64,000 nt of DNA from Candidatus Latescibacterota bacterium (GCA_965116875.1 OZ220733.1:32001-96000), one strand, 5' to 3'. Shown: positions 1 to 64,000, counted from the stretch's first letter. Translations and numbers: made by a program. The notes: generated from the sequence alone by a model not told the origin.

Positions 1-704
1 AACGCCAGCAGGATGGCGCTGTATACGCTGATCTGCGTCGCTGTCCTCCGGCCCGCCGGATCGTCGATGGAAATCATATTGAATCCGCCGCGGGCGTAGT
101 CGTCCCGGTAGATCCACGCGATGGAGAAAAAGTGCGGAAACTGCCACAGGAACAGAATGCCGAACAACAGCCACGCGCCTGTGCCGACCTCCCCCTGCGC
201 CGCGGCCCAGCCTCCCATTGGCGGCAGGGCGCCCGCAACGGCGCCGACGGCGGTGTTGTGCGTCGACCTCCGCTTCAACGGCGTATACAGGAACAGATAG
301 ATGACCGTTGTCAGCCCTGCCAGAAAGCCCGCCAACCAGTTGATTTGCAGCCCCATATACAGGACACCGGCGCCGGACAGCAGCAACCCGAATAGATAGG
401 CTTCCTCAGCGTACAGGCGGCCGGCAGGCAGGGGCCGGTTCGCTGTACGCTCCATCCGGGCGTCCGTTTTTCGTTCCAGATACTGGTTCAGAACGGCCGA
501 TCCGCTCGCGACCAGGACCGTCGCCAGCAGCGTATGAAGGAGCCGAGCGGACTCGAAGACACCGGCCGCGCCCACAACGAATCCAACCGTTGCACTCAAG
601 ACGACAAAGACCGTTATCTTGGGCTTGGTGAGGGCCAGATAATCCATCAGGCGCGCCCACGACAAAGCCCCATCCGCCATCCCGGCCTCAACCCGCGGTT
701 TCAT
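1..704 (-). CDS. cyoE: Protoheme IX farnesyltransferase (heme O synthase), 3' end outside the window
   Basis: Hand translation of the - strand gives MKPRVEAG...YLALTKPKIT...WLLFGILFLWQFPHFFSIAWIYRDDYARGG, the UbiA/CyoE signature. GGAGG RBS at 716-720. It follows heme A synthase. Confidence 0.92.
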   Translation of the reverse strand, partial: MKPRVEAGMADGALSWARLMDYLALTKPKITVFVVLSATVGFVVGAAGVFESARLLHTLLATVLVASGSAVLNQYLERKTDARMERTANRPLPAGRLYAEEAYLFGLLLSGAGVLYMGLQINWLAGFLAGLTTVIYLFLYTPLKRRSTHNTAVGAVAGALPPMGGWAAAQGEVGTGAWLLFGILFLWQFPHFFSIAWIYRDDYARGGFNMISIDDPAGRRTATQISVYSAILLA

Positions 705-725
705 GGAACAATAGACCTCCAACGA

Positions 726-1745
726 TCAGCGATCTGTGAACACAGAGACGACCCCGGGGTTTACGGCAGCGCAAATCCGCCATATGCGCAGCGTCAGCAC
801 CAGGCTGGTGGCAAGCGCCATCGCTCCCACGACCACGTGCAACGTCGTTATGGCAACCGCCTTGCCCGTCCAGATGACCAGGGCCCCCAGCGCCAGTTGA
901 ACGATAAGCAGCACCAACAAAACCACGGAGGGCGTCGTCAGATCGGGCCTGGACCCGTGCCTGCGCAGGACGCGGTACGCCGTCCAGATGAGAACACCGG
1001 ACACCACAACCGCCCACGCCCGATGGGCAAAGTGAACGGCAACACGGGTCCGCAGCGTTTCGATTGAAATGGGAAACGGGTCCGTGGCGTCCACGGTCAA
1101 TTCGGAAAACGGCGGAATCAAACGGCCGAAGGAAAGCGGGAAATCGGGAATGGCAAGACCGGATTCGGTATGCCGCATCAGCGCGCCGAGTACAAGCTGG
1201 ATGAAAACCACAATCGTGCCGGCCGCCGCCAGCCATTTCAGCGGCGCCCCACCCGCGTCCGGCATCGGTTCCGCCGCCGCTCGCCAGCCGGCCGAAGTGA
1301 ACAGCGCGATGCCCACGGTAAGACAGAAAAAGGCCTGCGCCAGGCAGGCGTGACTCACGGATATCCACGTGGGCAGGAGAAAGAGTACCGTCAACCCGCC
1401 CAGCAGGCCCTGCAGGACAACCGCGGCCAGGGCTGCCGCACCCAGGTTGCACAACCACCGCCGCTCCTCCCGCCGCCACAACCAGATGGCGAGAACCGTC
1501 GTCAGGATTCCCACGAACGCCGCCACCATCCGGTGGCCGTGTTCGTAGAAGATTCCGCCGACCATGGGCGGAAATACCATTCCATACGAAAGCGGCCAGT
1601 CCGGTACCGCCAGCCCCGAACCCGTACTGCTGACCATCGCGCCGGCGAAAATTAAAAAAAGGGTCGCGCCAGCCGTGAACACGGAGAACCGGTGCAGCCA
1701 GCGATACCCCTTCGACGTCGCGAAATCCGTTTCCGTCCGGCTCAC
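726..1745 (-). CDS. ctaA: Heme A synthase (COX15/CtaA family)
   Basis: GSGLAVPDWP, EHGHR, HACLAQ, HFAHR and LHV His motifs; multiple TM helices. Start placed at GTG 1745, just after the upstream gene's stop (ORF track extends to 1817). Confidence 0.9.
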   Translation of the reverse strand: MSRTETDFATSKGYRWLHRFSVFTAGATLFLIFAGAMVSSTGSGLAVPDWPLSYGMVFPPMVGGIFYEHGHRMVAAFVGILTTVLAIWLWRREERRWLCNLGAAALAAVVLQGLLGGLTVLFLLPTWISVSHACLAQAFFCLTVGIALFTSAGWRAAAEPMPDAGGAPLKWLAAAGTIVVFIQLVLGALMRHTESGLAIPDFPLSFGRLIPPFSELTVDATDPFPISIETLRTRVAVHFAHRAWAVVVSGVLIWTAYRVLRRHGSRPDLTTPSVVLLVLLIVQLALGALVIWTGKAVAITTLHVVVGAMALATSLVLTLRIWRICAAVNPGVVSVFTDR

Positions 1746-1758
1746 CCGCCAACCCTGC

Positions 1759-2049
1759 CTATTCCGCGTCGGCGGCAAGCCATTTGCCGTCCATACCGAG
1801 CATCCCTGATCCGCCACGGGACTGCTCCCGCACGTTCCCGTAACGTCGCGCCCGGCGCACCCAGAATATCGTCACGCCGACAATGCCAACCAGCACGGAC
1901 ACGACGATGCCCATCAGCACCAGAACCCCCGCGGCAGCGCCCTTCGCCATATCGGATTCGGGATCCCCGTAACACACCGCGCAGGCCCGGGCTATTTCAG
2001 GAAGCATCACTCCGAGGGCCGCGGCCGCGGCAACCCAGATGCGTCTCAC
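1759..2049 (-). CDS. Small membrane protein with signal peptide and CAVC motif, in the oxidase operon
   Basis: Signal-like N-terminus ending ARA-CAVCYGDP, then one TM helix. GTG start overlaps the upstream TGA (GTGA). Confidence 0.7.
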   Translation of the reverse strand: MRRIWVAAAAALGVMLPEIARACAVCYGDPESDMAKGAAAGVLVLMGIVVSVLVGIVGVTIFWVRRARRYGNVREQSRGGSGMLGMDGKWLAADAE

Positions 2050-2252
2050 AGATAACTCCATCCCTTGAGCTTTTTCAGAAACCAGAGGCCGTACCAGACA
2101 AGGACGCCGCTCCCCGCGAATGAACCCGCGCCCAGTACGAGATTCGTCCCGTTGCCCGTTGTGACCCAGTCCTGAATCGCCCAGACGCCAAAACCCAGAC
2201 AGCAGAGAATGGACACGGTGACAAAGACCACGTGGAATGCTTTCAGAGACAT
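2046..2252 (-). CDS. Small 2-TM membrane protein in the oxidase operon
   Basis: 68 aa MSLKAFHVVFV...; two hydrophobic segments; translationally coupled to the next gene. Confidence 0.75.
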   Translation of the reverse strand: MSLKAFHVVFVTVSILCCLGFGVWAIQDWVTTGNGTNLVLGAGSFAGSGVLVWYGLWFLKKLKGWSYL

Positions 2253-2271
2253 TGCTTTCTCCGATTCAGGA

Positions 2272-2583
2272 CTACCCGTCCATTTCGCCCGCGCCGGTGA
2301 ACTCCGTAAAGGACGGCAGCAGCATCAGTACCACGAAAAAGGCGACCGTGAGCGCCAGAACCCAGTATATGATCTGTTTTTCAGATACCAGATGCATGAA
2401 ATACCCGGCGACCAGCCCGCCCTTGATACTCGCGATGAACAGCGCGATCAGAACCGTAGCCGCCACCGACTCGATCTGGAGATAGGAGACGCCAACCGTT
2501 ACGACCGTTAGCACGGCCAGCGCGGCAAACACCAGAATGTAGATCCGTACGTGTTTTCTGATCTCTTCAGCGCTCTCAGCCAT
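2272..2583 (-). CDS. ctaF: Cytochrome c oxidase subunit IV (COX4_pro family)
   Basis: 3 TM helices, IASIKGGLVAGYFMHL motif, position after subunit III. Confidence 0.88.
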   Translation of the reverse strand: MAESAEEIRKHVRIYILVFAALAVLTVVTVGVSYLQIESVAATVLIALFIASIKGGLVAGYFMHLVSEKQIIYWVLALTVAFFVVLMLLPSFTEFTGAGEMDG

Positions 2584-2593
2584 ACCACGCTCC

Positions 2594-3241
2594 TTACAGC
2601 AGATAGAGAATCGGGAACAGGAAGATCCAGACCAGATCCACGAAGTGCCAGTAGAGTCCGGCGCACTCGATCCGGTTGGCGAATTGCTCGGGCGCCGTAT
2701 GCCAGAGCTTGCTTCCGGGGAAGAGCAGGTAGAGATTCACCACGATGCCGCCGATCACGTGCAAACCGTGCAGGCCGGTCATCGTAAAGTACGTTGCGTA
2801 AAACGTACTCGTGGACGGATAGATACCAAGATGAAACTTGTGGGTATATTCGAAATACTTCACAACAAGGAACACGAACGCCAGCAATACCGTCAGGCCC
2901 AGATAGAGCTTGAACCTTCCGAAATTGTCCAGTTTCAGGGATGCCCAGGCCATAACCATCGTCACACTGGAGGCGATGAGCACGAATGTATTCAACGTGG
3001 CCAGCGGTACGTTCAGCAACTCCGAGCCGTGAGGCCAGGTTGGCGCCCCCACCCTGAGCAGGACCAGCGTTGAGAACAGCGCGCCGAACAGCATGACCTC
3101 GGAGGCCAGGAACAACCAGATCCCGAACTTCCCGTTATACACCCCCGTTATCGGATGCGGTTCCACCGTGTGGGGAATTTCTTCAACGGACACCGTCTGT
3201 CTCCTTTGCGTTTGTGGCGGTCGAACCAGGCGGTTCCACAA
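2594..3241 (-). CDS. ctaE: Cytochrome c oxidase subunit III (short form)
   Basis: WLFLASEVMLF, TGLHGLHV, YWHFVDLVW motifs. True start may be slightly downstream. Confidence 0.93.
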   Translation of the reverse strand: MWNRLVRPPQTQRRQTVSVEEIPHTVEPHPITGVYNGKFGIWLFLASEVMLFGALFSTLVLLRVGAPTWPHGSELLNVPLATLNTFVLIASSVTMVMAWASLKLDNFGRFKLYLGLTVLLAFVFLVVKYFEYTHKFHLGIYPSTSTFYATYFTMTGLHGLHVIGGIVVNLYLLFPGSKLWHTAPEQFANRIECAGLYWHFVDLVWIFLFPILYLL

Positions 3242-3260
3242 TCATTCCCGGGCGACCGGC

Positions 3261-5057
3261 CTAGTCGTCGTCTGCGGAGGTGGGCGCCGGCTCAGGTTCC
3301 GGCCGGGCCGCCTGCCCGTTCTCAGACGCGTGCTGCGGCGTGAAATCGCTCGACGCGCCGGGCACACTGTATTCGTAAGGCCCCCGGTATACTCTGGGCG
3401 TCACCGCGAAATTCCCGTGCGGCGGGGGCGTGGGTGTCGCCCATTCGAGCGTGGTGGCCTGCCATGGATTGTCCGACTCCACCTTCCTGCCCTTCCTGAT
3501 ACTGATAAAGAAGTTGATGATGAAGAAAATCTGCGCCAGCCCCAGCAGCCATGCAGACCAGGAACTCATCGACGTCAGGCCCTGCACCTGCGCCCCGTAA
3601 GCGTACTGCGTCTGGTCGTACAGACGCCTGGAAACCCCCGCCATACCCACGAACAACATCGGCATGAACACACCGTTCATGAAAATCAGGCTGCTCCAGA
3701 AGTGCAGCTTGCCCAACGCATCGTTCATCATGCGTCCCGTGACCTTGGGGAACCAGTAGTAGATCCCGGCGAACAGTGCGAAAATCGTGCCCGGCGCCAC
3801 CACATAGTGGAAGTGGCCGATCACGTAATAGGTATCGTGCAGATGCAGGTCCGCGGCCGTGAGGCCCAGCGGCAGCCCTGTCAACCCGCCGATGGCGAAC
3901 ATGGGAATGAACGCCAGGCAGAACAGCATGGGTACCGTAAACCGGATGGACCCGCCGTGGAGGCTCAACGCGAGCGCCGTCAGGATAATAACCGACGGGA
4001 TGGAGATGATCATGGTCGTGGCCTGGAAGAAGGTACTGATTGTCGTGCCCATTCCGGTCATGAACATGTGGTGCGCCCAGACGATAAACGACATGAACCC
4101 GAGAAAGATAATCGAGTAGACCAGCGTGCGATACCCCCACAGCGGCCGGCGCGTGTTGTTGGCCACGATCTCGCCGACAATGCCGATTGCCGGAAGAATC
4201 AGCACGTAGACTTCCGGATGCGCGAGAAACCAGAACAGATGCTGCCACAACAGCGGGCTGCCGCCGCCGCTCACCTCCAGCGGCTGTCCTGTTACGACCA
4301 GTCCGCTCGGCATGAAAAAGCTGGTACCCGCGATCCGATCCATAAGCTGCATGACGCCGGCGGCTTCGAGCGGCGGAAACGCCAGCAGCAGCAGAAACGC
4401 CGTCACGAACTGCGCCCACACGAAAAAGGGCAGCCGGAAAAACGAAAGCCCTTCGGCCCTCATCTGCACCGTAGTTACGATGAAATTCACCGAACCCAGC
4501 AGAGAAGACGTGATCAGGGCGACCATGCCCCACAGCCACCATGTCTGCCCCGTCGGCGCGATATTGGCCAGAGGCGGATAGGACGTCCAGCCGGACTGCG
4601 CCGCGCCTTCGGGCACGAAAAAGCTGGCCAGCATAATGATTCCGCCCACGACGAACACCCAGTAACTGGCCATATTCAGCTTCGGAAACGCCATGTCCGG
4701 CGCGCCGATCTGCAGTGGCAGCACGTAGTTTCCAAATCCGCCTACCGCCAGCGGTACCACACCCATAAAGACCATGATTGTGCCGTGCATCGCGCCCAGC
4801 TGATTGTAGAACTCGGGAACCATGATGCCTTCCGGCATGTTGATCTCGCCGAACAAACCCCCGATCCACGGCATCGGCTGTCCCGGATAGGCCAGTTGCC
4901 ACCGCATCATCATCATCAGGCAAAAGCCGAAGAACAGGAAAAACAGGGCCGTTACCGCATACTGGATCCCGATGACCTTGTGATCGGTTGAGAATACGTA
5001 CTTCTGCCAGAACGGCAACTCGTGGTGTCCGTGGTCACCATGTTCGTGCTCAGCCAT
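3261..5057 (-). CDS. ctaD: Heme-copper oxidase subunit I, A family (A1-type HPEVY)
   Basis: TDHKVIG, MHGTIM, PDMAFP, WFLAHPEVY, WAHH and GHFHY motifs. Confidence 0.96.
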   Translation of the reverse strand: MAEHEHGDHGHHELPFWQKYVFSTDHKVIGIQYAVTALFFLFFGFCLMMMMRWQLAYPGQPMPWIGGLFGEINMPEGIMVPEFYNQLGAMHGTIMVFMGVVPLAVGGFGNYVLPLQIGAPDMAFPKLNMASYWVFVVGGIIMLASFFVPEGAAQSGWTSYPPLANIAPTGQTWWLWGMVALITSSLLGSVNFIVTTVQMRAEGLSFFRLPFFVWAQFVTAFLLLLAFPPLEAAGVMQLMDRIAGTSFFMPSGLVVTGQPLEVSGGGSPLLWQHLFWFLAHPEVYVLILPAIGIVGEIVANNTRRPLWGYRTLVYSIIFLGFMSFIVWAHHMFMTGMGTTISTFFQATTMIISIPSVIILTALALSLHGGSIRFTVPMLFCLAFIPMFAIGGLTGLPLGLTAADLHLHDTYYVIGHFHYVVAPGTIFALFAGIYYWFPKVTGRMMNDALGKLHFWSSLIFMNGVFMPMLFVGMAGVSRRLYDQTQYAYGAQVQGLTSMSSWSAWLLGLAQIFFIINFFISIRKGRKVESDNPWQATTLEWATPTPPPHGNFAVTPRVYRGPYEYSVPGASSDFTPQHASENGQAARPEPEPAPTSADDD

Positions 5058-5069
5058 AAAAGGGACTCC

Positions 5070-5840
5070 TTAGAAGGAAAAATCATCTTCTTCGGCGGCT
5101 GCGCCGGACTGCTCGTCGAACCAGGCCTGAAAGGCCTCTTCCGACTCAACCGTCAACTGCCCGCGCATGCGATAGTGACCCAGACCGCACAACTGGGCGC
5201 AGGCAATGTCGAATGTTCCTGCCCTGGTTGCCTCGAACCAGATCCGGATATCCTGTCCGGGAATCGCATCCTGCGTCAGGCGCATCACGGGGATCTTGAA
5301 ACTGTGAATGACGTCTTTCGACGAAATGTGCGCGATGACAGGCTTGTCCTTCACAATATGCAGGTTGTTGATGGAATTGAAATCGTCGTTGCCGTCGGGA
5401 TCGTCGGGGTCCAGTCCCAGCAGATTATCGGCGCTGACAAACACGGGCGCCGTCCGTCCGAATTTCCCGTCTTTCCCCGAGTAGTGGATATTCCAGGCGA
5501 ACTGTTCCGGTACCACCCGCACCACGAGCGCCTCGGATTCCTCCGGAAACGCGTGTTTGAAATCCGCCCAGAGCGGCATGGAAAGCCCCAGAAGCAGCAC
5601 GGCCTCGACGACAATCACGCCGTACTCCACGTACTTGGCGATTTTGCCCTTTATGGGGGCGTAGGTCGCGTCGGGGTTTGCCCTCCTCCGGTAGCGGACA
5701 AGGCAGTAGACGAAGAAGACGCCCCAACCCAGAAACAACGCGATCATGAACACGTGCAGCCAATTGATCAGCCAATCCACGGTTGCGCCGTGGGTTGAGA
5801 TGTCAATTGGCAGCCAGTAACCGTACACCTTTTCTTGCAT
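5070..5840 (-). CDS. ctaC: Cytochrome c oxidase subunit II (CuA)
   Basis: Two TM helices; DVIHS and CAQLCGLGHYRM CuA ligands; no fused cytochrome c. Confidence 0.94.
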   Translation of the reverse strand: MQEKVYGYWLPIDISTHGATVDWLINWLHVFMIALFLGWGVFFVYCLVRYRRRANPDATYAPIKGKIAKYVEYGVIVVEAVLLLGLSMPLWADFKHAFPEESEALVVRVVPEQFAWNIHYSGKDGKFGRTAPVFVSADNLLGLDPDDPDGNDDFNSINNLHIVKDKPVIAHISSKDVIHSFKIPVMRLTQDAIPGQDIRIWFEATRAGTFDIACAQLCGLGHYRMRGQLTVESEEAFQAWFDEQSGAAAEEDDFSF

Positions 5841-5859
5841 TCGGGACCCCTCCCCTTTT

Positions 5860-5958
5860 CAGCCCGCTGAAAAAGTCCATCCGGGCTACGGCCGGCCCTT
5901 GCGGTCGAAAACCTGCGTTGCTCGGTCTCGCCTGCAGAGCAACTTTTCCAACGGACTG
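5860..5958. mobile_element. MITE family A, internally deleted copy (99 bp)
   Basis: Ends CAGCCCGCTGAAAAAGTCC ... GCAACTTTTCCAACGGACTG form imperfect terminal inverted repeats. Colinear with the reverse complement of 53491-53673 minus an internal segment. Confidence 0.8.
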
Positions 5959-6020
5959 CAATTTTCGCGGGGCGGACCCGAAATCCCGCCTCGCATGGTC
6001 AATCCTGAGGATTGCGCCTG

Positions 6021-6764
6021 CTACTTCTTTCTCGGCTTGATCTTGAACGTGAAGTCCAGGGTCATGGACTCGCCGTCGGCGACCGTGACTTCCTGCGTCA
6101 TCGTGCCCAGCCGCGCACTTTCGTGCCACGCCTCGATCGTGTACGTGCCCGCCGGCAGCCCCGCGATCTCAAATTTGCCGCCTTCCCCGCTGACGGCGAA
6201 GAACGGGTGATCCATCACGCCGATATAGGATTGCATCCAGGGATGCACGTCGCACTTGACCGGTACCATCACCTCCGACTTCGCGAACGAAATCGTGGTC
6301 TTCTTCATGAACTTCGGCATCGCTTTGTTGATTTCGGCGGAGTTCTGCGGCTTCGGGTGGATATTGTGGAGCGTCCCGTCGCTGTTGAGCACCGTGATCG
6401 GCTGCCCTGCCCTGACGCCCATAACGTGCGGAACGTAAATGCACCCCTGCTGGTCCAGAACGGCGGGTTCGGAGGGCGCGTCGAACTTCCTGCCCTCCAG
6501 GCCCTTCTTGACGTAGACGAACACGTTGTGCAGGCCCCCGTCGTCTTCAACCACCACGACCTCGCTCAACGCCGGACCGCTCGTGTGTTTTCCGGCACAT
6601 ACGGGGTCGGCCGCCATCTGAATCTTCTTCCGCCCCGGTTTCTTTCCGCCCGGCAGTTCCAGCTTGACGGTGCCGGTAACCGTACCACCGGCCACCGCGT
6701 CTCCGGACGCAAAACTGGCGAAACTCAGGGCCATGAATGCTGCGATCAAACCGCGTCGTTTCAT
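6021..6764 (-). CDS. Secreted cupredoxin-like / carboxypeptidase-regulatory-like domain protein
   Basis: Signal peptide; LDQQGCIYVPHV, NSDGTLHNIH and KCDVHPWM motifs; C-terminal LPAGTYTIEAWHE beta-sandwich. Confidence 0.75.
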   Translation of the reverse strand: MKRRGLIAAFMALSFASFASGDAVAGGTVTGTVKLELPGGKKPGRKKIQMAADPVCAGKHTSGPALSEVVVVEDDGGLHNVFVYVKKGLEGRKFDAPSEPAVLDQQGCIYVPHVMGVRAGQPITVLNSDGTLHNIHPKPQNSAEINKAMPKFMKKTTISFAKSEVMVPVKCDVHPWMQSYIGVMDHPFFAVSGEGGKFEIAGLPAGTYTIEAWHESARLGTMTQEVTVADGESMTLDFTFKIKPRKK

Positions 6765-6873
6765 TTTACATCCCCTCTCTTCTGGTTGCAGTTTGCCGGC
6801 CGGACGCCCATTGCTCCCGCGCCGGCGGACGCTCCTTTGACATTTTCAATCGTAAAGACACTCGAAGTTCCAA

Positions 6874-9800
6874 CTATCTGCTGGTGAGTCTGGAACCCTG
6901 ATGGAGTCCATGGATGATGTAGTCCGTAAGGGCCCGGATGACCACGTCGGTCGGCAGCACGAGCAGGCCGTCCTCCGGCTTTACCCCCTCAGGCAGATTC
7001 AGATAGGCGGCCATTTCCTCCGGGAGGTAGGTCATTTCATCGCCGAAGAACGTGGGCATCTTGGTACCCGGCTGAAGCTTCTGCGGATCCCACAGCCAGT
7101 CTCTGATCCACGCCGGTTTCAACCGCTCCCTGCCCAGCTTCAGGTCGGGCGCCCAGCTTGCAGGGTCGCCCGTGGGCTTGATATCACCCTGCTGGTGGCA
7201 GGTGAAACAGTTGTAGATGTCCGCGCTGAACAGCTTCTTCGCGCCGCTCAATTCCCGTGAACTCAACCTCTTGTGCACAAACGTGGCGTAGGGGAACTGC
7301 TCCTTGTCCAGCCGGGAGAAATAGGTAACCAGGTCGATGGCCTGCTGGTCTTCGAAACCGAACGTGGGCATCCGTACCTCGAGCCACGGACGGATCGGCT
7401 GCACGTTCTTCAGGAACGCGAAGAACCAGTCCGGCTGGACCTTCCGGCCCTCGCCGTTCAGCGATGGCGGCACGAAACCCACGGCGTCGGCGGCTGAAAC
7501 ATCCTCGGCTCCGTATGCCCTGACCAGCGGATCCTGGATGGCCCCGCCCTGATTCTCCACAACGTGGCAGCCTTTGCAGTTCCTGTCGTACGCCAGCCAC
7601 CGGCCCTTCTCGATATCCACTTCATCCGGGGACAGGCGTTTGATCGCGTCGGTGCCCGCCTGGCTCCGGTTCATGCTCAACAGGGCCGTCGTCACCGCGT
7701 GCGCGTCATCGTCGCTCAGACCGAACTGGGGCATGCGCAGCTTGTCGTCGAACAGCTTCACCTTTCCCTTGTCGAAGACCCTGGGCTGTTTGAGCTTTTT
7801 GTAGAACCAGTCGTGCCGGGTATACGGTATGGCGTCGGGATCGGTGTTGTAGGAACCCGGCTTCTTGGCCAGCAGACCGAAGTCCAGCTTGTCTACGTCC
7901 TTGCTGCCTTCCTCTGTCAGTTCCGTGCCGATGGGTTGCGCGTCCTCGAATCCCTGAATGAGGTGGCACCCGTAGCAACCCTGTCGGGAGATGATCTTTT
8001 CACCCAGCCAGATGTCCCGCTCGTGCCCGGACATCTGAGCCAGCCGTTCGTTCGCGGTCTTCACCGGCAACCTGCCTCGCAGGTAGTTCAGAACCAGATC
8101 GTCCCGCACCCGGGGATCCACCGGCGCAGCCTGCCGGGCTTCAAACTCGGTATTCCGAAGGGTGAGCAGATAGGCCGTAATGTCTGCCGCCTCCCGGTCG
8201 GTCAGCCGCAGATTCGGCATGCGGGTGTCCGGGAAATAGGCCGTGGGATCTTTCAGCCATGCGAAAAGCCATCCCGGGGACAGCTTGCTGCCCACGTCGT
8301 TCAGGTTCGGGCCGAAATTCCGCAGCCCGTACTCCTGGCCAAGCATGTCGTTGGCGCCCACCACGTGGCACGCTTTGCAACCCACCATTCCCACGAGACG
8401 CTCTCCGCGGCCGGCATCGCCCTGTACCGGCGGCGAGGGGTATTCGGGCCGTTCGGACTTGTCGAAGATATACGTCACAACGGCGTTGACCGCGGCCGTA
8501 TTGCGCGCGATATCCTCAGGACCGCTCACGTTGGCCAGGTCGAAAATCTTGGGCATCTTGGTGGATGGCCGGAACCCTTTGGGATCCCTCACCCACTTGA
8601 TGGTCCAGTCTCGATCCAGCTTCCCTGCCGCCTTGCGCAGGTCCGGACCGACCCTCCGCAGATCCTGCAGGGTGTGTTTCGCAATTTTGTGACAGCCGGC
8701 GCAACCCAGCGTCCGAACGAGATGGATGCCGCGATTCAGCCGGTCCGCCTCGGGTACGTCCACAACGCCGGCGTGGCATTGGGCGCACGTGGCTTCCACG
8801 TAGCGGCCGGGCAGCATCGGGTGGTCCCAATATTTCATCTTCTTCCAGCCGTAAAGCTTTTTCCAGCGGGCGGCTTCGACGTCGTCGCTCGGCGTATGCG
8901 CCGTATTCTTGAACGTGACGCCCCGGTCGCGACCGAGATGACACGTGGTGCATCCTGACTCGTCAATGGGATGAGGCGATCCGCTGCTCAGGAAAAGGTC
9001 CAGTCTGGGATGCGTGGAGAACGCCCTGGTGCGGCCGAGCCGGACATCATCGTCCGCGTAGACCGTTTCCATGTACGCCCGAAGCGTTTCATCCCTGAAC
9101 CAGCCGGATTCCGGATCGAGTTCGTAGCCCGGCCGATCGATGTTCACGTGACACGTTGTACATCGGTCCACCCGGGGAACCCGGGTAAAATTGAGTTCGT
9201 TCCGAAGGTCCGCCAGCACGACCTGCCGTACCTTAATGGAAGGATCGATAAAGTCAACCATCGGCAGGTTTCGGAACACATTGGGGAAACTGGGGACGAG
9301 ACCCGTCAACTTGCGCCTCAGGTTCTCTTCATCCTTGCGCAAGGTGCGCCGCCTGGACTCAAGCGCCTGTCGCTGCCCCGCCACCTCGTCGATGAACTTC
9401 TGCTGCGCCGCCTGCTTTTCCTCCACGGCCTCTCTGGCCAGCCGGAACTCGTAGATCCGGGCGTCCATGGCCTCCATCTCGGCCTTTTTCTTTGCCGCCG
9501 TATCGTCATGCCCGGCTTTGGCCGCGTCCTCGTACTCGAACTTGACCACGTCGTACTGGGCCTTTTCGAATTTCAATTTCTGATCGGCGCTGTACCATTC
9601 CGCCTGCGTAAGCCGTTTCAACTCGTCCGTTGCCGCATCGAATCGGTCCTGGTGCGCCTGAATTGCCGCCTCGATCCCCTTGAGTTCCTCCTCGACCGCC
9701 GTAAACGCGTCCTGGTCGACGTTCTGCTGCGCCAGCTTGATGTCCGCTTCGGTCTTGTAGGCCTCGAGCGCCATCGCTTCCTTCTGAATGCCCTTCCACT

Positions 9801-9927
9801 CGCGGTCGTAGTCGTCCCAGACCATCCAGAGTACGGAAAGAACCAGCACCACGCTGGACAGGGCGAAGATCATGTTCATTTTGTCTACATTGTAGACGAA
9901 GTCTATGAAGCGCTTCGGCTCATTCAT
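6874..9927 (-). CDS. Membrane-anchored octaheme cytochrome c (cytochrome c subunit of the Rieske/b complex)
   Basis: 8 CxxCH motifs (CTTCH, CTTCH, CAQCH, CAGCH, CKACH, CYGCH, CKGCH, CFTCH); N-terminal TM helix and long coiled coil. Confidence 0.9.
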   Translation of the reverse strand: MNEPKRFIDFVYNVDKMNMIFALSSVVLVLSVLWMVWDDYDREWKGIQKEAMALEAYKTEADIKLAQQNVDQDAFTAVEEELKGIEAAIQAHQDRFDAATDELKRLTQAEWYSADQKLKFEKAQYDVVKFEYEDAAKAGHDDTAAKKKAEMEAMDARIYEFRLAREAVEEKQAAQQKFIDEVAGQRQALESRRRTLRKDEENLRRKLTGLVPSFPNVFRNLPMVDFIDPSIKVRQVVLADLRNELNFTRVPRVDRCTTCHVNIDRPGYELDPESGWFRDETLRAYMETVYADDDVRLGRTRAFSTHPRLDLFLSSGSPHPIDESGCTTCHLGRDRGVTFKNTAHTPSDDVEAARWKKLYGWKKMKYWDHPMLPGRYVEATCAQCHAGVVDVPEADRLNRGIHLVRTLGCAGCHKIAKHTLQDLRRVGPDLRKAAGKLDRDWTIKWVRDPKGFRPSTKMPKIFDLANVSGPEDIARNTAAVNAVVTYIFDKSERPEYPSPPVQGDAGRGERLVGMVGCKACHVVGANDMLGQEYGLRNFGPNLNDVGSKLSPGWLFAWLKDPTAYFPDTRMPNLRLTDREAADITAYLLTLRNTEFEARQAAPVDPRVRDDLVLNYLRGRLPVKTANERLAQMSGHERDIWLGEKIISRQGCYGCHLIQGFEDAQPIGTELTEEGSKDVDKLDFGLLAKKPGSYNTDPDAIPYTRHDWFYKKLKQPRVFDKGKVKLFDDKLRMPQFGLSDDDAHAVTTALLSMNRSQAGTDAIKRLSPDEVDIEKGRWLAYDRNCKGCHVVENQGGAIQDPLVRAYGAEDVSAADAVGFVPPSLNGEGRKVQPDWFFAFLKNVQPIRPWLEVRMPTFGFEDQQAIDLVTYFSRLDKEQFPYATFVHKRLSSRELSGAKKLFSADIYNCFTCHQQGDIKPTGDPASWAPDLKLGRERLKPAWIRDWLWDPQKLQPGTKMPTFFGDEMTYLPEEMAAYLNLPEGVKPEDGLLVLPTDVVIRALTDYIIHGLHQGSRLTSR

Positions 9928-10039
9928 CGGACGGCTCCAGGGAGGCAGCGCACACCCGAACACCGGACGTGCAACGCCACAAACCCCTTCACTTAATGCA
10001 CACGTTGCTGCGGCGGCGCCGGAGAATCAAAAAGGACCC

Positions 10040-11116
10040 TCAGATATTGAAGAAATACTCTGGAATGGCGACGATGTATTTCAGGTTGAACAGCCAGCGA
10101 AGCAGCATCTTGATGGGGAGGGCGACCATGCAGAGGAAGAACAGTATCATCACGCTGTAGCGCGCGAATCCCATGGTCTTGTAGAATTCCTTGAACACCG
10201 TTTGCGCAAGTACAGGCGGCGGCACCAGAAAGTACAGGATAACCAGCAGGAACCCCCATATCTCGCGCGTCAACCAGAAGGATGGCAATCCCGTGCCCAG
10301 CCACTGGACGTAGATGTATTCGGACAGATTGACATTGACCAGCGCTTCCAGCTTGTGCACGTCCCAGAATTCGTACGGTCCGAAAAAGTTCCAGTTCGGG
10401 CCGCGCAGAAACGTGCCGATCATGATCAGAACCACCCACAGCACCACAAAGCCGAATAGAAAGACCGTAATGGCGAACCGGCGTTCCCTGAACGTGTAGT
10501 AGCCGAGCCCCTTGGGATTCCGGTCCATATATGGAATGGCCATGAGACCCACGATGACAAGCGTGGGCAGGACGACCCCGGCGATCCATGGATCGTAATA
10601 CACGAGCATTTCCTGAAGTCCCAGGAAATACCAGGGCGCCTTGGAAGGATTGGGGGTTTTCGCGGGGTTGGCCGGCTCTTCGATGGGCGCCTTGATGATC
10701 ACGGACCAGAGAATCAGGAAGACCGTGGCAAGGGTCAGACAGATCAACTCCGTGTACACCAGATGGGGCCACGTCAGGACCTTTTCCTTGAATTCGGCCT
10801 TCTCGATCGGCCCTTCGCCCCGTGCGATCCGTTCATCGTTGTCGTATCCCTGTTTCAGGCTGTACCAGACAAAGAACCCCACCAGGAACAGCAGCATGAC
10901 AATGGGAATATTGTCTCCCTTGGTCACGATGATGCGAAAATTCTCATCCTGAAAACTTACGATGAAGAATACGATCGAGGCGATCAGGGCGGGGAGGCCG
11001 AACCGGACCGTCCATACCCAGCGGGTCCGCAAGGCGAGAATGAAGAGAACGGCAAACAACGGCATGAAATATTCAGGCGTGAGAAGCCAGTTGACGAAGC
11101 CTTTCAGAACGTCCAT
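10040..11116 (-). CDS. Cytochrome b C-terminal / subunit IV (PetD-like) with extra TM helices
   Basis: TWPHLV...EEPANPAKTPNPSKAPWYFLGLQE (PEWY-loop variant), PYMDRNP; directly after cytochrome b6. Confidence 0.85.
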   Translation of the reverse strand: MDVLKGFVNWLLTPEYFMPLFAVLFILALRTRWVWTVRFGLPALIASIVFFIVSFQDENFRIIVTKGDNIPIVMLLFLVGFFVWYSLKQGYDNDERIARGEGPIEKAEFKEKVLTWPHLVYTELICLTLATVFLILWSVIIKAPIEEPANPAKTPNPSKAPWYFLGLQEMLVYYDPWIAGVVLPTLVIVGLMAIPYMDRNPKGLGYYTFRERRFAITVFLFGFVVLWVVLIMIGTFLRGPNWNFFGPYEFWDVHKLEALVNVNLSEYIYVQWLGTGLPSFWLTREIWGFLLVILYFLVPPPVLAQTVFKEFYKTMGFARYSVMILFFLCMVALPIKMLLRWLFNLKYIVAIPEYFFNI

Positions 11117-11161
11117 CGTCTTCCTCGAAGATTCCCCGGATCGGCCGGACCGGGGACGCTG

Positions 11162-11947
11162 CTACATTGGACCGGAAATCCCTCCGTCCTTTCGGACCCG
11201 CCAGAAGTGGACCGCCATGAGCACAGCCGCAACGAACGGGATGAACAGACAGTGAAGGACGTAAAACCTCAGCAGCGCGCCTTCCCCGACGAACCGCCCC
11301 CCCAACAGCGCGAATCGGGCGTCGTCGCCGGCGTGTACAAGATTGATGTCGCCAAGCACAAGAAACGCCGCGCCGGGCCCCTCGTGACCAAGAAACGGGG
11401 TTGCCCGCGCCATATTCGATCCGACCGTAATCGCCCAGATGGCGAGCTGATCCCAGGGCAACAGGTACCCGGTAAAGCTCAACAGCAGCGTCAGGAGAAG
11501 TAGAATGACCCCGATCGCCCAGTTGAATTCCCGGGGAGGTTTGTAGGAACCCGTCATAAACACGCGCAACATGTGCAGCCAGACGGTAATCACCATGGCG
11601 TGGGCGCCCCACCGGTGGATTTCCCGCATGATTCCCAGCGGCACCTGTTCGCCCAGGTCGATAATGTCCGTATAGGCGTATTCGAGCGTGGGCCGATAGT
11701 AGAACATGAGCAGAATGCCGGTTATGGTCTCGATCAGAAATATAAAAAAGGTGAGCCCACCCATGCACCACGTGTAGCGCACCCTGATTCCCGACTTCGG
11801 GGTCCGAACGGGATGAAGATGCAGGAAGACGTTCGTCAATACCACCTGCGCCCGGCCGCGCTCGTCTCTCGGCACGTCGTGCCGGAAGATGGACTTCCAT
11901 ATTTGAGAGCGTTTCGTCCTGTCCAGCAGGCCGGAAATCCTCGGCAT
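11162..11947 (-). CDS. Cytochrome b6-type N-terminal cytochrome b (PetB/QcrB-like)
   Basis: [37 protein letters not shown] and LRFYVLH motifs. Confidence 0.93.
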
Positions 11948-12003
11948 ACCGTATTCTCCAAGAGTAAACCGCTATTGTACCGCCATATTGAATTTGACTA
12001 TAA

Positions 12004-12028
12004 CGGCCCGTTGAAAAGGTCCATCCGG
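12004..12028. repeat. MITE family A left-end remnant
   Basis: CGGCCCGTTGAAAAGGTCCATCCGG is 23/25 identical to the family A end CAGCCCGTTGAAAAAGTCCATCCGG. Confidence 0.65.
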
Positions 12029-12029
12029 A

Positions 12030-12977
12030 TCAGATCCGCAAAAAGGACTCCGGGTTGTCCCAGTGCCCTTTCTCGTACTGGAATTTCCGTGTCTTGTCCA
12101 CCAGTACCTGCCCGTCTTCGGCCAGGACGATGCGCGCCCTTTCCAGCGGACGTGGCGCGGGACCCTCGAAATTGATGCCAGACATATAAAAGCCGCTGCC
12201 GTGACACGGACATTTGAATTTCTGTTCGTTACCCAGCCAGTTGGGCGTACAACCCAGATGCGTGCAGACCGAAATGAGCGCGAACATGTCCTGTGTGGAC
12301 TTGACGATCCAGACGCTGAACTTGTCTTTCCACCGTTCGTCCACGCCCAGGTCGTAGTCTTCCGCAAACCCGATCTTGAAAGACTGAGGGGGCTCGAACA
12401 GCACATTCGGAAACAGAAAACGCCCGAATCCCAGGAGACCCGCCGCTGACGCGGCCGCAAAAGACGCCCAGGCCAGTGTCAGCCAGGTAAAAAACCCGCG
12501 GCGGGTGGTCATGCCGCCCTCGGCGACGGCTTGCGTCCGTTCCGGCCCGGGGCGGATTGCGGGCGGGGCCGGAGACGTCTGAACGATTACGCGCTCCGCG
12601 GCCGGCTCGTCGGTTTTCTGCGTCAACGCGCGAGCCGCGGCGGCCCGTTCCGCGGTGGACGCGGCCTTTTTGGCCGGCGCGGCGGACGGCGCCGATTTGC
12701 CGCCCCCGCGCGCCTTGCGCATCAATTCGGCCTTCGCCTTGGCGCGGGCGACGCGGTCCTGAATCTCGTCCAGGGACGAGAGATCCACTTCGGCGGCCCC
12801 GGAACCGTCTCCCGATTCCTCAGGGGCGCCCGCGGAAGCTCCGCCGGCCGGCGCCGCCGGGGCTTCACCCGCTGCAGCCTCACGGGCCTTTCGCAACGCC
12901 TCTGCTTTGGCCTTTGCCCTGGCTACCCGATCAGGGATTTCGTCAAATTCCGAAAGATCGATCTTCTCTTCCGACAT
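12030..12977 (-). CDS. Rieske [2Fe-2S] subunit with long repeat-bearing N-terminal extension
   Basis: CTHLGC and CPCHGS boxes, GPAPRPL, internal Tat anchor TRRGFF followed by a TM helix. Confidence 0.93.
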   Translation of the reverse strand: MSEEKIDLSEFDEIPDRVARAKAKAEALRKAREAAAGEAPAAPAGGASAGAPEESGDGSGAAEVDLSSLDEIQDRVARAKAKAELMRKARGGGKSAPSAAPAKKAASTAERAAAARALTQKTDEPAAERVIVQTSPAPPAIRPGPERTQAVAEGGMTTRRGFFTWLTLAWASFAAASAAGLLGFGRFLFPNVLFEPPQSFKIGFAEDYDLGVDERWKDKFSVWIVKSTQDMFALISVCTHLGCTPNWLGNEQKFKCPCHGSGFYMSGINFEGPAPRPLERARIVLAEDGQVLVDKTRKFQYEKGHWDNPESFLRI

Positions 12978-13100
12978 GGCATACCCCGGAAACCGGCCTG
13001 GCGGTCTCGGATCGGAAATTTGTCAGCTATGGATAATATGCGATATAAGTTAAAAAAATACCGGAAATTGCATCATTTACGACGCGGAAGACACCGCGCC

Positions 13101-13129
13101 AATATATCCAAACCACCCCGGAATGTCAA
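13101..13129 (-). promoter_or_regulatory. Sigma-70 promoter of the respiratory operon
   Basis: TTGACA-17 bp-TATATT on the - strand, upstream of the Rieske gene. Confidence 0.7.
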
Positions 13130-13235
13130 GCGGGATTTTCTCCAGATTCGCTTCTTCCGGATCCAAGGAAAAAGGGACCCGAAAAGCGCCCGATCGGGCC
13201 GGATCCCCCATTGAAATTCCGTCGATTCCTGCCGT

Positions 13236-14144
13236 TCATTTCTCTTCCCAGCCATTCAGCACTTCAATCGCCGCCTGTCGGACCCGCAGGTCCGGGTCCT
13301 GATTGCGCAGCCTCTGCAGCGAGGGGGCCAGCGACGCCGCGTTGAGAATACCCACCGCCCTGATCGCTTCGACCAGGATATTCCGCCTCCCCTCTCCGCT
13401 TATCCGGTCGAACCCTTCGAGGTATCCGGGGCTCAGTATCTCTCCCAGCACCTCCAGGCCCGCGCTGTTTCCCGCTCCGGCCAATTGCAGGGCGGCGTTC
13501 CAGCGAACATCGGGCGCACGGTCGTGAAGCGCTCGCTCCAGCGCGGGTGGCGCCCGGGGATCGTCCAGTCCGCCAAGGGCGTATACTGCGGCCTTGCGCA
13601 ATCCCGCATCGTCGTTCGACGCGATCCGGATCAGGTGCGGCACGGCGTCCGGGTTATCCTGCGCCCGGAGCGAAAACATCGCATTGATCCGTGTTTCGTC
13701 GTCGGGGTCGTCCAGCGCGGCGATCAGAACGCCGACGAGTTCGGGATCCCGTACCCTTCCCATGGCCGCGGCCAGAAAGCGCCTGACGCGAGGGTCGTCC
13801 GAACGGGAAGCCTCGAACACGCGGATCAACTCTCCAACGAACCTGCGGCCAATCCGTCCTTCGCGCTGCTCCTGGTCCAGCACGGTGGCCAGTTCGTACG
13901 CGGCCTGCCACCTGCTGTTGATCCCGCCCACCCGAATCGTATTGAGATAGTCCTCCGCCGTTTTTCGCTCGACCGTCAACAAACCCAATCCCAGATAGAT
14001 CGCGAGCCCGACCAGAATGATCGCCACGGGAAAAATGACGAACTGCGAGACCAGTCTCGCCCGCGAGACGTCCGCGTCCGAAACCGGGGCGGTGGCGTCT
14101 TCGGCGATTTTTCTGAGTTCCTCATCGGGAGTCGGTTGGTCCAT
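13236..14144 (-). CDS. Membrane-anchored HEAT-repeat protein
   Basis: N-terminal TM helix, then repeats such as DDPRVRRFLAAAMG, DDAGLRKAAVYALG, APDVRWNAALQL, DPDLRVRQAA. Confidence 0.85.
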   Translation of the reverse strand: MDQPTPDEELRKIAEDATAPVSDADVSRARLVSQFVIFPVAIILVGLAIYLGLGLLTVERKTAEDYLNTIRVGGINSRWQAAYELATVLDQEQREGRIGRRFVGELIRVFEASRSDDPRVRRFLAAAMGRVRDPELVGVLIAALDDPDDETRINAMFSLRAQDNPDAVPHLIRIASNDDAGLRKAAVYALGGLDDPRAPPALERALHDRAPDVRWNAALQLAGAGNSAGLEVLGEILSPGYLEGFDRISGEGRRNILVEAIRAVGILNAASLAPSLQRLRNQDPDLRVRQAAIEVLNGWEEK

Positions 14145-14212
14145 GCAACAACCTCTGTCTCGAAAAATGACTGATGTTTCTCTTCAGGCCAATCCGAAAG
14201 TACACGAGGTCC

Positions 14213-14242
14213 AATATAACCAGAGGCCGCACACGCTGTCAA
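14213..14242 (-). promoter_or_regulatory. Putative sigma-70 promoter for the HEAT gene
   Basis: TTGACA-18 bp-TATATT on the - strand. Confidence 0.5.
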
Positions 14243-14282
14243 GATCGGTGTCCCGTCACGAAGTTTGCTCCGGCCCGGCCTT

Positions 14283-14345
14283 CCGCCTTGACCGCCGCTT
14301 TTTCGCTCGCGCCCGGGAACTCACCGGTAATTTTAAAACAACCTC
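14283..14345. repeat. MITE family B right-end fragment
   Basis: Near-identical to 45600-45662 (CGCCTTGACCGCC...GGGAACTCACCGGTAATTTTAAAACAACCTC), also followed by TTA. Confidence 0.75.
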
Positions 14346-14352
14346 TTACTCC

Positions 14353-14381
14353 TTGACAACCCGCGGGAAAGACCTTATTTT
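14353..14381 (+). promoter_or_regulatory. Putative sigma-70 promoter for the ferredoxin gene
   Basis: TTGACA-17 bp-TATTTT. Confidence 0.5.
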
Positions 14382-14440
14382 AGCCCTGAATCATCACGCG
14401 AAACGCAAGCACATAGCGCACCACAGGAGATCGCGGCACA

Positions 14441-15175
14441 ATGAACGTCGACCTTACCCAGTTCGATCATATTTCCGATCGCGTGGCGCGGGCCAGGGCC
14501 AAGGCCGAGGCCATGCGGAAAGCCAAAGAAGGCGCCGGCGACGCCGATGAGGCCGCGCCCGATGCTGCCGGCGCGGAGCTGGAAGCCGCCGCCGCTCCCG
14601 TTGAAGTCGAAGCGGAGCCGGCCGGCCTGACCATACTGGAGTTCAGGCCCGGAATCCATTTCAAGTTGAACGGACGGGCCGGGCGCACAGTGGGCATCCG
14701 TTACGACATGGTCAGTTTCGTCTACGACGACGACCCCGACCAGCTCGTGACCGCGGACCGTTATCGCCTCAGCCACGCCCACGCCGAGGGCACGCTGGAA
14801 TTCGCCCCGAAGTCAGAGGTCTACCGTCCGGAGCGCGTCTCGAGAAAAGAACGCGTCGATTACCACGAACACCTCTGGCTGGAGTCCCGCTCCGGCATGA
14901 CGGCCAAGAAGAAACGGCCGCGGCATATCGCCATTATCAATCCGGACTATTGCACCGGCTGCAATGCATGCATCGAAGTCTGCCCGACGGACTGCATCGA
15001 GGAAGTCGACGTGGCCGACGCGGGGCTGGACGGTATCGGCACGTTCTGCGAAGTCCGCCTGGAAGACTGTATCGGCTGCATTCAATGCGTGCATATCTGC
15101 CCGTGGGAAGCCATCGAAATGGTGGATACCCAGCAGGTTGAAGAGGCATACGGTATCCCCGCAGGGACGTTGTAG
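14441..15175 (+). CDS. 2x[4Fe-4S] dicluster ferredoxin-domain protein with N-terminal extension
   Basis: CTGCNACIEVCP and CIGCIQCVHICP motifs; N-terminal motif shared with the Rieske protein. Confidence 0.88.
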   Translation: MNVDLTQFDHISDRVARARAKAEAMRKAKEGAGDADEAAPDAAGAELEAAAAPVEVEAEPAGLTILEFRPGIHFKLNGRAGRTVGIRYDMVSFVYDDDPDQLVTADRYRLSHAHAEGTLEFAPKSEVYRPERVSRKERVDYHEHLWLESRSGMTAKKKRPRHIAIINPDYCTGCNACIEVCPTDCIEEVDVADAGLDGIGTFCEVRLEDCIGCIQCVHICPWEAIEMVDTQQVEEAYGIPAGTL

Positions 15176-15201
15176 TCCACGAACGTCCATGAATCAAATG
15201 G

Positions 15202-15237
15202 AAGAGCGTCAACCGGATCCGGTTGACGCTCTTTTTT
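15202..15237 (+). terminator. Rho-independent terminator
   Basis: AAGAGCGTCAACCGG-AT-CCGGTTGACGCTCTT followed by a T run, between convergent genes. Confidence 0.8.
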
Positions 15238-15268
15238 CGTGTCCGGGCTGCCGGTTCTCTCTAGCCCG

Positions 15269-16237
15269 TCAGCCGTCGCAGGATGACAGCAATTCGCCGA
15301 CGCGACGCATGTCCTTCGGCAGCTCCGCGCGGAACTCGAGCACCTTGTCCGTGACCGGATGGACGAATCCGAGCGTCCCGGCGTGCAACATCTGCCGGTT
15401 CGCCAGATTCAGGACCGCCCTGGCCACATTCCGGAGGGACGGCGAAATGCCTCGAATTCGTTTCGCGCTTCCTCCGTACACGGCATCGCCCAGGACCGGA
15501 TGGCCGATATGGGAGAGGTGGACGCGAATCTGATGGGTTCGCCCGGTCTCCAGACTCAAATCCAGTGTGGACGCGAATCCATGGAACGCTTTCGCTACGT
15601 ACCGGGTAACGGCCCGGCGCCCGCCGGTATCCACCACGGCCATGCGCCTGCGGTCTGCCGGACTCCGGCCGATGGCCGCCTCAATGCGGCCGCTTTCCGT
15701 TTTAGGCTGCCCCCATACGAAGGCCGAATAACGCCTTACCACCGTCCGTGACTCGAGTTGCGAGGCAAGCCCGCGATGCGCCGCGTCGTCCTTGGCCACC
15801 ATCAGCAGGCCCGAGGTTTCTCTGTCCAGCCGGTGGACGATTCCGGGACGCAGTACGCCGTTGATTCCGGAAAGACCGTCGCAATGGGCAAGCAGACCGT
15901 TCACCAGCGTACCCGACCGCATGCTGCCCGTCGGGTGCACCACCATGCCCGCAGGCTTGTTCACGACAAGCAGATGCGCGTCCTCGAAAAAAACATCCAG
16001 AGGAATGCGCTCCGGATCGAGTCCGGCGGGCTCGGGAGCCGGAAGACGAACCACGATCTTTTCGCCGGCCGATACCCTGTAGCTGGATCGAACCCGTCTG
16101 CCGGTTACGAGTACTCCCCCCGAGGCGATCAACGCCTGGATTCTGGACCGGGAGAGCGGTTCGCAGACGTCAGCCAGCATCCTGTCGAGTCGAGCGCCCG
16201 CGTGTTCCGGAAGGACGGTAGTTTCAAACTGCCTCAT
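15269..16237 (-). CDS. rluD: RluA-family pseudouridine synthase (RluD)
   Basis: S4 domain, VNKPAGMVVHP, GIVHRLDRETSG and TGRTHQIRVH motifs. Confidence 0.93.
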   Translation of the reverse strand: MRQFETTVLPEHAGARLDRMLADVCEPLSRSRIQALIASGGVLVTGRRVRSSYRVSAGEKIVVRLPAPEPAGLDPERIPLDVFFEDAHLLVVNKPAGMVVHPTGSMRSGTLVNGLLAHCDGLSGINGVLRPGIVHRLDRETSGLLMVAKDDAAHRGLASQLESRTVVRRYSAFVWGQPKTESGRIEAAIGRSPADRRRMAVVDTGGRRAVTRYVAKAFHGFASTLDLSLETGRTHQIRVHLSHIGHPVLGDAVYGGSAKRIRGISPSLRNVARAVLNLANRQMLHAGTLGFVHPVTDKVLEFRAELPKDMRRVGELLSSCDG

Positions 16238-16688
16238 CCTTTCCGCCCTTGAGTATACCACAGCCAAGAATCAACAACACGGCGCCAACCGTGACGGCGG
16301 CGTCGGCGACGTTGAACACCCACCAACGAACGGACCCGATTCCGAAATCCAGAAAATCAATCACCGCGCTGAAGCGGATCCGGTCGATGACATTGCCAAT
16401 GGCGCCGCCCAGCACGAGCGCCAGACCGGCCGCTGCCAACCGCTCATGGGGCGGCAGGCGAAGCCACATCACCGCCACCAGAATCAACGCCACTCCGGCG
16501 AATACCAGATGCGCGACGTTTCCACCCAGCCTCAGCCCGAACACGGCGCCCGGGTTCTGAATGTAGGTCAACCTGAAAAACGAGCCCAATACCGGAATCG
16601 AGTCACCGAGCATCATCGATTCCACGACCATCCGCTTTGACACCTGGTCCAGTAAAAGGACGACACCCGAAATCCAGAGGCTCCGCAC
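16224..16688 (-). CDS. lspA: Lipoprotein signal peptidase II
   Basis: NPGAVFG, GAIGNVIDR, VIDFLD and FNVADA motifs. Confidence 0.95.
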   Translation of the reverse strand: MRSLWISGVVLLLDQVSKRMVVESMMLGDSIPVLGSFFRLTYIQNPGAVFGLRLGGNVAHLVFAGVALILVAVMWLRLPPHERLAAAGLALVLGGAIGNVIDRIRFSAVIDFLDFGIGSVRWWVFNVADAAVTVGAVLLILGCGILKGGKDEAV

Positions 16689-16731
16689 ATCGCCTCCCGT
16701 GGCAACGGATCGCTTGAGCCCGTTGGCCTGA

Positions 16732-16807
16732 CAGCCCGTTGGAAAAGTCCATCCGGGCTACCTGCCTGCTGCAGGCATGCCTTCAGAGCGACTTTATCAA
16801 CGGACTG
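16732..16807. mobile_element. MITE family A, shortest two-ended copy (76 bp)
   Basis: CAGCCCGTTGGAAAAGTCCATCCGGGCTAC ... CAGAGCGACTTTATCAACGGACTG. Confidence 0.8.
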
Positions 16808-16827
16808 ATAAACGTGCAGCATTCGAA

Positions 16828-17211
16828 TTACGTGGCGCGAGTACCCCGCCGTTGTTCGTCTTCTTTGCAGGGTACGCAGAGCCGGGTTGTGGGTACGGCT
16901 TCAAGACGCGCTTTCGGGATCGCCTTTTCGCAGACCCTGCACGCTCCAAACGTCCCGCGCCTGATGCGCTCAAGCGCGTCCTCCACCTGCGTCAGATACG
17001 CGCCGTCGCGCGATGCGAAAAGGAACGCCTTCTCCCGCTCGATCGAATCGCTGCCCAGTTCCGGCATGTGATCCGAATAAATCTGCCCTCCCGACGCCTC
17101 TTCGGAGGTCGCGTGCATGGACCGCTGCTCGAGCATCCCCAGATCTTCAACGATGGACAACCGCTTCTTTTCCAGGATGTCCCGAAAGTATTCCAGATCT
17201 TTCTCGTTCAT
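16828..17211 (-). CDS. TraR/DksA C4 zinc-finger protein
   Basis: Coiled coil plus CRVC...IPKARLEAVP...CVPC; start at MNEKDL. Confidence 0.9.
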   Translation of the reverse strand: MNEKDLEYFRDILEKKRLSIVEDLGMLEQRSMHATSEEASGGQIYSDHMPELGSDSIEREKAFLFASRDGAYLTQVEDALERIRRGTFGACRVCEKAIPKARLEAVPTTRLCVPCKEDEQRRGTRAT

Positions 17212-17316
17212 CGACCTCTCCGCCTGTCGGTTCGAACTGCGTACACGAACCCGATGCCGCCGCCTTCCTGCCAGCATGAGGCCCGGAACGCATATTGCAC
17301 CAATGCTCTGCGAGCG

Positions 17317-20300
17317 TCAGTTGCGCGAAACCCCGATTGTGCCGCGCAGTCCGTTCACCTGCCATTCCCGGATAAACGGGCCGGCGTCCGGCAGTTGACC
17401 CACCAGCAACTCCTCCGCGAGCGTCTCCCCGCTGACGTATGCCCGAAAGCGGGTGACCGCACGCTCCAGGCAGCCTTCTCCGGAAACCCCCACCTGAATG
17501 CGGTCGACAACCTGCAATCCCATCTCCTTGCGCATGTTCTGTACGCGGTTGACGAATTCCCGCGCCGTACACTCGTCGACCAGCTCTTCGTCGAGGTGGA
17601 CGTCCAGCCCTACGCACAGGTTGTTCTCGACGGCCACCACGAGGTCGTCTTTCTCCCGCCGCTGGATTTCCAGATCCTCAAGACCGATTTCCCCTCCCGC
17701 AACCGCCAGTTTCCCCCCCGCTCGCAGGTGTTCGACCTCCCGCGGCGCCAGTTCGGCGATGCGTCCGGTCACCTCTTTCATGCGCTTCCCGAAACGCGGC
17801 CCCAGCGCCCGGAAGTTGGGCCTGTATGAGATCTCGCTCAACTCGGTCTCGTCCTCCACAAATACCACCTCTTTGATGTTCAGTTCCTCGGCGATCAGGC
17901 CCCGCATGGACGTGAGCGCCTCTCGACCGGCGGTATCGGGCGGAAGCATGTAGACCCGGCGCAGCGGTTGACGCACCTTGAGATTGTGTCGGTTGCGAAG
18001 CGACCGGCCCAGAGCGACCGCACGCATTGCCAGATGCATCTGCGCCTCGAGTCCGGGATCCCGCAACGTCTCATCCGCCTGCGGCATATCGCACAGATGT
18101 ACGCTTTCGGGGGCCTCCCTGTCGACGCTTCTGACCAGATTCTGATAGATCTTCTCGGTCACGAACGGAAGCACGGGCGCCATCGCCTTGACAAGCGTAA
18201 CCAGCACCTCGTAGAGCGTCTCGTAGACCGCCGCCTTGTCCTCGTCGTCTTCCGACTTCCAGAATCGGCGGCGGCTGCGGCGGATGTACCAGTTCGTCAA
18301 CTTTTCAACAAACGAAACCATCACCGGCACGGTCCTGTACAGCCGGTAGGCCGCCATCTCTACATTCATTTCATGCAGCAACGTCTGCAGTTCCGACAGG
18401 ATCCAGCGGTCCAGTTCGTGCGTGCGAGGCGCCCCCCGCGCGCGGGAGGGCGTCCAGCCGTCGATATTCGCGTAGGTGACGAATATGCCGCCATAGGCGT
18501 TCCACAACGGAATGATGACCGATCGCAGACTTTCCTGGATACCGCGTTCGCTGATTCTCAACTCCTCGGCCTTCAGCGCCGGCGAGTTCAACAGATACAG
18601 CCTCAACGCGTCTGCGCCGTACGCGTCCAGCATTTCGGTGGGTTCCGGATAGTTCTTCAGCCGCTTGCTCATCTTGCGTCCGTCCTCGGCAAGCAGCATA
18701 CCGGAAACAATGCAATTCCTGAACGCCGGCTCCTGGAACAGCGCCGCGGCGAGAACCGTCAACGTATAGAACCAGCCCCGGGTCTGATCGAGGCCTTCTG
18801 AAATGAAATCGGCCGGGAAATTCGCCTCGAAAAACGAACGGTTCTCAAACGGATAGTGGGTCTGGGAATAGGGCATGGACCCGGACTCGAACCAGCAATC
18901 CAGCACTTCGGGCACACGCGTCAGGACGCCTCGTCCGGTGGGGCTGGGGATTTCGATGTGATCGATCAGATGCTTGTGCAGGTCATCCACTTTCTCCCCG
19001 CTCAGGCGTTCCAGTTCTTCACGGCTTCCGATGCAGATCGTCTCCTTCGTGTCCTCATTCCGCCAGACGGGCAGAGGCGTGCCCCAGTAGCGGTTCCGGC
19101 TGATCGCCCAGTCGCGCGCATCCTCCAGCCAGCGGCCGAATCGTCCGTCCTTGATGTGCTCCGGCACCCAGCGGACCCGCTGGTTCGAGGCGATCATCTC
19201 TTCCTTGATCGGCTCTATGGCCACGAACCAGGTTGAGATTGCGCGATAAATCAGGGGAGAATCGCATCTCCAGCAGTACGGATAACTGTGAACCAGCGTG
19301 CCCTCGGAAAACAGCAGACCTTCGGTTCGCAACCGCCGCACGATCTGGCGATCCACGTCCTTTACGAATTGACCCGCATATTCCGGCACCGCCTCCGTAA
19401 ACGCGCAATCCTCGTCGATCGGGCACACGACGGGGATGCCGCGTTTGACTCCCAGCTGATAGTCATCCTCACCGAATCCCGGTGCGACGTGCACGATCCC
19501 GGTACCGTCTTCGGTAGACACGAAATCGGCCGCATGCACGCGATACGCGCCCTGATTGGCAAGGTCCGAAAAATAGGGAAACAACGGCTCGTACCGCATT
19601 TCGAGTAGTTCCGCGACGGGTTCCGTCTCGACCCGAAGCACCTCCCCGCCGCAACTGCCGAACACGGCGTCGAATCGCGGTTCCGCAAGGATCAGCTGCT
19701 CTCCGTTTTCCATGTGGACGCGCACGTACGGGATGTCTTCTCCCACCGCGAGCGCCATATTCGATGGCAGCGTCCACGGTGTGGTCGTCCACGCCAGAAT
19801 CGACGTATTCGACTGCCCTCGGACGCGGAATCGCACCGTGATGGATGGATCCCGGGTATCCCGGTAGCCCCCGAGATTCACCTCGAAATTGGAGAGCGGG
19901 GTGGCGCACCTGGGACAATAGGCAAGCGAATAGTATCCCTCATACACCAGGTCCTTCTCCCAGAGGCTCTTGAACACCCACCACACGGACTCCATGAAGT
20001 CCGGATCCATCGTCCGGTATTGGTGGTCCCAGTCCACCCACCGTCCGCACCGCTGGATGACCTGCTTCCACTCCGCGGTATATTGGAGTACCTGTTCACG
20101 GCAGAATTCGTTGAATCTGCCCACGCCGAATGCAAGAATGTCTTTCCTGGACTTCAGCCCCAGCTGCCGCTCGGCCTCGTTCTCTACCGGGAGCCCGTGA
20201 CAATCCCAGCCGAAACGACGGTCCACCCGATATCCGCGCATGGTCCAGTACCGCGGTACGACGTCCTTGATAATGGAGGCCAGCAGGTGACCGTAATGCG

Positions 20301-20487
20301 GAAGCCCGCTGGCAAACGGCGGCCCGTCGTTGAAGATGAACGGATTGGATTCCGGCCGGGTTGCCACCGACTTCGCAAACGTGCGGTTTTCCTCCCAGAA
20401 CCGAAGGGTCTCCCGCTCCATTCCGGGAAAATCCATTCCGCCGGAAACGCCTTCAAACGCCTTGTCTGCCTCTTTAACCGTCGCCAT
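17317..20487 (-). CDS. ileS: Isoleucyl-tRNA synthetase (type 2)
   Basis: DGPPFASGLPHYGH, GWDCHGLP, WTTTPWTL, EGLDQTRGWF and KMSKR motifs. Confidence 0.97.
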   Translation of the reverse strand: MATVKEADKAFEGVSGGMDFPGMERETLRFWEENRTFAKSVATRPESNPFIFNDGPPFASGLPHYGHLLASIIKDVVPRYWTMRGYRVDRRFGWDCHGLPVENEAERQLGLKSRKDILAFGVGRFNEFCREQVLQYTAEWKQVIQRCGRWVDWDHQYRTMDPDFMESVWWVFKSLWEKDLVYEGYYSLAYCPRCATPLSNFEVNLGGYRDTRDPSITVRFRVRGQSNTSILAWTTTPWTLPSNMALAVGEDIPYVRVHMENGEQLILAEPRFDAVFGSCGGEVLRVETEPVAELLEMRYEPLFPYFSDLANQGAYRVHAADFVSTEDGTGIVHVAPGFGEDDYQLGVKRGIPVVCPIDEDCAFTEAVPEYAGQFVKDVDRQIVRRLRTEGLLFSEGTLVHSYPYCWRCDSPLIYRAISTWFVAIEPIKEEMIASNQRVRWVPEHIKDGRFGRWLEDARDWAISRNRYWGTPLPVWRNEDTKETICIGSREELERLSGEKVDDLHKHLIDHIEIPSPTGRGVLTRVPEVLDCWFESGSMPYSQTHYPFENRSFFEANFPADFISEGLDQTRGWFYTLTVLAAALFQEPAFRNCIVSGMLLAEDGRKMSKRLKNYPEPTEMLDAYGADALRLYLLNSPALKAEELRISERGIQESLRSVIIPLWNAYGGIFVTYANIDGWTPSRARGAPRTHELDRWILSELQTLLHEMNVEMAAYRLYRTVPVMVSFVEKLTNWYIRRSRRRFWKSEDDEDKAAVYETLYEVLVTLVKAMAPVLPFVTEKIYQNLVRSVDREAPESVHLCDMPQADETLRDPGLEAQMHLAMRAVALGRSLRNRHNLKVRQPLRRVYMLPPDTAGREALTSMRGLIAEELNIKEVVFVEDETELSEISYRPNFRALGPRFGKRMKEVTGRIAELAPREVEHLRAGGKLAVAGGEIGLEDLEIQRREKDDLVVAVENNLCVGLDVHLDEELVDECTAREFVNRVQNMRKEMGLQVVDRIQVGVSGEGCLERAVTRFRAYVSGETLAEELLVGQLPDAGPFIREWQVNGLRGTIGVSRN

Positions 20488-20625
20488 GAGCGCTATTCAC
20501 TGTCGTTGTGGTATTCGGGGAAACTGCGGACCATTCCGGTCTCGTCGTCGATGAGGTCCCGCGAACTGACGCGCCGTAATGCAGACCGGTTCAGAAGGAA
20601 GCGCCCTGCCTGAGATTGCAGGGAT

Positions 20626-21096
20626 CTATCGAGTCGGCTGTCCATTCACCATCGCGACAATCCGGGGCTGGTTCTCCCGTAACAGGGCCTTCTGTTCCGG
20701 CCACGTCATCACGGGCAGCCTGTCGATCGGAAACCAGTCCACGACTTCGTGATTTTCGACGTCGGCAGGCACGACGTCCACCTGTTCGGTCCGGTACAGG
20801 AAATAATGCGTGGTCTTCCACTCCGTTCGACGATAGTTCATCCTTGCCCGAACGCCCATCGGCCGGACCAACTTCAGTTCCGTAAACCCCGCCTCCTCCT
20901 CGATCTCCCGGCGCGCAGCCTCCTCGACGGACTCGCCCGCATCCACGTGTCCCTTGGGAAGTACGTACTCCTCGTAGGACTTCTCGCGAATCAGCGCCAC
21001 CATCACCCGGCCGTCTTCCACCCTGACAACCACGCCCCCCGCCGCCACGGCTTCCGGTACGCCACCGGGTCTTCTGTACCATCGTTCGTCGATCAT
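20626..21096 (-). CDS. NUDIX hydrolase
   Basis: PKGHVDAGESVEEAARREIEEEAG Nudix box. Confidence 0.9.
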   Translation of the reverse strand: MIDERWYRRPGGVPEAVAAGGVVVRVEDGRVMVALIREKSYEEYVLPKGHVDAGESVEEAARREIEEEAGFTELKLVRPMGVRARMNYRRTEWKTTHYFLYRTEQVDVVPADVENHEVVDWFPIDRLPVMTWPEQKALLRENQPRIVAMVNGQPTR

Positions 21097-21980
21097 CCCG
21101 TCCCGTCCAGATAGTGTCCATAAAGGACGCGCAGCCGGTGTTTCGCCTCATCGGAAACCGCGCCTGGCGCCGTTATAATCGCATCCCGCGCAGAGCGCTG
21201 GCACTCGCAATCCGTCGCTTCCGGCAGCAGCCCCGAGATTTCCTTCACCACCGCATTGGCCGTCCGTGTATTCGCCTTCAGGATAGCCAGAACCGACTCG
21301 ATATCGACGTCCCCTTCCTGCTCGTGCCAGCAATCGTAGTCCGTACCCATGGACAGGACGGCGTAACACATTTCCGCCTCACGGGCCAGTTTGGCCTCCG
21401 GAATCGCCGTCATTCCGATCACCGTAGCGTCGGCGGCCCGGCGATAAAAGTGCGATTCCGCCCGGGTGGAAAACTGCGGCCCTTCCATGCAGACATACGT
21501 ACCGCCGTCGTGGACCGCAGCGCCCGCTGCCTTTGCAGCCTGAACGACAAGACCGCGCATTTCAGCACAAAACGGGTCGGCGAAGGACACGTGTCCCACC
21601 ACCCCGCCCCCGAAAAACGTGGACGCCCGATTCCCCATGGTGCGATCGAAGACCTGATCCGGAACGATCATGTCTCCCGGCGCGATGTGTTCCTTCATGA
21701 TTCCCACGGCGCCCACAGCGAGGACATGGGTAATACTCAGCTGTTTCAGGGCGTGTATATTGGCGCGGTACGGCACCTCGGACGGCAACAATCTGTGTCC
21801 GCGCCCATGCCGGGGCAGAAAGAACACCGTGCGTCCGTCTATGTCCACCTCCGCCAGCAGGTCCGAGGGCTGTCCGAATGGCGTGTCCACCTCGTGCTCC
21901 CGCACAATCCTGACGCCTTCCATCTCGTAGAACCCGGACCCGCCGATGACGCCAAGTCGTAACGGCTTCGTGCCTGTCAT
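21093..21980 (-). CDS. mtnP: S-methyl-5'-thioadenosine phosphorylase
   Basis: GVIGGSG, FLPRHG, EGPQFSTRAES, GMT..PEAKLAREAE and TDYDCW motifs. Confidence 0.92.
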   Translation of the reverse strand: MTGTKPLRLGVIGGSGFYEMEGVRIVREHEVDTPFGQPSDLLAEVDIDGRTVFFLPRHGRGHRLLPSEVPYRANIHALKQLSITHVLAVGAVGIMKEHIAPGDMIVPDQVFDRTMGNRASTFFGGGVVGHVSFADPFCAEMRGLVVQAAKAAGAAVHDGGTYVCMEGPQFSTRAESHFYRRAADATVIGMTAIPEAKLAREAEMCYAVLSMGTDYDCWHEQEGDVDIESVLAILKANTRTANAVVKEISGLLPEATDCECQRSARDAIITAPGAVSDEAKHRLRVLYGHYLDGTG

Positions 21981-22050
21981 GGATCCGCCCCACTCCCGCC
22001 GGGAACAACCCGGTCCCGCAACGCCGCGCGTTTGGTGCACGCTCGGAAAA

Positions 22051-22614
22051 TCAGTCTGCCGACTGCGCGTCTTCTCCGTTCGGAACCTGGCCGTTGCCGA
22101 CTTTCACGTACGCTTTCTCACCGCCGTTGCTCCCGTCGACACCGTCGCAATCATCGTCTGACAACTGAGCCAGGAATTCGGTATGCGCCTGCAGGAGGGA
22201 CTGAAACCTGGCGACGAACATGTCCCTTCGACCCTTTAGATTCACCATCTCGTTCCGCATCTGCCGCACCTGCGCGCGCGCTTTCTCCACGGCGCGATTT
22301 CCCAGCGCCTCGGCCTCCTTCACAATCAGCCTGCCCTCCGTCCGGGCGTTCTCGCGAACGTCATCCGCCGTAAGCTGCGCCGTCTTCAGCATTTCCTGCA
22401 ACGTCGCCTCCATCTGCGCGTACTGCTCCACCTTCTCCTTCAAACCGGCCTCGCGCTCCAGTGCCTGCAAGCGTTCGCGGTTCAGCGTCTCAAATGCATC
22501 CGCGACCGTTTCCAGAAATGCCGCCACTTCATCCGGGTCGAGACCACGAAAAACCCGTTTGAACTCCTGCTTGCGGATATCCAGCGAATTCAGCTTCACG
22601 GGAACCACCTCCAT
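22051..22614 (-). CDS. divIVA: DivIVA-domain protein
   Basis: LDIRKQEFKRVFRGLDPDEVAAFL followed by coiled coil. Confidence 0.88.
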   Translation of the reverse strand: MEVVPVKLNSLDIRKQEFKRVFRGLDPDEVAAFLETVADAFETLNRERLQALEREAGLKEKVEQYAQMEATLQEMLKTAQLTADDVRENARTEGRLIVKEAEALGNRAVEKARAQVRQMRNEMVNLKGRRDMFVARFQSLLQAHTEFLAQLSDDDCDGVDGSNGGEKAYVKVGNGQVPNGEDAQSAD

Positions 22615-22765
22615 AAACGTCCTCGGCGCCGGCTGCGCCGGGATGGATCGGGCGGACGGCAGGGGATGCCGCCCCGCGGGGAGAGGAAAAGCGTGAACGA
22701 GGATTCAGGACCCGGCAATGAGGCGCCGTCGGCCGAAAAAACTGTCCGGTACCCGGCTCAGACAC

Positions 22766-23368
22766 CTACGACGCGCCCAGTCCGAAGACGGCCAGAACCG
22801 CACCTTTTGCGAAATTCAACAGCAGGATCAACAGTATCGGCGACAGATCGAACATCCCAAGCGGCGGAATCATGCGCCGGAACGGGGCCATGACGGGCTC
22901 GGTAAGCGCATACAGCGTCCAGATCAGCCGCCCGCTTTGCAGAAAGGGCATCCAGGAAACGATGATGCGGGCGAGGATCAACACCAGGAAGACCGAAATC
23001 GCGCCATAGAAGAGCCAGCCGATGACCTGAAGAAAGGCCACGTTCATCAATGCCCGGACCACCCCTTCCATCGCCAGCAGCACATCGTTGCTGACCCACT
23101 TCAGAAAAAACGCGGCCAACAGCGCTGCCAGAATCACAAACAGCGGCGCAATGCTGAGACTGTTGGACGCCGGCAGGCTCTGCGCAACCGGCCAGATCAT
23201 GGGGTCGGTCCACTCCCGAACAACCTGAGCAAGCCGTCCAAAGGGCTGCGCCCTGAACAGTATCCAACGCAGAACCATCAGGACGACAACAACGACAACC
23301 ACCGCGAATGCGGCGAAATTTACGGCTGCACGCAAATATTCGATTACCTGCAACAAGACGTATAACAT
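22766..23368 (-). CDS. yggT: YggT family membrane protein (two YGGT repeats)
   Basis: LTEPVMAPFRRMIPPLGMFDLSP; located between yggS and divIVA. Confidence 0.88.
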   Translation of the reverse strand: MLYVLLQVIEYLRAAVNFAAFAVVVVVVVLMVLRWILFRAQPFGRLAQVVREWTDPMIWPVAQSLPASNSLSIAPLFVILAALLAAFFLKWVSNDVLLAMEGVVRALMNVAFLQVIGWLFYGAISVFLVLILARIIVSWMPFLQSGRLIWTLYALTEPVMAPFRRMIPPLGMFDLSPILLILLLNFAKGAVLAVFGLGAS

Positions 23369-23426
23369 TGCGATCCTTATCCTGGCAGCGCCGCCGCCAC
23401 CGACCGTGGGACGCGCCGTCCCCGCG

Positions 23427-24116
23427 TCATTGCCTTGAACCGAAGACCGCCGAGCCGACGCGCACCATCGTGGCGCCTTCCTCTATCGCCACTTCGAAAT
23501 CCCCCGTCATCCCCATTGACAGATGTGTCATCGACACACCCGGGATGCGCGCCGATTCAATCTCTTCACCCAGTTCCCGCAGTTGAACGAAACACGGTCG
23601 TACCGCTTCCGGCTCCGGAAGGAACAAGCCTATGGTCATCAACCCCTCCACACCCACACCTTCCACCTCCGATATCCGTCCGACAAGGTCGACCGCCGCG
23701 TGAGGCGCGGCTCCGAACTGCGATTCAGCCCCGGAGGTATTCACCTGTACGAGCGTCCGCGCGGAAATTCCGGCCTGTACCGCGCGTTTTCCAATCTCCT
23801 TTGCAAGCCGCAGACTGTCGACCGAGTGGATCAACTCGAACATGCGCAGCGCACTCTTCACCTTGTTGCGCTGCAGATGTCCCACGAGATGCCATTCCAC
23901 GGCATCCGTGACGTTGTCTACCTTCGTCTCGGCTTCCTGCACGCGGTTTTCGCCCAGCACCCGGACGCCCGCTTCCACCGCCTCCCCGATGGCCTCCACG
24001 GGCTTTGTCTTGGAGACCGCGACGAGGGTCACGTCCCGCGCCTGCCGCCCCGCGCGCTCCGCGGCCCGGGCGATGCGTTCCAGGACCCGTTTCAGATTCT
24101 CGGAAATCGACGTCAT
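23427..24116 (-). CDS. yggS: PLP homeostasis protein
   Basis: LVAVSKT, GENRVQE, WHLVGHLQRNK, LSMGMTGD and VRVGSAVFG motifs. Confidence 0.95.
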   Translation of the reverse strand: MTSISENLKRVLERIARAAERAGRQARDVTLVAVSKTKPVEAIGEAVEAGVRVLGENRVQEAETKVDNVTDAVEWHLVGHLQRNKVKSALRMFELIHSVDSLRLAKEIGKRAVQAGISARTLVQVNTSGAESQFGAAPHAAVDLVGRISEVEGVGVEGLMTIGLFLPEPEAVRPCFVQLRELGEEIESARIPGVSMTHLSMGMTGDFEVAIEEGATMVRVGSAVFGSRQ

Positions 24117-24277
24117 TGGCGTTGCGCCGAAACGAAAAACGGTGAATTGGCGTTCCGATACAGAACGGTAAATTTACAATAAGAAGGACTAATCCGCAAC
24201 CGATTCGCTGACCGACAGGCCCGAAATTCGTCAACGCGCTGAATCGGTATGCTCCCAAATAACTAAAAACAGGGATG

Positions 24278-26935
24278 TTACGCGGAAGTTCGTTTACAAT
24301 CGACGTGCCCGGCATGGTCTGCCGGATCGCAGGAAACAGGGGACCCGCTCCCGTCGCCGTGGATTTCGACGACACCACGACTCCCATCCACGGTTACGAA
24401 GTCTCCGGTGTGAATGCGCCGCGTGGCGCCCGGCACTCCAACGACCGCGGGAACCTGGTATTCCCGGGCGATCACCGAACTGTGGTTCAGTACCCCGCCA
24501 ATTTCCGTGACCACCGCGCTCACCCGCCGGAAGAGCGGCGTCCATCCCGGATCTGTACCCAGCGCGACCAGCACTTCCCCCTGCCCGAGCGCCCCGAACT
24601 CCTCCGGTCCGCGTATCAGCCTGGCGAATCCGGTTGCGGTTCCCGGGCTGGTTCCAACGCCCTCCAGCCGTTGTGCATCCTGACTGTTGTCGGCGACCGG
24701 ATTCTCGCCGCGCCCGTCAATCCAGAAATAAAACGGCTGTCTGATGCGCGCGCGTTCGAAATCCGCGATCCTTCGATCAATTTCATCTTCGGATGGTACG
24801 GAGCCCCCCTGGAACGCGTTCTCGACCTCGGAACAGGTCAGGAAGAACACGTCATCCTTCCGTCGAAGCTGCCCTCGCGATACGAGATGGTCTGCGAGGC
24901 CCAGATAAACAGCCCGGTACCCGGCGAACAATCTGTCGAGGTGGAACCGCAATTCCTCACGAAGTCCAAGATAGATCCTCGCATATCTCAATACGTACCG
25001 AAACACCAGGGCCCGCACCGCTCCGCAGGGCTTTTCGGACAGACACTTGAATACCTTCGATTCCGCCGTCTGCATCGTTTCCAGCGGATCCTTCCGTGGC
25101 GATACGGGTTCCGCGCCGAGGTTCTGCCGGAGCATCTGCACGACGATTTCCGGGCGTTCCCGCCAGCGCGCAACGGTGAAATCCCGATTTGCGGCACGTA
25201 CCCCGTACAACTGGATGAACGCCTCGAACCTGGATGCAAAGCGGCCTTCGCCCGCCCGCAGATGTTTCAGGAACGCCGCGTCCGTACCGGTTTCCAACCT
25301 CCGCCGCAGCCCGGCGTCGCTCCGGACCTCCTCCGTCAGTTCCTCCAGGGCGGCGTTGGCCTCCGACGTCTTGTTCCTTACGGGGACCATCAGCAGATCC
25401 TTGAAAACAGTCATATCGAGCTCCGCCCAACGGACCACCGTCATTCGCAGCACCCAGATGCAGTTCATCGCGAATGCGTAGCTCCACTGGTTGACGTGCC
25501 CCTGCTGGCGCATGGCCAGATCCGTGAGACGGTCTGCGGCCGTGAGCAGGTCATCCGGAGCCCGCGACGAGGATATCTGGCGCTCTATGGCACGAATCCG
25601 CCGGCTGAAAACCGGGAAAAACGCCTGCCTGACCCGCCGATGATTGCTGTGAATCAGGCCGTAGGGTTCCGTCATCAGAAGCCCCGGCAGGCGCAGCAGC
25701 GCCGGGAGAATCCGCCGCCAGGTCCGCGGTGAACCTTTTACCTCCTCCCGGAGACTCCGGGGCAGAATCTCAAGGGCGTCATCTGCCGTCAGCCTTTCAG
25801 GGATCAGCCGGAGCGCCTGCGCCACGGCGTCCGCGTTCACGTACATGTAACCGTCGATCACCTTCAAGATGTCATCGCGTATCAATGCTTTCAGGCCCAG
25901 GCGCCGCGCGGGACGCTGGAAGGTATAGGCTTCGCTCAGACGACCCGCAATGATGGACGCGGCCATCGGACAGAGGGCCTCGGACCAGAGGTCGTCGCAG
26001 ATCCCCCGTGACCACACGCCGCGCGGACGGGACACGTCCGTCGTAATCGGACGCGTCTGCAGGAGAAACAACCGGCCCCCGGAAAACGCCCATTCGACGT
26101 CCTGGGGCCGGCCCCCGGAAAACGCCTCGATCTTCGTGCCCTGCCGCCAGAGCGTGCGCAGTTCATCGGGACAAAGCGCTTCGGCATTCCGGAGCTCCTC
26201 CGGCATGGGTTCGGCCCGGCGGTCGCCCGGCAGGAGCCGCCACAGCTTCTTCGCGATACGTTTCTCGACAACCCGGCCCGTGTTCCGGTCCAGCACGTAG
26301 GAATCGGGCGAAACCTCCCCTCCCACCACCGTCTCGCCGAGCCCCCAGTTTGCCTCCACGAAAAAACCCGGTGCGCCTGATGCCACCGGGTTCTGCGTGA
26401 ACAGGATGCCGGACTTCTCCGCATCCACCATTTCCTGGACCACAACCGCAATACGGGGAATCAGATCCGGGGCGTAGGTTCGCAAGCGGACGTTCCAGGC
26501 GGACGCCCAGCACATCCGGACGTGTTCGAGTACGGAAGCGACGTCCGTCAGATTCAGGTACGTCTCGAACTGACCGGCAAACGCGAACGCGCTGCCGTCC
26601 TCCGAGGCGCCGGACGACCGCACGGCAACGGGTGTTGCGCCCTGTCGGAGGAGCGATTCGGAAGACGTCCTGATGGCCTGTTCCACGTATCCGGGAAACG
26701 AACCCCGGGCAACCGTCTCCTCGGTCGCACCGGCAGGATCAAGGCCATTGTGTTGCAGAAACCGTGTACAGGCGTCCGCCGTCACGCAGAATCCGTCCGG
26801 AACGCGGAATCCCCCGACAAGCAGACGCCCCAGGTTTCGCGCTTTTCCGCCAACCTGATCGAGCGAAGCACGGGAGGCCCGCGCGAGATCAACAACGATT
26901 TCGGTCATTTCAGCCATGGCAACGCTCAGAGTCAT
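24278..26935 (-). CDS. PEP-utilising enzyme of Rph/PigC architecture (ATP-grasp, central domain, His swivel)
   Basis: VGGKARNL, AVRSSG..ED...FAGQFET, LLQTRPIT; C-terminal TDPGWTPLF...GGVLNHSSVIAREY. Confidence 0.85.
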   Translation of the reverse strand: MTLSVAMAEMTEIVVDLARASRASLDQVGGKARNLGRLLVGGFRVPDGFCVTADACTRFLQHNGLDPAGATEETVARGSFPGYVEQAIRTSSESLLRQGATPVAVRSSGASEDGSAFAFAGQFETYLNLTDVASVLEHVRMCWASAWNVRLRTYAPDLIPRIAVVVQEMVDAEKSGILFTQNPVASGAPGFFVEANWGLGETVVGGEVSPDSYVLDRNTGRVVEKRIAKKLWRLLPGDRRAEPMPEELRNAEALCPDELRTLWRQGTKIEAFSGGRPQDVEWAFSGGRLFLLQTRPITTDVSRPRGVWSRGICDDLWSEALCPMAASIIAGRLSEAYTFQRPARRLGLKALIRDDILKVIDGYMYVNADAVAQALRLIPERLTADDALEILPRSLREEVKGSPRTWRRILPALLRLPGLLMTEPYGLIHSNHRRVRQAFFPVFSRRIRAIERQISSSRAPDDLLTAADRLTDLAMRQQGHVNQWSYAFAMNCIWVLRMTVVRWAELDMTVFKDLLMVPVRNKTSEANAALEELTEEVRSDAGLRRRLETGTDAAFLKHLRAGEGRFASRFEAFIQLYGVRAANRDFTVARWRERPEIVVQMLRQNLGAEPVSPRKDPLETMQTAESKVFKCLSEKPCGAVRALVFRYVLRYARIYLGLREELRFHLDRLFAGYRAVYLGLADHLVSRGQLRRKDDVFFLTCSEVENAFQGGSVPSEDEIDRRIADFERARIRQPFYFWIDGRGENPVADNSQDAQRLEGVGTSPGTATGFARLIRGPEEFGALGQGEVLVALGTDPGWTPLFRRVSAVVTEIGGVLNHSSVIAREYQVPAVVGVPGATRRIHTGDFVTVDGSRGVVEIHGDGSGSPVSCDPADHAGHVDCKRTSA

Positions 26936-27007
26936 CTCCCGGTACGCTCGCGTTCAGCCCGTTGAACATCGGCCGTGCAAGGCGTCTGCCGAAGTTTGAA
27001 CCACCCG

Positions 27008-27997
27008 CTAACGGTCCGTCTTGAGCGCCTGCAGAAACCCGTGCATCTGCCCGACGCAGAGTGCTATATAGGCCCGCCCTTCCGCGTCACCGGCCAACTT
27101 CATAATATGGTCGTAGTCTATGGCGCCATCGAAACCCGCTTCGTGCAATGCCCGGACCACCTGAAACATGTTCAGGTCTCCCAGGTCCGGACTTACCTCC
27201 TCATACCCCCCGGTTTCAGGAATGGTTCCCCGTACGTTTCGAAAATGCACGTGAAAGATCCTTCCCTGCCCGCCAAACCGACGAATCCCCTCGAATACGT
27301 CTTCGCCCGACTCGTACCGCGTGCCGACGCAGAAGGTCATCCCGTTTGCGGGCGACGGCACCTCGGAGAACAGTCGATCGAACGACGCGAAATCGTACAG
27401 AATCTGAGGTACGCCATACAAACTGGGCACGGGTGGGTCATTCCCATGCATTGCGACCCGTGTGCCCACGGCCTCGGCGACCGGCACAGTCGCCCGAAAA
27501 ATCTCCAACGTCCGTTCCCAGAGTTCCTCGTGCGTGGGCGCGTCGTCCCGCGCAGGTCTGTTCAGCGCGTCCCGCAAATCGACCCTCAGGTGCCGATAGC
27601 CGCCGCGGCCTTCCACCCACTCGAACACGCCGCGAGGCAACCCTCCGAACTGGGCGGCCTGGAAGCACTGAATCCCCACGACGGGAAATCCGGTTTCCCC
27701 GCAGAGCGCGACGTTCGCCACGAGATGATCCAGTTCCTCAGCGGCACCCGATTCACCCAGGAAGACAGCGCGCATATAGTTGTTCGTGGCGTTCGCCCGT
27801 TCGATCTTGAGGCCGGCGCCGTCCACCACCTCCACCACGCGCTCCAGGCTTTCGCGACTCAGTCGCCCGGACTCCCTGTACCCCGGGAAAATGTCCAGCG
27901 TCACGTCCACCACGTCCACGCCGATCTGACGCAGGAACCGCAGGTCCTCCGGCCGGTCCAGCCAACCGGGATCGATACGCGTACCTATTTTTATCAC
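27008..27997 (-). CDS. Mannonate dehydratase (UxuA) family protein
   Basis: VAMHGNDPP, FCVGT, HVHFRNV and IDYDH motifs; start uncertain. Confidence 0.8.
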   Translation of the reverse strand: MIKIGTRIDPGWLDRPEDLRFLRQIGVDVVDVTLDIFPGYRESGRLSRESLERVVEVVDGAGLKIERANATNNYMRAVFLGESGAAEELDHLVANVALCGETGFPVVGIQCFQAAQFGGLPRGVFEWVEGRGGYRHLRVDLRDALNRPARDDAPTHEELWERTLEIFRATVPVAEAVGTRVAMHGNDPPVPSLYGVPQILYDFASFDRLFSEVPSPANGMTFCVGTRYESGEDVFEGIRRFGGQGRIFHVHFRNVRGTIPETGGYEEVSPDLGDLNMFQVVRALHEAGFDGAIDYDHIMKLAGDAEGRAYIALCVGQMHGFLQALKTDR

Positions 27998-28105
27998 GGG
28001 ATTCCTTCCTGGCGATGAATTCATTTTTGCCGATCCGCGAGCAGGCCTATATTGCTTCCGTTCCGGCAAGAACCGAAAACCCGTTTTCCATGGAGCTCTT
28101 CCGAG

Positions 28106-29023
28106 ATGTTTTCCCAGGAATTAAGAGACCGACTCAAGAACGCACACGCCTACGTTGTGACCCCGTTTAAAAAGGAAGACCCGGGACGACTCGATATGAC
28201 CGCCCAGGAGACGAACGTGGGTTTTCTGATCGAGCAAGGCGTGAAGGTGCTGAACATCGGCGGTGGTACCGGGGAAGTCAACGCCCTTTCAAATTCCGAA
28301 CTTGCAACGCTGAGCCAATCCGCATTTGACATCGCCGGCCCATGCACGCTGGTCATACCCACGCTGCCCGGGAATCTTGGCGACGCCCTGGAACTCGCGC
28401 CGGTCTACGAACGAATGGGCGCGCGGGTCGTACTGGCCATGGCGCCGTACATCCGCAACGAGACGCCGGACGACCTGGAGGGCGTTCTCAGCCACTATCG
28501 GATCCTTGCGGGCGCAACCGGTCTGGCGTTAATGCCCTACAATACGCAGGCCTGGCCGGCGACGTTCTTTACCAGGCTTGCGGAGGTCGATCGTATCATC
28601 GGGATCAAGGACCCCTGCCGGGCGCCGCACAATCTGTTCGGCGCCATTCAGAGCCTGGGCGACCGCTTTGTCTGGATCGGCAACAAACGCCACGATCCCG
28701 GCGTGCTGCACCTGCGTTTTCAAATGGGCATCGAGGGTTTCTCCGCCGGCATGGTCAACTTCGCGCCGCAATACGAACTCAGACTCTTCGACCTCGCCCT
28801 CGAGAAGAACTGGGAGGCCATGGTCGTCATCCAGCGCCGGCTGGCCCCGATGGAAAGGCTGAGATTCCGGTACGGGGACGTCGCGATGATCAAGGCCGGC
28901 ATGGACCTGGTTGGTCTGCGGGGCGGCCCCGTACGACCGCCTCGCGTCGACGTACCGGAACCCGGTCGCGCCGAAATCCGTGCTGCGCTCGACAAACTCG
29001 GGTTAAACACGATACAGGGATAA
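28106..29023 (+). CDS. Dihydrodipicolinate synthase (DapA-like) family lyase
   Basis: VVTPF, GGTGE, LMPYN, IIGIKD and GPVRPP motifs. Confidence 0.85.
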   Translation: MFSQELRDRLKNAHAYVVTPFKKEDPGRLDMTAQETNVGFLIEQGVKVLNIGGGTGEVNALSNSELATLSQSAFDIAGPCTLVIPTLPGNLGDALELAPVYERMGARVVLAMAPYIRNETPDDLEGVLSHYRILAGATGLALMPYNTQAWPATFFTRLAEVDRIIGIKDPCRAPHNLFGAIQSLGDRFVWIGNKRHDPGVLHLRFQMGIEGFSAGMVNFAPQYELRLFDLALEKNWEAMVVIQRRLAPMERLRFRYGDVAMIKAGMDLVGLRGGPVRPPRVDVPEPGRAEIRAALDKLGLNTIQG

Positions 29024-29070
29024 TCCGCTGACAGACGACGCGTGAGACCGCAATCACCACCGATCGGTCT

Positions 29071-30315
29071 TCAAGAGTCACCGGAAACGGCGGGGGCGGC
29101 ATCGAAGTAGCCCTCGTCGCCGAAGAACGGAAACATCCCGAACCCCGCCGCCAGGTCGCGTTGCTCCCAGACCAGGCCCGTCTCGCAATAACTCAGCGAT
29201 CCGTGTGCGGGTGGCGAGAATTCCGGTCGCCCCAGCAGGTCGCTCCGGAACCACACGCTACGGTGTCCGAAGCACACCCCCTTCTCCAGATTGTCCCGTG
29301 CAAATTCCACCATATGCGGAAACGTCCGCTGGTACTCCGCGCCGGGACCGTATTCGACGTGGTTCTTCAGGCTTTCTCCCGCGGCCTGGACCTCGCCCAT
29401 CGACATGGGTACACCGTTTCTTATAAACAGGGCATCGGTGTTCGGATCCACCACCGCCCACTTGCCGTACTCGTTGAACCACACCTCCGCCACGAAATGA
29501 CCGTTGAATCCGTTGACCGCCTCGGTCAGGACGGCGCATCGGGACGGAATACCCGCCGCCTGGGCGCAGCTGACGAAAGCCGCGGCATAGTGAACGCACA
29601 TTGCCACCGGCCGTTTCCCGTTGTGTCCGACCTGACGGGGAGCCCATGCGAGCAGGGTTTCGGCGTCCCATGGCGCGTATTGACCCGCCCGGAGCGAATT
29701 GGTGTGCTCCCAGCTGGACGCCAGCCAGGACGTCAATGCGCGGACCCGGTTCAAAAGTGGCCCCTGGTCTTTTGCGACGGGCGGCAGCAAACGCCTCAAC
29801 GACAGCAACCTGGGCGACTCCGCGACCTCCCACACCATGGAGGGAGGCGGCGGGTCCTCGCCCTCGGCCAGCCGCACCCGGACGACGTACTCGCCCAGGA
29901 CCGCGTTGAGATAGCCCATCCGGTCGCTCCGCCAGGTCTTCCCGCCGTCGTCACTCACCCCGCTGCCGGTTCCGGCACGGCCCGCTTCCATCGCGAGGGA
30001 CCAGCCGTCCATCGCCGTCCCGTCTGTCCACAGCTCGAATGTGTTGTCGCCGGCCCTTAGAGCAGAGACGGAAATCTCAACCCATGAATACGCGCCGGGC
30101 CGATCGGGCTCGATCTCGATGACTTCATCGCCGTTCACGGCCACCCGTAGCGGAGCCGCGTTTTCGGGATAGGGCCGGGCGAGGATATAGACCTGCCCCG
30201 GCGCGTCCGTAGCCGGCAGCGCGAGCCTCTTGCGGGCCCGGCGGAACGTCGTCAACTCCTCGCAAAGCGCCGGCATCACCCGCCCTTCTTCGCTATAATA
30301 CAATCGGCTCATCAA
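29071..30315 (-). CDS. Transglutaminase-like domain protein
   Basis: Cys-His-Asp triad motifs MCVHYA, GHFVAEVW and WAVVDP. Confidence 0.75.
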   Translation of the reverse strand: MMSRLYYSEEGRVMPALCEELTTFRRARKRLALPATDAPGQVYILARPYPENAAPLRVAVNGDEVIEIEPDRPGAYSWVEISVSALRAGDNTFELWTDGTAMDGWSLAMEAGRAGTGSGVSDDGGKTWRSDRMGYLNAVLGEYVVRVRLAEGEDPPPPSMVWEVAESPRLLSLRRLLPPVAKDQGPLLNRVRALTSWLASSWEHTNSLRAGQYAPWDAETLLAWAPRQVGHNGKRPVAMCVHYAAAFVSCAQAAGIPSRCAVLTEAVNGFNGHFVAEVWFNEYGKWAVVDPNTDALFIRNGVPMSMGEVQAAGESLKNHVEYGPGAEYQRTFPHMVEFARDNLEKGVCFGHRSVWFRSDLLGRPEFSPPAHGSLSYCETGLVWEQRDLAAGFGMFPFFGDEGYFDAAPAVSGDS

Positions 30316-30430
30316 GGCCTCTCACTGTGAGGTTGGCGGCTTCCCGCTGTCGGCTGACAGCTGTTCTGCTGCTCCTGGTCGGCCGAATTCAGGCAATCCA
30401 TTTCGGGAGCGGAAAACCGGTTCCTCGAAA

Positions 30431-31333
30431 TCATCGTCCGATATATTCCGGGAAGGCAAGTTTCCAGTTCTCGTAAATGATATTGTGGATCACTTCGTCC
30501 GGAACCGTTGGGAAACGGGTCCCCATGACCACGTCATTCACTTTCCACTGCCCGGCGATGACCTGCGCCGCCGTGGCCGACGGAAAGTCGGATCCGAAAA
30601 TCAGTTTGTGTTCCACTCCGTATTCGATCGCCGACATCAAGGCCTGATAGTGCCGCCGCGGCCGGTAGTGGAGCGCGGATATGTTCGTGTAGAGGTTGGG
30701 ATGCTTCCGGATCAGCACCACGCATTCATCTTCCCAGGGATGCCCCATGTGGGAAATGACGATGCGAAGATCCGGACACGCAATTGCGATATCCTCGAGT
30801 TGAATGGGATTCGCGTACTTCAGCGGCCCGTACCGGACGAACGAGGTCCCCTGATGGATATTCAGGGGAATACCCAGCGATTCCGCCTTTTTGAAGAACG
30901 GCAGGTGCCGGGGATCCTGCGGGTCCCAGTTCTGGTAGATCGGCGCCACCTTCAACCCCCGCAGCCCAAGGTCCTCCACGCAATATACCAGTTGATCGAC
31001 ACAATCCGCGTCGTTCGGATTGACCGAACACCAGCCGAAGAACCGGTCCGGGTTGTCGTCCACGAATCCGGCAACCAGTTCCTGGGGCACGTCGATTCCC
31101 ACGTGCGGCGCACGCAGGCCGAACACGATGGCGCGGTCGCAGTCTTCCGTTGCCTCCAGCAATTGCCCGGGCCTGGCATCGAACGCATTGCGCTCGTGGG
31201 TGGCGTCGTCGGCGTAATACACGTCGGGCGACAATCGCATCTTCGCCTTCTTGGCCGCAAGCGCAGACTCGATGAATTCATCCGACAGATGGTCCGGATA
31301 CCACAGCAGATTCGTATGCGTGTCGAAGAGCAT
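30431..31333 (-). CDS. Amidohydrolase_2 family protein
   Basis: DTHTN, GLKVAP, IHQG, SHMGHP and FGSDFP motifs. Confidence 0.87.
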   Translation of the reverse strand: MLFDTHTNLLWYPDHLSDEFIESALAAKKAKMRLSPDVYYADDATHERNAFDARPGQLLEATEDCDRAIVFGLRAPHVGIDVPQELVAGFVDDNPDRFFGWCSVNPNDADCVDQLVYCVEDLGLRGLKVAPIYQNWDPQDPRHLPFFKKAESLGIPLNIHQGTSFVRYGPLKYANPIQLEDIAIACPDLRIVISHMGHPWEDECVVLIRKHPNLYTNISALHYRPRRHYQALMSAIEYGVEHKLIFGSDFPSATAAQVIAGQWKVNDVVMGTRFPTVPDEVIHNIIYENWKLAFPEYIGR

Positions 31334-31358
31334 GCCGCGCTCCGTTGGCGACGGACTG

Positions 31359-32945
31359 TTATGCCAGAAACCGCCTCAGCACATTGCCCGTCAGCCGGGA
31401 CAGTTCATCGCTGACCAGCAGGGAACTGATACAGGTGATCGACCCCGTGGAAAAGACGGCGCCGCCCCCGTCCGGTTCGTGAATGACCATATGTGCGCCG
31501 CCGTCGTTGTCGTTGGTCCCGCGGGCGAGCAGCCTGACGTTTTCGGGAGAGAACCTGGCCGAGATCTTGTCCGTTTCGTGTCCCGACGCCCCTCCCGGAA
31601 TTCGCATGTGCAGACACTCCCGGCCAAAGAGTTCGCCGTCCTCGAGGCCGGTGCCCTCGAATGCCCAGTGTCCCGCGTCAACGACCCGGTACGGCGCCGC
31701 GGTCATGATGCCGGCATCGGTGAACACGACCCCCAGCAGGTTGGCCTCGGATTCCTGGCGCATATGCATCCGGCTTTCAAAATTTCCGTCCCGCTGCTGA
31801 CGCCGGTTTCCGTTGTGGACAATCATCGTTTCCTCGTCCGGCAATTCCACCTCGCAGTTCAGCCCGTTTCCGCCCATATACATCAGCCTCCCGCCGCGAT
31901 TGAAGACCCAGTCCTTCACCTCGTAATACATCCTGGACGACCAGTATTCAGGATGGGGACCCAGAATCAAAACGGCGTAATCGTCCAGATTGAGCGCTCC
32001 GAAATGCAGCTGTGTCTCCGAGTAGAGGTCGTACTCGAACCCTTCCCGCTCCAGCCAGCCCATCAACCGCCATTCCGCCGGCGCCACGTGATTCGGGGCC
32101 CGCCCCTCGATCGGATCGGTTACCTGTTCTTCCTCGGGTACCGCATTGATCGGCTCCGGACGCTCGAACGACAGCGGCAGATACTCCTCCGCATCGTAGT
32201 TTATGTGCTCCGGATCGGTGTAGCGCTTCAATTCGAGCCGGGCATTGATGGTTGGTGTGGGAGGCATCTTGTCCGGGTGAATATAGTTGCTGCGTCCGCC
32301 GAAATTATTGTAGCAGTTCCAGTTGATGTTCGACGCCAGCACGGCCACTCTCGCCCGCGGTTGGGACGGCGCAACAACCCACGGAAACGAAAAGAACAGG
32401 CCGGAATCCGTTTTCGCATGAAAATAGTAGAGGCCGGACCGTTCAGGCGCCGTGACCAGTTGTTTATGTCCCGGGCTGGTATACCCGAACCGGTTCCACT
32501 GTGCGCCCACCTGCGTATAATCACCGTCGGGAGTCAGCTGCACGGTAGCCCGCGGTCCGTGCTCGTCGTACCACCCGATCGGCCTGATGAGTTCCTTTTT
32601 CCAGCCGTAACGCCACAACTCCAGTTTGTACTGTTCGTGTGAATGCACGCGAAATTCGGAGCGATCGCCCGACTTGACGCACTTGGGCCACACGTAGCCC
32701 ATGAGGCAGTCCTTCAGCAGACGAAACTGATGGGGTTCATCGGGCTTCACCTCCATATTGACGATCTTCGACCCGTACCCATGCCGCGCCAGAACCACCT
32801 GATACCGCCCTGGCGAAACGTCCGCATATACCGCACCCGATGCCGACGAACGTGCGGGAACCGCGTTTCCCGACGCGTCCCTGAACTCCAGCGCCACGTC
32901 AGACATCGCGATATAGCGCTCATCACTCACGTATCCCACCAGCAT
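31359..32945 (-). CDS. N,N-dimethylformamidase large-subunit-like protein with N-terminal beta-sandwich
   Basis: SGLYYFH, NWNCYNNFGGRSNY, LSFERP, HPEYWS, YMGGN, GHETD and VFSTGSI motifs, recognised as the DmfA2-like family. Confidence 0.75.
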   Translation of the reverse strand: MLVGYVSDERYIAMSDVALEFRDASGNAVPARSSASGAVYADVSPGRYQVVLARHGYGSKIVNMEVKPDEPHQFRLLKDCLMGYVWPKCVKSGDRSEFRVHSHEQYKLELWRYGWKKELIRPIGWYDEHGPRATVQLTPDGDYTQVGAQWNRFGYTSPGHKQLVTAPERSGLYYFHAKTDSGLFFSFPWVVAPSQPRARVAVLASNINWNCYNNFGGRSNYIHPDKMPPTPTINARLELKRYTDPEHINYDAEEYLPLSFERPEPINAVPEEEQVTDPIEGRAPNHVAPAEWRLMGWLEREGFEYDLYSETQLHFGALNLDDYAVLILGPHPEYWSSRMYYEVKDWVFNRGGRLMYMGGNGLNCEVELPDEETMIVHNGNRRQQRDGNFESRMHMRQESEANLLGVVFTDAGIMTAAPYRVVDAGHWAFEGTGLEDGELFGRECLHMRIPGGASGHETDKISARFSPENVRLLARGTNDNDGGAHMVIHEPDGGGAVFSTGSITCISSLLVSDELSRLTGNVLRRFLA

Positions 32946-33021
32946 ATCGCGCTCTCCTTGCTTTGAGTCTCCGTATTGATTCTCATCTGTCAATCGATGT
33001 GCGTTCGATGCAATCGTCCCC

Positions 33022-34422
33022 TTACGTCGTATAGCCGGGAGGGTGCTCCGCCCGCCAGTCCGTTGCCTGCTCGTACGCGTAGGCCAGCCGCAGAATCGTC
33101 GCCTCGTCGTAAGGCTTGCCGGTCAGCTGCAGTCCTACCGGAAGTCCCCGGGACGTAAACCCGCAGGGTACGGATACCGCGCACAGACCCAGCCAGTTTA
33201 CGAGCCGCGTGAGCAGACGGTGCGGCTCCCCGCGGTCCAGATCGCTCAAGCGCGGGGCGGGCGACAACATCGTGGGACCGGCGACGGCCTCGACGTCTCT
33301 CAACCTTGCCGCCGTCGTGCGCATCATTTCGGCTCGTTTTCGCTGAATCTCCGCAAGATCGACGGCAAGCAGGTCCGGCTCGACCTGAAGGCGCGCACGG
33401 ACGCCGGCGCCGAACGAATCCGGCGTTTCCGCCAACGCCTTGCGATGAACAACGACCGCCTCGGTCCGCAGGAGCCTCAGGTTATCTTCCTCTCGTTCGG
33501 CCTGAACCGCCTCGGGTAACGTCATTTCCCGGACGTGGACGCCCAGGCCGGCGAGGACATGAATCGCATCTTCCACGCGAGAGACGACGTCCGGTTCCGC
33601 CCCACTGAAGAATGGTTCGCGGACCACGGCGAGCCGAAGGCCGGAGACATCCTTCTTCATGAGACCCACGACGTCGCCAACCGGCAGATCGAGTGCGGTG
33701 GCATCTCCGGCATCCGCGCCCGCGATCGCCTCATAGATCAGCGCGGCGTCCTCGACGCATCTGGCCATGGGCCCGATCGTGTCCAGCGTCCAGGAAAGCG
33801 GCATGACGCCCGCCGTGCCGATGCGGCCCGTTGTGGTCTTGAGACCGACGATACCGCAGTATGCCGCGGGAATACGCACCGACCCGCCGGTGTCCGTTCC
33901 GATCGCGGTCGCGGCCAGGCCGGCCGCGACCGCCAGCCCGGATCCGCTGCTGGATCCGCCGGGAACCCGCCGCGGGTCCCATGGATTCGGCGGCGTGCCG
34001 AAGTGAGGGTTGATTCCGAACGGACCGAAGGCATATTCCACAAGGTTCGTCTTGCCCAGCAGCACCGTGCCCGCCCGCGCCAGTCGCTTCGCCACCGTGG
34101 AGGAGGCCGCGGGCACGTAGTCCTTCCTCGCCAGCGCTCCCGACGTGGTTCGAATGCCCGCGGTATCGCACAGGTCCTTCAATGCAATCGGCACGCCGTG
34201 CAGCGGCCCGGCATCGTTGCCGGACCGGAGCGCCCGTTCCGCGGCCTTCGCATCCGCCCGCGCTCGATCGGGGGTTACCGTAATGAAGGCATTCGTGCGA
34301 GGCTGATACCGATGGATGCGCTCCAGATACGCTTCGGTTACGTCTACAGGCGAAACCTGTCCGCTGCGGTACAGCCCGGCGAGTTCCCCGGCCGTCAGAA
34401 AATGAAGTGCGCGCTGTGCCAT
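33022..34422 (-). CDS. Amidase-signature family enzyme
   Basis: LHGVPIALKD, GGSSSGS and GTDTGGSVRIPA motifs. Confidence 0.92.
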   Translation of the reverse strand: MAQRALHFLTAGELAGLYRSGQVSPVDVTEAYLERIHRYQPRTNAFITVTPDRARADAKAAERALRSGNDAGPLHGVPIALKDLCDTAGIRTTSGALARKDYVPAASSTVAKRLARAGTVLLGKTNLVEYAFGPFGINPHFGTPPNPWDPRRVPGGSSSGSGLAVAAGLAATAIGTDTGGSVRIPAAYCGIVGLKTTTGRIGTAGVMPLSWTLDTIGPMARCVEDAALIYEAIAGADAGDATALDLPVGDVVGLMKKDVSGLRLAVVREPFFSGAEPDVVSRVEDAIHVLAGLGVHVREMTLPEAVQAEREEDNLRLLRTEAVVVHRKALAETPDSFGAGVRARLQVEPDLLAVDLAEIQRKRAEMMRTTAARLRDVEAVAGPTMLSPAPRLSDLDRGEPHRLLTRLVNWLGLCAVSVPCGFTSRGLPVGLQLTGKPYDEATILRLAYAYEQATDWRAEHPPGYTT

Positions 34423-34521
34423 AACAGTCCGTTGATCATGCCGTTCTGAAGGCCTGCCCGTGAAGCGTTGGCAGGCAGGCGAGGCCGCCGCCGCAATACC
34501 CGGAACACCGCAGGCATCGGC

Positions 34522-34860
34522 CTAACCACAGCCCGGTCCTCTGACCTCCTGCCACGCAACCTGTTCCGGCAGCAACCCGCGCGCGAAGCCTTTCGGGTCC
34601 GCACGATGGCCATCGACGAGTTGCCGGATCTCTTTCAACACCCGCTCGCGGTCGTAAAGTCCGTACCGGTAGATGTCGATCGGCCCGATAAGCTTCAGAT
34701 AGAAATGGTTGCCGGCATCGTGCTCCTCCGCGCATGCGCTGGGCTTGTGAGCGATATCCAGCTGCGCATCGAACGCGTCCGCGAAAGCAGCCAGCAGCGG
34801 TTCACCGTGCAGATCGGCCGGAATCTCCGGAAACCGGTTTACCAGTTCCTGAATTGTCAT
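34522..34860 (-). CDS. Hypothetical protein
   Basis: MTIQELVNRF...PGCG, preceded by GGAGGA RBS, in operon order. Confidence 0.65.
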   Translation of the reverse strand: MTIQELVNRFPEIPADLHGEPLLAAFADAFDAQLDIAHKPSACAEEHDAGNHFYLKLIGPIDIYRYGLYDRERVLKEIRQLVDGHRADPKGFARGLLPEQVAWQEVRGPGCG

Positions 34861-35269
34861 CCTCCTGCTCCTCTCCCTGATCCGTCCCGGTTTCCCGAAG
34901 CAACTCATCGGGAATCCGCTTGCGCCCCTGATAACCTTCCATGGGACCGTGGTAATGCGTGATGGCCGGCTCATCGCTTCGCCAGCACAGAAGCACCTCC
35001 TGTCCGTCAATTACGCCGGGAAAATCCACAAGACCCAGGCTGAAATTGGGGTCCTTGTACGAACATCCGATACCCTCCAGTTCCTGGAAGAACTCATTCA
35101 ACGATGCAATCAGCTTTTTGATCTCGGCATCGTCGGCCGCGGCTGGCCCCAGTTCCCCGGCAAGCTGCCTCAACCTGCGTCCGGACGCCTGGATGTCGGC
35201 AACGATGCGTTTCACCAGCGGCAGGGTCCGGTTGGCCTCAAGCGGCGTGAAATACCTGATTTCGTTCAT
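34802..35269 (-). CDS. DUF2203 family protein
   Basis: FTPLEANRTLPLV ... GLVDFP ... LCWRSDE ... H...GYQGRK. Confidence 0.85.
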   Translation of the reverse strand: MNEIRYFTPLEANRTLPLVKRIVADIQASGRRLRQLAGELGPAAADDAEIKKLIASLNEFFQELEGIGCSYKDPNFSLGLVDFPGVIDGQEVLLCWRSDEPAITHYHGPMEGYQGRKRIPDELLRETGTDQGEEQEDDNSGTGKPVSGDSGRSAR

Positions 35270-35285
35270 CGACGCCACCCCCTTG

Positions 35286-36353
35286 TCAAAAGGCGCCGGG
35301 CTCCGTGCCCGCGTCCCGAGGGTTTCGATCCCGCCGGCCGACGTCACCCGACACGAAATCGTCCAGCCGTATCAGCGCTCCTCCGCGGGATGCAGACGCA
35401 TTCGCGCCCAGCACCGCGGCCAGACTGTTCAACGCCTGCCCGTACCCGTTTCGCAGTGCCGACGGGTCGCCCGATCGGATCGCGTTGACAAATTCACGCG
35501 CCTGGCTGGCAAACGCATTGTCCGCGGCGGGCGCCTTGAAAACCGTCTCCCCGTTTTCCACGACCCTCTCCGCTGACCACTCCATCAGCGAATCGTCGCA
35601 CACCACCACCACCTCCCGCCTGGACGCACTCACGTTCGTCAGCACGCGCGAGGTGGTCACACTGGCCACAACGCCGTTTTCGAATCGGTAATTCACGTCG
35701 TACACATGGGGCAGGTTGATGGGCTCGGGACCTTCCCCGGGCTTGCGATAATGATAAAACGCGGAAACCTCCGTGATGTCACCCAGGAAGAACCTGAGCA
35801 GGTCCACCATATGAATCGTATTCTCCACAAACGATCCGCCGCAGAGTTCGAAACGGCTTGTCCAGTATCGAATGTGGCTGCCGCTGTAAAGCAGTTGTAC
35901 GAGCGCGTGTCTGGGCGTCCGTTTCGAGATCCGGTCTCGCATGAACTTCGCGGTTGTGTAGTACCGACTCATGAAACCAACCTGAGAAGGAACCCCCGAC
36001 TTCCTTATCGCTTCGCTGAACCGGACGGCCTGTGCCATGTCGAGCGTCTGGGGCTTCTCCACCATGACGGGAATCCCCTTCTCCGCGGCAATCAATTCGG
36101 CATCCGTATGCAGGGTGGGCGGGATGCAGACGTAGACGCCGTCCAGATGCTCCTTGTCGAACATTTCGCGATGGTCTGTATATACGGCATTCGCCCCGAA
36201 AGTCCGCGCGTGGCTGGCGGCCGTTTCACCGTCCACGTCGCAAAACGCCTGCAGGGTTACCATGCCTTTCCCCGCCAGCTCGGCAAGCGGCGGTAGATGG
36301 GCATTGACCGTAATGTGCCCCAGTCCGACGAAACCCAGTCGTGCGGCGGTCAT
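35286..36353 (-). CDS. Gfo/Idh/MocA family oxidoreductase
   Basis: GFVGLG, VEKP and ENTIHMVD motifs. Confidence 0.88.
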   Translation of the reverse strand: MTAARLGFVGLGHITVNAHLPPLAELAGKGMVTLQAFCDVDGETAASHARTFGANAVYTDHREMFDKEHLDGVYVCIPPTLHTDAELIAAEKGIPVMVEKPQTLDMAQAVRFSEAIRKSGVPSQVGFMSRYYTTAKFMRDRISKRTPRHALVQLLYSGSHIRYWTSRFELCGGSFVENTIHMVDLLRFFLGDITEVSAFYHYRKPGEGPEPINLPHVYDVNYRFENGVVASVTTSRVLTNVSASRREVVVVCDDSLMEWSAERVVENGETVFKAPAADNAFASQAREFVNAIRSGDPSALRNGYGQALNSLAAVLGANASASRGGALIRLDDFVSGDVGRRDRNPRDAGTEPGAF

Positions 36354-36373
36354 CCTCTTCCTCCTCGATCTGC

Positions 36374-37057
36374 TCACCGTACGTCGCGATAAAGACGGCA
36401 CAGCCGCTTGTCCGAGACCGAACACAGATACAGGATTCGTAACATCCACATCCAGAGAATCGTGGGTACGACCCCCCACCGCCGCCATCGGCGCGTGGAC
36501 GTACGGACGCTGCCCTCCAGCAGAACGAAACGGCCCAGCTTCCTCACGGCGGCGCAGAACTCCGAGTCCTCGAAAAGCGCCACTTCCGGAAAGCCGGCCA
36601 CGCGGTCGAAAACGGCCCGCCGGACGTATATTCCCTGATCTCCGTAGGTGATTCCCAGATATCTGGACCGCATCGTGGAGAGGAATGCGATCGTCCGGAA
36701 CATCCACGTATCTTCGGTTAGCCCCATCCGGAAACTTCCGCCTGCCACTCCCGGGTCCTGGAGCGATTCCCGGATCATCCGGACGGCGCCGTCAGGCAGA
36801 AACGTATCGGCGTGCAGAAACAGAAGCACGTCCCCGGAGGCCAGACTCGCCCCGCGATTCAGCTGCGCGGACCGGCCTGATTTCGGCGACGTCACCAGCC
36901 GCGCGATTCCGGCTGCCCGGGTCCGGTCCTGCGTTCCGTCCCGGCTGCCGCCATCGACCACGATCACCTCGACGTTCCGAAGTCCGCGGAACTGCGCCAG
37001 GCAGCCGGCTATCGCTTCCGCCTCGTTGACAACGGGAATGATGACACTGATCTGCAA
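36374..37057 (-). CDS. GT2 glycosyltransferase (TIGR04283-like)
   Basis: VIIPVVNE, VVDGGSRD, LFLHADT, YGDQG, ED.EF and TSTRRW motifs. Confidence 0.85.
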   Translation of the reverse strand: MQISVIIPVVNEAEAIAGCLAQFRGLRNVEVIVVDGGSRDGTQDRTRAAGIARLVTSPKSGRSAQLNRGASLASGDVLLFLHADTFLPDGAVRMIRESLQDPGVAGGSFRMGLTEDTWMFRTIAFLSTMRSRYLGITYGDQGIYVRRAVFDRVAGFPEVALFEDSEFCAAVRKLGRFVLLEGSVRTSTRRWRRWGVVPTILWMWMLRILYLCSVSDKRLCRLYRDVR

Positions 37058-37090
37058 CGTGGTCTCGTGGAATGAAAAACGCCTGTCGCG

Positions 37091-37660
37091 CTACCGCCTT
37101 TGTTTCAGCAAGATGCGCGCGTAGCTTGCTGACGAAGTCAGAAGAAGAAACGCCGACAGATACAGAAAAGGTACTTTCAGCGGTTGCGCATCCATTGCGT
37201 AGGCAATCAGCAGGACGCTCAACGCACAACTGGTCAGCTTGCCCCAGACGTTGGAAGAGTGCACGATTCGTTCCCGATTCAACAAGAAGACACCGGCCGC
37301 CACAATGGAAACATCCCGTCCAACGACCACGGCGACGACCCAGAGCGGCAATCCCTTTACAATTGCCAGCGTGATCGCGATCGCATCGATGGCCACCTTG
37401 TCGGCAAGCGGGTCCAGGATCTTTCCCCAGCGGGTAACCGTCTCCCAGCGCCTTGCGAGATATCCGTCCAGAATATCGGTTATAATCATTGCCATGACAA
37501 CGGAGAACAGATACCACTTATACGCCGGACCCATCCAGATCATCCAGAGAACCGGGCCGGTCAACACGACGCGGAGCAGGCTCAGGCCGTTTGCGACTGT
37601 CCAGAACGGATCTGCCGAACCATTCCGGCGGGGCTCGGCAGGGGAGGCTCCTTCGTTCAT
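37091..37660 (-). CDS. CDP-alcohol phosphatidyltransferase family protein
   Basis: TVANGLSLLR and DILDGYLARR...GKILDPLADK signature. Confidence 0.9.
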   Translation of the reverse strand: MNEGASPAEPRRNGSADPFWTVANGLSLLRVVLTGPVLWMIWMGPAYKWYLFSVVMAMIITDILDGYLARRWETVTRWGKILDPLADKVAIDAIAITLAIVKGLPLWVVAVVVGRDVSIVAAGVFLLNRERIVHSSNVWGKLTSCALSVLLIAYAMDAQPLKVPFLYLSAFLLLTSSASYARILLKQRR

Positions 37661-38316
37661 CGATCCACCTGTTCGCGGGACGAGAGCACGACACAGCCCA
37701 TGTTCGCCAATTCGCAAAACGCATTCTGCGCGGGACCCCACGTGGTCAGATGGTACGTTCCGTCCGGTACCTTCTGGCTTCGCGTGAAATTCGCGAAAAT
37801 ACACGCCACGCCGTCGTGTCGCGCCCGGCTCACCTCAGGTACGCCGTCCCACGGGATGGCCAGTTGCGCGCACCAGCGTCCATTCGGGCCCAACTCCCCG
37901 ACCGTCCAAACCAGTCCCGGAACGTCGAATTCCGCCATCGCCCGCCAGTCGGTCTCCTCCTCATGCGGAAAGTAAAGGTCCAGAACGGCGCCAAGGGGGT
38001 TCACCTCGATTTCGTAGTAACCGCTTCCTGCTCGAAGGAAGACCTCCACCGCACATTCGTTGAACAGGTCCTGGTCCCGCTCCCGCATCGTGACGGAAAC
38101 GGGGGACGGATCGGATACAAGACACACGTAAAGGGCCTCGTCGTCCCAGAGCGCCGCGGCTTCCAGGAAATAACCCGGCGGGTCGGCCCGGGTACCGATC
38201 AGATGGAACGCCCGGCTGATTTTCTCTGCCGAAGCCCACACCGTTCCGGCAATGTTTCCATCCAGTGGCGGCGGAGTGGAGACTCTTCTGCAGCAGTAGA
38301 CAGGTCGCTCTCTCAT
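37657..38316 (-). CDS. CBM9-like / DOMON-like domain protein
   Basis: PPPLDG, LWDDEALY, VEVFL...YYEIEVNPLG and AIPW motifs. Confidence 0.7.
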   Translation of the reverse strand: MRERPVYCCRRVSTPPPLDGNIAGTVWASAEKISRAFHLIGTRADPPGYFLEAAALWDDEALYVCLVSDPSPVSVTMRERDQDLFNECAVEVFLRAGSGYYEIEVNPLGAVLDLYFPHEEETDWRAMAEFDVPGLVWTVGELGPNGRWCAQLAIPWDGVPEVSRARHDGVACIFANFTRSQKVPDGTYHLTTWGPAQNAFCELANMGCVVLSSREQVDR

Positions 38317-38419
38317 TCCTTTTTCCTTCCTGGATTCGTACATGCGAACGGCAACGCCCGCATGCCGCGTTCGTTCATAACACTCCGGAACGACAACGGC
38401 GTTGGTCGCCGCGGTTGAT

Positions 38420-39160
38420 TCAGTCGCGTACGACGGTTTCCCGGTTCCTGCCTGCCCGCGATATTGAAACCAGATGTTCGAATATGCGGTCCCACACCGT
38501 TCCCGGCAACCCCTCAGGGTGAAATTGTACGCCAATGATGCGTCCGTCTTCCGATTCTATTCCTTCAATAACGCCGTCATCGCTTACCGCATTGACGCGG
38601 AGCCCGTTACCGGGTCCCTCAATGGCCTGGATGTGGGAGCTGTTCACTTCGAGGGGCTCGCCCGGCCGGCCGGTCAGGCCGGCGAGCCAGGTATCCGCCA
38701 GCGTCCTCACTCCATGCCGCACCTGCCTTCCTTCCGTCCGCCCGGGGGAATGGGCGCATTTGCCGAGTTGGGCCTGTAAATCCGCGTAAATCGCGCCGTC
38801 GAATCTGGCATTGATGAACTGCATACCGTAGCAGATGCCCAGCATTGGCAAATTCCGTTTCCGTGCGCCGTGGTAGATCCAGTTGTCCGTCTGAGCCCGG
38901 ATTGGATCTACAGGGGGCAAATCGTCGGGAAGTACGCCAATCAGACCGTCGGTAATGCCCGGACCGCCCGTTATAATCAGCCCGTCAATCAGAGTCAGTA
39001 CCGGCGCAAGCACCTCCCTCCGTTCGACCATGGGAAGAATCACCGGGCAACCGCCCGCCCGTTCCACGGCGTTGATATACGCGCAACCCACGGCCTGGCG
39101 TGAGGCGAGACCCTTCGACGTCTCGATGCTGGTTGTGATGCCGATTACCGGTCGTGACAC
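38420..39160 (-). CDS. Peptidase C26 / gamma-glutamyl-GABA hydrolase family (class I glutamine amidotransferase)
   Basis: PVIGIT, GICYGMQ, VNSSHIQ and GVQFHPE motifs. Confidence 0.88.
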   Translation of the reverse strand: MSRPVIGITTSIETSKGLASRQAVGCAYINAVERAGGCPVILPMVERREVLAPVLTLIDGLIITGGPGITDGLIGVLPDDLPPVDPIRAQTDNWIYHGARKRNLPMLGICYGMQFINARFDGAIYADLQAQLGKCAHSPGRTEGRQVRHGVRTLADTWLAGLTGRPGEPLEVNSSHIQAIEGPGNGLRVNAVSDDGVIEGIESEDGRIIGVQFHPEGLPGTVWDRIFEHLVSISRAGRNRETVVRD

Positions 39161-39193
39161 GCGTTTCTCCGCTTCTCACCCGCGACCGCGGTC

Positions 39194-39928
39194 CTAGGAT
39201 AGCATCAACCGGACCCCGATCGTCAGGACAAGGACCAGAATCGCCCTGTTGAACCAGACCGCCGACAACCCGCGATTCATCAGGATCCCCAGGCCCACGC
39301 CCGCGGCCAACGTTGGCAGCATAAGGAGATCCATGCGCCACACTTCCGGTCCCAGCAGCCCAAGGTGCACATAGGCCAGCGCTTTCATGGAATTCAACGC
39401 CAGCCCCACAAGCATCGCGGTTGCAACAAATACCCTGCCGCTCAGGCCCTGCGGTATCAGATACAGCATCAGGATAATACCGCCGGAATGGGTGAGCACC
39501 GAGACGACACCCAGCGCCACGCCGGCGGCGGCAGCGGACATAACGGGCACGCCTGGCAGTCGGTCTCTGAATGCCTGCAACAGGCCGAAGACGCACGCCA
39601 GACCGCCCAGGACCCGCCGGAACCAGAGTTCGGGTATTGCATCCAGCAAGACCCAGCCGACCAGCACGCCCACCGCCATCCCCGGAATCAGGCTCCCGAC
39701 GACCCGGGACACGCGGTACTTCCAATAATACCGAATCGCGATCAGGTCCGCCGCGAGCGAAAGCGGCAACATAACGCCCAGCGCCATCTTGGCGGGTATC
39801 ACGAGCGCCAGCAGCGGCGTCACGACCACGCCCACGCCGCCCCCGAACCCGGCTTTCATGACGCCAATGAGCAGGCCCGCCACCGCCAGCACCAGATGCG
39901 TAATATCCAAACGCCCCCCTGTTGTCAC
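39194..39928 (-). CDS. TauE/SafE (TSUP) family transporter
   Basis: KAGFGGGVG motif; about 8 TM helices. Confidence 0.82.
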   Translation of the reverse strand: MTTGGRLDITHLVLAVAGLLIGVMKAGFGGGVGVVVTPLLALVIPAKMALGVMLPLSLAADLIAIRYYWKYRVSRVVGSLIPGMAVGVLVGWVLLDAIPELWFRRVLGGLACVFGLLQAFRDRLPGVPVMSAAAAGVALGVVSVLTHSGGIILMLYLIPQGLSGRVFVATAMLVGLALNSMKALAYVHLGLLGPEVWRMDLLMLPTLAAGVGLGILMNRGLSAVWFNRAILVLVLTIGVRLMLS

Positions 39929-39937
39929 CGGACCGAT

Positions 39938-40714
39938 TTATCGGCGGCGGAACACGACTCTTTTCAGCTTCCGCAGTGCGCAAAACAGCCAGCGTACGTC
40001 TCTGACGAGCGGCAGTTTGAAGTAGAGACCGAGTCGATATTTCCGTCGGACACACCACACTGCCCGGTCGTCGGACTCCCTGCGGCTGATGTTTGCGCTG
40101 TGGATCCGGTAGAAGTAAAGGGGCTTTGGAACATAGTGCCCGCGGCCGTGCTGTCTCAGGACGACATTCAGCCAAAGGTCCCAGTCCTGATAACGCCGCA
40201 GTGTTTCGTCGAAACCGGGAAAGCTGCCTGACCGCAAGAGTGAGGCGACATCCACGTAATTACCCTCTCGCAGCCTTTCCGGCCGGAAGGGTCCGGACTT
40301 CCTGACCCCGTCCGGCTCGGGATGCCATGAGCCGTCCCCATCGGTGAAGTTGACCCGATCGCAATAGATGAAGTCCAGGTCCGGCCGCGCACGTGCCGCC
40401 TTATAGAGTTCATCCAGAAACCCGGGCGCCATATGGTTGTCCGCGTCAAAGAAGAGCACCCATTCGGCGGAAACCTGAGTGAAGCCGAAATTCCGCGCCC
40501 TGTTGGCGTTCAGGAATTCAACGCGGCGGTAATCCACCTCCGGAAACTGACGTGCGACGGCTTCGGTCTCGTCGGTGCTGGCGTCGTCCACCACCAGAAC
40601 CGACGCCGGTTTCAGCAACTGGCTTTCTATCGAATGCAGGCATTGCGACAGATAACGGCCGTAATTGTGACAGGTGACGATAACGGCAATATCCGCCTTG
40701 CGCTCTGGATTCAT
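39938..40714 (-). CDS. GT2 glycosyltransferase
   Basis: VVDDASTD, ARNFG, FFDAD and QDWDLW motifs. Confidence 0.87.
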   Translation of the reverse strand: MNPERKADIAVIVTCHNYGRYLSQCLHSIESQLLKPASVLVVDDASTDETEAVARQFPEVDYRRVEFLNANRARNFGFTQVSAEWVLFFDADNHMAPGFLDELYKAARARPDLDFIYCDRVNFTDGDGSWHPEPDGVRKSGPFRPERLREGNYVDVASLLRSGSFPGFDETLRRYQDWDLWLNVVLRQHGRGHYVPKPLYFYRIHSANISRRESDDRAVWCVRRKYRLGLYFKLPLVRDVRWLFCALRKLKRVVFRRR

Positions 40715-41724
40715 CCGTGTGCGTCCGGTGCGGGCGGGCGCGGGGAAACCCGATCGCGGGCCATTCGCAACAGTTCGACCTGGTACTCCAGCCCCAGCAG
40801 CCCATCCGCGCCCGACACGACGGGCCGACCGGCAGAATCCCGCACGCATGCGACGAAGGCGTCGACCAGGATGTGCAGAAAGTCGTCACATTGCAGGGAC
40901 TCTCTACCGTGGACGAGGCGGGCGCGGTAGATTCCATCGTCGACGACGTGCCCCTCCCAATCCACCAGAAATCCGTTGACACCGAACCGGCGGGCCGGAA
41001 TGCCCTCGTCGACGTCCCGCAGTACCAGATCCACGCCGCACCGTCCGCGGGGGCTGACGTAGTCGAATTGCGCCCGGTTCTCACGCTCATCGATTTCGCA
41101 AACGGCGGTTGTCGCATCCATCCTGCCGTCCGGAAGGAAGCCGATGACCAGACTCAACGCGTGCGGAGCGACGTCAGCCCAGATTTCCTCGCGGCGTTTC
41201 GGCCCCTTTCTTCCCTTCACCTCCATTTCCATCGAAATCCGCGTCACGGGGTCCCAGGTTCCGCGGACCCGCTCATAAAACGCCCGGTAGTGCGGTATAC
41301 CCGCCGGATACTGGGCGGACACCCCCAGCAGGCGGCCTGCGTCCTTCGCCTTCGCGACGACTGCCCGTCCGTCGGCGATAATCTCGTCCAGTTCCTTGTC
41401 TTTGTCCCAGCAGAACGGCTTCTCGCAAAGCACATGGGCGCCTGCGTCGAGCGCGGCGACCGCGTGGGCCCTGTGCATCGGATACGGGCTCGTCACCGCG
41501 ACAATGTCGGGAGTTTCGTCCTGCAACATCGTCTCCACGTCCTGATACGTCCGGCCCCTGAACCCGAAGTACGACGCCAGCCGTTCGCGGGTGCGCTCGC
41601 ACGAATCTTTCGACGTGCCCGCGAACGCAACCACCTCGCAACCGGAGAGATCGTACCACCGGGCGTGATGCTGACCGATGCCGCTGGCGCCGATAACGGC
41701 AACCCTGAGAGGCGTGTCGTCCAT
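40711..41724 (-). CDS. Gfo/Idh/MocA family oxidoreductase
   Basis: VAVIGASGIG and HVLCEKP motifs. Confidence 0.85.
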   Translation of the reverse strand: MDDTPLRVAVIGASGIGQHHARWYDLSGCEVVAFAGTSKDSCERTRERLASYFGFRGRTYQDVETMLQDETPDIVAVTSPYPMHRAHAVAALDAGAHVLCEKPFCWDKDKELDEIIADGRAVVAKAKDAGRLLGVSAQYPAGIPHYRAFYERVRGTWDPVTRISMEMEVKGRKGPKRREEIWADVAPHALSLVIGFLPDGRMDATTAVCEIDERENRAQFDYVSPRGRCGVDLVLRDVDEGIPARRFGVNGFLVDWEGHVVDDGIYRARLVHGRESLQCDDFLHILVDAFVACVRDSAGRPVVSGADGLLGLEYQVELLRMARDRVSPRPPAPDAHG

Positions 41725-41834
41725 GACAGCTCCTGGATAATGAATCCGTTGATGGTTCCATGTAAAATAGAAATCCTCCGTACCGGGGCCAATCCTTTTT
41801 TCGGCGCTTCACCTGAAAAGTCACCAACGGCCAC

Positions 41835-41877
41835 TTGACACTTTGGTATAAAATGCGTATGTTTTAAATATAAAACA
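41835..41877 (+). promoter_or_regulatory. Sigma-70 promoter with overlapping palindromic operator
   Basis: TTGACA-17 bp-TATGTT; perfect inverted repeat TGTTTTA-AATA-TAAAACA at 41860-41877. Confidence 0.6.
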
Positions 41878-42034
41878 AACGTATTTGCCATTGAACATAT
41901 GTAGTCTTTGCATAAAATCGGATCTCGTCATTCTTGTAAGTAATTCTGATGAATCGAACCCATGCGCTGCCAAACACCGAGCGGAACAGCGCTCCACATG
42001 CCGCCTCGAGGCGGCGCAAGAAAGGAAAACCGCG

Positions 42035-44317
42035 GTGAGAATCGCCCAGTCTGAACGAACAAGACGCTTTCTTTGGATTATCTTCGGTGTACCTTCAATC
42101 CTCTGGGCCGGCGGAAGCGTGGCGCTGGCCGATCACCCTGCCGCGTCTGCCGGAAACGAACCCGTCGATTCGGTTCTCTCCGAAGTCATCGTACTCGACA
42201 GAGTGATGGTCATCGGCGATCCGGACAAAATCGATGAAATCCCCGGATCGGCCCACGTTATCGGCGAGGCGCGGCTTGCCAGACAGAGCTACAACGACGT
42301 CCTGCGCGTGCTGAGAGAGGTTCCGGGCGTGAATATCCAGGAAGAGGACGGCTACGGGCTGCGGCCCAACATCGGCATGCGCGGAACCGGCGTTGAACGC
42401 AGTTCGAAGATCACGCTTATGGAAGACGGCATCCTGATGGCGCCGGCGCCGTACGTGGCCCCCGCGGCATATTACTTTCCCACCGTCGGACGTATGCAAA
42501 GCATTGAAGTCCGAAAGGGGTCCAGCCAGATCAGACATGGCCCATATACAACGGGAGGGGCACTGAACCTGATCTCCACCTCGATTCCCGATCGATTCAG
42601 CGGCAGGGCGAACCTCTCCCTCGGCCAGGACCAATCACACAATCTCCACGCGTTCGCCGGCGACTCGTACGAGCACTTCGGTTGGATGATTGAAAGTTAC
42701 CAGGCCAATACCAAAGGGTACAAGAGTCTCGACGGGGGTGGGAATACGGGTTTCGACAAGGAAGACTACGTGGCCAAGTTCCGGATCAACACGCGTGCCG
42801 GTCAGGAAGTCTACCAGGAAATTCTGCTGAAACTGGGACGCGCCAACGAAGTCTCGAACGAGACCTATCTGGGCCTGACTGACGCCGACTATGCCCGTTC
42901 GCCATATCGCAGGTACGCCGGGTCCCGGAAGGACCTGATGACGACCGGACAGGAACAGGCGGTCGTTCGCTATTTCGTCCGTGCAAACCAGGCCCTGGAT
43001 TTCACCGCGGCAGTGTATCGTACCGATTTCAGCCGGAACTGGTACAAGCTGGATCGGGTGCGCGCCTCGGTTGACGGGGACCGGGTCAAAATCGGAGACA
43101 TCCTGAAAGATCCCTCCGGTCACGCGGCGGAATACGAGATCATAACCGGAGCCACCAGTCCCAATGACAATGCCCTCGAAGTCAAGGCCAACAACCGCAG
43201 CTATTATGCAAAAGGAGCGCAGGCAATCATCGCCATGCGCAAAGATGACGGAAAATCAGCCCACGATCTGGAAATCGGACTCAGGCTGCACGAGGATCAG
43301 ATCGACCGGTTTCAGTGGGTGGACAAGTACAGGATGGATTCCGGCGCAATGAGGTTGACCCAAGCCGGGACGCGGGGAACGGAGAGCAATCGAATCGAGA
43401 CAGCAAGGGCTCTTGCTTCCTTTGCGCAGTACAAACTCACGGTCAACAGGTGGTCCGTCACACCAGGTGTGCGGTACGAGAATATCAGAATAGAACGCAG
43501 GGACTATGGAAAGACGGACCCCGGTCGTTCAGGTGCGGATCTGTCAACCCGTGAAAACAGCGTAGACGTATGGATCCCCGGCCTTGGCGTGAACTTCAGG
43601 CTTACGCCTCGCACGGTCGTCCTTGCGGGAGTCCACAAGGGCTTTTCCCCTCCGGGCTCCAGAGCGGGCGCGAAGCCGGAGGACAGCATCGGCTACGAAC
43701 TGGGTCTGCGGCATCGAAAGAACAGCCTCAAGGCAGAGGCCATCGTCTATCTCAACAGGTACGACAATCTTCTCGGAGCCGACCTCGCCGCAGCGGGTGG
43801 AACCGGTTCCGGCGATCTGTTCAATGGCGGCAAGGCCATCTCCAGGGGCATGGAACTCGAACTCCAGTTTGATCCCGCAGCCGCGTCTCAGCAGACCTTT
43901 TCGCTGCCCGTTCGACTCGCGTACACCTACACGAACGCCTCGTTCAGCAGCAGTTTCGAGAGCGAATTCGATGCCTGGGGAACCGTAACCGAAGGGGACG
44001 AGCTACCCTATATTCCCAGGCACCAATGCTTCCTGAACCTGGGCCTTGTTTTCGGACGTTGGGACCTGGACCTCGGCGGCAAGTATTCCGGAAGAATGCG
44101 AACAGCTCCCGGCGCGGGCGCCATTCCGGATCACATCAGCACGGACGCGGCTTTCGTGGTCGACTTCACCGCGGAATACCGGCTTGCCAACGGAGCGAGA
44201 CTGTTCGGCGGCGTACGCAACCTGACCGACAAGACGTACATTACCGCCCGGCGCCCGGCAGGTGTGCGACCCGGTCTTCCTCGCAGACTGATCGGCGGCG
44301 TCAAGACCGACTTTTAG
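42035..44317 (+). CDS. TonB-dependent outer-membrane receptor (FecA-like)
   Basis: Plug LREVPGV...GLRPNIGMRG, IEVRKG...GGALN; C-terminal NLTDKTY...PGLPR...DF ending in Phe. Confidence 0.92.
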   Translation: MRIAQSERTRRFLWIIFGVPSILWAGGSVALADHPAASAGNEPVDSVLSEVIVLDRVMVIGDPDKIDEIPGSAHVIGEARLARQSYNDVLRVLREVPGVNIQEEDGYGLRPNIGMRGTGVERSSKITLMEDGILMAPAPYVAPAAYYFPTVGRMQSIEVRKGSSQIRHGPYTTGGALNLISTSIPDRFSGRANLSLGQDQSHNLHAFAGDSYEHFGWMIESYQANTKGYKSLDGGGNTGFDKEDYVAKFRINTRAGQEVYQEILLKLGRANEVSNETYLGLTDADYARSPYRRYAGSRKDLMTTGQEQAVVRYFVRANQALDFTAAVYRTDFSRNWYKLDRVRASVDGDRVKIGDILKDPSGHAAEYEIITGATSPNDNALEVKANNRSYYAKGAQAIIAMRKDDGKSAHDLEIGLRLHEDQIDRFQWVDKYRMDSGAMRLTQAGTRGTESNRIETARALASFAQYKLTVNRWSVTPGVRYENIRIERRDYGKTDPGRSGADLSTRENSVDVWIPGLGVNFRLTPRTVVLAGVHKGFSPPGSRAGAKPEDSIGYELGLRHRKNSLKAEAIVYLNRYDNLLGADLAAAGGTGSGDLFNGGKAISRGMELELQFDPAAASQQTFSLPVRLAYTYTNASFSSSFESEFDAWGTVTEGDELPYIPRHQCFLNLGLVFGRWDLDLGGKYSGRMRTAPGAGAIPDHISTDAAFVVDFTAEYRLANGARLFGGVRNLTDKTYITARRPAGVRPGLPRRLIGGVKTDF

Positions 44318-44387
44318 TGTCCTGTCCCCCGAAAGTTGAACTCAGCCTCGGCCGCGCCTCCCGATCTTTCCGCAATCCGGTCGCAGC

Positions 44388-44430
44388 GGACGGCCATTCC
44401 GCCCATGAGCGGAATGGCCGTTCCTTTTGT
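44388..44430 (+). terminator. Rho-independent terminator
   Basis: ACGGCCATTCCGC-CCATGA-GCGGAATGGCCGT followed by TCCTTTT. Confidence 0.7.
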
Positions 44431-44600
44431 GGGCATGATAGGAAACCCTTGTTTTTTTTTCGCTTTTTGAGTTAATTATGGTTCCGCTTCCGATACCGGA
44501 TTGCCATGGAGACTCGCCAATCCACCATACGCGGCGCATCACGGATTCGGCGTAAGGACGTCCTGTCCGTCCCGGTCTCTCGTTCTCAAGGAGGACATCG

Positions 44601-45110
44601 ATGATAAAGGAAAACGTACAGGCTGCATTGAATCAACAGTTGAATTCAGAACTGTACGCCTCGTATTATTATCTTTCGATGTCGGCCTATTTTCACGCCA
44701 CAAACCTTACGGGATTCGCCTCCTGGATGCGCGCCCAGGCCCAGGAGGAACTGATGCACGCAATGAAGATTTACGACTTCATCAATGACAGGGAAGGCGA
44801 GGTTGCACTGACGACCGTTGCGGCGCCGAAACGCCAATGGGACGATTCACTCGCGGCGTTCGAAGATGCCTATCAGCACGAAAAGGCGGTAACCGCCCAG
44901 ATTTACGACCTGGTAGACCTAAGCGTCGAAGAACGTGACCATGCGACCAACACCTTCCTTCAGTGGTTCGTGACCGAACAGGTGGAAGAAGAGGCCACCG
45001 CAAGCGATATCGTAAACAAGCTGAAACTGGTCGGCAACGACGGCAACGGCCTGTTTCTTCTGGACAGGGACCTGGGAAGCCGAAACCAGGAATCGGACGG
45101 GGACGAATAA
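44601..45110 (+). CDS. ftnA: Non-heme ferritin
   Basis: QLNSELYASYYY, QEELMHAMK and FLQWFVTEQVEEE ferroxidase motifs. Confidence 0.94.
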   Translation: MIKENVQAALNQQLNSELYASYYYLSMSAYFHATNLTGFASWMRAQAQEELMHAMKIYDFINDREGEVALTTVAAPKRQWDDSLAAFEDAYQHEKAVTAQIYDLVDLSVEERDHATNTFLQWFVTEQVEEEATASDIVNKLKLVGNDGNGLFLLDRDLGSRNQESDGDE

Positions 45111-45204
45111 ATCACCTCGCCCCGGCGCGTTTGTTGCATCACACTGAACACCTCGGCCGACCGGCGCCGACGGAATTTCCCTGCGAAAAAATCATGATCG
45201 CATA

Positions 45205-45233
45205 TTGACAAATCGTCATTCCTATGTTATCTT
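45205..45233 (+). promoter_or_regulatory. Sigma-70 promoter
   Basis: TTGACA-17 bp-TATCTT, upstream of the structured region and sigma factor gene. Confidence 0.65.
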
Positions 45234-45239
45234 GTTATT

Positions 45240-45478
45240 TCACAGGGCTTTCTGTAAGCAGGAAGCCGCATTTGATACCGGAATCACCTGCCACCCCCTG
45301 GCAATGAAACGGTGACTCCGGCAAGTCGTGCGATCCGGCGTTACAGGATCCGGGCGGTGGAACCCCGGAGTTCCGGATCGAAATGCTACATCGGGAATCG
45401 GTTCCCCTGATCGGCTCCCGCATGAATCGTCAGTTTTCCCCGTGAGTTCAACGCCTCGCCCCTGGAGGGGTTGAACTT
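45240..45478 (+). ncRNA. Candidate structured RNA / 5' leader, family unknown
   Basis: At least six hand-found helices directly downstream of a promoter (see findings). No family recognised. Confidence 0.4.
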
Positions 45479-45500
45479 TCCGATCCTCCCTTCTCCCTTA

Positions 45501-45662
45501 GAAGCTGTTTTAAAATCCCCAGCGGTCTTCGCGCGGCTGCAAAAGCGCCGGTCGGCGTTGGTAAAGCCCACCCGTATAGACAAATATGGGCGGATTTTCC
45601 CGCCTTGACCGCCACTTTTTCGCTCGCGCTCGGGAACTCACCGGTAATTTTAATACAGCTTC
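45501..45662. mobile_element. MITE family B, complete copy (162 bp) with TTA target duplication
   Basis: TIRs GAAGCTGTTTTAAAAT / ATTTTAATACAGCTTC; TTA on both flanks (45498-45500, 45663-45665); second partial copy at 14283-14345. Confidence 0.85.
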
Positions 45663-45855
45663 TTATTCGTTTCCTCCCCTTTCCAGGTTGTGTTGTTCAC
45701 GTTCACGGTCGGCACTGTCGAACCTGTGTGTCGCGGTTCGTGCGTTCTGCACCCACGGGATCTGTCTGTGTACGGGTTCCGGGTGGCTCCTGATCGATCG
45801 TAATGATGCCGGGAACCGCCACGCAGACGACCGCACCATTGTCCGGGGGAAAGTA

Positions 45856-46737
45856 ATGCCTGCAACGGTAATGAGCCAACAGAACGGGATTTCGTCACGG
45901 GGAAAGAAGCGATCAGCACTTGAACTCTACCTTAAGGATATCGCATATAACGACCTGCTCACGCCGCAACAGGAAGTTACGTTGGCCAAACGTATCAGAG
46001 CCGGAGACCGCAAGAGCCTGGAACAGATGGTCGAATCCAACCTCCGGTTCGTCATCACGATCGCCAAGGAATATCAGGGGCGGGGATTGCCCCTTGAAGA
46101 TCTGATTGCCGAGGGAAATCTCGGTCTGGTTCGGGCGGCGACGCGGTACGATGAAACGGTGGGGGTCAAATTTACAACCTACGCAGTCTGGTGGATCCGG
46201 CAGGGCATCCTCTCCTCTCTGGCGGAAAAAGCCCGCATGGTCAGGCTGCCCGTAAACAAAATCAAACATCTGTGCCGGCTGGAGCGCATTGCATCAGGCC
46301 TCAAGCAGAAACTCGGGAGGGAACCAAGCATCGACGAGATCGCGGTGGGGGCCGAAATGCAGCCCAAGCAGGCGCAGGATCTGCTAAACGCTTCGCGTTG
46401 GCACGTGTCCCTTGATATGCCACTGGAGGAGGGTCCGGATTCGTCCCTGCTCGAGGTCCTCGAGGATAAAGACCAGGTCTCACCCGAAAACGAAGTGATG
46501 GAACAGGCGATGGCCGACGAGATCCGGGCCGCGCTCGATACCCTGTCTTCCCGCGAGGCCCGAATCCTGCGCCTTTATTTCGGAATCAACGGCGAAGATT
46601 CCATGACTCTGGAACAAATCGGCAATCAACTCAGTCTAACTAAGGAGCGCGTTCGGCAGATTCGGGACAAAGCGCTTGCATCGCTTAAACACCCGTCGCG
46701 GGTGCGAAAAATCCGGGCATACCTCACGGAGAACTGA
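45856..46737 (+). CDS. RNA polymerase sigma-70 factor (RpoD/RpoS-like, no region 1.1)
   Basis: YLKDI, NLRFVITIAK, DLIAEGNLGL, FTTYAVWWIRQ, VRLP and TLEQIG..LTKERVRQI motifs. Confidence 0.94.
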   Translation: MPATVMSQQNGISSRGKKRSALELYLKDIAYNDLLTPQQEVTLAKRIRAGDRKSLEQMVESNLRFVITIAKEYQGRGLPLEDLIAEGNLGLVRAATRYDETVGVKFTTYAVWWIRQGILSSLAEKARMVRLPVNKIKHLCRLERIASGLKQKLGREPSIDEIAVGAEMQPKQAQDLLNASRWHVSLDMPLEEGPDSSLLEVLEDKDQVSPENEVMEQAMADEIRAALDTLSSREARILRLYFGINGEDSMTLEQIGNQLSLTKERVRQIRDKALASLKHPSRVRKIRAYLTEN

Positions 46738-46742
46738 GAACC

Positions 46743-47177
46743 GTGGCACACGATACCCTCAAGAATCCGGAATTTTCCCTCAGGGGCGCCGTTACACCTG
46801 TGCTGGATATTGTGGGCGTACATCACATCACGCTGGTTGCGCGAGATCTGGATCGATCCAGGTCCTTCTATGAGAAATTCCTGGGACTGAGCCCGATTCC
46901 GAGGCCCGATTATGATTTCGAAGGCGCCTGGTACCAATGTGGAAGCCTGGAGATTCACCTGCTGGTGGCGGAAGAACACCGCGATCCGTCCAGGCGACAC
47001 ATCGCGTTCGAGGTTTCGGACTTTGACCGCGTCGTCAAGTCTCTGGACGGCGGGTGGGTACACGTTGTCGGCGGCCCGGGCATCAGACCGCACGACGGGA
47101 GCCGCTTTGTGTTTCTCCATGATCCCGATGGCAACCTGATTGAAATCACGTCTCGAGAGGCGACGCGACAGAATTGA
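46743..47177 (+). CDS. VOC/glyoxalase family protein
   Basis: HHITL, HIAFEV and DPDGNLIEI motifs; start uncertain. Confidence 0.88.
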   Translation: MAHDTLKNPEFSLRGAVTPVLDIVGVHHITLVARDLDRSRSFYEKFLGLSPIPRPDYDFEGAWYQCGSLEIHLLVAEEHRDPSRRHIAFEVSDFDRVVKSLDGGWVHVVGGPGIRPHDGSRFVFLHDPDGNLIEITSREATRQN

Positions 47178-47193
47178 ATGATTGTAGAGTTGG

Positions 47194-47237
47194 GACGAAG
47201 AACGGGCCGCGATGGACATCGCGGCCCGTTCTTCGTC
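47194..47237. terminator. Perfect 20-bp hairpin between convergent genes
   Basis: GACGAAGAACGGGCCGCGAT-GGAC-ATCGCGGCCCGTTCTTCGTC. Confidence 0.65.
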
Positions 47238-47259
47238 TGGCGTAATCCTTCCTGAGGCG

Positions 47260-48711
47260 TCATTTGCGCCCGGTCGCCCGCAGAACCGGCTTTCGCGCTG
47301 CCGTGGCTTCGTCCATCCGGCGTACAGGCGTGTGATGCGGCGCTTCGTGAATCAGTCCGGGATTTTCCTCCGCCTCGAGAGCAATCCGGATCATGGCTTC
47401 GATGTACTCGTCAAGCTGTTCCAGGCTCTCTGTCTCCGTGGGCTCGATCAGCATCGCTTCCGGCGCCACTCTGGGCAGTGGAAAATAGATGGTCGGCGGA
47501 TGATGGCCGTAGTCGATGAGTCTCTTCGCGATATCCAGCGCGCTTACCCCGCTGGACTTTTTCTGTCGCGACGCGGAGAACACCATTTCGTGCATGGGCT
47601 GCGCGGACTTCGGGCGGTCATAATGTCCATCCAGCCTGCTGGCGATGTAGTTCGCGTTCAGGACGGCCATCTCGCTCGTGCGTCGCATCCCTTCCGCGCC
47701 CAGCATTCTGGCATAGACGTAGGCGCGAATCACCATCCCGAAATTCCCGTAAAATGTACTGACCTTTCCGATCGTTCGCGGGCGATCGTAGTCCAGTCCG
47801 AAGCGGTCGCCGGATTTCGTGACGACGGGGACCGGAAGGTACGGCAGCAACGCTTCCTTCACGCCCACGGGTCCGGATCCGGGTCCCCCGCCCCCGTGCG
47901 GGGTTGTGAAGGTCTTGTGCAGGTTGATGTGGACAACGTCAAAACCCATATCTCCCGGCCTGCATTGTCCCAGGAATGCATTCAGATTCGCTCCATCGTA
48001 ATAGAGCAGACCCCCGCCGTCGTGCACCACCTGCTGGATTTCAAGGATTTCATCCTCAAACACGCCGAAGGTATTGGGATTGGTCAGCATCAATCCCGCA
48101 ACCCGGTCGTTCATCTTGGCCTTCAGGTCCGCAACGTCCACCGTTCCGCGGCCGGTAGATTTCAACGTCTCCACCCGATAGCCGCACATCGCCGCCGTCG
48201 CGGGGTTCGTCCCGTGCGCCGAATCCGGAATCAATACAACCTGCCTGTTGTCCCGGTTTTCACGATGGTACGCGGCGATCAGCGAAATGCCCACGAATTC
48301 ACCCTGTGCGCCTGCGGCCGGTTGAAACGTAAAGCCGTCCATTCCGGTAACGGCCGTCAATATCCGGTCCATCTCCCACAGGACGCGCAATGCAGCCTGC
48401 GACGCCTCCTTGTCCGCGAAGGGATGCAAACCCGCGAAGTCGGGCAGGCGCGCGACGCGCTCATGAACTTTGGGATTGTACTTCATTGTGCAGGATCCCA
48501 GCGGGTAGAATGCCGTATCGATACTGAAATTCATGGACGAGAGATTTACGTAATGGCGCACAAGTTCCAATTCGCTGACTTCAGGCAGCGCGGGCGCGTC
48601 GTTCCGATACATCCCGTCCGGTATGGGCACAACCGCGTCGCCCGCGTCAGGAAACCTCGTGCACCGGCGCCCGCTGCCGCCTCTCTCGAAAATCAGCAGA
48701 TCCCTGTCCAT
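47260..48711 (-). CDS. gcvPB: Glycine dehydrogenase (decarboxylating) subunit 2
   Basis: PLGSCTMKYNP, QPAAGAQGE, SAHGTNPA and HINLHKTFTTPHGGGGPG motifs; coupled via TAATG. Confidence 0.95.
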   Translation of the reverse strand: MDRDLLIFERGGSGRRCTRFPDAGDAVVPIPDGMYRNDAPALPEVSELELVRHYVNLSSMNFSIDTAFYPLGSCTMKYNPKVHERVARLPDFAGLHPFADKEASQAALRVLWEMDRILTAVTGMDGFTFQPAAGAQGEFVGISLIAAYHRENRDNRQVVLIPDSAHGTNPATAAMCGYRVETLKSTGRGTVDVADLKAKMNDRVAGLMLTNPNTFGVFEDEILEIQQVVHDGGGLLYYDGANLNAFLGQCRPGDMGFDVVHINLHKTFTTPHGGGGPGSGPVGVKEALLPYLPVPVVTKSGDRFGLDYDRPRTIGKVSTFYGNFGMVIRAYVYARMLGAEGMRRTSEMAVLNANYIASRLDGHYDRPKSAQPMHEMVFSASRQKKSSGVSALDIAKRLIDYGHHPPTIYFPLPRVAPEAMLIEPTETESLEQLDEYIEAMIRIALEAEENPGLIHEAPHHTPVRRMDEATAARKPVLRATGRK

Positions 48712-50048
48712 TACATATCTCTCCAGGCGTCGACCAGGCGCGCCACGTCCGAGCCGGTCTTCGTTTCCGTCACGCAGGTCAGGACACACCGATCCAGTTC
48801 CGGATAGAGGCGCCCCAGGTCGATTCCGCCCGCGATGCCCTTTCGCCGCAACGCTTCGAGTGCTTCACGCGCGGGGCGGGATGTTTCAACCACGAATTCG
48901 TTGAACGACGCGCCGGAGAACCTGAGAGAAAGCCCGTCAATCTCACACAGCGCGGACGCTGCTTCGTGGCTCCGGTTCCAGTTCAACATGCCAACTTCAC
49001 GCAGGCCGTTCGGACCCAGCGACGCCAGATAGACGGTCGCGGCCGTCGCGCAAAGCGTCTGGTTCGTGCAGATATTCGAGGTTGCGCGCTCCCTGCGAAT
49101 GTGTTGTTCGCGTGTCTGAAGCGTCATCACGAATCCACGCTTCCCGTCCGAGTCCGTGGTCTGCCCGACCACGCGACCGGGCATTCGTCGAACGTGCTGC
49201 TCGCGCGTGGCGAACATTCCCACGTAGGGGCCGCCGTAGGACAACGGCAGGCCCAACGGCTGACCGTCGCCAACCACGATGTCCGCTCCGAAGTCACCCG
49301 GCGGCCGGATCACCCCGAGCGAGATGGGATTCACCGACGCGACAAATGCCGAACGGCGGCTCTGCAACAGGCTGCCCAGCGCGTCCAGGGGTTCGAGCAC
49401 ACCCAGGAAATTCGGATTTTGGACCACGACCGCGGCAGTATCGTCATTCAACTCCTCGTCGACCCGCTCCATATCGATCGTCCCGGCAACCGACCAGGGA
49501 ATTTCCACCACTTCCAGCCCGATTCCCTGAACATAAGTCTCGACGACCCGGCGGTAGAACGGGTGCAGGCTGCGCGGCAGCAGTACGCGCGTCCCGTTGT
49601 TGATCCGGACCGCCATCATCACCGCTTCCGCCAGGGCGGACGCGCCGTCGTACATGGAGGCATTGGCCACCTCCATTCCGGTCAACTCGCAGACCATGGT
49701 CTGAAACTCGAAAATCGCACGCAGCGTACCCTGGCTCACCTCCGGTTGATACGGCGTGTACGCCGTGTAGAACTCACTGCGGGAGATCATTGCGTCAACG
49801 ACGCTGGGCGTGAAGTGCTCGTAGGCGCCGCCGCCCGCGAATGACAACGCGGGGGACCGCTCCCGCGCCGAACGGCCCAGGTCCTCGATCAGTCCAAGGG
49901 CCTCCATTTCGCTGATCCCGGACGGCAGGTCCAGGTAAGCCAGCCGCAGAGACGCCGGGACGGGATCGAAGAGTTCATCGGTGGAATCGATCCCTACCGT
50001 ATCCAGCATCGTCCGAATGTCCTGATCCGTGTGCGGTGTATAATTCAC
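48711..50048 (-). CDS. gcvPA: Glycine dehydrogenase (decarboxylating) subunit 1
   Basis: YTPHT, FYTAYTPYQPEVSQG, NASMYDGAS and TREQHIRRERATSNICTNQ motifs. Confidence 0.95.
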   Translation of the reverse strand: MNYTPHTDQDIRTMLDTVGIDSTDELFDPVPASLRLAYLDLPSGISEMEALGLIEDLGRSARERSPALSFAGGGAYEHFTPSVVDAMISRSEFYTAYTPYQPEVSQGTLRAIFEFQTMVCELTGMEVANASMYDGASALAEAVMMAVRINNGTRVLLPRSLHPFYRRVVETYVQGIGLEVVEIPWSVAGTIDMERVDEELNDDTAAVVVQNPNFLGVLEPLDALGSLLQSRRSAFVASVNPISLGVIRPPGDFGADIVVGDGQPLGLPLSYGGPYVGMFATREQHVRRMPGRVVGQTTDSDGKRGFVMTLQTREQHIRRERATSNICTNQTLCATAATVYLASLGPNGLREVGMLNWNRSHEAASALCEIDGLSLRFSGASFNEFVVETSRPAREALEALRRKGIAGGIDLGRLYPELDRCVLTCVTETKTGSDVARLVDAWRDM

Positions 50049-50085
50049 AGACTCAACCTCGCAACTTGAAACGGTGGAAGAATTC

Positions 50086-50808
50086 CTATGCCTTCGAATA
50101 CGTGAATTCCAGACCATCTCCGGGCTGCCACCCGAGAAGCCGCTTCGCCTTCTCGTTCGAGAACTGCCCGTGAGGGCGATCTCCGAAAATGTTGAACACC
50201 TCGCACCGCGAAGGCAACCGGTCCAGTTCAATGGTGAGCCCCGGAATGAACGCGGCAGCCGCGTCGCGCCAGGATACCAGAAACGACCAGTCCCGAACCG
50301 GCTCGGCAGACGCGTCGTGATCTCTGAAGATGTAGAACAGGTAGCACAGCACGTAAACGTCACAATGAACGGTAAAGATCCGACAGATTTCCTGTCCCAG
50401 GCCCTTCGAAAGCGCATACAGGTTCGTACCGGGCTTCGGCGGTACGTCGGGTCCGATCCCGAAATCCCACGCCTCGTAGGGCGGCCCCTGTACGGTGAAA
50501 TGCGGTCCCGTGTTGATGACGCGCCGGATCCCATGTTTGACGGCGGCCCTCATGATGTTGTAACACCCCATGGCATTCACGTCGAATGCGACCTTTCGAT
50601 GCGGACGCAGCACGGACAGGTTGATGATTGCATCCATCCCCTCGGCTGCGCGCATGACGGCGACCGGGTCCGCCACGTCCACGGGCATCATTTCATGCGG
50701 AGTATCGAACGGGTCCAGATCCGTTATCCGCAGCGAGGCGCGGCCTTCCAGCGCTTTCACGACGTGCGGCCCCAGCATTCCGTTGCCGCCGTAAATCACG
50801 ACTTTCAT
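50086..50808 (-). CDS. NAD(P)-dependent epimerase/dehydratase (extended SDR), copy A
   Basis: GGNGMLG and YALSK motifs. Confidence 0.88.
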   Translation of the reverse strand: MKVVIYGGNGMLGPHVVKALEGRASLRITDLDPFDTPHEMMPVDVADPVAVMRAAEGMDAIINLSVLRPHRKVAFDVNAMGCYNIMRAAVKHGIRRVINTGPHFTVQGPPYEAWDFGIGPDVPPKPGTNLYALSKGLGQEICRIFTVHCDVYVLCYLFYIFRDHDASAEPVRDWSFLVSWRDAAAAFIPGLTIELDRLPSRCEVFNIFGDRPHGQFSNEKAKRLLGWQPGDGLEFTYSKA

Positions 50809-50836
50809 ATCCGTCTCCAGCGTTGTTCAGTTCAGG

Positions 50837-51565
50837 CTACACCGGTTTCTTCATATACGTGTATTCCAGCCCGTCCCGCGGCTGCCAGCCCAGGATCCGT
50901 CTGGCCTTTTCGTTCGTAAAGTGTCCGTGCGGCCGGTCGCCGAGAATGTTGAATGCCTCGCAACGCGACGGCAGACTCTCAAGTGGAATTCTCAATCCGG
51001 GGAGGAACGCGTCTGCGGCATCCCGCCACGTCACGATAAACGACCGGTCGTGAACGGGTTGGGCGGATGGGTCGTGATCGCGAAAGCTCCAGAACATGTA
51101 ACAAAGCACGTGCACGTCGAAGTTGGCCGTGAAAACCCGGCAGATTTCCTGGCCCAGCCCCTTGGAGATCGCATACAGATTCGTTCCCGGCCTGGGGGGC
51201 ACATCCGGAGAGATGTGGTCGTCCCAGTCCACGTAGGATTCGCCCTGTACGGTAAAGTGCGGTCCCGAGTTGATGACGCGCCGGATCCCGTGTTTAACCG
51301 CGGCCCTCATGATGTTGTAACACCCCATGGCATTCACGTCGAATGCGACCCTTCGATGCGGACGCAGCACGGACAGGTTGATGATTGCATCCATCCCCTC
51401 TGCTGCGCGCATGACGGCGACCGGGTCCGCCACGTCCACGGGCGTCATTTCATGCGGAGTATCGAACGGCTCCAGGTCCGTAATCCGCAGAGTCACCTGC
51501 CCTTCCAGCGCCTTCACGACGTGGGGTCCCAGCATCCCGTTGCCGCCGTAAATCACGACTTTCAT
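50837..51565 (-). CDS. NAD(P)-dependent epimerase/dehydratase, copy B (chimeric)
   Basis: GGNGMLG and YAISK motifs; N-half resembles copy A, C-half resembles copy C. Confidence 0.88.
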   Translation of the reverse strand: MKVVIYGGNGMLGPHVVKALEGQVTLRITDLEPFDTPHEMTPVDVADPVAVMRAAEGMDAIINLSVLRPHRRVAFDVNAMGCYNIMRAAVKHGIRRVINSGPHFTVQGESYVDWDDHISPDVPPRPGTNLYAISKGLGQEICRVFTANFDVHVLCYMFWSFRDHDPSAQPVHDRSFIVTWRDAADAFLPGLRIPLESLPSRCEAFNILGDRPHGHFTNEKARRILGWQPRDGLEYTYMKKPV

Positions 51566-51593
51566 ATCCGTCTCCAGCGTTGTTCAGTTCAGG

Positions 51594-52322
51594 CTACACC
51601 GGTTTCTTCATATACGTGTATTCCAGCCCGTCCCGCGGCTGCCAGCCCAGGATCCGTCTGGCCTTTTCGTTCGTAAAGTGTCCGTGCGGCCGGTCGCCGA
51701 GAATATTGAATACCTCGCATCTTGACGGCAGGCGCTCCAGTGGAATTTTCAATCCAGGGAGGAACGCGTCGGCGGCATCCCGCCACGTCACGATAAAAGA
51801 CCGGTCGCGAACGGGTTGGGCGGATGGGTCGTGATCGCGAAAACTCCAGAACAGGTAACACAGTACGTACACGTCGAAGTTCGAGGTAAAGACCCGGCAG
51901 ATTTCCTGGCCCAGTCCCTTGGACAGCACATACACACCCGTTCCGGGCCTCGGGGGCAAGTCCGGACCGATGCGATGGTCCCAATTCATGTAGGGGTCGC
52001 CCTGTAAGGTGTAATACGGCCCCGTGTTGATCACGCGCCGGATCCCGTTTTTCACGGCCGCGCGTATCACGTTATAGCATCCCAGGGTATTCACGTCGAA
52101 CGCGATTTTTCGATGCGGCCGCAGAACGGACAGGTTGATAATCGCGTCCATCCCTTCCGCGGCGCGCATGACGGCTACAGGGTCCGCCACGTCCACGGGC
52201 ATCATCTCGTGGGACGTTTCAAACGGCTCCAGATCCGTAATCCGAAGGGACACGCGCCCTTCAAGCGCCTTCACGACGTGCGGACCCACCATCCCGTTGC
52301 CGCCGTAAATCACGACTTTCAT
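51594..52322 (-). CDS. NAD(P)-dependent epimerase/dehydratase, copy C
   Basis: GGNGMVG and YVLSK motifs. Confidence 0.88.
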   Translation of the reverse strand: MKVVIYGGNGMVGPHVVKALEGRVSLRITDLEPFETSHEMMPVDVADPVAVMRAAEGMDAIINLSVLRPHRKIAFDVNTLGCYNVIRAAVKNGIRRVINTGPYYTLQGDPYMNWDHRIGPDLPPRPGTGVYVLSKGLGQEICRVFTSNFDVYVLCYLFWSFRDHDPSAQPVRDRSFIVTWRDAADAFLPGLKIPLERLPSRCEVFNILGDRPHGHFTNEKARRILGWQPRDGLEYTYMKKPV

Positions 52323-52354
52323 ATCCGTCACCAGGGTCACGCGGATTCAACGAT

Positions 52355-52999
52355 TCAGATTCCGAGGGCACTCTTAGCCTGGTCGACTGGAAACCTCGCG
52401 TTTTCGACCTCGGACTGCACGTGCAGCACCCGCCACATCGGCCCGTCTATCGTCAATGCGGATGCGATTGCCCTGACCGCGTCCGTCACAGACAACGCGG
52501 CGTCGCCGTCGCCGCCAACTTCCCCGAGCCGCAGGCAAGTCACGCGCACCGAGTGTTCCCGAGCGAATTCTCTGCACGTGAACTCACCGAGGTACTTCCC
52601 CAGAGGTCCTGCGTCCGTCGACGGCCTGGGCGCCCACTGCTCCGTCACGTTCCAGTTCGGATCGCACGTCTCGAAAAGGCTGAGCGAACTGAGGTAGACC
52701 ACGTGGCGGACGTTTTTCTCCCGTGCGGCCGCCATCAGATTGTACGTGCAACGCGTCTGGAAATCGATCTCGCTCTCGTCAGTCCTCTGCCGTTCGGGCA
52801 ACTGCGCGACGTGCACGATCGCATCCATCCCGTCCACCAGGGATTCCGTGTCGCCGTCGTGGCCCAGTTCACACGTGCGAAATGCGAATTCCGTCGACAC
52901 TTCCACGACGTCGGTCAACGTCACCTCGTGTTGCCGCGACAGGTCCTCAGCCAACGCCCGAGCAAGCGCCGTCCCTGCTGATGTAATCAGTACTCTCAT
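52355..52999 (-). CDS. Divergent NAD-dependent epimerase-like protein
   Basis: MRVLITSAG, GMDAIVH, TYNLMAAA, VVYLSS and CLRLG motifs; catalytic Tyr not evident (LGK). Confidence 0.75.
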   Translation of the reverse strand: MRVLITSAGTALARALAEDLSRQHEVTLTDVVEVSTEFAFRTCELGHDGDTESLVDGMDAIVHVAQLPERQRTDESEIDFQTRCTYNLMAAAREKNVRHVVYLSSLSLFETCDPNWNVTEQWAPRPSTDAGPLGKYLGEFTCREFAREHSVRVTCLRLGEVGGDGDAALSVTDAVRAIASALTIDGPMWRVLHVQSEVENARFPVDQAKSALGI

Positions 53000-53136
53000 G
53001 AGTCTCGCTCCTGTATCTGGAAATTCCATCTGCCCAAGCAAAGAGGTGCCTATCCAGCCAACGAACCTCAATTCGAAAAGAGACAACAGTCAAACCGGCC
53101 ATAGCAACCGCATTCCACCCACAAGCAAATCGTGCG

Positions 53137-53460
53137 CTACACGGCGATCACGCGTCGTTGTCCCTCCCTGCTTTCTGACGGGATGATCCGGATCTCGATA
53201 TCGCGATTGAGGCGGATAAGAAATGTCATCAGACGCTCTACGCTATAATGATTGAAATTTCCCCTCTTGAGACGGGATATTTCAGGCTGCTGCACGCCCA
53301 GGATATCGGCTGCTTCCGCCTGCGTCAGCTTCCGCTTTCCTATAATTTGAAACACCTCATAGCCGAGCGATGCCTTCAGAAACAACTCACCCGCGTCGGG
53401 TAATTCCAGATCTTCGAACACGTTGCCTGAACTCCGTTCAATGGCGATCTCATCGCTCAT
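53137..53460 (-). CDS. XRE-family HTH antitoxin (HigA/HTH_37-like)
   Basis: SSGNVFEDL ... LTQAEAADILGVQQPEISRL ... YSVERL. Confidence 0.87.
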   Translation of the reverse strand: MSDEIAIERSSGNVFEDLELPDAGELFLKASLGYEVFQIIGKRKLTQAEAADILGVQQPEISRLKRGNFNHYSVERLMTFLIRLNRDIEIRIIPSESREGQRRVIAV

Positions 53461-53490
53461 GCTTCGCCTCCGGTTTCTGCGCCACTTGAA

Positions 53491-53673
53491 CAGTCCGTTG
53501 AGAAAGTCGCTCTGCAGGCGAGGCCTGGTGTCCCGCCCCGGAAATAAATCGCCATTGTGGTCGAAGACAAGGCGCGCGACCGGGTCCCATCCTGCGATTC
53601 GGTGAGGGAGCGCAACGCAGCTTTTCGACGGCAAGGGCCGGCCGTAGCCCGGATGGACTTTTTCAACGGGCTG
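53491..53673. mobile_element. MITE family A, longest copy (183 bp), opposite orientation
   Basis: TIRs CAGTCCGTTGAGAAAGTC / GACTTTTTCAACGGGCTG; no coding capacity. Confidence 0.85.
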
Positions 53674-53733
53674 TTCAGGCGTGTACCTGACAGATCGCCC
53701 TCTCTCACGGGAACCTCACGGAGATCATGTCCA

Positions 53734-53762
53734 AATATAACCAATTGGATATAAATTGTCAA
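53734..53762 (-). promoter_or_regulatory. Sigma-70 promoter with palindromic operator (TA-type)
   Basis: TTGACA-17 bp-TATATT on the - strand; near-perfect palindrome TATAACCAATTGGATATA at 53736-53753. Confidence 0.7.
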
Positions 53763-53795
53763 GGTCTTTGCCGCTTGCAACAGGATAAACACCCT

Positions 53796-54308
53796 CTAAA
53801 GATACTGATAATACGTGACCTGGGGCTGGACGATGTTGAAACCCGCCTTTTCGTATGCGCGGCGCGCGGGAGCGTGACCCTCGTCCAGACCGGTACCCAC
53901 ACAGGCAAAGCGGAGTCCCTCGGACCTGAAGCAGTCGAGGGCATAGCGATACATCGCCGTGCCGAGACCCTTGCCCTGCGCCTCGGGCGCCACGGCATTG
54001 TTCGTGATTCTGCCCAGGGATTTCTTCCGGTCGATCGAAAACGTCAGGAATGCGACAACGTCCGGTGTCTCCGCGGCGACGACAACGCGGAACCACTCCG
54101 GATGCGTCTCCCAGTGGCGGCGGACCGCGATTGTTTTCTCTTCCTCCCAATTCGCGCACAGCACGGCGTGCATTTCTTCTCCCATGATCTCCGCGGTACT
54201 GACGTGGATCCTCTTCCACCCCTGCCGGGCGATCTCACCCACGCGCTCCATATCCTGCGAAACCGCCCGTCGTATTCGAAATCCTGCGGTGAGTTCGGAA
54301 TCCGGCAT
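53796..54308 (-). CDS. GNAT family N-acetyltransferase
   Basis: AVAPEAQGKGLG and ARRAYEKAGF motifs. Confidence 0.88.
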   Translation of the reverse strand: MPDSELTAGFRIRRAVSQDMERVGEIARQGWKRIHVSTAEIMGEEMHAVLCANWEEEKTIAVRRHWETHPEWFRVVVAAETPDVVAFLTFSIDRKKSLGRITNNAVAPEAQGKGLGTAMYRYALDCFRSEGLRFACVGTGLDEGHAPARRAYEKAGFNIVQPQVTYYQYL

Positions 54309-54559
54309 GCCTAACCATCCCTCTGGCTTTCGTCATTCGTCGCCTGGTCCTGCATGGAGTCTTCAGCAGGAAAAGCGAATGGACTTAATGTGCGGAACGC
54401 GTTACCCTCGGCCGTTGCCCCTGTAGTGAAGCGTCATCAGGACAGGACGCGCAGTCGACGGCGCTGTTCGCGAAATACAAAGGCGTTGACATTCGGCCGG
54501 GAGCCGATATCTTGAAATCGATGGCCGAAACCAACCAGGCACGAAAGGAGCGACACCGG

Positions 54560-55324
54560 ATGAAACTTGGCATCGTCACCTATCAGATCGCGAAAGACTG
54601 GGATGTTCCCACACTGATCGACATGTGCCACACCACGGGAATCCAGGGCGTCGAACTTCGCACCACCCACGCGCACGGTGTGGAGATCGCGCTTTCATCC
54701 GCCGAACGGAGCGCGGTCAGGCGCCGCTTCGAGGACGCGGGGGTCGAAATCGTGGGCCTCGGGAGCGTCTACGAGTACCACGCCGCGGATCCGGAGACCG
54801 TGCGCCGGAACATCGACGGGACCGTCGAAACCGCGCGGCTCGCCGCGGACCTGGGCTGCTCCGGCGTCAAGGTTCGTCCCAACGGGCTGCAGACGGAAAA
54901 GGGCATTCCGGAAGAACAGACCCTGGAACAGATCGGGCGCGCGTTGGGAGAATGCGGCGAAGCAACCGTGGACCTGGGCGTCCAGATTCGCGTTGAGGTC
55001 CACGGCAGGGACACGTGCGAACCCCGGCGCATGCGCACGATCATCGACCATGCCGACCATGACAACGTCTACATCTGCTGGAACTGCAACCCCCAGGACG
55101 TCGTTGACGGCTCGGTCAGGAGCGGCTTCGACTTGCTGAAACACAAAATCGGGCTCGTGCACATCAACGAATTGCACAAAGCCGAATACCCCTGGCGGGA
55201 ACTCTTCGGGCTCCTGAAAGCCGAAGGATACGACGGATACACCCTGGCCGAAATCCCCGACAGCCCGGAGCCGGAACGGCTCTTGCGTTACTACAAAGCC
55301 CTGTGGCAGGCGCTTATGGCCTAG
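54560..55324 (+). CDS. Sugar phosphate isomerase/epimerase (xylose isomerase-like TIM barrel)
   Basis: GVELR, VEVHG, VHINE and GYDGYTLAE motifs. Confidence 0.82.
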   Translation: MKLGIVTYQIAKDWDVPTLIDMCHTTGIQGVELRTTHAHGVEIALSSAERSAVRRRFEDAGVEIVGLGSVYEYHAADPETVRRNIDGTVETARLAADLGCSGVKVRPNGLQTEKGIPEEQTLEQIGRALGECGEATVDLGVQIRVEVHGRDTCEPRRMRTIIDHADHDNVYICWNCNPQDVVDGSVRSGFDLLKHKIGLVHINELHKAEYPWRELFGLLKAEGYDGYTLAEIPDSPEPERLLRYYKALWQALMA

Positions 55325-57225
55325 CAGCCCGGAATCCGGAAGCTCCAGACTTCGGATCTGTGGGTATAATAGAGCCTGCCTTCGCGAATGACAATGCCCG
55401 CGTTCGCATTCACCGGGGGTGTTCCCAGCGACGAGTGTTCGAACGAACCCGGTTCGATCCGAACGATCGCGTTGCGAAAGAGCGCGTAGATCTCGTTGTC
55501 GGGCCCCGCCGCCATGATCCTGGGGGCCTGTTGGCCCGCCAGGTCGCCGTAGGGCAGCTTCGCCTCGAAGTGGACGATCTCGCGCGACCCGGGATCGAAA
55601 ACGAAGAATGCCGATCCGGCGGCCAGGCCGTAGATCAATCCGTCGGGACCCAGGAGCATGTCCGGAATCACCGTGGCGCCCGGCACAACCACTTCGCGAA
55701 AAAGCACACGGCCTTCATCCGGATCCAGAATGTAGAGTTCCGCCTCCTTCGCGTGCGTCTCACCTCCCGTTCCGGGACTTATCGTCGTCCCGCACACGAT
55801 CTTCCCGTCCGGCAGCGCCACAATCGATACCGTGCTGTGGGCGGGAATCAGCTCCTCGTGGGTCAACAGCGTATGGCTCCCGGACCCGGTATCCCAGATC
55901 AGCATCCCTCCGCCCGTCAAACCATAGCCCGGCGTTCCCGTCATGATCAACCGCCGCCCGTCCGGGTGCGCCAGAAGCGCGTGCGGGCGGATAATTGTGG
56001 GATTCACGGATATCAAAACCCTGGGGTTCGGGTCCTCAGGCGCCCGATCGTCCCACGGCCGCGCGGGGTCGTATTCCCAGAGCCTGCCGTCCGCGTACTC
56101 CGCGCAGTAGATCTTTTCGCCCTGAACGGCGAGCGCGTTCAGGTGTCCGATCAGGTCCAACAGACCGTGGTGGGTGAACGCATCCGCCTCCGGATCGTAC
56201 GTATAGAACCTCAGCGGATGCCCGGTCGAACCGTGGATTCTGCCGTCCGGACCCTCCGCGATCGACAGGATGGGGGATCCCTCCGACTCATAGTCGATTT
56301 CCAGACGTCTTACCGTTCCCGCCTCGTTGACTTCGACGTACTTCTCCGGAAGGTTGATCTCATCGAGCGACCAGCCATCCGGGAAATTGTCCAGGACCGC
56401 CTCCTGGATGCCGGCCATGATCGGCCGCTCGGCGGCGGGCGCGTCCACCGGCGTCACCGCGCCTTCGAGCATCGCCCACCACGGACCGGTGTCGAACGTC
56501 CTCCCGTACACCTTGCCGTCCACACCCCGGTAGACGGACGATGAGCCGTGCCGGCGGTCGGACTCGGGAATCAACGCGGCACGTTCGCCTGTTGCCGGAT
56601 TGAATGAAACGATCTGCCCGCGCGTGGCGCCGATGCCCGCGTAGACCCACCCGGAACCGTCCACCGCGATCGTCCTCGGGTACTGAGGCCAATTCTCATG
56701 GTTGAGCGGGCCGTGGTTCTCCAGTTTTTGGCTGTCCGGATCGAAGCTCAGCAATTCGCAGTTGGGATACGCGGACGTCCAGACCGTGCCGTCATCGTCT
56801 TCTGTAAACGACATGGCGAATCTCGGCGGCGCGTCGGACCAGAACGTGAAGCGGCGTGATTCGGCGTCGAACTCCACGAACTTGTCGAAATACGAATAGA
56901 ACCGGTTCCGCGTGGACAACAGAACGGCAAAGGGCGTGGAGGCCATCCCGAACGGCGTCGGAATCTCCTCCACCTCGCCCGTCCGTGCGTCGATCACGAG
57001 AATCGAACCGCATCCCCTGTGGTCCATCGGCCACGCCAGGACGATGGGCTGCCCGTCACCGTCCACCGTTGCCGCCACGCCTCGCGCGCGGGACACCGGG
57101 GCGGCAACGCCATGCCGCGCGAACCCGTCCCCGAAATCACGGGTCGCGGCCTCAGCCGTACGTCTGAAAACCAACAGAAACGTGGCCAACAGTATGGCAA
57201 ATGCCGTGAACGAAACCGGGCTCAT
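55321..57225 (-). CDS. Secreted beta-propeller repeat protein
   Basis: Signal peptide; many blades such as GPDGRIHG, LPDGKIVCG, GPDGLIYG, FDP/YDP. Confidence 0.72.
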   Translation of the reverse strand: MSPVSFTAFAILLATFLLVFRRTAEAATRDFGDGFARHGVAAPVSRARGVAATVDGDGQPIVLAWPMDHRGCGSILVIDARTGEVEEIPTPFGMASTPFAVLLSTRNRFYSYFDKFVEFDAESRRFTFWSDAPPRFAMSFTEDDDGTVWTSAYPNCELLSFDPDSQKLENHGPLNHENWPQYPRTIAVDGSGWVYAGIGATRGQIVSFNPATGERAALIPESDRRHGSSSVYRGVDGKVYGRTFDTGPWWAMLEGAVTPVDAPAAERPIMAGIQEAVLDNFPDGWSLDEINLPEKYVEVNEAGTVRRLEIDYESEGSPILSIAEGPDGRIHGSTGHPLRFYTYDPEADAFTHHGLLDLIGHLNALAVQGEKIYCAEYADGRLWEYDPARPWDDRAPEDPNPRVLISVNPTIIRPHALLAHPDGRRLIMTGTPGYGLTGGGMLIWDTGSGSHTLLTHEELIPAHSTVSIVALPDGKIVCGTTISPGTGGETHAKEAELYILDPDEGRVLFREVVVPGATVIPDMLLGPDGLIYGLAAGSAFFVFDPGSREIVHFEAKLPYGDLAGQQAPRIMAAGPDNEIYALFRNAIVRIEPGSFEHSSLGTPPVNANAGIVIREGRLYYTHRSEVWSFRIPGC

Positions 57226-57533
57226 GTCAATCCTCCGGTTGGTTACATCATATACCGACGGGCCCACGGCTGCCAATATGTGGAGCCGCGCTTCGAAAGT
57301 CAAGCGGATGCAATGCCACCGAGGCAGTTCTGGTCGGCATACCCACCAATCTCCCATTAGAAACAGAAATGCCAATCCGGGAGCAGATCGGCTTCTGAAA
57401 AACGTGCCGCACAACTTTGGAAAGAAGAGCCATTTCAGACAGCGAGATCTGCGCACTGCCTGTCGCACGGCTCTGATTGGCGGGGATGATTGTCGAACAC
57501 GTCGAATTGATGCGCGATTTCGTCGTTTTGGGT

Positions 57534-58577
57534 TCAGCTATTTGATAGGTGCGCAATCAACTCCGTTTCCAAATTTTCGGCTTCCTCCCTTGTAAGGTAT
57601 GGCACCTTTATCGTGCGCGCCCAGAAGAAGCTTTTTCCGGTAATTTCAGAAACTTTCCGAAAGTCCATTGCACAGATTTTCGGACCCCTTACCGGTATTG
57701 GAGTTGTAAATTCCACTTGCCTAAACCACATATCCTTCTCTTCACTCTTTTCGATGTTACCTCCCTTTACTCGACCAGCAGCAACGATGCCGGTCCCTCT
57801 GTGGGAAAGGAAAATAAAGTCGTCCGGATGTATGTATCCAACGAAATGTTTCGTAGTTCCCCACGCGGCGACTCGGCTATGTTCGATCATTTCCCAGATC
57901 GATTCTTTATTGTAGGTCTTGTTGGTATCGAATAGCACTCCTTTAATGGAATTTGGATTTCGATGCTTGTCATATGGCAACGCGAAAAACTCGAAATATT
58001 TCTCGTTGTTCAGTTCATAAATTCTATACGGCAGGAAGTCGATTAAAATTCCCTGTTTCTTCCAATAGTCCGCCGCATTGATTAGGCTATCGTCCGCAGC
58101 GCTTCCGATTACAATCAACCTCTGTCTGTTGTTTATGTCTTCAACGTCCAGTTGTTGCTTAAGGCCGAATGCTTCCTTGTGCGCTTTGCGTAGTTCGATT
58201 TCATCTCCGTCAGCGTACATTCGGTTTCCTTTGTACTCACGGTATTTCTTTTGTAACGTCTCGTAACTCCATTGTCCGGCACTCTGCGCATAGCGCAAAG
58301 CCTGTTGGACGGCATCTTCGCCAGTAGTACCTCTCTTTAGCTCAAAAATGACCAACTCACCTCTTTCGTCCAACGCATAAATGTCTGCTTCTGCCTTGCC
58401 TTTCTGTTCTTGGAATACTGGCATTAGACTCGATTCCTCATACAGCACATCCAGAATGCTCTTTGCGATCAAATCTTCCAGATCTTTCTCGACGTTCTTA
58501 AAGCTTGCGAAATCCCTAAATGCCACGGGTTCGAGTGTATCGAATTTCCCTTCGGTCGACCCAAGTTTGTATAACAT
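57534..58577 (-). CDS. PD-(D/E)xK (NucS-like) endonuclease with C-terminal PUA/EVE-like domain, AT-rich
   Basis: EKDLE...ADIYALDERGELVIFELKR...AVQQALRY; C-terminal DDFIFLSHRGTGIVAAGRV. Confidence 0.7.
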   Translation of the reverse strand: MLYKLGSTEGKFDTLEPVAFRDFASFKNVEKDLEDLIAKSILDVLYEESSLMPVFQEQKGKAEADIYALDERGELVIFELKRGTTGEDAVQQALRYAQSAGQWSYETLQKKYREYKGNRMYADGDEIELRKAHKEAFGLKQQLDVEDINNRQRLIVIGSAADDSLINAADYWKKQGILIDFLPYRIYELNNEKYFEFFALPYDKHRNPNSIKGVLFDTNKTYNKESIWEMIEHSRVAAWGTTKHFVGYIHPDDFIFLSHRGTGIVAAGRVKGGNIEKSEEKDMWFRQVEFTTPIPVRGPKICAMDFRKVSEITGKSFFWARTIKVPYLTREEAENLETELIAHLSNS

Positions 58578-58675
58578 AGAACTACCTCTTTCTGGTAACA
58601 AATGTACCGGAACAGGACGTATTTGAAGTCAAATCCAGACCGCCACAAGTACCCGGGTTTTCCCGTGCGTCCAAT

Positions 58676-59251
58676 CTACAGGTCCTTGTACCAGGTCAAT
58701 TCCACCTCGTCCAGGCCTTCCGCGCGGTAGGCGTATAGATGGACTTTGCCGAGCCGGGCCCCCATGCGCGCGTAGAAGCGGCAGGCGGCGACGTTGACGT
58801 TCTGGGTTTCGATCTTCAAATGCGTGCATCCACGCTTTCCGGCAGCGGTCTCCGCGTGCTGGAACAGCGCCCTGCCGACTCCCCTTCCGCGGTATTCCGG
58901 ACTGACCCGAATGTCCCACAGGCCCGCGAGGTCTTCGCGCCCTTCGCAGTAGCCCAGGCCGTCGGCGTGAAACGCGACGATCGCGCCGCCGATTCGGTCC
59001 TGCCCCCGGAAGGCGCCCAGAAAGATCCAGTTCGACAGGTCCCACGACCTGCGGGCCAATCGTTCGGGGCCCTCGGGTTCGTCATAGTCCTTGATATAGG
59101 GCGGCTTCACGGCTTCTTCGATCAGCCGGATTCCCCCGAGGCCGCCGGATACCGGTTGGACGCGAAAGCGGCGCCTGACCTCGAAGGCAATCGGTACGTT
59201 GCCGTATTCCGAAAGAACGTCGGCGGCTTCTACTGCTATCCTGAACTTCAT
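58676..59251 (-). CDS. GNAT acetyltransferase (streptothricin acetyltransferase-like)
   Basis: LWDIRVSPEYRGRGVG and LKIETQNVNVAACRFY motifs. Confidence 0.85.
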   Translation of the reverse strand: MKFRIAVEAADVLSEYGNVPIAFEVRRRFRVQPVSGGLGGIRLIEEAVKPPYIKDYDEPEGPERLARRSWDLSNWIFLGAFRGQDRIGGAIVAFHADGLGYCEGREDLAGLWDIRVSPEYRGRGVGRALFQHAETAAGKRGCTHLKIETQNVNVAACRFYARMGARLGKVHLYAYRAEGLDEVELTWYKDL

Positions 59252-59577
59252 TGGCGTTTCCGTCTCGACACGGCGATGCGCCTGATGAATCGTATACGGT
59301 ATCTTGCTCGATATTTCCTGCGAAACCCTGCGGCGGATATATTGTACCCCCTCGTCCCGTTACCTATCGAACCGTAATCCCTAACGAAGATACCGATATC
59401 GTCAAACGACGGTCAAGCTTCATGTGCGGCCGGAACGAAGCCTGTTGGCGATCAAAGCCCATGGGTCCTGTTGCAACTGTCGGAACCGTCGCCAAGTGAC
59501 GACGATCGCGCATAACCTGTTAATTTCATTGCAATTTGTGAGTTCTTTGTCTATTTTCGATCTTCCGCGTTCACACA

Positions 59578-60975
59578 ATGAATCAGGGCATGCCCATAAT
59601 GACCCGAAAAACCGCAGCCGGGCTGATTCTCGCCGTCCTTCTGCCGCTGGCGGTCGTCCTGTATCCTGGAGACCTGGACACCGTGCCGCGCCTGGCGCTG
59701 GCGCTCTCCCTTGCCACGGTCATCCTTTGGACCTTCGAACCGGTCCCCCTTGAATACAGTTCGCTGTTGCTGATTGTCCTCTTCCCCGTCCTGGGCGTAC
59801 TCCCGTTCGAGACCGCCTTCGGACCCTTTGCGAGCAAGACGGTCTGGCTCATCTTCGCCGGCATGGCCCTCAGCCTCGGCATCACCGAAACCCCTCTGGG
59901 CGCACGGCTCTCGCGCCTGGTCCTCGGTCGCATCGGAAGCCTGAACGGGCTGATCCTCGCGCTTCACGTACTGGGCATGCTTTCCGCGCTTCTCATCCCC
60001 TCGGGAGTCGTGCGAATCCTGATCCTCATGCCCCTCATCGTCACCCTGCTGCGGACGCTCGGCGAACCGCCGGGATCACGGGTGAGCGCGGCATTGATCC
60101 TCTCTCTGGCCTGTTCCACCTACTACGGCGGCACCGGTGTCCTCACGGCTTCGGTGCCCAGCCTGGTAGTCTTCGGCGTCCTGGAATCCCGGGACATCAC
60201 CGTGTACTGGGGTCAGTGGACGCTGTATCTCTTTCCCGTATTTTCCCTGTGCCGGGTCGCGCTCTGTTACGCGCTGATCCGCCTGTTATTGCCGGTGAGA
60301 GGCGATACCCGCATCGGGACGAAACCCGACGTGGATGAGGAAGTCCCCGACCGAGTCACGCCCGCGGAGAAGAAAACCCTGTGCATCCTGTTTGCGGGCA
60401 TATTGCTATGGGCAACCGACGCGCTGCACGGCATCCATCCGGCCTACGTGGGCCTGGGGCTTGTCCTGGCCTGTTATCTCCCGGGATTGGGGCCTCTGCA
60501 TCCCGACCTGCTGAAAAAGATCAACTTTCCGCTGCTCATCTACATCGCCGCAGCGTTCTCCGTGGGTCACGCGCTCGAAACCACCGGTTTCAGCCCCCTG
60601 CTCGCCAACCAGTTTACGGAATGGCTGAGCCGTTTCGACGGCAGCCTGCTTACACAACTCGGCGTACTCTCGGCCTTCATTCTGCCTTTCAATTTTCTGG
60701 CGGACACGGCCGCGGTCGCCGCCATCCTCACGCCCGTCCTCCTGGACGTCGCCGCCCAGACCGGCCTGGCGCCGCTTCCCGCCGCCCTCTGTATGGCGAT
60801 TGTCGCAAGTTGCGGATTCTTTCCGTACCAGGCGGCGCCGTTCATCCTGGCGTACAGCTTCCGCTACGTGCACATGGGGCAGTTCATCCGGCTCATGGTT
60901 CTGCTGGCGCTGGTCTCGCTCCTGTTTCTCATTCCCCTCAACTTCCTCTACTGGCGGCTGATCGGGTTTGTCTGA
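59578..60975 (+). CDS. SLC13/DASS family anion transporter
   Basis: Many TM helices; WTFEPVP, ETPLGARL, LIPSGVVR and FFPYQAAP motifs. Confidence 0.82.
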   Translation: MNQGMPIMTRKTAAGLILAVLLPLAVVLYPGDLDTVPRLALALSLATVILWTFEPVPLEYSSLLLIVLFPVLGVLPFETAFGPFASKTVWLIFAGMALSLGITETPLGARLSRLVLGRIGSLNGLILALHVLGMLSALLIPSGVVRILILMPLIVTLLRTLGEPPGSRVSAALILSLACSTYYGGTGVLTASVPSLVVFGVLESRDITVYWGQWTLYLFPVFSLCRVALCYALIRLLLPVRGDTRIGTKPDVDEEVPDRVTPAEKKTLCILFAGILLWATDALHGIHPAYVGLGLVLACYLPGLGPLHPDLLKKINFPLLIYIAAAFSVGHALETTGFSPLLANQFTEWLSRFDGSLLTQLGVLSAFILPFNFLADTAAVAAILTPVLLDVAAQTGLAPLPAALCMAIVASCGFFPYQAAPFILAYSFRYVHMGQFIRLMVLLALVSLLFLIPLNFLYWRLIGFV

Positions 60976-60989
60976 CAATCAGTCGTAAA

Positions 60990-61120
60990 GCGGTGAGAGG
61001 GGAGACGTGAGACGGGAGAGATTGCACGCCTTGTGAGGTTTCGTCTCGTGCCGGAGGCAAGGAGGAATAATATACCGGGCAAGGGTTTCTTCTACCGTCT
61101 ACCCTCTCCCCTCTCACCGC
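60990..61120. repeat. Inverted repeat made of heptamer units
   Basis: GCGGTGAGAGGGGAGACGTGAGACGGGAGA (60990-61019) versus the reverse complement of 61091-61120, GCGGTGAGAGGGGAGAGGGTAGACGGTAGA; first 16 bp identical. Confidence 0.75.
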
Positions 61121-61182
61121 CTCGATTTACTCGCACAAATTCGATTTAACGCCCACGAAAACTCACGAATCAAGGTTAGCGC

Positions 61183-61211
61183 TTGACAAGCCCCGGGTGT
61201 ACGGGTACCAT
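61183..61211 (+). promoter_or_regulatory. Putative sigma-70 promoter
   Basis: TTGACA-17 bp-TACCAT. Confidence 0.55.
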
Positions 61212-61243
61212 CGTTCCTCCGTCCACCATCAGAACGATTCCCT

Positions 61244-62872
61244 ATGGAGAACCCGATGAATGCAATGCGAATCAATGGAGATACGGCATTGGCCTGGGGC
61301 GCGATCGAGGCCGGTGTCGGCTGCGTTACCGGGTATCCCGGTTCGCCGGGCACCGGCACGTTTACGGCGCTGGCGGACTCAGCGACCGAATACGGCCACG
61401 ATGCCGAGTGGTGTCTGAACGAACGCATCGCCCTGGACGTCGCCGCGGGGGTCTCCCAGGGCGGGCGCCGGGTGCTCGTGTGCATGAAGAGCGTGGGAAT
61501 GAACGTGGCGCTGGATACCCTGATGGTCCTGAACATGACCGGCGTTCACGCCGGGCTGGTAATCCTCATGGGCGACGATCCGGGAGCGTGGGGGTCACAG
61601 AACGAACAGGACGGCCGGTTTTTCGCTCCCCTTGCGGAAATCCCCATGCTCGAGCCCGCGACGCCGGCGGAGGGACGGCGAATGATGCGCTGGGCTTTCG
61701 ACTTCTCCGAGTCGTTCCGCACGGTTGTGATCCTGCGCATCACCCGGAGCTTCAGCGTCTGCGAAGCCGACCTGCCCCCCGTCCGCACCCCCGCGTCTGT
61801 GCCGGCGCTGGAACCGGACAGGGAGCCGATGCGCTGGATTTCGTCCCTTTCCAACTGCATACCCAACCACCGACGGCTCCACCGCAATCTCAGGGACATC
61901 TCTCAATCGTTCGAGGATCTTCCCTTCAACCGGGTCGACGGCGACGGAGAACTGGGCGTCATTGCAACGGGATTCGCACACAGCAAGCTTCAGGACGCGC
62001 TGGAAGGCGCGGATACCTCGGGGCTCAGGCGCCTGAAACTCGCATCCGTCTATCCCCTTCCCGGCGGCCTGATCGCGGACTTCCTGAAAGCGTGCAGGCA
62101 GGTGCTGGTTCTGGAGGAAGTAGACCCGTATCTGGAAGACGGCATCAAGACCATCGGGTACGACGCCGGCGTCACGCCGCCGGTCATCGGCAAACGCAGC
62201 GGTCACGTCCCCGGAGAAGGCGAGCTCTTCCGCTGGCAGATACAGCAGGCGCTGAAGGCCTGTCTGCCGGCCCTGGACCCGAAGCGCGTCTTCACGGAAG
62301 CCGGCTGGCAGGAGGAAAAGCCATACCGGAAGTCCCACTGCGCCGGCTGCCCGTACAATGAAATCCTCGCCGCGCTGCGCGAGGAAGCGGCCGCCCTGGG
62401 ACAGAACCCGTTCCTCACCGCCGATCCCGGCTGCGTCGTCATCGCCGCCCGATACCTCGACACCAAGTTGTGTATGGGATCCGCCGTCGGCGCGGCGCTG
62501 GGGCTTCAGAAGGCGGGAGTGGGAGAGCGCGCGGTGGCCATTACGGGCGACTCGGCTTTCTATCACAGCAGCGTGAACGCGCTGATCCACGCGGGCTCTA
62601 CCGGCGCCAATCTCCTGCTCGTCGTACTCGACAACGCCGGTTCACTCACAACGGGTGGTCAGCCCACCCCGGATCGAGGCGTCCCGGTCGCCGGAAAACC
62701 CGGTCCGGTGATTGCCATCAACAACCTGGCTGCGGCCTGCGGCGTCGATTCGGTCTGGACGGTAGAAGAAAAGGATCCGGAGGCACGTATGCGAGGTATC
62801 TTCCGGGAAGCCCTTCAGACCGACGGGCTCGGCCTCGTGACAATTCGAAGACGTTGTGAGCCGGTGGACTGA
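61244..62872 (+). CDS. iorA: Indolepyruvate:ferredoxin oxidoreductase alpha-like TPP enzyme
   Basis: GYPGSPGT, NERIALD, MKSVGMNVALD, DDPG...SQNEQD, CAGCP, GDSAFYHS and LDN motifs; start may be 61257 or 61265. Confidence 0.85.
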   Translation: MENPMNAMRINGDTALAWGAIEAGVGCVTGYPGSPGTGTFTALADSATEYGHDAEWCLNERIALDVAAGVSQGGRRVLVCMKSVGMNVALDTLMVLNMTGVHAGLVILMGDDPGAWGSQNEQDGRFFAPLAEIPMLEPATPAEGRRMMRWAFDFSESFRTVVILRITRSFSVCEADLPPVRTPASVPALEPDREPMRWISSLSNCIPNHRRLHRNLRDISQSFEDLPFNRVDGDGELGVIATGFAHSKLQDALEGADTSGLRRLKLASVYPLPGGLIADFLKACRQVLVLEEVDPYLEDGIKTIGYDAGVTPPVIGKRSGHVPGEGELFRWQIQQALKACLPALDPKRVFTEAGWQEEKPYRKSHCAGCPYNEILAALREEAAALGQNPFLTADPGCVVIAARYLDTKLCMGSAVGAALGLQKAGVGERAVAITGDSAFYHSSVNALIHAGSTGANLLLVVLDNAGSLTTGGQPTPDRGVPVAGKPGPVIAINNLAAACGVDSVWTVEEKDPEARMRGIFREALQTDGLGLVTIRRRCEPVD

Positions 62873-62879
62873 CCGGCGT

Positions 62880-62927
62880 AAAAAAAAGGGTCGCCCGGGA
62901 CAATATCCAGTCCCGCTCGAACCCTTT
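62880..62927 (-). terminator. Rho-independent terminator (for - strand genes, possibly bidirectional)
   Basis: AAAGGGTCG..CGGGAC / GTCCCG..CGAACCCTTT stem with an A8 run on + (T8 on -). Confidence 0.6.
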
Positions 62928-63057
62928 AAGACCCACGCCCGATGTACCGCCCCGGAGGCAGCCGGGTAACTCCCTGGCAAAACACAAAACGCTCGGTGCC
63001 GGTCATCCGGACGCGTGGAAGCTGCCCCGCGCCCCTACTTCCAACTCTCTCGCGAAT

Positions 63058-63639
63058 TCATCGGAACTCAAGAGAAGACGTGATGGTACGGTACTCGTCC
63101 ACGGGAAAGGCGGCGGACGTCCCGTTGCCCATCATCAGATACGCCTTTCGCCCGTCCAGGACGACCGTAACTAGAAACCGGTTTCCCCTTCGACTCAGAA
63201 ACACCGTCCGGAAAATCCACTCGATGCCTTCGCGTCCGGCAATCTGAAACGTGCGCTTCTCCTGGGCCGTATATCCTAGAAAGGTGGCCTTGAACTCTTC
63301 CTCGAGTTCGGCCGTAACGGTCTGAAGTGTCGCTTTTTCTGAAAGCGCGCGGGGCCTCAGGGTCAGCACGGCCACGAATCCCGAAATCGGCTCCCGGTTC
63401 ATAACCACTTCAACCCTGGGCAATCCGTTCGGCTCGCGGGTCTGGAAGGACGTCTGGGCCGTCCATCCCCACACGTCCGGGACCGTAATTCGGAATCCCC
63501 ATTCATCATTGGAATACACCCGGTCGCCATCGGTGTCGCCGGTCGGATTGTTGGCGGTGTCCTCCGGTATCGGGCTGCAACTCAGCGTCGCGAAGAGCAA
63601 TATGAGGCAGAACCGGAAACTGGTACGTCGTCTGGACAT
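63058..63639 (-). CDS. Putative lipoprotein (PsbP/DcrB-like fold)
   Basis: Lipobox TLSC; YSNDEWGFRITVPDVW pattern. Confidence 0.6.
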   Translation of the reverse strand: MSRRRTSFRFCLILLFATLSCSPIPEDTANNPTGDTDGDRVYSNDEWGFRITVPDVWGWTAQTSFQTREPNGLPRVEVVMNREPISGFVAVLTLRPRALSEKATLQTVTAELEEEFKATFLGYTAQEKRTFQIAGREGIEWIFRTVFLSRRGNRFLVTVVLDGRKAYLMMGNGTSAAFPVDEYRTITSSLEFR

Positions 63640-63742
63640 GGGCCCCGCCTTCCTTTGTTCTGAACTCACACTCCCGCCTGTTTAAAGCGGTTTTTCGTCT
63701 GGCGCAGTCCCGTCACCGCGATCGGGAAACACCCGGCGACGA

Positions 63743-64000
63743 TCATTGCACCATCCCCAGCCGTCTCCATCGGATCTTTACGAACGGATTCCAGATCGGC
63801 GCGCCGGAATTCCAGGAAAAATAGATGAGCAGCGGGTGCGCCTTCACCCGGTCGAGCGACACCGGTCCCCAGAACCGGCTGTCGTCGCTGTTATCCCGAT
63901 TGTCACCCATCACGAATACATGACCCGGAGGCACCAGATAGGGGCCGTAGTTGTCGCGCGGGCTATACCGTCTTGACTGTGTCCGCCGGTCCATGAACTT
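63743..64000 (-). CDS. lepB: Signal peptidase I, C-terminal part (5' end outside the window)
   Basis: VPPGHVFVMGDNRDNSDDSRFWG and IRWRR motifs. Confidence 0.92.
   Translation of the reverse strand, partial: KFMDRRTQSRRYSPRDNYGPYLVPPGHVFVMGDNRDNSDDSRFWGPVSLDRVKAHPLLIYFSWNSGAPIWNPFVKIRWRRLGMVQ

Follow-up and report, generated by a model that had tools for sequence, protein, structure and literature searches.

A helical tag shared by the Rieske protein and a divergently encoded dicluster protein at a b6-type locus of Latescibacterota: a candidate docking module

The anammox Rieske/b complexes of Kuenenia stuttgartiensis (Kustd1480-1485 and Kuste4569-4574) are, in the available part of their published description, b6-like, with a four-helix cytochrome b and a subunit IV, and a multihaem cytochrome c replaces cytochrome f (PMC12954380). 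They also have an extra iron-sulfur-bearing subunit on the cytoplasmic side, which the same portion of the text proposes to draw electrons from the n-side haems (PMC12954380). In cyanobacterial NDH-1 (NdhI, NdhS, NdhV and NdhO) and photosystem I (PsaC, PsaD and PsaE), 2x[4Fe-4S] domains, SH3-like barrels and basic elements are combined, and the ferredoxin sites are located where the membrane complex faces the cytoplasm or stroma, as outlined in the accessible section of PMC7021789. A non-canonical NDH has been described in Marinimicrobia, and flavodoxin has been suggested as its donor in the available excerpt of PMC6143742.

The window, the whole 64,000-nucleotide stretch of a Candidatus Latescibacterota genome that was analysed, contains a locus with the b6-like architecture of the anammox complexes (Table 1). 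The cytochrome b is split as in the b6f type, with PF00033 and PF00032 on separate ORFs, and the cysteine of YTWCMGG aligns with Cys35 of FYCLGG in solved cytochrome b6 chains, the residue that binds haem ci/cn in b6f. Cytochrome f was not found at the locus, where the multihaem cytochrome c stands in its place. COX2, COX1, COX3 and CtaA follow downstream, in agreement with the bc-oxidase chain suggested in an earlier note on this DNA. An alignment of 23 Rieske sequences has shown that R159, R160 and G161 are invariant and followed by a hydrophobic stretch, and so about 155 residues precede the Tat anchor, as had been estimated. Residues N-terminal to a Tat anchor remain cytoplasmic. PetC/Rieske NCBIfam models match this protein below their cut-offs, and the PetC equivalog level is not reached (NF045928, 66.4 against a cut-off of 250).

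Table 1. Features of the locus, with positions counted from the first nucleotide of the window.
Feature	Position	Strand	Evidence
Tag copy 1, Rieske protein residues 7-31	12885..12959	-	DLSEFDEIPDRVARAKAKAEALRKA; motif HMM
Tag copy 2, Rieske protein residues 65-89	12711..12785	-	DLSSLDEIQDRVARAKAKAELMRKA; motif HMM
Tag copy, dicluster protein residues 4-28	14450..14524	+	DLTQFDHISDRVARARAKAEAMRKA; motif HMM
Rieske [2Fe-2S] subunit gene, 315 aa, ~155-aa cytoplasmic N-terminal extension	12030..12977	-	ORF; PF00355; 28 orthologous loci
Rieske cluster-binding domain (CTHLGC ... CPCHGS), residues 219-279	12141..12323	-	PF00355 E 8.1e-08; invariant Cys/His columns
Twin-arginine motif TTRRGFF and membrane anchor, residues ~157-186	12420..12509	-	23-sequence alignment
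HEAT-repeat protein, 302 aa, one N-terminal membrane helix, between the Rieske and divergent genes	13236..14144	-	PF13646 E 3.7e-39
Accessory dicluster protein gene, divergent, 244 aa: tag, linker, Tudor/SH3-like barrel, 2x[4Fe-4S]	14441..15175	+	ORF; Pfam; alignment; AlphaFold2
Small beta-barrel, Tudor/SH3-like, residues 61-122	14621..14806	+	AlphaFold2 model, structure matches
2x[4Fe-4S] dicluster domain, two CxxCxxCxxxCP motifs	14906..15136	+	Fer4 families
Cytochrome b6-type subunit, 261 aa	11162..11947	-	PF00033; solved b6 chains E 2.8e-41
Enlarged subunit IV-like protein, 358 aa	10040..11116	-	PF00032; ExtQ and subunit IV models below cut-off
Large multihaem cytochrome c, 1029 aa	6874..9963	-	Cytochrome c families
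aa3-type oxidase genes COX2, COX1, COX3, CtaA	726..5840	-	Pfam
COX2	5070-5840	-	PF00116
COX1	3261-5057	-	PF00115
COX3	2594-3241	-	PF00510
Haem A synthase CtaA	726-1817	-	PF02628

The tag is a 25-residue motif with the consensus DLSxFDxIxDRVARAKAKAEAxRKA, present in two copies on the Rieske protein and in one on the dicluster protein, and all three copies read in the earlier note agree exactly, in position and sequence, with the ORF translations. A search with an HMM of the three copies against all six-frame open frames (98,486, each 30 aa or longer) of the 5,453,092-base genome has shown that only the Rieske and dicluster ORFs match (E = 5e-32 and 1.9e-16, respectively; next E = 1), extending to the whole genome the remark that the motif does not recur in the window. 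The same search of the 5.45 Mb revealed no third tagged ORF and no tag on any other iron-sulfur protein. In a library of 1,835,955,588 representative proteins, 22 match the tag at E<=1e-3. Two word-index searches gathered 63 proteins, all tagged: 28 Rieske proteins, 23 dicluster proteins, 10 proteins designated class 3 and two Rieske-like proteins that the Rieske pattern does not flag (P0021, a 196-aa fragment, and P0024, full-length with 331 aa). The carriers are all parts of respiratory redox chains, with the sole exception of one uncharacterised membrane protein, an outcome close to the confinement to redox proteins that an HMM search had been suggested to examine. Residues 1-40 of the Rieske and dicluster proteins match no Pfam (E up to 0.01) or NCBIfam model, the class 3 proteins and P0081 have no Pfam model over the tag (E up to 1), and the best hit of a PDB sequence search with the tag has an E of 1.4.

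Any two of the three window copies have 47-51 of 75 bases and 18-20 of 25 residues in common, and 12-14 of the 25 codons differ only synonymously. Given these counts, the copies are old and maintained by selection on the protein. Base and residue identity together with the synonymous codons also rule out the tag as a recent DNA repeat or a chance likeness. Codon differences against orthologues, counted over 28 loci from related and not independent genomes with the window as reference, are 284 synonymous and 72 non-synonymous for Rieske copy 1, 157 and 23 for copy 2, and 240 and 104 for the tag of the dicluster protein. Among 68 distinct copies, D1, D10, R11, R14, A17, K18 and A25 are invariant, and no face of the helix is without conserved positions, which fits a buried helix. 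The AlphaFold2 model of the dicluster protein places a helix at residues 14-31 with a pLDDT of about 75. The linkers, first described as Ala/Gly/Pro between the Rieske copies and Ala/Glu after the dicluster tag, are rich in Ala, Gly, Pro and Glu, and orthologues differ in both their length and their sequence; alignments and codon counts show that they drift freely while the tag does not. The tag is a real, selected, helix-forming module, which bears out the proposal of a helical module. The codon counts, the few library matches and its confinement to one type of locus in Latescibacterota show that it is not low complexity.

The divergent partner had been regarded as a soluble ferredoxin. The 2x[4Fe-4S] domain was correctly recognised, but the protein has three parts, the tag, a Tudor/SH3-like barrel and a PsaC/NuoI-like dicluster, a make-up that suits an accessory subunit better than a freely diffusing carrier. 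Dicluster Pfam families match residues 156-232, the two cluster motifs follow the NuoI/PsaC-type signature, and their cysteines (C171, C174, C177 and C181; C210, C213, C216 and C220) form invariant alignment columns. The nearest named models, NuoI, RnfB, PorD and PsaC, all score below cut-off, and the equivalog level is not reached for NuoI (38.1 against 215 bits), RnfB (36.7 against 68.7) or PsaC (32.3 against 130.65). The nearest solved chains are those of the MvhB polyferredoxin and PsaC (E 2e-9 to 5e-9), PsaC chains being matched at E 5e-9 to 1e-4. Judged by sequence, the dicluster protein resembles NuoI, PsaC and RnfB and belongs to none of them. In the AlphaFold2 model the 2x[4Fe-4S] part is poor (pLDDT about 30), and the barrel is predicted at a pLDDT of 78-91 as four strands, a helix and a strand. 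The best structural matches of the barrel, which are weak (Z 5-6.4), are CarD, the C-terminal Tudor domain of UvrD and other Tudor/KOW domains. Class 3 proteins, which are membrane-anchored, have a barrel homologous to it. The gene is divided in family f3: its first part encodes two tags, the barrel and, at the C-terminus, a membrane hairpin, with no cluster motif, and it is followed by a gene for a small, separate dicluster protein without tag. The membrane hairpin of the f3 tag-plus-barrel protein indicates that the tag module works at the membrane.

Among 168 Latescibacterota genomes, 30 contain the tag, with 2-3 copies each. In all 30 it occurs on both divergent genes of a single locus for a b6-type Rieske/b complex, multihaem cytochrome c, HEAT protein and aa3 oxidase, and so the half-tags come as a set on two proteins. 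The ferredoxin-HEAT-Rieske synteny, a comparison in relatives recommended in the earlier note, is kept in 28 of 28 loci. Orthologues keep both the tag and the early start, contrary to the concern that they might lack the tag or start later. Rieske copy 2 is absent from 9 of the 28 loci; because the number of copies per locus varies (2 or 3), there is no simple stoichiometry. Rieske orthologues without the divergent neighbour are untagged. Four more distant b6-type clusters were examined; a Rieske gene was detected in three of them (those of G048 and G071 and the second of G079), untagged in each case, and none was detected in the cluster of G050. An orthologue of the tagged protein is absent genome-wide from G048, G071, G050 and G049.

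A related helix is found on the NuoC or NuoI tails of a complex I of Marinimicrobia (Neomarinimicrobiota/Fidelibacterota) that lacks the NADH module; ORF order and sizes show an operon without NuoEFG, in which NuoD is directly followed by NuoH. The NuoI/NuoC tail module bears no family name. Both groups have the core I-x-D-R-V-x-R-x-K-A-K preceded by the same short helix, and the window copies contain the wider pattern hydrophobic-x-x-hydrophobic-[ND]-x-I-x-D-[RK]-[VM]-x-R-x-x-A-K and, after it, basic residues. In an alignment of 18 Marinimicrobia rows with the three window copies (A6), I11, D13, R14, R17 and K21 are invariant. The scores of the two comparisons are inflated because the Marinimicrobia rows were chosen by the core pattern: hhalign of the two motif sets gives a probability of 97.6 % (E 3e-12, score 47.3, 31 columns), against a score of at most 11.7 in 30 column-shuffled controls, and an HMM from the Marinimicrobia NuoI repeats alone places two window ORFs ahead of all others among the 98,486 open frames, that of the Rieske protein at E 2e-9 and that of the dicluster protein at E 0.0016, with the next at E 0.74. 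In the AlphaFold2 model of the NuoI repeat the helix starts a compact four-helix domain of ~64 residues (pLDDT 93.6), in which its packing partners are helices 3-4 of the same chain and not another copy. The NuoC and Latescibacterota forms end after the second helix; the window proteins have a variable linker directly after the tag and no complete four-helix domain, and an HMM restricted to helices 3-4, the later half of the repeat, has no match in the window genome (best E 7.9). The whole repeat is on NuoI alone in 8 of 8 Marinimicrobia genomes searched. The half-tag on NuoC, seen in 25 Marinimicrobia loci, has a companion in 5 of 7 genomes, where another protein bears a half-tag; none was found in the other two, which are possibly incomplete MAGs of 1.6-1.8 Mb. 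The tag is also present on a membrane protein that matches SRPBCC weakly.

We propose, with a probability of roughly 45%, that the tag is a tethered docking helix that joins the dicluster protein to the Rieske/b complex, with half-modules of both proteins packing together. The tag comprises a short turn (DLSxF), an N-cap and a basic, Ala-rich helix of 16-18 residues on a floppy Ala/Pro/Gly/Glu linker, and it is the first half of a four-helix module that is whole on Marinimicrobia NuoI and of which Latescibacterota retain this half alone. The half-modules sit on two cytoplasm-facing N-termini, that of the Rieske protein before its Tat anchor and that of the accessory dicluster protein, and would pack directly or around one small adaptor. 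With such packing the dicluster protein would stay close to haems bn and ci on the cytoplasmic (n) side, and the b6-type complex would be equipped there with a low-potential iron-sulfur port. That two first halves pair with each other is extrapolated, since the NuoI helix packs within its own chain.

The earlier note also allowed for recruitment of both proteins to a common partner, a rival that still competes with the docking of half-modules. It is somewhat unlikely that the tags instead bind separately to a common motif-less partner, for which a soluble acidic low-potential carrier such as flavodoxin or ferredoxin would be the best candidate, and concentrate this carrier at the entry port of the dicluster protein. 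The basic helices may then act like the basic patches of NdhV and NdhO at the ferredoxin site of cyanobacterial NDH-1, and helix positions 10-25 of the consensus have 6 basic against 2 acidic residues. The Marinimicrobia module is located on NuoI or NuoC, at the donor side of a complex I without NuoEFG, in line with the donor role suggested for flavodoxin in the part of PMC6143742 cited above. No second tagged protein was found in 8 of 8 NuoI-type genomes and G170 has a single copy, so that these genomes call for either self-association or a partner without the motif. At loci L109 and L112 the repeat on the NuoI tail is replaced by flavodoxin domains (PF00258, E 1.4e-43 and 2.9e-20), which points to the recruitment of a motif-less carrier. 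However, conservation on every helix face, including the acidic N-terminal half with D1, D6 and D10, exceeds what charge steering needs, all 25 residues together have a net charge of no more than +1, and the Rieske tag, present whenever the dicluster protein is tagged, is left without explanation.

The membrane-anchored HEAT protein could be the receptor, with its solenoid wrapping the basic helices of both proteins and scaffolding them on the complex in the way that importin-beta wraps the IBB helix, but this is improbable. HEAT solenoids commonly bind helical peptides, and in 28 of 28 loci the HEAT gene is flanked by the two tagged genes. Against this reading, the gene stays in the cluster of G048, where the Rieske protein has a different N-terminal module and there is neither a tag nor a dicluster orthologue, and positive-inside counts of Lys and Arg leave its membrane orientation undecided (2.0 on the N side against 1.7 on the C side of the membrane helix; 31 orthologue rows, L038 and L075 being one place).

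A cofactor-insertion or targeting signal for iron-sulfur apoproteins, by analogy with the LYR motifs that recruit an Fe-S delivery co-chaperone in eukaryotes, or a hold-back before Tat export, is very improbable. Most carriers are indeed iron-sulfur proteins (Rieske, dicluster and NuoI), but f3 has its tags on the cluster-less protein and leaves the adjoining dicluster protein untagged, no other iron-sulfur protein of the genome is tagged, and the tag is carried by the SRPBCC-like membrane protein and by NuoC, which binds no cluster. Least probable of all is a role in lipid binding, with an amphipathic helix fixing both proteins at the membrane surface, or a functionless biased linker, since the tag, Ala/Lys/Arg-rich like many membrane-surface helices and linkers, has at positions 10-25 a hydrophobic moment of 0.12 and a mean hydrophobicity of -0.52 (Eisenberg scale), far from surface-seeking helices and without the signature of a membrane-binding amphipathic helix, is retained in 1-3 copies by Rieske and class 3 proteins that are already membrane-anchored, and is found in so few library proteins while its linkers drift.

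If the docking of half-modules is taken further, a split four-helix module paired in trans may provide, on the cytoplasmic side next to haem ci, a hard-wired low-potential port composed of the SH3-like barrel, the PsaC/NdhI-like dicluster and the basic helices, in a b6f-like complex that would act as ferredoxin/flavodoxin:quinone reductase or in reverse, with the same tag system serving Marinimicrobia complex I; this extension is distinctly doubtful. If true, it would represent a natural ferredoxin/flavodoxin:quinone reductase form of the b6f-like complex, or, run in reverse, quinol-driven ferredoxin reduction, and the NADH-module-less complex I of Marinimicrobia would use the same tags to bring in its donor or partner.

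Compared with known systems, the tag looks at first like the tail of E. coli RsxC (RnfC family), where Ala/Lys/Arg-rich helices are repeated in a ferredoxin-linked membrane complex, on a subunit that faces the cytoplasm, and the earlier note had pointed to loosely similar AIARAKARK repeats in enterobacterial RsxC/RnfC tails. Only the six residues IARAKA are common to both, the DLSxFDxIxDR half is missing in RsxC, and the 22 library matches include no protein of the RnfC type. Kinship with RsxC is not supported, as three motif HMMs score the E. coli K-12 protein at -2.8 to 1.0 bits (Z = 1); the true relatives are the Marinimicrobia NuoC/NuoI tails. These resemble the tag in being floppy tails of cytoplasm-facing respiratory subunits with variable copy number, and differ in that the host is complex I, not a Rieske/b complex, and that the NuoI form adds two helices. 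The window complex resembles the anammox complexes in its b6-like cytochrome b with subunit IV, its multihaem cytochrome c and, as proposed, an iron-sulfur subunit on the cytoplasmic side, a likeness of architecture. In the anammox complexes this subunit is putatively an NAD(P) oxidoreductase that contains FAD and four [4/3Fe-4S] clusters, whereas the window partner is a 244-aa barrel-plus-dicluster protein; the available part of the published description mentions no shared terminal tag, whereas both window partners are tagged (PMC12954380). The window cluster is also linked to an aa3 oxidase, unlike the anammox complexes as there described. With the ferredoxin sites of NDH-1 and photosystem I the window protein shares the combination of parts at the level of architecture only: no sequence relationship of its barrel to NdhS or PsaE was detected, and neither is among the 50 structure matches listed, where the top Z of 5-6.4, being below 8, may reflect only a common arrangement. 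Unlike in NDH-1 and photosystem I, the barrel and the dicluster are fused in one chain, which would be attached to a Rieske/b6 complex.

The tag common to the Rieske protein and the divergently transcribed dicluster protein is present in three 25-residue copies, which lie exactly where the earlier note had placed them. At the DNA level the copies have 47–51 of 75 bases in common, and 12–14 of 25 codons differ synonymously only, arguing that they are old and are held by selection at the protein level. Across 28 orthologous loci, which come from related genomes and are not independent, the three copies show 284/72, 157/23 and 240/104 synonymous/non-synonymous codon differences, respectively, when compared with the window. 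Among 68 distinct copies gathered by HMM, a collection that favours conserved copies, D1, D10, R11, R14, A17, K18 and A25 are invariant and only positions 4, 7, 9, 22 and 24 vary freely, and the linkers flanking the tag vary in both length and sequence. Selection on the tag beside drifting linkers answers the two doubts raised at the outset: the motif is not scattered low-complexity sequence, and orthologues keep both the tag and the early start. An HMM built from the three copies matches only the Rieske ORF (E 5e-32, two domains) and the dicluster ORF (E 1.9e-16) when run against the 98,486 six-frame open frames in the single 5.45 Mb contig that makes up the genome; the next match is at E = 1. 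No curated family covers the tag, its profile reaches a best E of 1.4 against PDB sequences, and the ESM Atlas gave no usable match to query residues 1–130. The suggested likeness to RsxC amounts to six residues in common with negative HMM scores and is not supported.

The Rieske gene opens a minus-strand series that ends with the cytochrome oxidase genes (see table). The cytochrome b6 of the window aligns with solved b6 chains at E 2.8e-41 and retains the cysteine opposite their Cys35, the residue that binds haem ci/cn covalently in b6f. The 247-aa product encoded before COX2 could serve the chain as a periplasmic accessory protein. A second conserved stretch of the Rieske protein falls between tag copy 2 and the Tat motif (residues ~95–155; window 12420–12700, minus strand), where PAKKAPAKK is followed by AASTADRAAAARALT and then by VIVQTSPAPPAIRPGP; it is kept in most orthologues.

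Features of the tagged Rieske/b locus and of related loci (coordinates without a prefix are those of the window)
Feature	Position	Strand	Context
Rieske gene	12030-12977	-	First in minus-strand series
b6-type cytochrome b	11162-11947	-	After Rieske gene
Enlarged subunit IV	10040-11116	-	After b6
Multihaem cytochrome c, 1029 aa	6874-9963	-	After subunit IV
247-aa ORF	6021-6764	-	Between multihaem cytochrome and COX2; weak CarboxypepD_reg-like match (E 1.3e-06, below cut-off)
COX2, COX1, COX3, CtaA		-	End of minus-strand series, after 247-aa ORF
HEAT-repeat protein	13236-14144		Upstream of Rieske gene; one membrane helix
244-aa dicluster protein	14441-15175	+	Divergent from HEAT gene; two CxxCxxCxxxCP motifs
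NuoI-flavodoxin fusion	L109:3914-5962	+	Marinimicrobia nuo locus; C-terminal fusion, two PF00258
NuoI-flavodoxin fusion	L112:3914-5134	+	Marinimicrobia nuo locus; C-terminal fusion, one PF00258
Second carrier, 398 aa (Marinimicrobia genome G168)	L174:1060-2256	-	N-terminal membrane helix; degenerate half-tags in C-terminal tail
G048 Rieske	L077:10292-11515	-	Orthologue in another Latescibacterota family; two ~45-residue helical modules (AEQLRAAAEALGIEV...MKRVQEAL)
Untagged 86-aa 2x[4Fe-4S] gene	L080:11397-11654	+	Second (paralogous) Rieske/b cluster of G079

Two word-index searches, limited to N-terminal regions, yielded 5 and 59 proteins (63 distinct, P0003 being in both), and the motif is present in every one of them. 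It has one or two copies in each of 28 Rieske proteins and a single copy in each of 23 dicluster proteins; the others are 10 members of a third class, without a Pfam family, and two Rieske-like proteins missed by the Rieske pattern, namely the fragment P0021 (196 aa) and the full-length P0024 (331 aa). A 34-column profile finds only 22 matches at E<=1e-3 among 1.84 billion representative proteins. Apart from five fragments of 44–73 aa that were left out (P0066, P0067, P0070, P0073 and P0078), the 17 matches inspected comprise 16 Rieske, dicluster or third-class proteins or their fragments and one NuoI-like protein (P0081, E 2.1e-4). The tag is present in 30 of 168 Latescibacterota genomes, that is, the window's own genome, 21/21 of family f1, 6/31 of f2 and 2/3 of f3, with 0/112 in eleven other families; in genus g6, orthologues of both tagged proteins are absent. 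Every tag-bearing genome has two or three copies, always on both divergent genes of one locus, and these 30 genomes and no others encode a cytochrome b6 with 86 % or more identity to that of the window; the next best has 77 %. All 28 fetched loci contain the Rieske–HEAT–dicluster trio, and 26 also have the genes for b6, subunit IV and the multihaem cytochrome; of the two loci that do not, one is a 4.2 kb contig. The Rieske protein has two tag copies in 18 loci and one in nine, and in L024 an adjacent frame, distinct from that of the Rieske protein, contains the motif. In this single MAG, the Rieske tag and the Rieske domain occupy overlapping frames (L024:5065-5469 and L024:4472-5239, both on the minus strand), probably through a frameshift or an assembly error. 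A constant sum of three copies per locus (2+1 or 1+2) was considered and rejected, since the Rieske and dicluster proteins have one copy each in 8 of the 28 loci and 8 of the 30 tag-bearing genomes give two matches only; locus L038 has a single Rieske copy and two on a third-class protein.

In an AlphaFold2 model of the dicluster protein from 21 sequences, residues 14–31 form a helix (pLDDT about 75) and residues 61–122 a small barrel predicted with confidence (pLDDT 78–91), with a disordered linker between them; the dicluster part is poorly predicted (pLDDT about 30). The best structural matches of the barrel are Tudor/SH3-like folds (CarD, the UvrD C-terminal Tudor domain and KOW), all weak at Z 5–6.4. 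The dicluster domain is generic: the NuoI, RnfB, PorD and PsaC models all stay under the cut-off, and the nearest solved chains are the MvhB polyferredoxin and PsaC. In family f3, where the Rieske protein has one tag, the dicluster gene is split; the first protein combines the barrel with two tags and with a membrane hairpin at its C-terminus, and a separate small dicluster protein (110–133 aa as open frames) is encoded 76 bases after it. This arrangement indicates that the tag-plus-barrel unit works at the membrane and that the dicluster domain can be a chain of its own, so that an accessory subunit fits better than the free carrier implied by the earlier term soluble ferredoxin. An alignment of the third class, whose loci were located by a separate genome search, gave only Latescibacterota Rieske and dicluster loci among the matches listed against genome contigs.

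Starting from the NuoI-like match P0081, 80 nuo loci were collected from Marinimicrobia (Neomarinimicrobiota/Fidelibacterota), many of them truncated; 36 of the 80 match a pattern derived from the motif core. In 25 loci the motif is on an N-terminal extension of NuoC (PF00329) and in 11 on the NuoI C-terminal tail, and it is never on both; one extra match, in L089, is spurious. Since the Marinimicrobia rows were chosen by this pattern, the scores are generous both for the comparison of 86 Latescibacterota with 40 Marinimicrobia copies (probability 97.6 %, E 3e-12, score 47.3 over 31 columns, against a maximum of 11.7 in 30 column-shuffled controls) and for an HMM of 36 NuoI repeats only, whose top two matches among the 98,486 frames are the Rieske ORF (E 2e-9) and the dicluster ORF (E 0.0016), the next being at E 0.74. 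The agreement extends beyond the pattern by which the rows were chosen and the match is reciprocal, and so kinship of the tag with the Marinimicrobia module is likely. In NuoI the helix opens a ~64-residue repeat, present in one to five copies and predicted as a compact four-helix unit (pLDDT 93.6, pTM 0.79). The repeat belongs to no Pfam family, and its model retrieves nothing at E<=0.001 with Foldseek and no informative neighbour in the wide VIA search, where the best Z is 6.0 (PedB) among generic small helical bundles. The NuoC and Latescibacterota forms end after the second helix, and a search of the window's genome with the second half of the repeat finds no match.

By a joint-profile search of whole genomes, the module is on NuoI alone in 8/8 NuoI-type genomes, and a second protein with two or three half-tags occurs in 5/7 NuoC-type genomes; the two without it are MAGs of 1.6–1.8 Mb, which may be incomplete. 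The second carrier of G168, to which ORFs in G171, G175, G176 and G177 are similar at ~400 aa, has a weak SRPBCC/Polyketide_cyc2 match (E 0.013, below cut-off), which makes this label tentative. Together with the 30/30 Latescibacterota genomes, this pattern points to a rule in which bare half-tags are placed on at least two proteins and whole repeats are able to stand alone. In two loci the NuoI tail has flavodoxin domains in place of the repeat. The Marinimicrobia operons appear, from ORF order and sizes, to be without NuoEFG, matching the "non-canonical NDH" for which an excerpt of PMC6143742 suggests flavodoxin as the donor; such a fusion would attach a donor covalently to a complex I without the NADH module. 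Neither the fusions nor the tag were found described in the literature searched (subscription journals and supplements lay outside its scope), and an excerpt of PMC5449189 names Latescibacteria only in a polyferredoxin table.

The tag is best read as a tethered docking helix that would require a partner surface because it is without helices 3 and 4. The set rule, the strict pairing of tags on the Rieske and dicluster proteins and the conservation on every face of the helix speak for packing between half-tags of different proteins. [quoted passage not shown] This reading is tentative, with a probability of about 0.45. The docking role put forward in the earlier note has partial support from comparative evidence; complex prediction with Rieske residues 1–100 and dicluster residues 1–125, each with its own alignment, gave an ipSAE of 0.00 in both runs, made without controls, and is neutral on binding. 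The main rival is that each copy binds a common partner devoid of the motif, for which an acidic carrier of the flavodoxin or ferredoxin kind is the most plausible candidate. The NuoI genomes with a single carrier protein, the flavodoxin in place of the repeat and the analogy to the ferredoxin site of NDH-1, with its basic NdhV/NdhO patches and SH3-like NdhS (excerpt of PMC7021789), all favour such a partner, which is less probable than pairing of half-tags.

Four more distant b6-type clusters were compared. In G048 the HEAT gene is retained, at the operon end, the Rieske protein has a long N-terminal extension with two copies of a different module in place of the tag, and a dicluster orthologue was not found anywhere in the genome. 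G071 has a short Rieske protein, no HEAT gene within the 20 kb locus and no dicluster orthologue genome-wide. The second cluster of G079 has a short Rieske protein and an untagged dicluster gene between the subunit IV and multihaem genes, suggesting that a small dicluster protein accompanies such complexes in another form too, and in the G050 cluster a Rieske protein was not detected at E 1e-4. Therefore, the Rieske tag goes with the tagged partner and not with HEAT, and the HEAT protein as the receptor of the tag, a reading weakened by G048 with HEAT and no tag, is quite improbable. By the positive-inside rule, the K+R counts beside the membrane helix of the HEAT protein are close (2.0 on the N side and 1.7 on the C side in 31 orthologue rows) and favour neither orientation. 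The G048 module was considered as a parallel tag and rejected, since it is found nowhere else in G048 nor in three other genomes; its Pfam hints are faint and below cut-off (Ribosomal_S3_C, E 1.5e-4; Rho_N, E 0.053). An Fe-S maturation signal is contradicted by the f3 split and by the tag on NuoC and is very improbable, and a lipid-binding helix or functionless linker, at odds with a hydrophobic moment of 0.12 and with the selection pattern, has the smallest probability of all.

Electron flow could run either way, from a low-potential donor into quinone or outward, the direction proposed for anammox complexes. Direct ferredoxin input to cytochrome b6f is a long-standing proposal, and the access of low-potential carriers to the n-side of b6f-type complexes and the role of haem ci are open questions in bioenergetics. 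The locus is a compact natural case, in which the haem ci cysteine is kept and a selected tag is common to the Rieske protein and a small dicluster protein; the membrane anchoring of the tag-bearing half in the sister family adds to it. The tag is short enough for peptide tests and offers a way to isolate the entire assembly of a phylum that is uncultured. The NuoC/NuoI kinship and the flavodoxin replacement suggest that respiratory complexes of FCB-group bacteria acquire partners by a common mode of attachment. Even a merely lineage-specific tether would mark a new accessory subunit of a widespread, never-purified multihaem b6-type complex.

The closest known system is the anammox Rieske/b complexes, which have a cytoplasmic Fe-S/FAD subunit and, according to an excerpt of PMC12954380, are proposed to reduce NAD(P)+. 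The closest architecture is that of the ferredoxin sites of NDH-1 and photosystem I, and the closest sequence relatives of the tag are the unnamed NuoC/NuoI tails of Marinimicrobia. A cytoplasmic Fe-S protein added to a b6-type complex as an accessory subunit would be of a known kind, and the shared tag that marks it appears to be new.
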